Positions 1 to 38,612 of a stretch of 38,612 nucleotides of DNA are shown piece by piece. How positions within the stretch are numbered: position 1 is the stretch's first letter; each line of letters begins with the position of its first letter. The notes below the pieces were generated by a model, which saw only the letters and a list, made by a program, of their open reading frames with translations, was not told the origin of the DNA and did no database searches. Source of the DNA: Chloroflexota bacterium (GTDB taxonomy: Bacteria > Chloroflexota > Dehalococcoidia > Lucifugimonadales > JACQTT01); NCBI GenBank assembly GCA_016210665.1, contig JACQTT010000083.1, positions 1-38,612 of the forward strand. Reading direction: 5' to 3'. The translations under genes and the position numbers were made by a program.

Positions 1-519
1 AGACATAAAGGGATCATAGCCCAGCAGGCGCACCTGAAATCCCTGAGCCCTGCGAGCCACCTCCGATCCCACCCGGCCCAATCCCACGATGCCAAGGGTT
101 TTCCCTCGAACCTCTACCCCCGTAAAGGCGCTGCGGCGCCATTGCCCCTGTTTAAGGGAGACGTTTGCCTGGGGGATATTGCGATTCAGGGAGAGCAGAA
201 GGGCAATAGTGTGCTCAGCGGCGGCGATGATGTTGCCTGTCGGAGAGAAAACTACGGCGATACCCTTGCTAGTGGCTGCTTCCACATCTATGTTATCCAC
301 ACCCACCCCGGCTCGCCCCACTACCTGCAAGCTACGACCCGCCTCCAGGACCTCTCGATTAACCTTAGTCTCGCTTCGCACTATCAGGGCATCGTAGTCG
401 CCAATGATAGAGAGAAGCTCAGGTTGCTTAATGCCAAACTTGGTATCTACCTCTGCTTCGGCCCGGAGCAGCTCTACACCTGCATTATCTATGGGATCAG
501 AAACCAGAACGCGAGGCAT
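1..519 (-). CDS. serA: D-3-phosphoglycerate dehydrogenase, N-terminal part (runs off window edge)
   Basis: Not in the ORF track; translated by hand from ATG at 519: MPRVLVSDPID...LIVRSETKV...VVGRAGVGVDNIDVEAAT...AAEHTIALL...GKTLGIVGLGRVGSEVARR. GAGGG SD upstream; 9 nt after the aminotransferase stop. Confidence 0.93.
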   Translation of the reverse strand, partial: MPRVLVSDPIDNAGVELLRAEAEVDTKFGIKQPELLSIIGDYDALIVRSETKVNREVLEAGRSLQVVGRAGVGVDNIDVEAATSKGIAVVFSPTGNIIAAAEHTIALLLSLNRNIPQANVSLKQGQWRRSAFTGVEVRGKTLGIVGLGRVGSEVARRAQGFQVRLLGYDPFMS

Positions 520-528
520 TAGTCCCTC

Positions 529-1632
529 TCACCTGCCGACTGCCGAGGGCTGAAAGCCTACCTTGGGCAGAGTTGCCTTAAGGCCGTCTAGCACCTGCTG
601 GATGTCATCGTATTCACAGTAACCCATGTGGCCTATGCGGAAGATCTTACCTTCCAGGCTCTGCTGGCCTCCCGCCATAACAACCCCACGCTGCTCATCC
701 ATTAGCTTTAGTAGCTGCTTGGCGTCCACTCCCTGGGGTATTTTTACGGCGGTTACCGTGTTAGATGCGACCTCCTCCCTTGGGAATATGGAAAGACCTA
801 AGCTTTTTGCTCCATCCCTGACCATCTGGCCCATTCGGGCTTGGCGCTTGAAAATGTTGGGCATCCCCTCGGCTAGAATCCTATCTAGTGCCACATCTAA
901 CCCATAATAGACCGAGACAGCGGGAGTCCAGGGGGTCTGGCCACGTTCATAGTAGTTTTTGGCCCTTTTCATATCAAAATAGTAGCGGGGTATTTTGGAT
1001 TGAGAGTAGGCCTTCCAGGCCTGTTCGCTGAAGCTGACGAAGGCCAGGCCGGGAGGAGTCATCCAGCCCTTTTGAGATCCGGTGACTACCACATCGCAGC
1101 GCCATTCGTCCACCGGCAGGGGGATAGAGCCTATGCTGCTGACGGCATCCACCAGGAGCAACTTGTCGAACTCCCCTTTAACCACTCCGGAGATGGCCTC
1201 CAGGTCATTGGTTACCCCCGTGGAGGTCTCGTTATGGGTAACCAGGACCGCCTTGATTTCGGGGTTATTTCTTAGAGCCTGCCGGATCTGGTCAGGGTCC
1301 GCCGCGGTACCCCAAGGAAAATCTAGCTTTATTACCTGGGCACCGTAAATCTGAGCACATTCTGCGAAACGATCGCCAAAATACCCAATGCTAACCACGA
1401 GAACCTTGTCCCCCGGAGAGAGGGTATTAACCACGGCCGCTTCCAGGCCACCGGTGCCAGAAGTGGTCAAGATTAGCAGGTCATTTTTGGTTTCAAATAT
1501 CTTCTTCAGTCGCTCGGTAATCTTAACGCTAAGCTCCTTAAACTCGGGACCCCTGTGGTTGATCATAGAATGCCCCATGGCCTCCAGAACGTCATCAGGA
1601 CAAGGAGTGGGGCCGGGAATACGCAGGTTCAC
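529..1632 (-). CDS. Class V PLP aminotransferase (alanine-glyoxylate/serine-pyruvate family), probably acting as phosphoserine aminotransferase
   Basis: PGPTP, HNETSTGV, DAVSS, GSQKG (PLP lysine), FRIGHMG. AGGAGG lies 7 nt before GTG at 1632, so this start is preferred over TTG 1638. Operonic with serA. Confidence 0.9.
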   Translation of the reverse strand: MNLRIPGPTPCPDDVLEAMGHSMINHRGPEFKELSVKITERLKKIFETKNDLLILTTSGTGGLEAAVVNTLSPGDKVLVVSIGYFGDRFAECAQIYGAQVIKLDFPWGTAADPDQIRQALRNNPEIKAVLVTHNETSTGVTNDLEAISGVVKGEFDKLLLVDAVSSIGSIPLPVDEWRCDVVVTGSQKGWMTPPGLAFVSFSEQAWKAYSQSKIPRYYFDMKRAKNYYERGQTPWTPAVSVYYGLDVALDRILAEGMPNIFKRQARMGQMVRDGAKSLGLSIFPREEVASNTVTAVKIPQGVDAKQLLKLMDEQRGVVMAGGQQSLEGKIFRIGHMGYCEYDDIQQVLDGLKATLPKVGFQPSAVGR

Positions 1633-1761
1633 CTTCAAACCTCCTAAGAATTCTCAACGTGCTTCTTTTGTGAATTTTACCACATCTACTTCAACAAGGT
1701 GTAAGGCCGCCAAACTGGCTTTTTATCTAAAGCTTACCCTTGTCCCAAGGAGTTAGATGTA

Positions 1762-2982
1762 TCAAAGGATGCGTGCTAAGTACTCCTCCTGAGAAACGAT
1801 TCTAAGGGAACGGCGTTTGCCTACTCTAAATTCACCAGGTTCTAGGACGATATAGTCGCCTGCTATTTTCTTTCCGTCCTTTTCTACTGCTCCCTCACCC
1901 ATAAGTCTTTTGGCATCGCTAATGCTCTTGGCCAGCTTAGTATCAACGAGGATTTGGCTGAGCCGTTTTTTCTCTGAATTTGCAAGAGATGGCAAAGGAT
2001 ATGTCATCACCTCATCTGGCTCTTCTTTTCTCTGTACTACACGTTCAAATTGGGATTCGGCTCGTGCTGACGCTTCAAAGTTGTGGAACTGGGTCACCAG
2101 CTCTCGGGCCAGACGCTTCTTAAGCTCCATGGGATTTACAGATCCATTGTCCATATCCTGCCGCATACTTGCCAACTCCTGGTTAGGCACGTCTGTGAGC
2201 AGCTCGAAGTAGTCCATGATCAGGCTGTCTGGAAGGGACATAGTCTTGCCGTAGATCTCGTAAGGCGGCTCGTCTATTCCTATGTAGTTGCCTAGGCTCT
2301 TGCTCATCTTCTGCACTCCGTCGGTCCCTGGGAGAAGGGGCATAAGGAAGCACTGCTGAGGGCGCTGGCCCATCATACCCTGGAGCTCCCTTCCCACCAG
2401 CAGGTTGAATTTCTGGTCTGTGCCCCCGAACTCTACATCCGACTGTATGGCAACCGAGTCGTATGCCTGTAGAAGGGGATACAATAACTCGGTGATGGCA
2501 ATGGGTCTCTGGGCCTTGAAGCGGGTGGCGAAGTCCTCCCGGGCCAAAAACTGGGCTACGGTAAATCTACTGGTAAGTCGAAAGACATCGGCCAGATTGA
2601 AGTTGCCGAACCACTCGCTCTGGCGGCGCAACTCGGTCTTCTCTGGGTCCACGACCTTGAAGAACTGCCGGAGGTAGGTCTGGGCATTGCGCTCCACCTC
2701 CTCATGGGAGAGCATCTTGCGGGTGGCGGACTGGCCGCTGGGGTCGCCGATCTGGGCGGTCCAGTCTCCCACTATGAGGATAACCTGGTGACCCAACTCC
2801 TGAAGCTGGCGTAGCTTCCTTAGCCCTACTACGTGTCCCAGGTGGATATCCGGACTGCTGGGGTCGAACCCCATCTTGAGGCGTAGAGGCTTCCCTTCTT
2901 GTAGAAGGTGAGTGAACTCCTCTTCTACAATGATTTCGGAGACGCCTCGTCGAACTATCTTGCTGAGCGACTTCTCGTCCAT
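1762..2982 (-). CDS. tyrS: Tyrosyl-tRNA synthetase
   Basis: GFDPSSPDIHLGH, YPLLQAYD, GGTDQKFN, KMSKS, C-terminal S4-like domain. ATG at 2982, just after the ribF stop, preferred over TTG 3012. Confidence 0.97.
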   Translation of the reverse strand: MDEKSLSKIVRRGVSEIIVEEEFTHLLQEGKPLRLKMGFDPSSPDIHLGHVVGLRKLRQLQELGHQVILIVGDWTAQIGDPSGQSATRKMLSHEEVERNAQTYLRQFFKVVDPEKTELRRQSEWFGNFNLADVFRLTSRFTVAQFLAREDFATRFKAQRPIAITELLYPLLQAYDSVAIQSDVEFGGTDQKFNLLVGRELQGMMGQRPQQCFLMPLLPGTDGVQKMSKSLGNYIGIDEPPYEIYGKTMSLPDSLIMDYFELLTDVPNQELASMRQDMDNGSVNPMELKKRLARELVTQFHNFEASARAESQFERVVQRKEEPDEVMTYPLPSLANSEKKRLSQILVDTKLAKSISDAKRLMGEGAVEKDGKKIAGDYIVLEPGEFRVGKRRSLRIVSQEEYLARIL

Positions 2983-2986
2983 GGCT

Positions 2987-3931
2987 CTACTGTTTGGATA
3001 CCCTTCGGTCAACTTCTCTCAGGATTCTCCTGGTCTGGCTCACGTCTATGGCTATCTGCTCTCTCAGGGCTTCTATTGAATTGAAAGCTAATTCACCCCT
3101 AAGGCGTCTAGCAAACTCAAGGCGGATATCCTGGTCGTATAAATCGCCTTGAAAGTCCAGGATATAGGCTTCGACAGTTCGTTCCCCAGGGCCGAAGGTA
3201 GGCCTGACACCGATGCTTGTAGCCGACTCGCGTCTCGTGCCGTTGATATAGGCCCAGGTGGCATATATTCCGTCTCCAGGGATGGCCCTTTCCGATGGCA
3301 CCTCCAGATTAGCTGTGGGAAATCCGAGTTGCCTTCCTCGACCCTCTCCAGAGCGAACCCTGCCTGTAAGCGCAAAATTACGCCCCAAGAGCTTAGAGAC
3401 GGTGACAACGTCACCCTCAACCAGGGTGCCTTTTATGATTGTGCTACTTACTGACAGATTACCCAAAGCTAGATGGGGTACAACGTGAACCGTAAATCCC
3501 ATCTCATTTCCCAGGGTAGTAAGCACCTGAACGTCTCCCTCTCTCTGATGGCCCATGGCGAAGTCGGGGCCCATGACCAGACCCTTCATCCCCAGATATT
3601 TTTGAAGCAGAGACACGAACTCTCTGGCCTTCAAGAAGGACAGGGGCAAATCAAATCTGATGGGAACCACCAGGTCCACGCCGGTTTCTTTTAGAAGCTG
3701 TAGTCGCTCCTCCACACTGCAAATGTAAACGATCTTCGTATCAGGCCGGAGGACTGTAAGAGGGTGGTTGTAAAAGGTAACCACGCCAGCGAGAAGATTA
3801 TGCTTTCGAGCCTCGCTCTTGACCTGTTCCAAGAGGTGGCGATGCCCCAAATGCACACCGTCGAAGACGCCCACAGTGAGGACAGTATCCCGATGGGGAT
3901 TAGACTGGGAAAGATCTCCGTGAACGCTCAT
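2987..3931 (-). CDS. ribF: Bifunctional riboflavin kinase / FAD synthetase
   Basis: GVFDGVHLGH, VSSTII, GRQLGFPTAN, GVRPTF, VEAYILDF. Confidence 0.97.
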   Translation of the reverse strand: MSVHGDLSQSNPHRDTVLTVGVFDGVHLGHRHLLEQVKSEARKHNLLAGVVTFYNHPLTVLRPDTKIVYICSVEERLQLLKETGVDLVVPIRFDLPLSFLKAREFVSLLQKYLGMKGLVMGPDFAMGHQREGDVQVLTTLGNEMGFTVHVVPHLALGNLSVSSTIIKGTLVEGDVVTVSKLLGRNFALTGRVRSGEGRGRQLGFPTANLEVPSERAIPGDGIYATWAYINGTRRESATSIGVRPTFGPGERTVEAYILDFQGDLYDQDIRLEFARRLRGELAFNSIEALREQIAIDVSQTRRILREVDRRVSKQ

Positions 3932-3989
3932 CTCGGTGAAACTAAAGCGGACTTATTCTCTAATGAATACGTAAGCTATTGTAGTCAGG

Positions 3990-4018
3990 ATACTATCACT
4001 CCCTTTATATAGCGTCAA
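3990..4018 (-). promoter_or_regulatory. Putative sigma70 promoter for ribF-tyrS
   Basis: Minus strand TTGACG-N17-TAGTAT with extended TG, about 60 nt upstream of ribF. Confidence 0.55.
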
Positions 4019-4188
4019 GGGAAGTGGGCAAGACAGCAGACCTGTGTGACTGGTAGCTGCCTGCAACTCCTGACGGCCGTGGCAGGACTTCGCATCTTGA
4101 TGCTGGGGGTAATTTCAAGGTTTAGGTAGATAGGCTGCAGGCGATTCTATTACTAGATGTGGAACAATTAGGAGTAGGAGCTTTGGAC

Positions 4189-4216
4189 TTGACTTGCGTG
4201 GATACCCATATATTAT
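4189..4216 (+). promoter_or_regulatory. Putative sigma70 promoter for the class I aminotransferase
   Basis: TTGACT-N16-TATTAT followed by an AT-rich tract. Confidence 0.5.
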
Positions 4217-4262
4217 GTTATATAAATAATTAATTGGCGCTTTTAACGCGGGAGCATATTGA

Positions 4263-5537
4263 ATGGTGGATTTACCCAAAGTAAAAGATGTTGAAAAAAC
4301 AAAGACCTGGCAGGAGATAGACCTACGGATCCTTCTGACCAAGGGAGCTCGTTCTTTGGGAGCAGGTAGCCCAACAGACGCCGGCCTGTCCAGGATATCT
4401 ACTACCTCCGTAGCCAATCCCATTGTCCTGGCTGGAGGAGTTCCCGACCCGGCCACTTTGCCTGTTGATGACCTGCTTAAAGCGATTGGCCACGTTCTGA
4501 CTACCCATCCAGATGAGTCCCTGCGGTATGGAGGAGTTCACGGTTTTGACGGACTCCGCACCGCCCTGGCTGAGCGTCAGAGCAGGATAGAGGGGATTCC
4601 CCTGGTCCCCGAAAACTTCCTCATAGACAACGGCAGCGCTGGCGGCATAGATACTATATGTGACGCCTTTGTTGAATCTGGAGACGTTGTGATAGTCGAG
4701 TCCCCCACATTTTCCGGGTCTTTGCGGACAATCAAGGGCCATATGGCCGAGATTGCGCCAGTACCTCTGGATGACCAGGGTATAATGGTTGACAGAGTCG
4801 CCGAAGTCATAAGACGGACTGAAAAATCAGGCAAACGTGTAAAGCTCGTGTACACGATTAGCGACTTTCATAATCCTACTGGGGTGACTATGTCTCCAGA
4901 GCGGCGTTCAAACCTAGTAAGCCTGTGTGCTGAGCACCATGCTCTTATTGTCGAAGACGCTGCCTATTCTGACATCTACTTCGGTAGCCAACCGCCTGTC
5001 TCCCTATACACCCTGGCAGAAGGACAGGGGATCTTTAAGGTGGGTACATTTAGCAAACCCATCGCCACTGGGCTACGAATAGGTTGGGTTCAAGGGAGGC
5101 CAGACTACATTGAGGCGCTGGCTCAGGTACGCTTCGACATGGGCAACAGCCCATTGCTTCAGATGGCGCTGGCCAAATACGTTGCCTCTGGGATGCTGAA
5201 TACCCACTTAGAAAAGGTTCGTCCCCTCTATGCAGAAAAGTGCGAGACGCTGTGTAAGTCTTTGCGTGATCACTGTGCACAATACATCAGATTCAGAAAG
5301 CCCGAAGGCGGCTTTTTCCTCTGGGTTGAGTGTGTTGGACCTCAAGCCCAGGATGTTGCTCGCGAGGCTATAGAAGAGGGGATATTCTTTCCTTTAGGCG
5401 CAGCCTTTTTCTTCGGCCGCGAAGCGGACGATACTTCTCACATCCGACTCTCCTTCAGCACGGCGACATTAAAGGAGCTGTCTGAAGTAGGCCCAAGACT
5501 GAGAGCCGCTTTCGACCGGGCTATCGGTGAGCGATGA
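4263..5537 (+). CDS. Class I/II PLP-dependent aminotransferase (ARO8/LysN/MocR-AAT-like, no HTH)
   Basis: LAGGVPDP, ESPTF, DFHNPTG, EDAAY, GTFSK (PLP lysine), GLRIGW, PEGGFFLW, IRLSFS. Confidence 0.9.
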   Translation: MVDLPKVKDVEKTKTWQEIDLRILLTKGARSLGAGSPTDAGLSRISTTSVANPIVLAGGVPDPATLPVDDLLKAIGHVLTTHPDESLRYGGVHGFDGLRTALAERQSRIEGIPLVPENFLIDNGSAGGIDTICDAFVESGDVVIVESPTFSGSLRTIKGHMAEIAPVPLDDQGIMVDRVAEVIRRTEKSGKRVKLVYTISDFHNPTGVTMSPERRSNLVSLCAEHHALIVEDAAYSDIYFGSQPPVSLYTLAEGQGIFKVGTFSKPIATGLRIGWVQGRPDYIEALAQVRFDMGNSPLLQMALAKYVASGMLNTHLEKVRPLYAEKCETLCKSLRDHCAQYIRFRKPEGGFFLWVECVGPQAQDVAREAIEEGIFFPLGAAFFFGREADDTSHIRLSFSTATLKELSEVGPRLRAAFDRAIGER

Positions 5538-5545
5538 CACCTACC

Positions 5546-5696
5546 ATATGGCCACATGGGGTTAGCTCAGGTCAGCCTCTCCCGACTTGTCGGGAGAGGG
5601 ATGGCCATATTGCCCTGGCAGGTCCTCTCCGCCTGCCGAGGTTCGACGGGCAGGTCTTCCCCCTCTCCTTGCAGGAGAGGGGGCCAGGGGGTGAGG
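5546..5696. repeat. Cluster of REP-like GC-rich palindromes
   Basis: atatggcca/tggccatat (5546-5554, 5602-5610) encloses the perfect 11-bp IR cctctcccgac-tt-gtcgggagagg (5576-5599). A second 11-bp IR ccccctctcct-tgc-aggagaggggg (5659-5683) is followed by ccagggggtgagg. Confidence 0.75.
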
Positions 5697-5819
5697 TATA
5701 TGCTCCCAGAGGGGAAGTGCTCTCTGCAATGAGGCATCTATTTTTGTAAAGAACCAAGGAGACACAACACAAAGTTCAGTCGCCAAATCAATCTACACTT
5801 ATATTAGGAGGAGGAAACC

Positions 5820-6125
5820 ATGTACGGCAGCATATTTCGGATGAAGGTAAAGCCAGGCCAGGAGCAGAAGGTAATTGACCTGTTTAACGAATGGGATAAG
5901 GTGGAAAGGCCCAAGGTCAAAGGGGCGATTGCCGGATATGTTATGAAACCCGATAGTAAGTCTGGCGAGCTTATAGGCGTAGCCGTATTCCAGGATAAGG
6001 CCAGCTACCGGGCCAACGCCGAAAGGCCAGAGCAGGACCGTTGGTTTCGAAAGATGCGGGAGCACCTCCAGGCCGACCCCCAATGGGAAGACGGAGAATA
6101 CCTGAGAAGCCAACTCCCTCGTTAA
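5820..6125 (+). CDS. Small dimeric alpha-beta barrel (ABM-like) protein
   Basis: Strong SD AGGAGGAGG; MKVKPGQE start and VAVFQDKASY pattern typical of ABM-like proteins; 101 aa. Confidence 0.75.
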   Translation: MYGSIFRMKVKPGQEQKVIDLFNEWDKVERPKVKGAIAGYVMKPDSKSGELIGVAVFQDKASYRANAERPEQDRWFRKMREHLQADPQWEDGEYLRSQLPR

Positions 6126-6133
6126 GCCAGCGC

Positions 6134-6198
6134 GTGCGGCCCGGCCATTCTGGTGGCCCCTGATAGATGTCCATGGTCGGCTGGTGGGCATCAATGCC
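6134..6198 (+). pseudogene. Relic of a trypsin-like (S1C/HtrA) serine protease active-site segment
   Basis: gtg cgg ccc ggc cat tct ggt ggc ccc = VRPGHSGGP, then a 1-nt frameshift in a C run, continuing LIDVHGRLVGINA; matches the PG(N/H)SGGPL.D..G.LVGIN motif. Confidence 0.7.
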
Positions 6199-6208
6199 AG
6201 CAAGGCTG

Positions 6209-6217
6209 TGCTATGAT
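6209..6217 (+). promoter_or_regulatory. Putative extended -10 promoter upstream of the DUF262 gene
   Basis: TG-C-TATGAT about 95 nt before the ATG at 6314; no convincing -35. Confidence 0.4.
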
Positions 6218-6286
6218 TGTCGCGCAATGGGCGATATTGAGGCGGTTTGTGAAGCGTCATACTGCAAAAGTGCAGCCTAATCAATA

Positions 6287-8062
6287 GTTAGGCAGGTACA
6301 GGAACGATAGCGAATGGAGTACATCCCAATTCGAGTTAGCGACATAATCCGGCAAGTCAATCATGACATCTATCTCCCGGCTATACAGCGAGAGTTGGTA
6401 TGGAGCACGGATCGTATTGAACGGCTGTTTGATTCAATCATGGCTGATTTTCCCATTGGCTCGTTTCTCTTTTGGCTATTGGAGGAAAAGAACAAGGACG
6501 AGTGGCCAGTCTACGAGTTCATTCGAGATTTCGACGGAGAGTCCCCGCACAATCCGCCTGCGAACATGGCCGGAATCACGAAGGACATCAAGCTCGTCTT
6601 GGATGGCCAACAGCGCATTGCTTCGCTTCTCATCGGACTTCGGGGAAAATACCGTTACTTTCACTATCGTTGGAGAGAGACCCGTCTCTACCTGAACCTG
6701 TTAAAGCCGGCCGTGCCCAATGAGGATAATCCCGAAGAGCTGACCTACGGCTTCGCATTTCGAGAAAGTGCCGATCCGGACCCCAAAACGCCGCAGCTTT
6801 GGTACTTGGTGGGGCGGATTCTGAACTTCAATGACGCCGAGGATGCTAAGTCGGACATGAAGGCGCAACTGGCGAAGTTGCCAGAAGACCAGCAGGAGAA
6901 TGCCAACAAGTTGATCGGTCGTTTGCACAACCGCATTCATACGACTCTCGTCGGGAACTACTATCAGGAGAATTCGCAGGATTACGACAAGGTATTGCAG
7001 ATCTTTGTGCGGGCGAATGCGGCAGGGAAGCCCCTCGAATCCTCTGACCTTTTGCTCGCAACCGCAACTGCCAAGTGGGACAAGCTTGATGCACGCAGTG
7101 AAATCCACGCCTTCACCGATTCACTCAACGAGATCGGCAATAGATACGGTTTTGGTAAGGACTTCGTACTGAAAGCATGTCTGTTCCTTAGTGAGAACCT
7201 GCCCATCCAATACAAAGTCAAGAATTTCACGAAGAAAAACCTTCTCATAATCGAGGGGAATTGGGAGAACATCAAGAAGTCTCTGTCAGCAACAGTGCGG
7301 CTTATCTCTCGTTTTGGCTTTAATGAAAAGAACGTCGTCGCTCCCTTGGCACTGCTACCGATCGCTTTCTACATCATGAAACGCGGCAACTCGTCATTTG
7401 ATACGTCCTCTAAGACCGAAGATGCCGTTTCTCAGGTTGCTATCCGCAGGTGGTTCGTCTTTGCAACCCTCAAGAACGCATTCGGCGGTTCATCTGACAC
7501 TACGTTGACCGGGTTGCGGGAAGAGTTGAGTGATTGCAGCCCGATAACGCCGTTCCCCGCTGATCGCCTCTATAAATCACTCGAAATCGAGCCACGACTC
7601 GGAGACACTGAAATCGACCGCATCCTGGGATTTGGCTACCAAGGCCGGTACACAAACCTAGTCTTGTCATTGCTATACCCTGACCGTGATTGGAGGAATG
7701 CGGTTTTCCATGAGGACCATATCTTCCCGAAGTCTGAGTTCCAGTTGGGGGCATTGCAGAAGCGAGGTTACGACGAGGCAAAGATTCAAGCCTATATATC
7801 GAAGTACAATATGCTCGCCAACCTTCAGTTGCTCACTGACTCAGAGAACCTCTCGAAGAACGCCAGACCTTTTGACGAGTGGATTAAGACGCGAGACGCT
7901 CCGTACCTTAAAAGGCACTTAATCCCCGATCTCCCCAGCCTCGGGTTCGACTCCTTTGAGGAGTTCTCGAGGGCACGTACGGAATTAATCAAGACATCGT
8001 TGAAGAGGATGTAGGTGTGGCAAAGTATGGCATGTTCCCGTGCCTAACAATCGATTGCAGCG
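6287..8062 (+). mobile_element. Probable stranded integron gene cassette (core site, ORF, truncated attC)
   Basis: GTTAGGCA (GTTRRRY) at 6287-6294 starts 27 nt before the ATG. Its exact reverse complement TGCCTAAC (RYYYAAC) at 8041-8048 follows the stop and continues AATCGATTGCAGCG, like the left arm of an attC. No integrase in the window. Confidence 0.65.
6314..8014 (+). CDS. GmrSD-like DUF262 (ParB-like) + C-terminal HNH/DUF1524-like putative modification-dependent nuclease
   Basis: LPAIQRELVW, FPIGSFLFW, VLDGQQR, IFVRANAAGKPL; C-terminal EDHIFP...NMLANLQLL...N. Confidence 0.88.
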   Translation: MEYIPIRVSDIIRQVNHDIYLPAIQRELVWSTDRIERLFDSIMADFPIGSFLFWLLEEKNKDEWPVYEFIRDFDGESPHNPPANMAGITKDIKLVLDGQQRIASLLIGLRGKYRYFHYRWRETRLYLNLLKPAVPNEDNPEELTYGFAFRESADPDPKTPQLWYLVGRILNFNDAEDAKSDMKAQLAKLPEDQQENANKLIGRLHNRIHTTLVGNYYQENSQDYDKVLQIFVRANAAGKPLESSDLLLATATAKWDKLDARSEIHAFTDSLNEIGNRYGFGKDFVLKACLFLSENLPIQYKVKNFTKKNLLIIEGNWENIKKSLSATVRLISRFGFNEKNVVAPLALLPIAFYIMKRGNSSFDTSSKTEDAVSQVAIRRWFVFATLKNAFGGSSDTTLTGLREELSDCSPITPFPADRLYKSLEIEPRLGDTEIDRILGFGYQGRYTNLVLSLLYPDRDWRNAVFHEDHIFPKSEFQLGALQKRGYDEAKIQAYISKYNMLANLQLLTDSENLSKNARPFDEWIKTRDAPYLKRHLIPDLPSLGFDSFEEFSRARTELIKTSLKRM

Positions 8063-8091
8063 CAGGAAAATTACGGAATGGGCTTGATTCT

Positions 8092-9417
8092 TCAACTGCT
8101 CATCTCGCCCTCCAGGCGGTTGAAGACCAACCCCGTGGGCAGCTTGGGGTAGAAGAAGGTGGCTTTAGGGGGCAGGCGGTTACCCTGGCCCACCACCTCC
8201 TCGAAAAGCTTCAGCGGCAGCGGCCTGAGAAGGATGGCCATCTGCTGCTCCCCCTTCTGAACGGCCCTTACGGCTTCAACGGCGTCGTGGACAAAGGCTA
8301 ACTTTGTGCCAGCCTCATGCTCCCCCAGGACGGGGTTTAAGACCCGCTGGTGCAGGAGCCATGTATCGCACCTCTCCAGTGGCGGGGCCTCGGGGCCAGG
8401 AACGTGGGCATTTTTCAGCGTGAGCAGATAGCCCTTTCCCTTTCCTGAGACCAGCATGAAGCAGCCAAAAACCACGTCCCCTTGTGCCCTTCCCTGCAAC
8501 CCCTCCTCCAGCGTAGCGGCGATCCCCTCCGCCGACAGAGCTGTTAGCTGCAGCTCTTCCCACTCAAAGCGTTCGTTCATAAGGGCGCTGAGGGCCTTCT
8601 CTTCATGGCTGTTCAGACCACCTACCAGCCTATGATAGGGAAAAATAAGAAGGCCTGGGTCGTTCATGGAGATGAGGGTCATCATTACGAAGTTAGCCGT
8701 CGAGGCATCCGATTTTATCGCTCCAGAGGCACGCTGAAGATTACGATAGTTCAAGGCCGTTTCGTACCGGTGGTGCCCGTCGGCCAGATAGACGGGCCGA
8801 TCTGACAGGGCCTCATGGATGCCCCTCAATATGTCCTGGTTCTGGATCACCCATACCCGGTAGATGACTCCATCGCTGGACGCTCCAGCGGCTAGGGAGG
8901 GTTTTGTTCTTGCGGCGCTGAGAAGATGGGTTAGCGCCCCTCCCGAGTCGCTATACAGGGCCATGATGGGGCTGATATTGGCATGGCACGCCTTCATTAG
9001 CTCCAGCCGGTCCTTCTTTGGCGCCGAGGTAGTGTACTCGTGGGGAACGATAACCCCCTTCTCAAACTCCTCCAGCTTCACGCACGCGGTTAGTCCTGTC
9101 CTGACCCTTACCCGACCTCGGAAGTTGAACTCCTCCTCGATCAGGTACATGGCAGACGGGACATCTGGCACCAAGACTCCCTTGGCAAGCCAGCCCTTGA
9201 AGGTGTCAGCGGCACGGGTGTACCTGTTATGTTGGAGGGTGTCATTAGGAAGCTGCTCCGTCAACTCAAGTCGAACCGAGTTGAACGGACTCTTCTGGTA
9301 TAGCTCTCTCTGCTGAGCAGGAGATATAACGTCATAAGGTGGGCAGAGTAGCCGACTCAACTCTCCCACTACTGAAGGGTTATAGCGATAACCTGAAAAG
9401 GGTCTGATATCAACCAT
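8092..9417 (-). CDS. DUF1015 family protein (ParB/Srx-like fold)
   Basis: IRPFSGYRY, PPYDVIS, IVPHEYT, LADGHHRYETA, FPYHRL, LPPKATFFYPKLPTGL. Confidence 0.9.
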   Translation of the reverse strand: MVDIRPFSGYRYNPSVVGELSRLLCPPYDVISPAQQRELYQKSPFNSVRLELTEQLPNDTLQHNRYTRAADTFKGWLAKGVLVPDVPSAMYLIEEEFNFRGRVRVRTGLTACVKLEEFEKGVIVPHEYTTSAPKKDRLELMKACHANISPIMALYSDSGGALTHLLSAARTKPSLAAGASSDGVIYRVWVIQNQDILRGIHEALSDRPVYLADGHHRYETALNYRNLQRASGAIKSDASTANFVMMTLISMNDPGLLIFPYHRLVGGLNSHEEKALSALMNERFEWEELQLTALSAEGIAATLEEGLQGRAQGDVVFGCFMLVSGKGKGYLLTLKNAHVPGPEAPPLERCDTWLLHQRVLNPVLGEHEAGTKLAFVHDAVEAVRAVQKGEQQMAILLRPLPLKLFEEVVGQGNRLPPKATFFYPKLPTGLVFNRLEGEMSS

Positions 9418-9550
9418 ATTCTCTGAGGAGATTTACTAGAGTTTTCCCGAGCACTCCTGCCCTCTTTAACTGTGGTAGAGTTAGGACGAGGCGTAGCCCT
9501 AAAAGGTCAACTTACCCTACAATATCTTATTTGCAGGAGGGTCTCAAGGG

Positions 9551-9580
9551 TTACCAAACCGTTGGGGAAAGTGATACAAT
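9551..9580 (+). promoter_or_regulatory. Putative promoter for the PEPCK-like gene
   Basis: TTACCA-N18-TACAAT with extended TG (TGATACAAT). Confidence 0.45.
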
Positions 9581-9701
9581 GCACATGGTCAGTGGGGATT
9601 CCCACCTTTAGAGGCTTTAACGCCTCTTATCACATAGGTTGCCGAGTAAGGCTAGGTTTTATCTTTGAAAAGGCAAAACTATCTCAATATAGGAGAGCCA
9701 C

Positions 9702-11978
9702 ATGGTAACTTCTGTACCTAAGCGAAAGAACGATAAGTCCCGAAGTTCGGCGCTGGCCGGGCCTCCCGTTAATCCTGATTTTGCGAAGGCCCTGAACGAA
9801 TTAGTCACTGCTGCAAAGAAGGGACAGAGAACAAACAGCGAGTTCTTCAACCCAGAAGACAAGTGGCTGGTCGGCCACATGCGTATCTTCCAGGACCTTT
9901 CCCTTGGGGAGCGAGAGCGCCTACTTCACGAGTGGAGACAAATCTCCGAAGAAGCTAAAGAGGCCAATGCTGCAGGTAAGGCAGCCGTTCGGGCTGGGCC
10001 GGATGTGGTTCTTCGCCTGGACAGCAGTGGGATCGCCTCCTTTAGCCAGTTGGGGGTGGCGCGTCGGCCCGACCTCACGCAATACTTCATAGATGGCTTT
10101 GCCAGAAACCGCGACGCCATAGCTTTTAGCGAGGCTAATCAGGCCCTCTTCTCTGAAATTCTTCCCTATGTGACCAGGTTTATGAAACAGCACTTCGCTT
10201 CGGGAGACACTATTATTCAAACCGACCGGCAAATTGGAGACTCGCCGAAACGCTCATTCCATGCCCGTCAACTCTTATTTTGCTCTCATTATCTTCAGCT
10301 TCCCTATATGTGGCGCAGGCTAACCTTCGAGATTCCTGCGGCGGAACGCTCCAACGAGCCTGACATCCTGGAGGTCTCAATACCCCATTGGCTCGATGAC
10401 TTGGGTATCCCTGATAGTCTCAAGGGGCGCATCAGAGAAGCAGGTCTTATGCAGTTGGTCTTCAAAGCGCCTACCTTGGGTCTGTCGCTTCATCTGGGGT
10501 TTGACTATATGGGCGAACATAAGATGGGCCCCTTGACCATCGCCATGTTCAAGGTTAAGCAAGCTCAGGGCCTTGCAGTGCAGGCGGCGTTGAGCGTGGC
10601 ACGGGTCAGAACGCTGGATGGTACAAAGAAGAATACCGCCCTGGTTACCCTGGGGCCATCCCTCCATGGGAAGAGCACCCTTACAATAATGATCGAGGTA
10701 GAGAAAAGCGAACTCTCCAAACTCCTAGCCCTACCCGAAGATCCCGAGGAAGGGGTTTACCCTATGAACGACGATATAGTACTGCTGCAACGGCTGCCTA
10801 AGCCCGTTGAGGTAGTGCGAGACGGTAAGCATATACAGATTTTCTACTCGATCGATGGCACTGAGAACGACTTCTATGCGGTGCCCTTCGGACTCACTCG
10901 AGAGGATGATCCAATCACCTACGAAGTCGTAAGAGGTGCCGAAAATGCTGCCAACCCTCAGGAGACGCTGGAAAACACCCCATGCGATCCTACTTCAGGC
11001 AAGCCGGACTTTCTCAACAATCCCGTTCGTAACATGCGCATGGTCTTGCCTCGCTTGCGCCTTATCTCAAGAAAAGGATCTCAGCATGTGCTGCAAGGTA
11101 TCACCAAGACCGCGCTGGATAATTCGGTTCATGTTCCTATGGAAAACATAGACAGAGTATTCTGGCAAGGAGTAATGCGTCAAAATACCATTGTTCCGCC
11201 CCTCGTCCGTCTAACGCTGGAGCAATACGTTCGGGCCCTTATGTATGGGGAAGCCGTCCAGATGGGGGCTGCGGCTGGAGCCATTGGCAGACCATATGTG
11301 GAATACTTCTCAGACCCCTTCATTATCGGTTTGGAGGACGACAACGCTAGCCTGATGTACGCGATACTACAGCAGATAGCTCGCGGAGGTTTGGCGCAAG
11401 AGTATTACATGTTCAACACGGGGGGGGTCGGCGCAGATACAAATGAACAGGCGAGTGGCCCGCGATACAAGAAGATTCCGAGAGAGGTAACGCTCATGTT
11501 GCAGGAGGCGCTGCTTCGTGGAGCCATGAAATTCGACAATGACCCAGTATTGGGCATGGAAGTGGCTGTGGCCATAGTAGATGTGCACGGAAAAGAGGTG
11601 CTGGATATTCGCAAGGAATGGCTACCTAGAGAGATCTACGGTGAGCCGGAGTACGCTAAGCGCGTTCAAGAATTGAAGCGGAGACGATACTATGGCAAGC
11701 AGGCTGAGGACAAAGCAGGAATTCTTCGCTACACTAAGGTGACCGATGCGCTGTTTGACCTCAACGACATACCCACGCCTGACAATGAACGAGAGTTGGC
11801 GTGGCTTCTCTCATTCTTTTGGCACTTGGACCAGGCATATAACAGTCTGGAAGAGGTTGTGCTGCATAGTGGCGAGGGAAAGAGACCCTCTCCACAACAA
11901 CTCCGTGGGCTTCAGCAGAAATACAAAGGCGGACTTACAAAGGACTCGAACTACCAAAAGCTAGTCTCGGCGCATTGA
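9702..11978 (+). CDS. Divergent phosphoenolpyruvate carboxykinase (ATP)-fold protein
   Basis: Motifs in PEPCK order: DYMGEHKMG, P-loop GPSLHGKST, kinase-2 NDD, GTENDFYA, LEN, NMR, DPF, YMFNTG. SD AGGAG. Several catalytic residues are non-canonical. Confidence 0.75.
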   Translation: MVTSVPKRKNDKSRSSALAGPPVNPDFAKALNELVTAAKKGQRTNSEFFNPEDKWLVGHMRIFQDLSLGERERLLHEWRQISEEAKEANAAGKAAVRAGPDVVLRLDSSGIASFSQLGVARRPDLTQYFIDGFARNRDAIAFSEANQALFSEILPYVTRFMKQHFASGDTIIQTDRQIGDSPKRSFHARQLLFCSHYLQLPYMWRRLTFEIPAAERSNEPDILEVSIPHWLDDLGIPDSLKGRIREAGLMQLVFKAPTLGLSLHLGFDYMGEHKMGPLTIAMFKVKQAQGLAVQAALSVARVRTLDGTKKNTALVTLGPSLHGKSTLTIMIEVEKSELSKLLALPEDPEEGVYPMNDDIVLLQRLPKPVEVVRDGKHIQIFYSIDGTENDFYAVPFGLTREDDPITYEVVRGAENAANPQETLENTPCDPTSGKPDFLNNPVRNMRMVLPRLRLISRKGSQHVLQGITKTALDNSVHVPMENIDRVFWQGVMRQNTIVPPLVRLTLEQYVRALMYGEAVQMGAAAGAIGRPYVEYFSDPFIIGLEDDNASLMYAILQQIARGGLAQEYYMFNTGGVGADTNEQASGPRYKKIPREVTLMLQEALLRGAMKFDNDPVLGMEVAVAIVDVHGKEVLDIRKEWLPREIYGEPEYAKRVQELKRRRYYGKQAEDKAGILRYTKVTDALFDLNDIPTPDNERELAWLLSFFWHLDQAYNSLEEVVLHSGEGKRPSPQQLRGLQQKYKGGLTKDSNYQKLVSAH

Positions 11979-12097
11979 AGACCCTTGGAATTCACGTCCG
12001 GGCAGTAAGTTAGCTCCAACAAAGTCTCTTTGTGTTGTCATCTGGAGGCTCAGACAGACTAATACCTGCTTGCAACAATGGCGTCACGTTCAACCCC

Positions 12098-12180
12098 TCG
12101 TGGTGTGCCCTTCGGCAAGTCCGACGCAGTCGAGACTCTCGACATACGGTCGGAGCTCAGAACAGGCTGTCGAAGCATGA
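12098..12180. repeat. Nested REP-like palindromic element
   Basis: Outer tcgtggtg...tgtcgaagcatga; inner cccttcggcaag|ctcagaacaggc, split by the hairpin tccgac...gtcgagactctcgac...gtcgga (12120-12154). Confidence 0.65.
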
Positions 12181-12221
12181 GAGAGTTTTGAGAGGGGCTT
12201 GTGTGCGCTGATTTATGGAAC

Positions 12222-12382
12222 TAGTACGTAGTTCCGGAAATACCTGGACATTCCCACCCGCCCAACCAGGAGTGTCTTCTGGGGACACCCCAGACCCCGC
12301 CAAGGGGCTTCGCCCCTCACGAACCTACCGAGGGTGGGTGGGGGGATGTTTAAAGATTTGGCTAACTAAGCACGAGGTACTA
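12222..12382. repeat. Branched palindromic element with weak TAGTAC/GTACTA ends (possible MITE)
   Basis: Outer stem acattcccacccgccc / gggtgggtggggggatgt (12248-12349) encloses the hairpins tctggggacaccccaga and aggggc-ttc-gcccct. Ends at 12222-12227 and 12377-12382 are inverted. Confidence 0.6.
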
Positions 12383-12467
12383 AATGCTCCTGAATGCCGA
12401 GGCTTACTCTCTATGGCAACTCTTGACTGATGGTTACAGTAAACGCCGCCTCGAGGGAGATTTACCC

Positions 12468-14010
<1,543 letters not shown>

Positions 14011-14018
<8 letters not shown>

Positions 14019-15834
14019 GCTTTAACCTCAATCCAGTTTCCGCGGTAAAGAGTTTTCGCAGTTGTTCGTTCCTGTCAAGGATCTCCTTTTCCATCTTATC
14101 AACTTCAGTATTCCCCTCCTCTTGAGATAGCAAAACCTCTTCCTGTGTCTTTAGTTCCCTGAGATAACGCTCCTCAAGCCGATGAAGACAATGCTTAAGA
14201 GAGAGCTCCCCATCTTTATGATTCATAGAGGGGAGGGATTTGCTGACAAGGTGTTTTAGATGAACTTGCAAATCCTCGTTTAAAGACCCTACCACCTCAT
14301 CATCTATTTTAGCGCATGTCAGCAGAAAGGCAAAGAGCTCACGGTTTTCGCTTCTATAAAAACATTCTGGAGTCAGGCCCACGGCAGAGCTTCTTAGTTC
14401 CGGGCGCTTTAGCATTAGGGACAGAGCATATTCTTCCAACGGGTCTCCCTGGTATTTAGCAAAGGGCGAAAGGCTAACCTCACGGGCTGCTTCCTTTCGA
14501 CTTCTTGTCCTGGCAGTAGCTTGGGGACGTCCTACGCTGGCCTCCAGAGTAGATACCGTCACTCCCAATACCTGAGCCAGCCTCTCAAAGTATCGCTCAA
14601 CGTCATAGGTGTTGTTCAAGCCGGCAATCAATGGGAAAAGAGCTTCTGTGGCCTGGGCCTTACCGCTACTGCTTCCCAGATCAAATCTGGAGGCGACGGC
14701 AGCAAAGAGATAGTCCAGCAAGGGTTGCGCCTCATCCAAAAGGCGTTTCCATTCCTGGGGACTCTCTCGAATCACCTCGTCTGGGTCCTTACCCGTAGGA
14801 AGGATGGCGATCTTCAGCGACAGCCCCTGCCTCGGTTGGAGAGTAACGACGCCTGACGCTCCCCTTTCCATACCTCTGCGTTCAAAGACCCGCCAGGAAG
14901 ACTCCAGGCTGCGAAGAGTAGCCTCCTGCCCGGCCGCATCGGAGTCCAGAGACAGGATAATATTACTGGCCAGGCTCTTGATCTGAGCCACCTGCTGATC
15001 GGTGAGGGCCGTGCCCATGGATGCTACCACGTTTCTAAAGCCGTATTGATGGGCTGCTATGACATCCATATAGCCCTCTACTACTACGATGGTATTCTCC
15101 TTTCGGATATGCTCTGTAGCCATGGGAAGGCCATATAAAATGCTTCCTTTGTCGAAGACGGGCGTTTTAGGTGAGTTAAGATACTTGGGTTGCGAGCCAT
15201 CCAGAGAGCGCGCCCCAAACCCCGCAATTTGTCCACGAGAGTCGTGTATGGGAAACATGAGTCTCCCACGAAAGAGATCTCGGGAAGTCCCCCCATCGCT
15301 ACGATAAAGCAGGCCGGCCTGTTCCATCTGTTTTTCGTCATAACCTAAAGAGGTCAGGTGTTTTCTTAGTGTGTCAACACCCCTGGAACTGAGTCCCAGA
15401 GAAAAAACAGAGACGGCCTCCAGGTTGACACCCCTGCCTTCCAAGTAGCTACGTGTCTCCTGTCCATCGGAAGAGATCAGCAGCTTGTGGTAAAACTGAG
15501 CAGCGGCATGGTTGATCTGATAAAACGGGCTGTTCTGCTCGTCTCGATGGCGCTCCTGCCAGGGGACACCATATTTCTGAGCCAGAAGTCTCAAAGCATC
15601 GCCAAACTCAAGCTTTTCCATCCTCATCACAAAGGCGATGGCATCGCCACCTGTGGCACAAGCCCCAAAACATCGCCAGTTCTGCCGCTCCGTAAAAACG
15701 ATAAAAGAGGGGGTCTTCTCGGTGTGGAACGGGCAGAGAGCCTTGAAATTACGCCCAGCCTTATTCAGGGATACATAAGAGGAAACAACCTCCACAATAT
15801 CCAAGCGAGCCTTAACATCATCAATAACTGACAT
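14011..15834 (-). CDS. dnaG: DNA primase
   Basis: CPFH...CFGAC zinc finger, KYLNSP, TOPRIM VEGYMDV and DSDAAG, KDPD. ATG 15834 preferred because GAGGTG reads as its SD. Confidence 0.97.
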
Positions 15835-15885
15835 TGGCGGCGTCACCTCGACTCTACTTCTCTGCGCGGTGAAATATGGTAATGC

Positions 15886-16986
15886 TTAGATAAGTCGGAA
15901 TCTGAGATTCTTGGCTATCCCGGGTCGTATATTCTCCGCCATTCGCGTGGCATATTGGTCGGTCATACCAGCTATGTGATCCACAACGGAACGTTCTGTA
16001 GTCTCCCATCCAGAGACATATGTCAGCGTCATATCCCGGGGATGACGGCAATAATGGTGATAAAGAAGACTTATCACCTCCCTGGCGATGTGACCCTCCT
16101 CTCCCTGAGAAGCCGGCAGATAAACTCGCTGGAAAAGGAACCCTCTTAGAATATCCACTGCTCTTCTTATCTTAGCGCTCATAGTGATAGAGGGTCTTGA
16201 TCCCTCATCTATAGGCACCTCTCCACTGGCTGGCCAAGAGCTCTCCACTATATCCGAGACCATTATGTTTATGCGTTGCGGATGACCAGATCCCAGAACC
16301 GTTACGGCCTCTTTGGGCAGGTCGTCTTCTGTGATCACTCCGGCGCGAAAAGCATCTGCCAGGTCGTGGTTGATGTAAGCAACAGCATCGGCGAGACGAC
16401 AAACCTGAGCCTCGAGGGTCAGAGAGTTGAGGCCATCGCCACCAAGAACACTACCCCGAGGCTTCGAATGGGCTACAATGCCTTGCCTTACCTCCTTTGT
16501 AAGGTTCAGGCCTTGTCCACCCCCTTCCAGATAATCTACCACACGCAGGCTTTGCAGGTTGTGGCGGAACCCACCAGGGTAAAGGATATCCAGCACCTCC
16601 TCGCCCAAGTGTCCAAAGGGAGTATGTCCCAGATCGTGCCCAAGAGCAATAGCCTCCGTCAGGTCCTCGTTTAGATTAAGAGCTCTAGATATGGTTCGGG
16701 CTATCTGGGCCACCTCCAGAGTGTGGGTAAGGCGGGTGACAAAGTGGTCACCTTCGGGGGCAATAAAGACCTGGGTCTTATGCTTTAGCCGCCTGAAGGC
16801 ATTAGTATGGAGAATGCTGTCCAGGTCTCGCTGGAACTCCGTGCTAAGGGGTAACGGTTCCTCGACAACCCTACGCCCTCTAGTGTCTCTGGATCGGATG
16901 GCAAAATGAGAAAGGGAACTTTCCCTCTCCTCTAGACGTTGGCGAATGATATCGGCAATCATGGCTTGTGATTTTCCCTGGGTCAT
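15886..16986 (-). CDS. dgt: dNTP/dGTP triphosphohydrolase (HD family)
   Basis: FRRLKHKTQVF, TRLTHTLEV, GHDLGHTPFGH, AYINHDLAD, IAGMTD; upstream of dnaG. True start may be ATG 16962. Confidence 0.93.
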   Translation of the reverse strand: MTQGKSQAMIADIIRQRLEERESSLSHFAIRSRDTRGRRVVEEPLPLSTEFQRDLDSILHTNAFRRLKHKTQVFIAPEGDHFVTRLTHTLEVAQIARTISRALNLNEDLTEAIALGHDLGHTPFGHLGEEVLDILYPGGFRHNLQSLRVVDYLEGGGQGLNLTKEVRQGIVAHSKPRGSVLGGDGLNSLTLEAQVCRLADAVAYINHDLADAFRAGVITEDDLPKEAVTVLGSGHPQRINIMVSDIVESSWPASGEVPIDEGSRPSITMSAKIRRAVDILRGFLFQRVYLPASQGEEGHIAREVISLLYHHYCRHPRDMTLTYVSGWETTERSVVDHIAGMTDQYATRMAENIRPGIAKNLRFRLI

Positions 16987-17236
16987 GTAAGTCTGTACTC
17001 TTCTTTAGGTTAACTGGGTCATGTGACCTTATAGGCACGATTCTCTACGGCAAATAGAAGTCTTGACTCCCTACCGACACAGGCCAGGGTTTGAGGGATG
17101 ACGGTCTGCCAGTAACCGTTGCTCAAACTTCTTTCCTTACCGGCATAAGCTCCGCCGTAGCCATACTGCTCTGTATTCTTAAACGGCGCCGCCAGACAAG
17201 ATCAGGCGAAGCCTGTCTTGCTCTACATAACCTCTA

Positions 17237-19987
17237 TCAGTCGCCAATGGCTAATACACCTCCATTGGCGGAGGAACGCAGAGCCGCCTGCGCAGCGGCA
17301 AGCCTAGCTATAGGAACGCGGTAGGGTGAACAACTGACGTAATCGAGGCCTACTGCATGGAAGAACTCAATGCTAGATGGGTCTCCTCCGTGCTCTCCGC
17401 AGATGCCTACTGTCAGGTTTGGGCGAGTCTGCTTGCCCAGTTTGTAGGCCATCTCCACCAGACGGCCTACCCCCTTTCTGTCCAACACCTTGAATGGATC
17501 TTCTGGAAGTATCTTGTCTTCCACATACTGCATCAAGAACTTGCCTTCGGCATCGTCGCGGCTGACGGCGAAGGTGGTTTGCGTAAGGTCATTGGTGCCA
17601 AAGCTGAAGAACTCGGCCGTCTCAGCAATTTCGTCAGCAGTGAGGGCTGCCCTTGGAGTCTCTATCATAGTTCCAATCTTGTAGCTGACCTTGTCAGCCT
17701 TCCCTTTTTGGATTTTTTCGATTGTCTCCTCCAGGAGCGCCCTCATCCGCCTCATTTCGTTTCTATGGCCCACTAGAGGAATCATTATTTCAGGATGCAC
17801 CTGTATCCCCTCGGCCATGACGTTGGAGGCCGCTGTCACAATGGCGCGCACCTGCATGGCATATATGTCCGGATAGATCAACCCCAAGCGACAACCGCGC
17901 AAGCCCAACATAGGATTGGCTTCACGCAGATCTCCTACTGAGGCTAGCATCTTTTCCTTTTCCCTCAGCGTCACTGGGGAACTTCCATTGCTCCGAAGTT
18001 CAACGACCTCGGTTAGCAGCTCTTCATAGCTCGGCAAGAATTCATGGAGAGGTGGATCCAGAAGGCGTATCACCACAGGCTTGTCCTTCATAGCTCTAAG
18101 GATACCCTCGAAGTCGCTTACCTGGAACCTGCTTAACTCGTCCAGGGTAGCGTGATATTCCTCTTTGACCAGCTTGTCATCTGGCCTTTGATTAGAAGCA
18201 TGGGCGGCCAGAATCATCGTACGCACCAGGGCGAGACGCTCCGGCTCAAAAAACATGTGCTCTGTCCTGCAAAGTCCAATGCCTTCAGCGCCAAAAGCGA
18301 TGGCTGTCTCGGCATCACGGGGATAGTCGGCATTGGCCCAAACGCCCAGTCTTCTCGTGCTATCTGCCCAACTCAGGAGGATAGCCAACTCTCTCTCCTC
18401 GGAGACATTTGGCAGAATAGTGGGCAGGGAACCCACGAAAACCTCTCCTGAAGAGCCGTCTATGCTTATCTCTTCATTCTCTTTTACTATCACATCACCG
18501 CGGCGCAGATAACCACCCTCGGGATTTACCTCAATACCCTCCGCTCCAGCAACACAGGGCTTTCCCAACCCCCTGGCAACGACCGCCGCATGGCTGGTAG
18601 CGCCGCCACGGCCGGTGAGTATGCCAGCGGCTACCAGCATGCCGTGCACGTCCTCGGCCTTGGTCTCGGGGCGCGCCAGGATCAAGCGAACCCCCTGTTT
18701 ACCTAACTCGGCGGCGGTATCGGCGCTGAATACTACTTTGCCAGTAGCGCCCCCTGGAGAAGCTCCCAGACCACGGCCCAAGAGCCTCCCTTCACTTTTC
18801 GCCCGCTCCTTAGCCCTTTCATCCAGCCTGGGCAGCAGCAACTGAGAGATCTGGTCAGGCGCCACCCTCAAGAGACCCTCTTCTTGAGTTATCAGCCCTT
18901 CTTGCACCATGTCCACCGCTATCTTTATGGCAGCCTTTGCGCTACGCTTGGCTGTGCGAGTCTGCAACATATAGAGCTTTCCCTGCTCCACGGTGAACTC
19001 AATATCCTGGGCATCACGATTATGGTGCTCCAGAAGGCCTGTAACCTGGAGCAACTCCCTATGAATGTCAGGCTTCTCCTTAGCCAGCTCGGCGATCTTG
19101 CGAGGAGTAGCGGTGCCTGCTACCACGTCCTCTCCCTGGGCTTTGGTTAGATACTCGCCGTATAAGGTCTTGTCGCCAGTAGAAGGGTCCCGGGTGAAGA
19201 GCACGCCAGTACAGCTGTTATCATCCAAATTCCCAAAGACCATAGCGACGACGCTGACTGCGGTGCCAAGATCGTGGGATATCTTATTGAAGTTACGATA
19301 GTCAATGGCGCGACGGGAGTTCCAGCTCTCAAACACAGCTCGAATAGCCTGATTAAGCTGTGTCATAGGATCGTCGGGAATATCAGCCCTGGCGTCCTTT
19401 TTTACCAGCAGCTTTAGCCTGGCAATAACCTCACGTAGGTCGTCTGGACTCAGCTCCGCCCCTGTTCCGACGCCGGCCTTACGCCGCTGTTCGTCCATGA
19501 CCACGTCTAACACATCACTTTTGACGTTCATCACCACGCTGCCGAACATCTGGATAAAGCGACGATAGATGTCCAATGCAAAGTGGCCGTTCCCGGTACG
19601 CCGCCCTATGCCATCAGCAATGCCCTCGTTTATTCCCAGATTGAGAATCGTGTCCATCATGCCTGGCATTGACACGGCGGCCCCGGAACGCACGGAGACC
19701 AGTAAAGGATTGTCCGGGTCGCCGAACTTGCGTCCTGAGGCCGTCTCCAACTCCTTCAAAGCCTCTAGCACCTGGCTCCACAGACCCTCCGGCAACCTCT
19801 TGTTGGAACGGTAGTAATCTAAGCATGCCTCAGTGGTAATGGTAAAGCCTGGCGGAACTGGGAGTCCCATGGCGGTCATCTCCGCCAACTGGGCGCCCTT
19901 ATTGCCCAGAAGATCCTTTCTACTACTGTCACCCCTCTGGAAAGAGAAAACCCATTGTCTTTGGCCAACGGATTTTTTCGACGTCAC
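17237..19987 (-). CDS. ppdK: Pyruvate, phosphate dikinase
   Basis: PLLVSVRSGA, SMPGMMDT, AQGEDVVAG, GGATSHAAVVARG (phospho-His), GLCRTEHMF, FSFGTNDL, GICGEHGGDP. AGGAGG SD before GTG. Confidence 0.98.
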   Translation of the reverse strand: MTSKKSVGQRQWVFSFQRGDSSRKDLLGNKGAQLAEMTAMGLPVPPGFTITTEACLDYYRSNKRLPEGLWSQVLEALKELETASGRKFGDPDNPLLVSVRSGAAVSMPGMMDTILNLGINEGIADGIGRRTGNGHFALDIYRRFIQMFGSVVMNVKSDVLDVVMDEQRRKAGVGTGAELSPDDLREVIARLKLLVKKDARADIPDDPMTQLNQAIRAVFESWNSRRAIDYRNFNKISHDLGTAVSVVAMVFGNLDDNSCTGVLFTRDPSTGDKTLYGEYLTKAQGEDVVAGTATPRKIAELAKEKPDIHRELLQVTGLLEHHNRDAQDIEFTVEQGKLYMLQTRTAKRSAKAAIKIAVDMVQEGLITQEEGLLRVAPDQISQLLLPRLDERAKERAKSEGRLLGRGLGASPGGATGKVVFSADTAAELGKQGVRLILARPETKAEDVHGMLVAAGILTGRGGATSHAAVVARGLGKPCVAGAEGIEVNPEGGYLRRGDVIVKENEEISIDGSSGEVFVGSLPTILPNVSEERELAILLSWADSTRRLGVWANADYPRDAETAIAFGAEGIGLCRTEHMFFEPERLALVRTMILAAHASNQRPDDKLVKEEYHATLDELSRFQVSDFEGILRAMKDKPVVIRLLDPPLHEFLPSYEELLTEVVELRSNGSSPVTLREKEKMLASVGDLREANPMLGLRGCRLGLIYPDIYAMQVRAIVTAASNVMAEGIQVHPEIMIPLVGHRNEMRRMRALLEETIEKIQKGKADKVSYKIGTMIETPRAALTADEIAETAEFFSFGTNDLTQTTFAVSRDDAEGKFLMQYVEDKILPEDPFKVLDRKGVGRLVEMAYKLGKQTRPNLTVGICGEHGGDPSSIEFFHAVGLDYVSCSPYRVPIARLAAAQAALRSSANGGVLAIGD

Positions 19988-20131
19988 TCAAGCACCTCCT
20001 ATTTTGGCGGAAATTAAGAAGACAAGGTCTTATCAAGGGGATGGAATGAAGAGGAGCTAAAGATTATTTGATAGATAGCCTACTGTCACCCCGTAGAGAT
20101 ACCAGCTCCTTATAGGAATCCAAAAACCTAA

Positions 20132-20148
20132 ACTATTATATCAATAGT
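20132..20148 (-). promoter_or_regulatory. Extended -10 promoter for ppdK overlapped by an inverted repeat
   Basis: Minus-strand TGATATAAT (20135-20143) lies inside ACTATT-N5-AATAGT. Confidence 0.5.
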
Positions 20149-20173
20149 AACCGGGGTATGCATTATTAATCTA

Positions 20174-21451
20174 TTAGGCCCCTTGATTGTGGCTACCGAC
20201 AGGTCCAGGTGTCGTTGATTCCAGACGTCTCAGCCGAGGACTGGCCGTGGCAATTACCAGAGTGAAAGCTAGAACTATGACGCCACCCAGAGCTACGGCG
20301 TAGGGAGCACCGATAACACCAGCAATCGCCCCGGCAGCCATACCTCCTAGAGATGAGAGGCTCCAGGTCATGCCGTATAGGCCCATTATCCGCCCTCTCA
20401 GTTCATCGGGAACCCGTATCAGGATAATGGCCATTCCAGAAATCAGGTATGCGGCATTGAAGATACCTTTCACGAAGAGGAGAGCCAGAGAAATAAGATA
20501 CCAGTGGGAGAGGGCAAATAAGATGACAAAGGCTCCAGAAAGGATGGAGCCACCTATCAGAAACCATCCCTTCCTCCTGGACCGACTAAGGGCGGCCATC
20601 ATAAGGGTACCTGTGAAAGAACCCAAACCCGCTACACTCAGGAGAAAGCCCAAACCTTGAGCGCCAACGCCCAGGATATCCTCTGCGAAGATAGGCATCA
20701 ACTGGACATAACCCATGCCAAAGAGGCTGGTGAAGAAGGTGAGACCTAAGATAAGGACAAAGATGTTATTGTCTCGAATGAATTTGAGACCCGACTCAAT
20801 ATCATGGGTAATGGTTGTGGCAACTTTCCTATCAAGGGGAGGGACTTTTAGCATCGCTATGGGAAGCGCACCAACCAGGTGTGCTATAGAGCTGACGTAG
20901 AAGGCGGCAGGAGTCCCGAACTGAGCTATAAGCAGACCCCCCAGAGCCGTGGCTACAACTCGACTTACCTGCCAAATAGATACGTTCAATGCCACGGCGT
21001 TGTCCAAGTCCTTACGGTCCAAGAGGTGAGGAAAGATGGCATCGCGAGAGGGCTGGTCAAAGGCGCGCATGGCACCTGCATAGGATGCTACGGCCAAGAC
21101 ATGCCAAAACCGAACCGCCTGCCCAGCCGTTAAGAAGGCCAAAAGCAATACAGCAACACCAGAGGTAACCTGAGCAAATACTATTAATCGTCTACGATCT
21201 ATCTTGTCTGCAATCACACCCCCATACAGACCGAGGAGAATAGGGGGTAGAGAATAAACAAGGCCCAGGTAACCCAAATCAAGTGGCGAACCAGTGAGCT
21301 GATAGACCTGCCATCCTTGAGCTATCACCAGAATCATAGAGCCACTGATAGAAGTCAGGGTCCCTATCCAGTAAAGGCGGAACTGAGGATATTGAAAGGC
21401 GCTGAGGGTTGCGATGCCTCTGCTTATGAGAGCTTTGGATGCCTGCGACAA
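20174..21451 (-). CDS. MFS transporter (DHA3/EntS-like)
   Basis: About 12 hydrophobic segments; motif A GGVIADKIDRRR; VPDELRGRIMG. TTG start with GGAAGG SD. Confidence 0.9.
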   Translation of the reverse strand: MSQASKALISRGIATLSAFQYPQFRLYWIGTLTSISGSMILVIAQGWQVYQLTGSPLDLGYLGLVYSLPPILLGLYGGVIADKIDRRRLIVFAQVTSGVAVLLLAFLTAGQAVRFWHVLAVASYAGAMRAFDQPSRDAIFPHLLDRKDLDNAVALNVSIWQVSRVVATALGGLLIAQFGTPAAFYVSSIAHLVGALPIAMLKVPPLDRKVATTITHDIESGLKFIRDNNIFVLILGLTFFTSLFGMGYVQLMPIFAEDILGVGAQGLGFLLSVAGLGSFTGTLMMAALSRSRRKGWFLIGGSILSGAFVILFALSHWYLISLALLFVKGIFNAAYLISGMAIILIRVPDELRGRIMGLYGMTWSLSSLGGMAAGAIAGVIGAPYAVALGGVIVLAFTLVIATASPRLRRLESTTPGPVGSHNQGA

Positions 21452-21753
21452 GGTTTACCTTCCATGGAAATCCTTATGTCTAATGTCAATGCAAAAAGAA
21501 CACTTGAACCGCTTGCTAAAGGGAAGGCGTGGGAGTTCATTCTGCATTTCGTGGAAAAACAGGTTAGCCCCTGGCGTAGCGCTTTTCAAAATGGTTAGTC
21601 CTAACGATTCGTCGTGGTCAATATACTAAATACAGACGTAACGTAGAGGACACGATAGCAAAATCTACCACAGTATGAGCCTCCCGAAGAGTCCAAGGAC
21701 TTTTCAAAGGTGTCGGCACAGTGGGAATCCTTTAGGTGAACGTATCTCCACGA

Positions 21754-23598
21754 CTATTCTACCGTAACCGACTTAGCCAAATTCCTCGGCTGGTCAACGT
21801 CGCAGCCCCGTTTAACTGCTATGTGGTAAGCCAGCAGCTGCATGGGCACCGCCGACAAAATAGGGTTAACTAAAGACGAAGCCCCAGGAATGTATATAAC
21901 GTAATCAGCCTTGCTAGCAATCTCTTTATCGCCCTCTGTGGCAACGGCAATCACAAGGGCGCCTCGGGTTTTGGCCTCGTTGATGTTATTAAGCATCTTC
22001 CCATATAGATGATCCTTCAGAGCCAGGGCTACTACAGGCATATTGCCATCTATAAGAGCGATGGGGCCGTGCTTCATCTCTCCCGCAGGATACCCCTCTG
22101 CATGGATATAGCTTATCTCCTTGAGCTTCAAAGCGCCTTCCATAGCAATGGGGTAGTTGATCCCTCTGCCGAGGTAGAGGAAGTTAGAGTATTTGAAGAA
22201 TTGCTGGGCGATCATTTCATAGATAGACTGGTCAGCCAAAATAGTGCCCAGCATCCGGGGCAGATGGGCCAACTCCTGAATAATCTGGGAAAGGCGCTCC
22301 TGGCTTAGACTGCGGCGTTTTATCCCCAGGTAGGAGGCTAGAAGATAGAGGGCTATTAGAGAGTTGGTAAAGGTCTTGCTGGCCGCTACTCCCAGCTCTA
22401 AGCCCGACCGCATATAGATTACTCCCTCGGCCAGGCGAGTAGCCTGGCTACCCTCGATGTTACAAATGGTGATAAGGCGGCCTCCCTTCCTGGAAGCCGC
22501 CTCCATAGCAGCCAGAGTATCAGCAGTCTCCCCTGACTGCCCCACAGAGACTACAAGAGTACGATTATTTAGAATCGGATCGCGATAGCGAAACTCCGAG
22601 GAGTTGTCTGCCTCGGCAGGAATCTTAGCCAGAGACTCTATCCACAAGCGGCCAATCATCGCAGCATTGAAACTGGTTCCCATGCCTATCAGCACGACCT
22701 TAGATATATCCTTCAACTCTGCATCGGAAAGAGGAATACCTTCCAACTCCACGCTGTCTGTATCGAAGGATATCCTTCCTCTGAGAGCGTTCATAACCGC
22801 CTCGGGCTGCTCGGAGATCTCCTTTAACATAAAGTGCTTGTAATGGCCTTTAGCAGCCGAAAGGGCGTCATAGGGCACAGAATGAGGTTCCTTATTGATG
22901 GATGCTCCATCTAAACGATGGTATTGGGCGTTGCCGTGGTCTAAGACCACCATCTCGCCGTCGGCCAGATATGTCACTCTACGGGTATGGGGCAACAGCG
23001 CAGGCAGATCGCTGGCCACAAGCATCTCCCCATCCCCGTACCCCACAACGATACCTCCGGCATTGCCCAAACGGAAGGAAAAAATCTTTCTCGGCTCAAT
23101 GATAGACATGGCGACGACAGCATGAGCACCCTGGATCTCAAAGGCCGTCCTTCCCAGAGCCTCTTCCATGGAAAATTTCTTGGCTAAGTAGGACTCGATG
23201 AGGTGCGGTATCACCTCGGTATCTGTCTGCGAAGAAAAGAGGTGCCCCTCCTGAATAAGCCTCTCTTTGAGGGGCATGTAGTTTTCTACGATACCATTGT
23301 GCACTACCACCACCTCTCCGCGGCAATCGGTATGAGGGTGAGCGTTGGATGCGGTAGGACTGCCGTGAGTAGCCCATCGGGTATGGCCTATGCCAACCGT
23401 CCCATCGGGTAAGATCCCCTCTAAGGAGGCAACCAGACCGTCTAGCTTCCCTGGGGCCCTTTTAATCGAAAATTGCCCTTGGGAGTCGAGGACTGCAATG
23501 CCGGCGCTATCATACCCTCTATACTCCAGCCTCTTCAGCCCTTCCAGGAGAATTGAAGCCACTGGCCTCTTCCCTGTGTATCCAATTATTCCGCACAC
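21754..23598 (-). CDS. glmS: Glutamine--fructose-6-phosphate aminotransferase
   Basis: MCGIIG, LEYRGYDSAG, GHTRWATHG, QSGETADT, EMKHGP, PRNLAKSVTVE. Confidence 0.98.
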   Translation of the reverse strand: MCGIIGYTGKRPVASILLEGLKRLEYRGYDSAGIAVLDSQGQFSIKRAPGKLDGLVASLEGILPDGTVGIGHTRWATHGSPTASNAHPHTDCRGEVVVVHNGIVENYMPLKERLIQEGHLFSSQTDTEVIPHLIESYLAKKFSMEEALGRTAFEIQGAHAVVAMSIIEPRKIFSFRLGNAGGIVVGYGDGEMLVASDLPALLPHTRRVTYLADGEMVVLDHGNAQYHRLDGASINKEPHSVPYDALSAAKGHYKHFMLKEISEQPEAVMNALRGRISFDTDSVELEGIPLSDAELKDISKVVLIGMGTSFNAAMIGRLWIESLAKIPAEADNSSEFRYRDPILNNRTLVVSVGQSGETADTLAAMEAASRKGGRLITICNIEGSQATRLAEGVIYMRSGLELGVAASKTFTNSLIALYLLASYLGIKRRSLSQERLSQIIQELAHLPRMLGTILADQSIYEMIAQQFFKYSNFLYLGRGINYPIAMEGALKLKEISYIHAEGYPAGEMKHGPIALIDGNMPVVALALKDHLYGKMLNNINEAKTRGALVIAVATEGDKEIASKADYVIYIPGASSLVNPILSAVPMQLLAYHIAVKRGCDVDQPRNLAKSVTVE

Positions 23599-23599
23599 T

Positions 23600-24244
23600 C
23601 TAAGTCTCCTTGTGAAGCGAATATACCCCCCGATAACTCTCGGGCAAAAGGGCTGCGACTCGCTGCATCACCATCTTTGTCAGAGCCTCTAATTGAGACC
23701 GCTCCAACCTCCCCTCTATGGCAGGGAGTGAGAAAGGCTCTCCAATTCTAACAGTAATTTTACCCGTAGGAAATGCTACCCGCCACAAGGGGCCCATACG
23801 TTCTGTACCGGTGATGCCCACGGGCAGCAGGGTAGCCTGAGACCGGATAGCGAGAAGAGCTATTCCAGGAATGGCCTCCCTCATACGGCCTGGGCTCCTG
23901 GTTCCTTCTGGGAAGAAGGCTATAGCTTCATTTCGAGAAAGCATCCTTAGAGCCCAGCGAAAAGCCTGGATATCCGTGCCATCTCTCTTAAGAGGGAAGG
24001 CTCCGTAGTTACTCAAAAAGGCTGAAATCACAGGATTTACAAAAATTCCCTCCTTGGCTAAGAAGAATAACCTGCGGGGTATGCTGGCCCCCAGAAGAGG
24101 AGGGTCTATGTTACTCTGGTGATTAGCGACCACAATAAGGGGCCCTCGTGGAGGAACGCTCTCTCTACCTTCGACCGTCCAATGTGCGAAGGCCTGGAGT
24201 ACGGCTCGGACCATAGAGTTGCTAAGAGTATAGAAAAACTCCAT
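23600..24244 (-). CDS. plsC: 1-acyl-sn-glycerol-3-phosphate acyltransferase
   Basis: NHQSNID (HX4D), FPEGTRS; follows cmk. Confidence 0.9.
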   Translation of the reverse strand: MEFFYTLSNSMVRAVLQAFAHWTVEGRESVPPRGPLIVVANHQSNIDPPLLGASIPRRLFFLAKEGIFVNPVISAFLSNYGAFPLKRDGTDIQAFRWALRMLSRNEAIAFFPEGTRSPGRMREAIPGIALLAIRSQATLLPVGITGTERMGPLWRVAFPTGKITVRIGEPFSLPAIEGRLERSQLEALTKMVMQRVAALLPESYRGVYSLHKET

Positions 24245-24930
24245 TAACGACCCTCGATGAAAGCCATTATTCGATCCACTACCTCCTCTATCGTAAACCC
24301 CTCGGTGTCCAGAACATGGGCATCTGTAGCGGGTTTCAGAGGAGAATAGCGCCTCTCTGTGTCCATCCTATCTCTTCTGTTCAGCTCCTCCAGTACCGCA
24401 GCATAAGATACGGGGTGTCCCAGATTTTCTAGCTCTAGATAGCGTCGCCTGGCTCGCTCCTCTGGGGAGGCCATCAGAAATATCTTGAACTGGGCCTTGG
24501 GAAACACTACCGTGCCGATGTCCCTGCCGGCCATAACCATCTTTTCCCGCCGTGCCAGCCTTCGTTGTTCCTTAATCAATGCCCTTCGCACCCCAAGCAC
24601 CTTGGAGACGGGCGATACCCACTTTTCAACCTGGGTGTCTCTTAGCCTGCCGGTTACGTCCTCACCATTGACCAAGAGCCTCTCACCGTCACCGGGAACC
24701 GATATTATCTCCATTTTCAACTCTCTCACTAGCCTGGAAAGCTCCTCTTCGCTGGTCAAATCCACACCCTTTTTCAGCGCCATCCAGGTAGTAGCCCTGT
24801 ACATAGAGCCGGTATCCAGGAACTTATGCCTCAGCCTTTGAGCCAATATCCTGCCCACAGCGGTCTTCCCCGAAGCCGCTGGGCCGTCTATCGCTATGAC
24901 CCCAGTTAAACGCAAGAATAGTTCCTGCAC
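24244..24930 (-). CDS. cmk: Cytidylate kinase
   Basis: IAIDGPAASGKT, LDTGSMYR, GRDIGTVVFP, RRDRMD. Confidence 0.96.
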   Translation of the reverse strand: MQELFLRLTGVIAIDGPAASGKTAVGRILAQRLRHKFLDTGSMYRATTWMALKKGVDLTSEEELSRLVRELKMEIISVPGDGERLLVNGEDVTGRLRDTQVEKWVSPVSKVLGVRRALIKEQRRLARREKMVMAGRDIGTVVFPKAQFKIFLMASPEERARRRYLELENLGHPVSYAAVLEELNRRDRMDTERRYSPLKPATDAHVLDTEGFTIEEVVDRIMAFIEGR

Positions 24931-24961
24931 ATTATCCAGTAATCTCAGGGGAGGCGTGAAA

Positions 24962-24991
24962 ATTATATAGCTTCCGCAAGCTGCTAGGCAA
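24962..24991 (-). promoter_or_regulatory. Putative promoter for cmk-plsC-glmS
   Basis: Minus strand TTGCCT-N18-TATAAT. Confidence 0.55.
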
Positions 24992-25040
24992 GGAACAAGG
25001 GAGGATTTGGCGGTGACGGATCTTAAGAGGGTCTTCCCTT

Positions 25041-25232
25041 TTACTTGGAGCTAGGCAGGCGAGGTTTCACTCTGCGCTCCAGTGTCGGGCGTGGTAGAAG
25101 AACCCTACGACCGCAGCCCTGGCACTTTATGCCGATGTCGGCTCCAAGGCGGACGACCTCCCACTCCAGGCTTCCGCAGGGATGTGCCTTCCTGAGACTA
25201 AGCACATCCCCTAGCCTTATGTTCATCACCAT
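25041..25232 (-). CDS. DUF951 family small zinc-binding protein
   Basis: RKAHPCGS..W...R.GADI.IKC.GCGR; GGAGG SD; overlaps the pyrF stop. Confidence 0.9.
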
Positions 25233-26062
25233 CCCCTGCCCTCCGCCTCAAGAACGCCGTTTATCCGCTTACACAATTCTTGGGCTACTCGCCTGGCCCC
25301 CTGGGCAAAGTTATGCTTTTCTCGTGAGGCATAGAGAACCTGGCGGGAGGCGTTAAAGAGGGCGTGGTGGCCGTCTTTCTCTATCCCGAAGGCCACTGCC
25401 TTCTCTAGCTCACCTCCCTGAGCTCCCAACCCAGGGATCAGAATGGGCATACCGGGACACGCGGAGCGCACCCACTTCAGCTCTTCCAGATAGGTGGCTC
25501 CTACCACCAGCCCTACGTTTCTACGGCTATTCCACTGGGCAGCCTGGAGAGCTACCCTTTGGAACAGGAGCATAGACGTGCCTGGTGTGGAAAGGGCCAG
25601 GTCCTGGAACTCTTTAGCCCCCGGGTTGGAGCTGCGACACCAGATAAAGATACCTCTATCCTCATAATCCAGGAAGGGTTCTAAGGACTCGCCGCCAGCA
25701 TAGGGGTTGACAGTGGCTGCATCGAAGCCCCAAAACTCAAAGAGGGCCTTGGCATATCCTTTGTTGGTGGAGGCGATATCCCCCCGCTTGCCGTCTCCTA
25801 AGATGATGACCCCAGGAGCTGTGACGCGGATATGCTCAATAGTGCTATAAAGGGCATGGAGTCCTTCAAAACCGAGGGCTTCGTAAAAAGCCAGGTTGGG
25901 CTTATAGGCGCTTACCAGGTCCCGTGTAGCATCCACAATGGCCCGATTGAACTGCAAAACGTCGGAAACGGGCATAAGGGAAGGATCAGGGTCCAGGCCT
26001 ACACAAAGAAGGCTCTTGCTTGTATGGCAGGCTGACTTTAGCTTCTCTAAGAAGGATGGCAA
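25226..26062 (-). CDS. pyrF: Orotidine-5'-phosphate decarboxylase (subfamily 2)
   Basis: [46 protein letters not shown]. Confidence 0.96.
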
Positions 26063-26168
26063 CAGATATCTCCCTACCCTTTATCGTTAGTTTACCCAGC
26101 CATCGCACTCCTGGCAAGTTGCCAAGGAAGAATTTGAATGTTAACGTAACTCATCAAGAGGAGGGATT

Positions 26169-26867
26169 TTGCGACTAAGCTCGTCTTTGACCAGGGCGAC
26201 CTTCATAAAGCGATTGAACCGTTTCGCAGCCTTGATGCGTGTTGAGGCACGAGAGTTGATGGCCCACGTGCCCAACTCGGGACGAATGAGAGAGCTATTG
26301 ATACCCAGTGCAACCATGTTTCTGACCCCCGTCAAACGCCCCAATAGAAAGACAGCCTATGACCTATCCCTGGTGGACCTGGGACATGTCCTGGTGTCCG
26401 CCGATGCGCGATTGCCTAATGGCCTGGTCCAGGAGGCCCTGGAGAGGGGCAAACTGGCCGAGTTTCAAGACTACACATCCATCCGCCGAGAGGTGTCTTA
26501 TGGGGAGAGTCGCCTCGACCTGCTTTTGGATGGGAGCAGGGGCACGTGCTATATAGAGGTGAAATCGGTGACACTGGTGGAGGGAGGTATTGGCCTCTTC
26601 CCCGATGCTCCCACCGCCAGGGGCCAGCGACACATGGACGCCCTCTCCCAGGCTGTGGCGAGGGGACATAGAGGAGCGGTAATCTTCGTCATTCAACGCC
26701 GGGATGCCCGCGGCATGATGCCTAACACCGCTGCGGACCCCGCCTTCTGCCAGAGGCTCCAGAGAGCCATCCAACAGGGGGTAGAGGCATACGCTTACAG
26801 ATGTCATGTCAGTCTGGAGGAGATATTCATTACAGAGAGGGTGCCTGTTGTCCTGGAGAAGAGATGA
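26169..26867 (+). CDS. sfsA: SfsA family nuclease / sugar fermentation stimulation protein
   Basis: RLNRF, HVPNSGRMRELL, SRLDLLL, IEVKSVTL, FPDAPTARGQRH. GAGGAGG SD before TTG. Confidence 0.95.
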   Translation: MRLSSSLTRATFIKRLNRFAALMRVEARELMAHVPNSGRMRELLIPSATMFLTPVKRPNRKTAYDLSLVDLGHVLVSADARLPNGLVQEALERGKLAEFQDYTSIRREVSYGESRLDLLLDGSRGTCYIEVKSVTLVEGGIGLFPDAPTARGQRHMDALSQAVARGHRGAVIFVIQRRDARGMMPNTAADPAFCQRLQRAIQQGVEAYAYRCHVSLEEIFITERVPVVLEKR

Positions 26868-26885
26868 TATGAGGTTCATCAGGCG

Positions 26886-27578
26886 ATGGTGAGTGTTACA
26901 TCGGGTATCTTGAGAGAGCAGCTCCTGATGGTATATCGGCGTATGCTGGAAAGATACGGGCCCCAGCACTGGTGGCCTGGGGAGAGCGCCTTTGAAATTA
27001 CTATCGGCGCTGTTCTTACCCAGGCGGCCTCCTGGGGAAACGTGGAGAAGGCCCTCTGTAACCTGAAGCAGGCGGGCGTATTTTCTCCGAAGGCATTACG
27101 AGAAATCCCAGATGAGGATCTGGCGCGTCTCATATATCCCTGTGGCTATTTCAACGCCAAGGCGAGAAAGCTCAAGTCCCTGGCCCATTACCTGGGAGAG
27201 CGATTCGATGACGACCTGGATGCCCTTACAGTTCTCGACACTGCCACTCTGAGAGGAGAGCTACTGGCGGTATATGGCATCGGAGAGGAGACTGCCGACG
27301 CTATTATGCTGTACGTCGCCCAGAAGCCCTCCTTTGTTATTGATACCTACACGCGGCGAATCGTGCAGCGCTTGGGCCTGGCCCCTCTAAAGGACACCTA
27401 CAGCCGTCACCAGGCCCTTTTTATGGACAATCTGCCCCAAGAGACCTCCCTTTTCAACGAATATCACGCCCTGCTGGATCGGCACGGGAAAGAGACCTGC
27501 CGCAAGAAGCCTCTATGCGAGGGGTGCTGTCTTCTGAATCTCTGCCCCACCGGAGGGGCCAAAGTCTCCTCACGCTGA
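26886..27578 (+). CDS. Endonuclease III-like HhH-GPD DNA glycosylase with 4Fe-4S motif
   Basis: GPQHWWP, GAVLTQ, HhH GIGEETADAI, VIDTY, C-terminal CRKKPLCEGCCLLNLC. Confidence 0.9.
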   Translation: MVSVTSGILREQLLMVYRRMLERYGPQHWWPGESAFEITIGAVLTQAASWGNVEKALCNLKQAGVFSPKALREIPDEDLARLIYPCGYFNAKARKLKSLAHYLGERFDDDLDALTVLDTATLRGELLAVYGIGEETADAIMLYVAQKPSFVIDTYTRRIVQRLGLAPLKDTYSRHQALFMDNLPQETSLFNEYHALLDRHGKETCRKKPLCEGCCLLNLCPTGGAKVSSR

Positions 27579-27698
27579 CGCTAAGACCAGCATAAAGCCC
27601 TTGGGAGCACTTTTGTATGCCTGATTTGACGGGCCAGGGTGGTCATCGCAGCGATTGACCGCAGAACAAAATGATACGCTACCTGAAATATGGCTATA

Positions 27699-27727
27699 TT
27701 GACTTTTGAGATGGGCATGTTTATCCT
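27699..27727 (+). promoter_or_regulatory. Sigma70 promoter of the thi operon
   Basis: TTGACT-N17-TATCCT immediately upstream of the riboswitch. Confidence 0.65.
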
Positions 27728-27744
27728 AGAGGCATAAAGAAAAA

Positions 27745-27841
<97 letters not shown>

Positions 27842-27851
27842 CGAAATGCTG

Positions 27852-27887
27852 ATACAGCCGCTGGCTCATCCAGCGGCTGTATATTTT
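27852..27887 (+). terminator. Riboswitch expression-platform intrinsic terminator
   Basis: atacagccgctgg-ctcat-ccagcggctgtat, a 13-bp stem followed by ATTTT. Confidence 0.8.
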
Positions 27888-27932
27888 GTAGAGAGATCCT
27901 TTGACAGCGCGTCTGCCGATAAGGAGAAGGCT

Positions 27933-28724
27933 ATGAACGATCCCTTAGTTATTGCCGGCAAGGAGTTCAGGTCCAGGCTCATTTTAGGCACTGGTAAGTA
28001 TCGCTCTATGGAGGAGATGGTCGAGGCTATTGAGGCCTCGGGGGCCGAGATAATTACCGTGGCTATCCGTCGCCTCGACCTCGATGACCCCTCCAAAAAG
28101 ACCCTTCTGGATTACATAGACTGGGACAGATATACCATGCTTCCAAACACAGCCGGCTGCCGTACAGTAGAGGAGTCCCTATTCACATCTCGCTTGGCCA
28201 GAGAGGTCACAGGCTCCAACTGGTTGAAACTTGAGGTAATCCCCGATCCCAACTACCTTCTTCCAGACCCCATAGGCACCTTTGAAGCCGCCCGCCGCCT
28301 TTTAGACGAGGGATTTGTAGTTCTTCCCTATATTCACGCCGACCCCATTTTGGCCAGGAAGCTGGAAGAGATCGGGTGCGCCACTGTCATGCCCCTGGGC
28401 TCGCCCATAGGCTCTGGTCAGGGGATCCTTACGGCCGACGAGATCAGGATAATCATATCCGAGGCCCATGTACCCGTAGTGGTGGACGCAGGATTAGGAG
28501 TGCCCTCAGAGGCGGCCATGGCTTTAGAGATGGGCGCCGATGCCGTACTGGTGAACACCGCCATAGCCCAGGCCAAAGATCCTGCCTTGATGGCCCAGGC
28601 CTTCCGCCAGGGGGTCGAGGCAGGGCGCAAAGCATACAACGCTGGACGCATACCTAGAAGGCAGCACGCCAGCGCCAGCAGCCCCCTTGAAGGCATAGCC
28701 CGCTCAACGGGGACCACAGGCTAG
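27933..28724 (+). CDS. thiG: Thiazole synthase
   Basis: [40 protein letters not shown]. Start at ATG 27933 (AAGGAG SD); the 27846 start lies in the riboswitch leader. Confidence 0.97.
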
Positions 28725-28731
28725 TCAAATT

Positions 28732-29382
28732 ATGGCCGCCTTTCCTGTTCCCTGCCTTTGCATGGTCACCGACCGCCATCATTACAGAGGTATATCCTTG
28801 GAAGAGGTGGTTTCCCTGGCTGTAGAAGGGGAGGTAAACCTGGTGCAGCTTCGAGAGAAAGACATGGCATCGGGGCGCTTGCTAAGGCTGGCGCACAGTC
28901 TAAAAAAGATTACGCAAGGCAAGGCTCTCCTCTTCGTAAATGACCGGGTGGATGTGGCCCTGGCCTGCGGTGCCGATGGAGTACAACTCGGTGAAGAGGC
29001 ATTACCCGTGTCGGCAGTCAGGCATCTGGCCGGAGAGGGATTGATCATTGGAAGGTCTGTCCACAGCGTTGAAGGGGCCGTTAAGGCCCAGGCAGAAGGT
29101 GCTGATTTTCTAATAGTGGGCACCGTATTCCTTTCTCCCTCCCATCCCATAGGGCGAGCCGCGGGCGTCGAGCTCCTCGCCTCGGTAGCCCAGCGGGTCA
29201 GCATACCCTTCCTGGCTATTGGAGGGATAAAGGAGGATAATATCCATCAGGTGATAGAGGCTGGAGCCTCTGGTGCCGCCATAATCAGCGCTATTTCAAC
29301 CAGCGATGACCCCCGGGCTACGACAAAGGCCCTGGTCCATGAGATGATACGGTCATGGTCAGGCATTAAGATAGCAGGATAG
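28732..29382 (+). CDS. thiE: Thiamine-phosphate synthase
   Basis: VQLREK, VNDRVDVA, GRSVH, AIGGI; operonic with thiG. A TenI-like paralog is not excluded. Confidence 0.88.
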   Translation: MAAFPVPCLCMVTDRHHYRGISLEEVVSLAVEGEVNLVQLREKDMASGRLLRLAHSLKKITQGKALLFVNDRVDVALACGADGVQLGEEALPVSAVRHLAGEGLIIGRSVHSVEGAVKAQAEGADFLIVGTVFLSPSHPIGRAAGVELLASVAQRVSIPFLAIGGIKEDNIHQVIEAGASGAAIISAISTSDDPRATTKALVHEMIRSWSGIKIAG

Positions 29383-29388
29383 CAAGGT

Positions 29389-29592
29389 ATGATCGCTCTG
29401 ACGGTCAACGGCAAGAGACGAGAGCTGGAAGCGCCCATGAGCCTTATCAGCTACCTGCAGTCCCTGGGAGTAAGCCTAAAGTTTATCGCTGTGGCCTATA
29501 ACGGCACAGTGCTGCGGCGAGAGGAGTTCTCTAGCGTCATCCTAGGGGATGGTGACGTGCTAGAGATAGTACGCCCCGTAGGAGGCGGCTAA
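29389..29592 (+). CDS. thiS: Sulfur carrier protein
   Basis: 67 aa, VNG start, C-terminal VGGG. Confidence 0.95.
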   Translation: MIALTVNGKRRELEAPMSLISYLQSLGVSLKFIAVAYNGTVLRREEFSSVILGDGDVLEIVRPVGGG

Positions 29593-29652
29593 GGTGACGC
29601 TAATCCAAGAGCCAAAGGATATCTTCTCCTCAGACAAAAGAAAGAAGGAAGA

Positions 29653-30282
29653 ATGCCAAACCCTTTTATAGAAATGTTTGCGGATGACAAGTTGGCTGAT
29701 AAAGTCAAAACTCGTTTGCCATACCTGTTTCAACTAGCAGAATTGGAGAGTTCAAGAGCAGGTAAAATCGGAATGGAGGTAGGCTCAGTTCGCGAGAGGA
29801 TAGTAATTGCTCTACTTATTTACAGATTTGGTGAACCAAATGTACAAACTGAAATTCCTATCACTGAGCCTGAAGTTGACGCAAGATTATACGGACAACC
29901 AATTTCAATAAAGACGATTACTAGCAAGAGTTTTGGTGGGGTAAAAATTATTTGGACCGTAGATGCACAGAAGGCCCTACAATTCCAAGAAAATTATTAT
30001 CCTCATTCTGATATGTTGCTTGTTCAAGTCAATTGGAATGGCATGGGAGGGTTTTATTACATCCCCATGCAGACTCAGCAGAGGCTGTTTAATAGAATAG
30101 GCAGACTAAATTATATTAAGCTTCCCAAACCAGGAACAAATCCCAGAGGTGTTGAAATTACTGGACAGGCGTTATCGAGTTTAGTAAAAGATACCGATTC
30201 TAAGAGTATTGTAATAAACTGGAACAGAACTAAAATAGATTTTGACCCACTTAAGAGATGGGTTGAGCTCTGGCGGGAGTAA
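29653..30282 (+). CDS. Type II restriction endonuclease, ThaI-like
   Basis: GMEVGSVRERI, PD-(D/E)xK-like EPEVD...ISIK, GTNPRGVE recalled as ThaI family; visibly AT-richer than its neighbours; adjacent to an MTase. Confidence 0.8.
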   Translation: MPNPFIEMFADDKLADKVKTRLPYLFQLAELESSRAGKIGMEVGSVRERIVIALLIYRFGEPNVQTEIPITEPEVDARLYGQPISIKTITSKSFGGVKIIWTVDAQKALQFQENYYPHSDMLLVQVNWNGMGGFYYIPMQTQQRLFNRIGRLNYIKLPKPGTNPRGVEITGQALSSLVKDTDSKSIVINWNRTKIDFDPLKRWVELWRE

Positions 30283-30285
30283 TAA

Positions 30286-31197
30286 ATGGCTTGGTCACAA
30301 CGACGACAGGGCACTAAAACCAGTGCCTTCGGCTCTCCTGGAAGAATCAACCACGACTCCACATCCTTCTACGCTAGCAGGTTATACGATGGATTGCCTA
30401 AGGAGAAGATAGTTAAGTACTTGGAAAACGCCATCCCTCCACAATCCTTAGATAGAATTTTCTGCAAAACGAGTGAGAGGATGGAGGAACTGCCGGATGA
30501 TAGTGTTCATCTGATGGTTACCTCACCGCCTTACAACGTAGGAAAAGTATATGACGAGAATCTCACTCTGGAAGGGTACAGGTCGTTTTTGAAGAGGGTA
30601 TGGCAAGAAGTTGAAAGGGTTCTTGTGCCCGGCGGAAGAGCGTGCATCAATATCGCAAATCTCGGCAGGAAGCCATATATTCCCCTGCACGCATTCATAG
30701 TCGAAGACATGCTCAATCTGGGGTTTCTTATGAGGGGTGAAATCATCTGGAATAAGGCATCCAGCGGCAGCCCTTCCACCGCCTGGGGTAGCTGGCTTTC
30801 CGCCAGAAATCCAACTCTGAGGGACGTTCACGAATACATCCTGGTCTTTTCCAAGGGGATGTTTACAAGAGGTACAATAGAGCGAAAAAACACCATGTCT
30901 AAAGAAGAGTTCCTGGAATTCACCAAAAGCGTATGGACCTTCTCGGCAGAGTCTGCAACCAAGATTGGGCATCCCGCACCTTTTCCTGTAGAGCTACCTT
31001 ACAGGTTGATTCAACTCTATACCTTTGAGGGCGAGGTGGTTCTGGATCCCTTCATAGGGAGTGGACAGATGGCATTGGCAGCAATGAAAACCAAACGCCA
31101 CTATGTGGGATATGATATAAGTCCTGAGTACGTGAGCTTGGCAGAAAAACGAATTCATAACTTTGTTTCAGCACCCCACAGCAACCCGTTGTTTTAG
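30286..31197 (+). CDS. Beta-class amino DNA methyltransferase (probably N4-cytosine)
   Basis: Motif IV TSPPY near the N-terminus, HPAPFP, motif I VLDPFIGSG near the C-terminus; 3 nt after the REase stop. Confidence 0.92.
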   Translation: MAWSQRRQGTKTSAFGSPGRINHDSTSFYASRLYDGLPKEKIVKYLENAIPPQSLDRIFCKTSERMEELPDDSVHLMVTSPPYNVGKVYDENLTLEGYRSFLKRVWQEVERVLVPGGRACINIANLGRKPYIPLHAFIVEDMLNLGFLMRGEIIWNKASSGSPSTAWGSWLSARNPTLRDVHEYILVFSKGMFTRGTIERKNTMSKEEFLEFTKSVWTFSAESATKIGHPAPFPVELPYRLIQLYTFEGEVVLDPFIGSGQMALAAMKTKRHYVGYDISPEYVSLAEKRIHNFVSAPHSNPLF

Positions 31198-31297
31198 TCT
31201 TCTGCAGAAACCTCTTGTAATCTCTCTACAAGCCTTTGGGGCTTAGCTGGATAGGGCTCGTTGGTTGTAGTATGGAAATCGGCTCACTACCAAGTAA

Positions 31298-31306
31298 TGC
31301 TATAAT
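31298..31306 (+). promoter_or_regulatory. Extended -10 promoter upstream of the DipZ-like gene
   Basis: Perfect TG-C-TATAAT. Confidence 0.55.
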
Positions 31307-31489
31307 AGCTTAAATTATGCTAAGTAACTTCTCTTCCACTAATTCGCTGATCTGCACAGAAGCATTGCCCGTAACTTATTGTAGAAGACTGGCGTAAAGA
31401 GCTTGCAGGCCCCCATTGAGTACCACCTTATCTCGTAGTGTGAGAAGTAGAGTCGTTACGTGAGGATTCCGTGGACTGAAAGGCTGTTT

Positions 31490-32680
31490 ATGAATAGTCG
31501 CAGTAGGCTTGCCTTTATTGCCCTGGCGCTTGTAATAGGAGCGGTCATAGTCTCTCTTGGCGGTTGCCAAAAGACAGCCCCAACACCAGCGACCGAGAGC
31601 ACGCCGCCCACTCAAACCTCTCCGCCTGCCAGAACCACTAATGCCGGAGGGGATCCAAAGGCTCCTGAATTGCAGGGCATCGCCAGTTGGATAAACAGCG
31701 ACTCCTTGACCCTGTCGGGTCTGCATGGCAAGGTGGTGCTCATAGACTTCTGGACATATACGTGTGTGAACTGCATTCGTACCCTTCCATATCTTAAAGA
31801 GTGGCACCGCAAATATGCCGACAAAGGGCTACAGATAATTGGCGTCCACACCCCAGAGTTCGACTTCGAAAAGAATCGGGAGAATGTGGTTAACGCCATG
31901 AAGGAAAACGGTCTCCAATATCCCGTGGCCCAGGACAACGACTACAAGACGTGGAACGCCTTTCAAAACCGCTTCTGGCCGGCCAAGTATCTCATAGACA
32001 AGGATGGATTCATACGCTATCGTCACTTCGGCGAAGGCTATTACGACGAGACAGAGAGAAAGATAAGGGAGCTTCTGCAAGAGATCGGCGCCGACCTTAC
32101 GAGCATAACGCCTGGCCTGGATCCAGGCCCGACATTCGATCCCAGGGCGCGCTCTCAGGTTACCGAGACTCAACTTACTCGTGAGATTTACGGGGGATAC
32201 AAGAGAAACTACAGCTCCTCTGGTACATACGTTGCTCACAGAGAGTATTACGAGGGCCAGGATAGAAGCATATCCTATACAGACCCCGGAGAGCATCTGA
32301 ACCATTTCATCTATCTCCAGGGCTTGTGGAGAAATGGCTATGAGAGCCTGATCCACGCTCGGGAGACGGAAAACTTCGAGGACTACATTGCCTTAAAGTT
32401 CAATGCTACTAGCGTCAACGCAGTCATAAGCCCTGAAGAAACCTCTTCTCCCTTCCGGCTAATACTTACCATGGACGACAGGTCACTAAAAGACGAGGAG
32501 ATAGGAGACGATGTTCAATTTGACGAGTTTGGTCGGAGCTACGTCCTTATTACGGAACCTCGGATGTACATGTTAGTAAAACTACCGACTTATGCCAGGC
32601 ACGAACTAAAGCTAAGGGTCAACTCCAATGCCTTCGCCCTGTTCGCCTTCACCTTCGGCGCCTACTCTACAGGACCTTAG
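31490..32680 (+). CDS. DipZ-like thioredoxin-fold lipoprotein (TlpA domain + DipZ C-terminal domain, no CcdA domain)
   Basis: Signal peptide with lipobox LGGC, P/T-rich linker, [32 protein letters not shown]-terminal FAFTFG. ATG 31490 preferred over GTG 31460. Confidence 0.88.
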
Positions 32681-32816
32681 TAATAACAATGATTTCGATT
32701 CAGCGTAGCTTCTCCGCTACTCCTAGGAGTTTATTAACTGTGAGCCTAGTGTGGTGAATCAGGAAACAGGTGCAAAATGTCTTTCCTACGAAAATGTGTG
32801 CTCTGGAAGGTCGCTT

Positions 32817-32938
32817 TTGTCATTGCGAGGAGGCGGTAGCCGACGAAGTCCCGATGAAATCGGGAGAGGGGAGTTGCAACCCTGCCCGCTTGCCCCCAGA
32901 TTGCCACGCACCGATTGCATCAGGGCTCGCAATGACAA
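32817..32938. repeat. REP/RPE-like palindromic element
   Basis: Perfect 13-bp terminal IR ttgtcattgcgag / ctcgcaatgacaa; internal tcccgat-gaa-atcggga. Confidence 0.85.
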
Positions 32939-32982
32939 TCTGGGACGGCCATTTTCATCTTTCCCAGTGCTGGATGCCAGCA

Positions 32983-33092
32983 TGACAGTTTCTGAGTACC
33001 GATGTGTCGGAACGAAGAATCTGAAGAGGCGGCCTCCGCCCACCAGATTCTTCACGGAGTTTATCCTGAGGAACGAAGGGTTCAGCATGACA
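32983..33092. repeat. Second, degenerate REP-like element
   Basis: gaagaatctg / cagattcttc 10-bp IR (33014-33023, 33044-33053) encloses ggcgg-cct-ccgcc; ends ...ttcagcatgaca. Confidence 0.7.
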
Positions 33093-33171
33093 ACTCAGCA
33101 TTGCAGACTAAATGAGCGAATCTCTGACTCAGGACACTAGGGATGAATCCACATATCTACCAGGTTAGAGC

Positions 33172-34179
33172 ATGAAGGGTATCTTAATCATAGGCTGGCT
33201 TATCTTCCTAGTAATCATGCTAGGAGCCTGCTCGGCGGATAAACCTGACCTTCAAACTAGCGCCGAGGTTTTATCCAGGGATGTTTCTCAGACTAGCGAT
33301 CTGACGGGAATTCTTGCCACTACAGACCTGAGCGTCGGCACTCAAAGGGTATCCTTCCTGCTAACATCCCCTAGTGGCCTGATCAAGGTTCCCCAGTTGG
33401 AAGTTTCTGCTGTCTTCTATCCTGATGACAGCTCTTCAGGCTCGACACGCGCAACCAACAGAGCGCTCTTTTATCTCTGGCCTTATGCTACCCGGGGCAC
33501 CTACGTTACCCAGCTATCCCTTGACCAGCCGGGTGATTGGGAGCTGACGATTGAGGTTCCGAGGGAAGAGGGAGCGGTAGGACGAACCAGTATTCCCCTT
33601 CGAGTAAGAGAGAGGAGTGTAACTCCACCTATTGGATCCCGGGTGCCCTTGAGCAAGAACAAAACCCTGCACGATGTCGCCAATCTGAGGGAGCTTAGCA
33701 GTGCCTCTTCTCCAGACCCAGACATGTATAGGTTGACCATAGCCGAGGCTGTGGAAAGCCGCAAACCGTTGATGGTAGTCTTCTCTAGCCCTGCTTTCTG
33801 CACAACTCCCACCTGTGGGCCTCAACTAGAGGAGGTGCAGAGTTTGAAGGACCGATACAGGGATAGGGCTAGCTTTATTCACGTGGAGGTCTATGACAAC
33901 GTAGAGGAGGTTCAGGAACGAGGGCTGGGTAGCGGACGATATGCAAAGTCGGTCCTGGATTGGCACCTGCCAGATATCGAGTCATACCTGAACGAGTCAT
34001 GGGTTTTCGTAGTGGATGCCAACGGACGTCTCGCCGCCAAGTTTCAGGGGTTTGCCGCGGCGAAGGAGTTGGAGGAGGCCCTCGATGAAGTGCTGAGCAG
34101 TCCTTCTGCTAAAAGTGCTTCAATGCTGCAGGGAAGAGAACAACCTTGGTCAAACCCTTGGCAAAAGCAAGCTGGATAA
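33172..34179 (+). CDS. Lipoprotein with C-terminal thioredoxin-like domain (CX4C)
   Basis: Lipobox LGAC; beta-rich middle; KPLMVVFSSPAFCTTPTCGP, FIHVEVY, WVFVVDANG. Confidence 0.75.
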   Translation: MKGILIIGWLIFLVIMLGACSADKPDLQTSAEVLSRDVSQTSDLTGILATTDLSVGTQRVSFLLTSPSGLIKVPQLEVSAVFYPDDSSSGSTRATNRALFYLWPYATRGTYVTQLSLDQPGDWELTIEVPREEGAVGRTSIPLRVRERSVTPPIGSRVPLSKNKTLHDVANLRELSSASSPDPDMYRLTIAEAVESRKPLMVVFSSPAFCTTPTCGPQLEEVQSLKDRYRDRASFIHVEVYDNVEEVQERGLGSGRYAKSVLDWHLPDIESYLNESWVFVVDANGRLAAKFQGFAAAKELEEALDEVLSSPSAKSASMLQGREQPWSNPWQKQAG

Positions 34180-34191
34180 TTGACAATAAGG

Positions 34192-36636
34192 CTACTCTTC
34201 CGACTCCTTTTCCGGTTGCTCTTTCCTTCCCCTTCTCGTGCCGAATTCTCTGGCCTTTCTCGACAGCTCCTTAAGACGTCGTTCTACCAAATAATGGACT
34301 GTGCCCTTTTCATAAGTGCCATCATCTTTTTGGGTACCAGCGGGCACTCCCGTTAGAATCTCTATGCCCTCGTCAATGGTGGATACCGCCCAAATATGAA
34401 ACTTGCCGTCTTTAACGGCCTTCACCACCTCTTCTTTTAGCACCAGGTTCTTCAGGTTGTCTCTAGGTATCATTACTCCTTGACTGCCCGTCAGCCCCTG
34501 AGCCTTGCAAACGTCGAAAAATCCCTCAATCTTTGCAGTAGCGCCGCCTATCGCCTGGACCTCTCCTGTCTGATTCACCGATCCGGTAACAGCGATACCC
34601 TGACTTATAGGTAGCCCCGAAAGGCTAGACAGAAGGACGTAGAGCTCAGTAGAGGAGGCGCTATCGCCGTCTATTTCACTGTAGGTCTGCTCAAAGCCTA
34701 TGCTTGCGGCCAGAGACAGTGGCCTGTCCTGACCGTACTTACCGTTAACATATCCGGTCAAAATTAGGAAGCCTTTATTGTGAATTCGGCCGCTCAATTG
34801 GGTCTCGCGTTCCACATTAACCACCTGCCCCCGACCTAGCGAAACTCGTGCGGTAATTCTACTTGGTTTCCCAAAGGCGTAATCTCCCAGGGAGATGACG
34901 CTAAGGCCATTTACCTGACCTGACGTCTCACCCTTCGTGTCGATGTGGATAATTCTGTCTTCAATGAACTCCTGGAGTTTCTCTTCCGTCAGGTTGGAGC
35001 GATAGATACGCTGGTCTATAGCCTTCTTCACATGCTTATCCAACACAAAGGAACTGGCTCCGTCCTGTCCCGCCCAGTAGTTTGCCTCGACGATAATATC
35101 TACTACATCCATAAAACGTGTGGTTAGCTTATCTTGGTGCTCGACTAGCTGGCTGGAGTAATCTATGACCTGAGCTACAGCACTCTTGTGGAAGGGTTTC
35201 AGACCTCCCTCACGGCACTGTCTTTCAACAAAGGAGGCGTATTTCAACATGTTCTCCGGCGTACGTTCCATGGAAAGGTCAAAGTCTGCTTTGACCTTGA
35301 AATACTTCCGGAAGTCCTCATCGTAGATCTGAAGCATCTGAAACAGTTGGGGGTTTCCTACCATGACAATCTTGGTGTCAATGGGAATAGGCTCTGGTCG
35401 CAGTGTTATCGTAGGAAAGGGGCTGTATTGCTCCCCGATATTCTCAATTTGGACTTGACGGCTTCTCAAGGCACGTTTAAGCGTATCCCAGGCAAGGGGA
35501 CTCGAGAGTAGGTCCCGTGCCTGTAATACTAAGTATCCTCCATTTGCCTTATGAATAGCTCCAGGCTTGATCATCGTCAGGTCTGTGACCATAGCTGCAA
35601 GACGAGGATGGTAGTCTATTCTTCCGAAGAGGTTGTAGTAAGTAGGACTGTATTCAAAAACTATGGGTGCTTCCTCGCAGGCGGTATTATCTACTAAAGG
35701 GTTGACACGGTATCTGATAAAGGGATCGACATCCGCGGGCGCAGGCAACATATTAAGAGTGCTGGGCTGGGACGGCTCTTCTTTAGCCTTGAACATATCT
35801 ACGTTCTCAACTATGTCCTGCTCCACTCCCTCCAAGTAGCCTATAACCTTGGCGTGGCGGGAATATTTTTCCTTCAGCTCGCGGATTAGAGGATCCACAG
35901 TAAAGCGAGCTACCTCTTTAGTGACGCCACGAGCACGCTGGACAGCCTCCTTGTCCAGTCGTCTCATATCAGTTAGCCTAAGGGCAATTAAGTGCTGTAA
36001 TCGCTCCCCCTTCTCTCTGAGCAGATTCCTTTCCTCTTCTTCTAGTTTGGCGTATTCTTCGCGACCAATAGGCTGGTCATCCTTCACCGGAATTGGCAAT
36101 ATGCCTGCCGGGGTCAGATTCAGAGCAAACCCCTCCTTGCGGGCCTCCGCTTCCAGCTCCTCGCCAATGGACTGCTTCTGGGACTCGATGTCCTGCACGG
36201 CCTCTGTGACCCGCCCCTGGTAGCTCTCGCCTTCGAAGGCTCTGGGAATCTCCCTTTTGCATGTCTCTATGAGTTCGCTCATATCCCGGACCAACTCTTG
36301 GGTCATGCCACAAGGAAGGCTTATGGCCATAGGCCTGGAAGGGTCAAGAAAATTGTATACGTAGCACCAGTCGGGAGGGACCGGTTTATCCCTTGCGGCA
36401 CGCTCCAGATATGCTTTCAGCGTTGTATTTCTCCCTGTACCCGTCAAGCCTGAGACGAAGACGTTAAACCCCGTCGCTCCTATGCCTAGGCCAAACTCCA
36501 AGGCGCTCACAGCCCGCTCCTGCCCTATGGTTCCTTCCAGAGGAGCCACCTCATTGGTGGTCTCAAATCCCAGGTCGTCGGGGTTGCACACTTTTCTGAG
36601 GAGATCTGAGGAAACCTCTAAGAAGTCTCTGCTCAT
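34192..36636 (-). CDS. Lon-like protease, LonC/AAA_32 type
   Basis: IGQERA, degenerate Walker A GLTGTGRNT, GAIHKANGGYL, catalytic DGDSAS (Ser) and AKIEGF (Lys). Confidence 0.92.
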   Translation of the reverse strand: MSRDFLEVSSDLLRKVCNPDDLGFETTNEVAPLEGTIGQERAVSALEFGLGIGATGFNVFVSGLTGTGRNTTLKAYLERAARDKPVPPDWCYVYNFLDPSRPMAISLPCGMTQELVRDMSELIETCKREIPRAFEGESYQGRVTEAVQDIESQKQSIGEELEAEARKEGFALNLTPAGILPIPVKDDQPIGREEYAKLEEEERNLLREKGERLQHLIALRLTDMRRLDKEAVQRARGVTKEVARFTVDPLIRELKEKYSRHAKVIGYLEGVEQDIVENVDMFKAKEEPSQPSTLNMLPAPADVDPFIRYRVNPLVDNTACEEAPIVFEYSPTYYNLFGRIDYHPRLAAMVTDLTMIKPGAIHKANGGYLVLQARDLLSSPLAWDTLKRALRSRQVQIENIGEQYSPFPTITLRPEPIPIDTKIVMVGNPQLFQMLQIYDEDFRKYFKVKADFDLSMERTPENMLKYASFVERQCREGGLKPFHKSAVAQVIDYSSQLVEHQDKLTTRFMDVVDIIVEANYWAGQDGASSFVLDKHVKKAIDQRIYRSNLTEEKLQEFIEDRIIHIDTKGETSGQVNGLSVISLGDYAFGKPSRITARVSLGRGQVVNVERETQLSGRIHNKGFLILTGYVNGKYGQDRPLSLAASIGFEQTYSEIDGDSASSTELYVLLSSLSGLPISQGIAVTGSVNQTGEVQAIGGATAKIEGFFDVCKAQGLTGSQGVMIPRDNLKNLVLKEEVVKAVKDGKFHIWAVSTIDEGIEILTGVPAGTQKDDGTYEKGTVHYLVERRLKELSRKAREFGTRRGRKEQPEKESEE

Positions 36637-36831
36637 CTATTTACCCCCTTATATAGATTTGTGAACAGAATCGTTTCGAGACCAAAGGCCAATGTGTCAG
36701 ACCTAATCATAAAATCCCTGAGAATTCTATCTAAGATTGACACTTACCTTTGGGAATCGCTCACCTCGGAACGTACCGTTCAAGGGACCTTGAATATATC
36801 GCATGGGTGCATGAGTGCAGCTGACATAACC

Positions 36832-38612
36832 CTATTTCCCGCCCACGGCCTCTACCAGTATCTCCACCAGGTGCTTTGGTCTGTTGCCAGTAGAGTGTTC
36901 AATCTGCTGGCGACAGGATATACCCGAAGCCACCACATCAAACTCTCCCCCTTGGGAACGTATGGCCGGGAAGAGACGTCCCTCTCCTATGGCTAAGGAG
37001 ATATCATAGTGTTCCTTCTCATAGCCAAAGGAGCCGGCCATGCCACAACACCCAGAGTCAATCTCCTCTACTTGTAAACCGGGAATCAGCCTCAGCACTT
37101 GAATCGAAGGGGCCGTGCCCATCAAGGACTTCTGATGGCAGTGGCCGTGAAAGAGTACCTGACGGGCTATTTTCTTGAATTCCAAAGCCAGTTCATCCCT
37201 TGCGTAGAGCATTTGTAGAAACTCATCCATCAGATAAGTATTCTGAGCAACCACCTTCGCCTTCTCGTCACCCGGCAGGAGGTCTAGATAGTCGTCTCTG
37301 AGAGCCGAGATGCAGCTTGGCTCCAGCACAACTACCTTCACATTCTCTTTTACGAATTCGTAAAGCAGCTCTACGTTATGTCTAGCATTACCCTTTGCTT
37401 TTTCCAGCATCCCCTTGGAAATCATGGGACGGCCACAGCACCTCCCTTGGGGAAGCAACACCTGATAACCGAGACGCTCTAGTATTTTAGTGGCGGCCTG
37501 ACCCACAAGGGGATAGTTGTAGTTAGTAAAGGTATCAGGAAACAGAAGGATTTTGCCTTTGACTGAGGTACTCCCATTTCTATAGCTGCGAGCTCTGAAC
37601 CATTGCTCAAAGGTCTGCCCAGCGAAAGGGGGTAGAAGGCGACGCTGGTCAATGCCGAAGAACCTGTCAAGGATGCCCTTGCCTAGCCATGAGTTGATAG
37701 CCCATGTGGAGAAGGGGGCGAGGAAACAGCCCAGGCTATTTAAGGTAGCGATGTTGCCAAGGAGGCGATTCCTGAGAGGAAGGCCTTGGGCCTTATAGTA
37801 GTGGTTGAGAAACTCATGCTTAAGCTTGGCCATATCTACGTTAGATGGACACTCGGCCTTGCACGCCTTGCACTCGAGACATAAATCCAGTACGTCATAC
37901 AGCCTTTTGCCGGTCATCTCTTCCGGTGGCAAAACCCCCGAAAGAACGGCTCTTAGAGCATTGGCTCGGCCACGGGTAGAGTGCTCCTCTTCCCGGGTGA
38001 CCACGTAGGAGGGGCACATAGTGCCTTCCAGGGTCTTGCGGCAAGCCCCCATGCCATTGCAAAGCTCCACGGCACCGGCAAACCCACCGTCCATTGAAAA
38101 GTCCATTCCGGTCCTAACGTCTAAGGTGCGGTATTGTGGCCCATATCGAAGGTTCTCAGTCATGGGAGGGCAGTCTATGATCTTCCCAGGATTCATTATG
38201 CCATGGGGGTCGAAGGCTGCCTTTACCTCTCGAAAGGCGTTATATAGAGTGGTGCCGAACATCTTCTCATTCCAAACGCCTCGGACTATCCCATCTCCAT
38301 GCTCCCCGCTCATGGCTCCGCCAAACTCCAGCACCAGGTCGCTTACCTGGGCAGCTATAGACACCATCCTATCCAGTCCCTCTTGGAGCTTCAAGTTAAT
38401 CATAGGGCGAACGTGCATGCACCCCACGCTAGCGTGCCCGTAGTAGCTGGCGGCAGTACCGTGCTCACGCACAATCTGATCGAATCGCCGTAGATAGTCC
38501 GGGAGCCTTTCTGGAGCTACGGCTGTGTCCTCCACAAAAGGCAAAGGCTTGGTATCTCCCTTTATTCCCATGAGAAGCCCGAGCCCGGCCTGCCGAACTG
38601 ACCATACAGTGG
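36832..38612 (-). CDS. FAD-binding / Fe-S oxidoreductase (GlcD-GlcF/YdiJ-like fusion), 5' end outside window
   Basis: FVEDTAV, GHASVGCMH, SGEHGDG, MNPGK, two Cys clusters (CNGMGAC, CLECKAC...CP), CCG domains. The frame stays open beyond 38571 to the window edge. Confidence 0.92.
   Translation of the reverse strand, partial: TVWSVRQAGLGLLMGIKGDTKPLPFVEDTAVAPERLPDYLRRFDQIVREHGTAASYYGHASVGCMHVRPMINLKLQEGLDRMVSIAAQVSDLVLEFGGAMSGEHGDGIVRGVWNEKMFGTTLYNAFREVKAAFDPHGIMNPGKIIDCPPMTENLRYGPQYRTLDVRTGMDFSMDGGFAGAVELCNGMGACRKTLEGTMCPSYVVTREEEHSTRGRANALRAVLSGVLPPEEMTGKRLYDVLDLCLECKACKAECPSNVDMAKLKHEFLNHYYKAQGLPLRNRLLGNIATLNSLGCFLAPFSTWAINSWLGKGILDRFFGIDQRRLLPPFAGQTFEQWFRARSYRNGSTSVKGKILLFPDTFTNYNYPLVGQAATKILERLGYQVLLPQGRCCGRPMISKGMLEKAKGNARHNVELLYEFVKENVKVVVLEPSCISALRDDYLDLLPGDEKAKVVAQNTYLMDEFLQMLYARDELALEFKKIARQVLFHGHCHQKSLMGTAPSIQVLRLIPGLQVEEIDSGCCGMAGSFGYEKEHYDISLAIGEGRLFPAIRSQGGEFDVVASGISCRQQIEHSTGNRPKHLVEILVEAVGGK

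Follow-up and report, generated by a model that had tools for sequence, protein, structure and literature searches.

A BrxU/GmrSD-type defense gene in a Chloroflexota genome is probably a former integron cassette that has lost half of its attC site

In a metagenome-assembled genome (MAG) of a Chloroflexota bacterium, bases 6288 to ~8066 of the window (the whole stretch of DNA that was analyzed, 38,612 nucleotides of GenBank contig JACQTT010000083.1) are very likely a former integron gene cassette, consisting of a promoterless open reading frame (ORF) of the BrxU/GmrSD family and an attC site that has lost its 3' half. The cassette would have been placed between two convergent housekeeping-type genes, with its 5' junction, G^TTAGGC (the caret marks the crossover point), left intact. 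The main inference of a preliminary description of this DNA had been the same, namely, a defense cassette fixed among housekeeping genes with its attC cut short, and it is borne out here by the attC sites of homologs, the cassette boundaries, and a 25-nt attC remnant. The MAG comprises 1.38 Mb on 99 contigs, is 74% complete, and is the sole representative of its family. The features of the locus are listed in Table 1.

Table 1. Features of the locus, with examples of blastn matches to homologous loci (positions in the window)
Feature	Position	Strand	Basis or DNA identity
Aminotransferase, upstream	4263-5537	+ (strand of the cassette ORF)	
Small ABM-domain protein, upstream neighbor	5820-6125	+	Pfam ABM, E = 6.3e-07
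Left-flank element, ending in mini-palindrome GCCTAAT-N5-GTTAGGC (last seven bases, R'-type core)	6217-6295	+	
R'-type core site G^TTAGGC, 5' boundary of the cassette; predicted crossover between G 6287 and T 6288	6287-6293	+	
Cargo ORF, 566 aa, BrxU/GmrSD-family (DUF262 + DUF1524) type IV restriction enzyme	6314-8014	+	Pfam, PADLOC, PDB
Spacer from stop codon to attC, conserved among cassette-borne copies	8015-8041	+	Alignment A3
attC remnant: R'' (GCCTAAC, 8042-8048), spacer, and L'' half; 3' half (L', R') missing	8042-8066	+	
DUF1015 gene, downstream neighbor, convergent	8092-9417	-	Pfam DUF1015, E = 5.2e-87
blastn match to L079	6259-7565 (contig end)		92.3%
blastn match to L033	6320-8062		89.6%
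blastn match to L011	6279-8048		87.6%

The cargo ORF is full length and uninterrupted. It had been described earlier as a GmrSD-like defense gene, and database searches place it in the BrxU/GmrSD family: PADLOC HEC-05 matches it over the full length (E = 3.9e-181), and the BrxU structures in the PDB (7P9K/7P9M) align with residues 16 to 559 (E = 1e-91), including the DGQQR and DHIxP motifs. Pfam detects GmrSD_N (E = 4.8e-30) and a weak GmrSD_C (E = 0.029), and the BrxU alignment spans the weak GmrSD_C region, DHIxP included. The HEC-05 representative shares 99.2% identity with BrxU, itself a type IV enzyme of the GmrSD family, and mutation of DGQQR or DHIxP led to loss of defense in BrxU or HEC-06, according to the available part of the study that describes them (bioRxiv 10.1101/2024.01.29.577857). 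The same part locates BrxU on a plasmid BREX island and HEC-05 within Hma and type I RM loci. The present protein resembles BrxU (7P9K) and HEC-05 in its full-length alignment, its DUF262-linker-DUF1524 layout, and its two motifs; it differs from them in being encoded by a stand-alone integron cassette and not within a BREX, Hma, or RM locus. The N-terminal DUF262 domain would act as an NTPase with DGQQR and the C-terminal DUF1524 domain as a His-Me/HNH-type nuclease with DHIxP. Judged by its sequence, the ORF encodes an intact type IV enzyme of the BrxU/GmrSD family with presumed activity, a predicted modification-dependent endonuclease that would target phages with modified cytosines.

[quoted passage not shown] The window has such a boundary complementary to R'' (GTTAGGC at 6287 to 6293 is the exact complement of GCCTAAC at 8042 to 8048), and between the boundaries lies a single ORF that looks promoterless in a consensus scan. 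No sigma-70-like promoters or terminators were found between 5700 and 8500 (promoters by consensus scan only). The preliminary description had seen the ORF bracketed by GTTAGGCA and its complement TGCCTAAC, each about 27 nt away, and both can be read directly at 6287 to 6294 and 8041 to 8048, respectively, each starting 27 nt from the ORF. Extended to 16 nt, the inverted repeat has 14 complementary positions (6279 to 6294 and 8041 to 8056), and GTTAGGCA occurs four times in the window (1.17 expected; at least four in 2 of 100 shuffles). By itself, this flanking repeat is weak and at chance level, because 54 of the 817 ORFs of at least 200 aa in the same genome have an exact inverted repeat of at least 8 bp in their 80-nt flanks; the earlier caution that an 8-bp match may be due to chance was well placed. 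The score of the extended repeat is equaled by 6 of the 817 ORFs, the cargo ORF included. A genome search for GCCTAACAA sites, which had been suggested as a check, gave no enrichment (10 found, 10.5 expected).

Comparison with homologs, as far as sequence can tell, is what lifts the flanking motifs above chance, as they stand at the same distances in other organisms. The protein family has more than 120 cluster representatives at 77 to 87% identity, and we collected 17 homolog loci from species genomes and 73 from metagenomes. Carriers are labeled Syntrophaceae (87%), Pirellulales (85%), Nitrospirae (83%), and Deltaproteobacteria/Myxococcota MAG (79%), and further labels include Ignavibacteriales, Cyanobacteria, Acidobacteriota, Alphaproteobacteria, and others. 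In 40 genomes of the window's own order, no homolog of the ORF exceeds 38% identity. Many of the homologs compared (67 to 92% identity, several phyla) carry GTTAGGC ~27 nt 5' of the ATG and GCCTAAC ~27 nt 3' of the stop codon. For context counts, we considered distinct contexts only and left out three loci at 31 to 45% identity as well as missing or N-containing flanks. Of 52 distinct upstream contexts, 22 have GTTAG[GA]C at a distance of 20 to 29 nt from the start codon (chance, ~0.007 per flank); an R''-type heptamer follows the match within 70 nt in 15 of 53 distinct downstream contexts, and a complete attC is found directly 3' of the gene by the model (R1; see below) in 9 of the 53. Core sites are absent altogether in ~30 of the 52 to 53 contexts, and the family is therefore not exclusively cassette-borne.

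The extent of DNA homology leads to the same boundaries. When positions 3001 to 12000 were compared by blastn with all fetched loci, 29 rows were obtained at 78 to 92% DNA identity. Homology starts at 6259 to 6320 and ends at 7141 to 8062, and none of the 29 rows reaches the flanking genes. With cassette-borne copies, it runs from ~6279 to 6288 up to 8048 to 8062 (Table 1). In 17 aligned loci, selected for having the motif, GTTAG[GA]C is invariant, and the sequence 5' of it diverges.

Several homologs sit in cassette arrays. We built an attC covariance model (R1) from 11 sites, 9 downstream and 2 upstream of homologs. RNAalifold predicted 18 pairs for these sites, 10 of them with compensatory changes. 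As established for attC sites, the fold consists of a 4-bp R box, a spacer without pairing, two stems with single bulged bases between them, and a loop that varies. In 77 loci (575,550 nt), R1 identified 37 sites (E ≤ 0.01), none of them on the strand opposite to the gene; 15 distinct sites were outside the training set. Whether homologs lie in cassette arrays had been proposed as a check, and they do, with up to eight attC sites in L055/L074, four in L053, and three in L027. A quick IQ-TREE phylogeny of 50 distinct proteins (partial matches and rows with internal stops, L077 and L082, were left out) placed the window's protein within a 17-row clade (SH-aLRT, 96) that contains 6 of the 10 rows with an attC. 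On the tree, the attC label changes five times, compared to 9.3 times in shuffles (0 of 500 shuffles as low), and the basal rows are without core sites. The sequences thus read as those of a cassette that circulates with its own attC among distant bacterial phyla. That the gene would instead be an ordinary chromosomal defense gene, its flanking repeat a chance match, is a reading to which the frequency of such repeats in the genome and the failure of the full attC model in the window lend something; we find it scarcely credible given the recurrence of the motifs at the same distances on both sides of the homologs, the full attC sites and arrays beside the closest of them, and the end of homology at these very motifs.

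The 3' end of the window's cassette is where it departs from these relatives. A cassette ORF is followed by a complete attC, an imperfect palindrome of the form R''-L''...L'-R' with bulged bases, in which the R''/R' and L''/L' boxes pair in one hairpin of 57 to 141 nt with an AAC/GTT core. Complete sites are present in homologs; the window's cassette lacks one. The attC model search proposed in the preliminary description accordingly gave a split result: R1 detects no full-length site in the window (best match, 9.5 bits, E = 3), and it recovers the 5' half at 8042 to 8066 once truncation is allowed. With the stretch cut at 8066, the truncated mode aligns these bases with model positions 1 to 25 of 72 (12 bits), which agrees with the earlier observation that the downstream site continues AATCGATTGCAGCG and then breaks off. 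The best match of a 5'-half attC profile in the whole 1.38-Mb genome is 8042 to 8062 (10.6 bits), which is not significant alone because its genome-wide E value is 1.9. Among the best 15 matches of a 3'-half profile, none is on the window's contig. In alignment A3, the spacer after the stop codon, R'', and L'' are conserved, and the sequences diverge past ~8066. The downstream flank folds no better than shuffled sequences (z, -0.8 to +1.1), and an Rfam search of the window returned no attC family, only two chance-level matches (E = 4 to 5). The same alignment has attC sites truncated at other points in L082, L040, L036, L045/L050, and L078; attC erosion is therefore recurrent and independent. 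As IntI needs a folded R/L hairpin and only R'' and L'' (~25 nt) are left, the gene is no longer excisable.

The sequence 5' of the cassette is a repeated element of 80 to 94 nt, with two copies in the genome, each abutting the 5' side of a cassette. The second copy (C86:9828-9921) is identical at 27 of 28 and 34 of 36 positions in two blocks and differs by a 15-nt indel. Its last bases are GTTGGGC; a 500-aa metalloprotease/FG-GAP ORF starts 32 nt further on, and an attC begins 20 nt past the stop codon of this ORF. No match to the element was found in the loci of relatives. The homolog locus L079 has the last ~45 nt in common (82%) in an otherwise unrelated context, and ~9 other contexts have an AT-rich junction resembling YCTAAT-N4-5-GTTAGGC with no attC upstream; in L034, such a junction is downstream of another attC, inside an array. 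The preliminary description had taken this flank for an eroded attC hairpin (6235 to 6293). The letters are present, but the fold, R1, and the second copy are against that proposal, and we rejected it. The minimum-free-energy fold consists of separate small hairpins, and R1 aligns the 19-nt mini-palindrome (6275 to 6293; 9.5 bits, E = 3) as an R box only, with the interior deleted. There is no RYYYAAC 40 to 145 nt upstream, and two substitutions in the C86 copy weaken the proposed pairing, with no compensation (by eye).

The left element could nevertheless be the remnant of a decayed array or integron platform, either an attI-like double-stranded site or a scar from the collapse of one or more attC sites of previous cassettes, with the cassette being the rest of a small CALIN that came in as one block or decayed where it stands. 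Its two copies, each with GTTRGGC followed by a different cassette, would fit such a remnant, as would the sharing with L079 in an unrelated context, the R1 alignment of an R box with the whole interior missing, the roughly nine junctions without an upstream attC, and the position of the L034 junction 3' of another attC. This history seems unlikely to us, since neither intI nor a remnant of it turned up on the contig or elsewhere in the genome, the fold of the element is not that of an attC, and its 5' block is without a correctly placed AAC core; the two copies are also too few for covariation to be judged. The upstream ABM gene has no cassette boundaries (by eye), which speaks against an array, and we rejected it as a preceding cassette.

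Positions 6275 to 6293, with inverted core-like heptamers 5 nt apart and ending in G^TT, are reminiscent of the simple site of attI, in which inverted L and R boxes that bind the integrase surround G^TT; unlike attI, they have no adjacent intI, no direct repeats identified, and two copies in the genome. One conceivable, though doubtful, role of the left element is that of a portable landing pad without an integrase, an attI-like double-stranded site where cassettes were caught during transient visits of an integrase. If true, this would explain how single cassettes accumulate in an order that lacks intI (0 of 41 genomes) and become fixed by attC erosion. Since homology to L079, the closest copy, extends 28 nt past G^TT and the left flank is repeated, the acquired unit may exceed one cassette.

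To the left of the cassette are the ABM protein and the aminotransferase (4263 to 5537), with TyrRS and RibF farther away. On the right, 26 nt separate the attC remnant from the stop codon of the DUF1015 gene. The C terminus of DUF1015 is not cut, because orthologs from 24 relatives (31 to 51% identity) align in most cases to residues 1 to 439 of 441. The DUF1015 loci of the same 24 relatives were looked at for an empty site, and none of the window's neighbors is conserved there. A PEPCK-like ORF comes next after the DUF1015 gene. An assembly chimera would also place a truncated attC at this point: a mobile gene present in several community members would have joined unrelated flanks, and the truncation would be a false junction. 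The MAG is fragmented and incomplete (99 contigs, 74%), and the gene is common in metagenomes, as such an error would require, but we regard it as very improbable. The genes on the left (68% identity) and on the right (51%) share one best match, G040, among the 40 genomes of the order, and this speaks against a chimeric contig. Also against it, the left element recurs on another contig in the same bin, other copies of the gene have at most 92% DNA identity and are too divergent for an assembler to collapse, and independent loci have attC truncations at other positions.

The earlier statement that no integrase is nearby holds, and the intI search that it had called for found none above the cutoff in the assembled part of the MAG (best TIGR02249 score, 40 bits; cutoff, 265; assembly 74% complete). 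Two true IntI proteins gave no tblastn match on the window's contig (C69), and a search of 41 genomes of the order at E ≤ 1e-40 yielded IntI in none of them. Integrases detected in the carrier genomes of L027 (460, 450, and 375 bits) and L011 (428 bits) served as the positive control for this search; all exceed the cutoff of 265 and are on contigs other than those of the homologs. The genome of L012 has no IntI, and the fetched homolog flanks have none either (19 ORFs against NCBIfam, 50 of 67 listed ORFs against Pfam, and tblastn). A tyrosine recombinase adjoining L013 was rejected as IntI (65.7 bits versus 265). Near the true intI genes of G041, there was no recognizable attI site and no attC in those short loci. 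An enzyme that could have carried out the insertion is therefore not in evidence, either in the assembled part of the MAG or in the 41 genomes of the order.

Among 40 relatives, R1 finds one to three attC-like sites in 5. The window's own genome has one full-length but eroded attC (C86:11475-11536; 33.4 bits by R1). A regular-expression search of the genome for complementary RYYYAAC...GTTRRRY pairs 45 to 135 nt apart returned 10 rows on the two strands, which amount to five distinct pairs; in the best of them, 10 of 20 internal positions match. None of them are clustered, and so there is no attC array in the genome; this search missed the C86 attC, which the model found later. With no intI, no two clustered attC sites, and its sole full attC on C86, the assembled genome contains neither a complete integron nor a CALIN.

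We propose that an integron integrase inserted the cassette at a double-stranded GTT-containing site, as in attG or attI recombination. The 3' half of attC may have been lost after insertion, through hairpin deletion or slippage. Transcription of the gene would come from read-through of the upstream genes, which have the same orientation.

A stranded cassette of this kind is an instance of a principle already in print and not a new one, as far as the available parts of two preprints go (Loot et al., bioRxiv 10.1101/2022.09.11.507474; Kieffer et al., bioRxiv 10.1101/2024.07.02.601719). Loot et al. show that IntI can insert cassettes into genomes at GWT sites (attG), define SALINs (single attC sites that lack an integrase), and suggest domestication through loss of the attC hairpin. 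Like these SALINs, the window has a lone cassette that sits outside any integron, flanked by chromosomal genes; its left junction is at a GTT, and there is no integrase close by. Unlike them, its attC is a 25-nt 5' half, and an attC search would not call a SALIN here: an adjacent coding sequence is present and intI is absent, and the attC is undetectable as a whole site by model R1. The left flank also differs from the attG insertions described there: in place of an arbitrary GWT site, it is a repeated element in which the core has an inverted copy. In contrast to their cases, the whole sampled order of the window's genome is without intI. The locus probably shows the end state predicted by Loot et al., a genome-inserted cassette that cannot be excised, with half of its attC gone.

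Defense genes are known from cassettes as well. In the available text of Kieffer et al., BRiCs are reported to have defense-cassette homologs outside integrons, with attC conserved or "without recognizable attC sites," and that of Darracq et al. (bioRxiv 10.1101/2024.07.02.601686) describes defense cassettes in SCI "biobanks." The window shares with both an anti-phage gene in cassette form; its cassette is large (~1.8 kb), whereas these texts stress small cassette-borne systems. The terms GmrSD, DUF262, and BrxU have 0 occurrences in the main texts of the two preprints, whose supplements may list such systems, and we found no report of a GmrSD/BrxU-type integron cassette in the main texts of the literature, supplements apart. 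The repeated left element is the only part of the locus that might be new.

Because searches based on attC would miss such stranded cassettes, counts of cassette-derived genes in genomes are probably underestimates. In this family, attC truncation recurs at differing positions in independent copies, and the still-mobile relatives in other phyla allow a direct comparison with the stranded cassette. At 78 to 92% DNA identity between copies, a comparatively large BrxU-type gene of this kind appears to move between phyla as a cassette.

The element that directly precedes the 5' boundary (GTTAGGC) of the stranded defense cassette in the window is repeated in the source genome. We found exactly two copies in the assembly, each touching a different cassette at its 5' boundary. 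The second copy, on contig C86, borders a second cassette-like unit, whose cargo is a 500-aa ORF with weak matches to M6/M12B metalloproteases and FG-GAP repeats. The attC site of this unit lies 20 nt past the ORF stop and scored 33.4 bits with our attC model (a covariance model with 18 pairs, built from 11 attC sites adjoining homologs of the window protein), with noncanonical pairs at 8 of the 18 model pairs. The unit is flanked by an ABC transporter/ProRS block on one side and by a convergent amidase gene on the other. A short frame ending in "...YNHERAHGG..." (C86:9511-9756, locus L102:5512-5757) lies a short way upstream of the left element on C86; by eye, it resembles what is left of the C-terminus of an IS transposase.

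Repeated left elements, second cassette-like unit and relatives with attC-model matches
Feature	Genome or contig	Position or locus	Structure
Left element, 80-94 nt	Window; C86	6217-6295; C86:9828-9921	Several small hairpins; terminal GCCTAAT-N5-GTTRGGC
Second cassette-like unit	Source genome (G000), C86	C86:9913-11536 = L102:5914-7537	5' end GTTGGGC, ORF, attC
attC-model matches in relatives	G005, G002, G024, G029, G038	L136-L140	

The source genome also encodes a second DUF262-family paralog (C87:12211-13854; 31% identity to the window protein), upstream of which no core site was seen and whose flanks had no attC-model match. Among 40 relatives of the same order, five contained attC-model matches (1 to 3 per genome, 33 to 58 bits), although the search for an integron integrase was negative for all 41 genomes of the order, these five included.

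Downstream of the homologs, the attC was truncated or decayed at differing positions in independent copies of the same cassette (loci L082, L040, L036, L045/L050/L051, and L078). In L011, both arms were kept and the GTT core was absent. Cassettes adjoining homologs encoded a streptomycin-adenylyltransferase-family protein (L033:2225-3280; PF04439, E = 9.6e-70) and TIGR02574 addiction-module components (L011:8093-8532 and L027:3342-3566).

Elsewhere in the window, a 758-aa ORF (9702-11978) had a weak and stretched PEPCK_ATP match (E = 1.1e-12; residues 128 to 629); its length is unusual, being too great for a typical member of that family.
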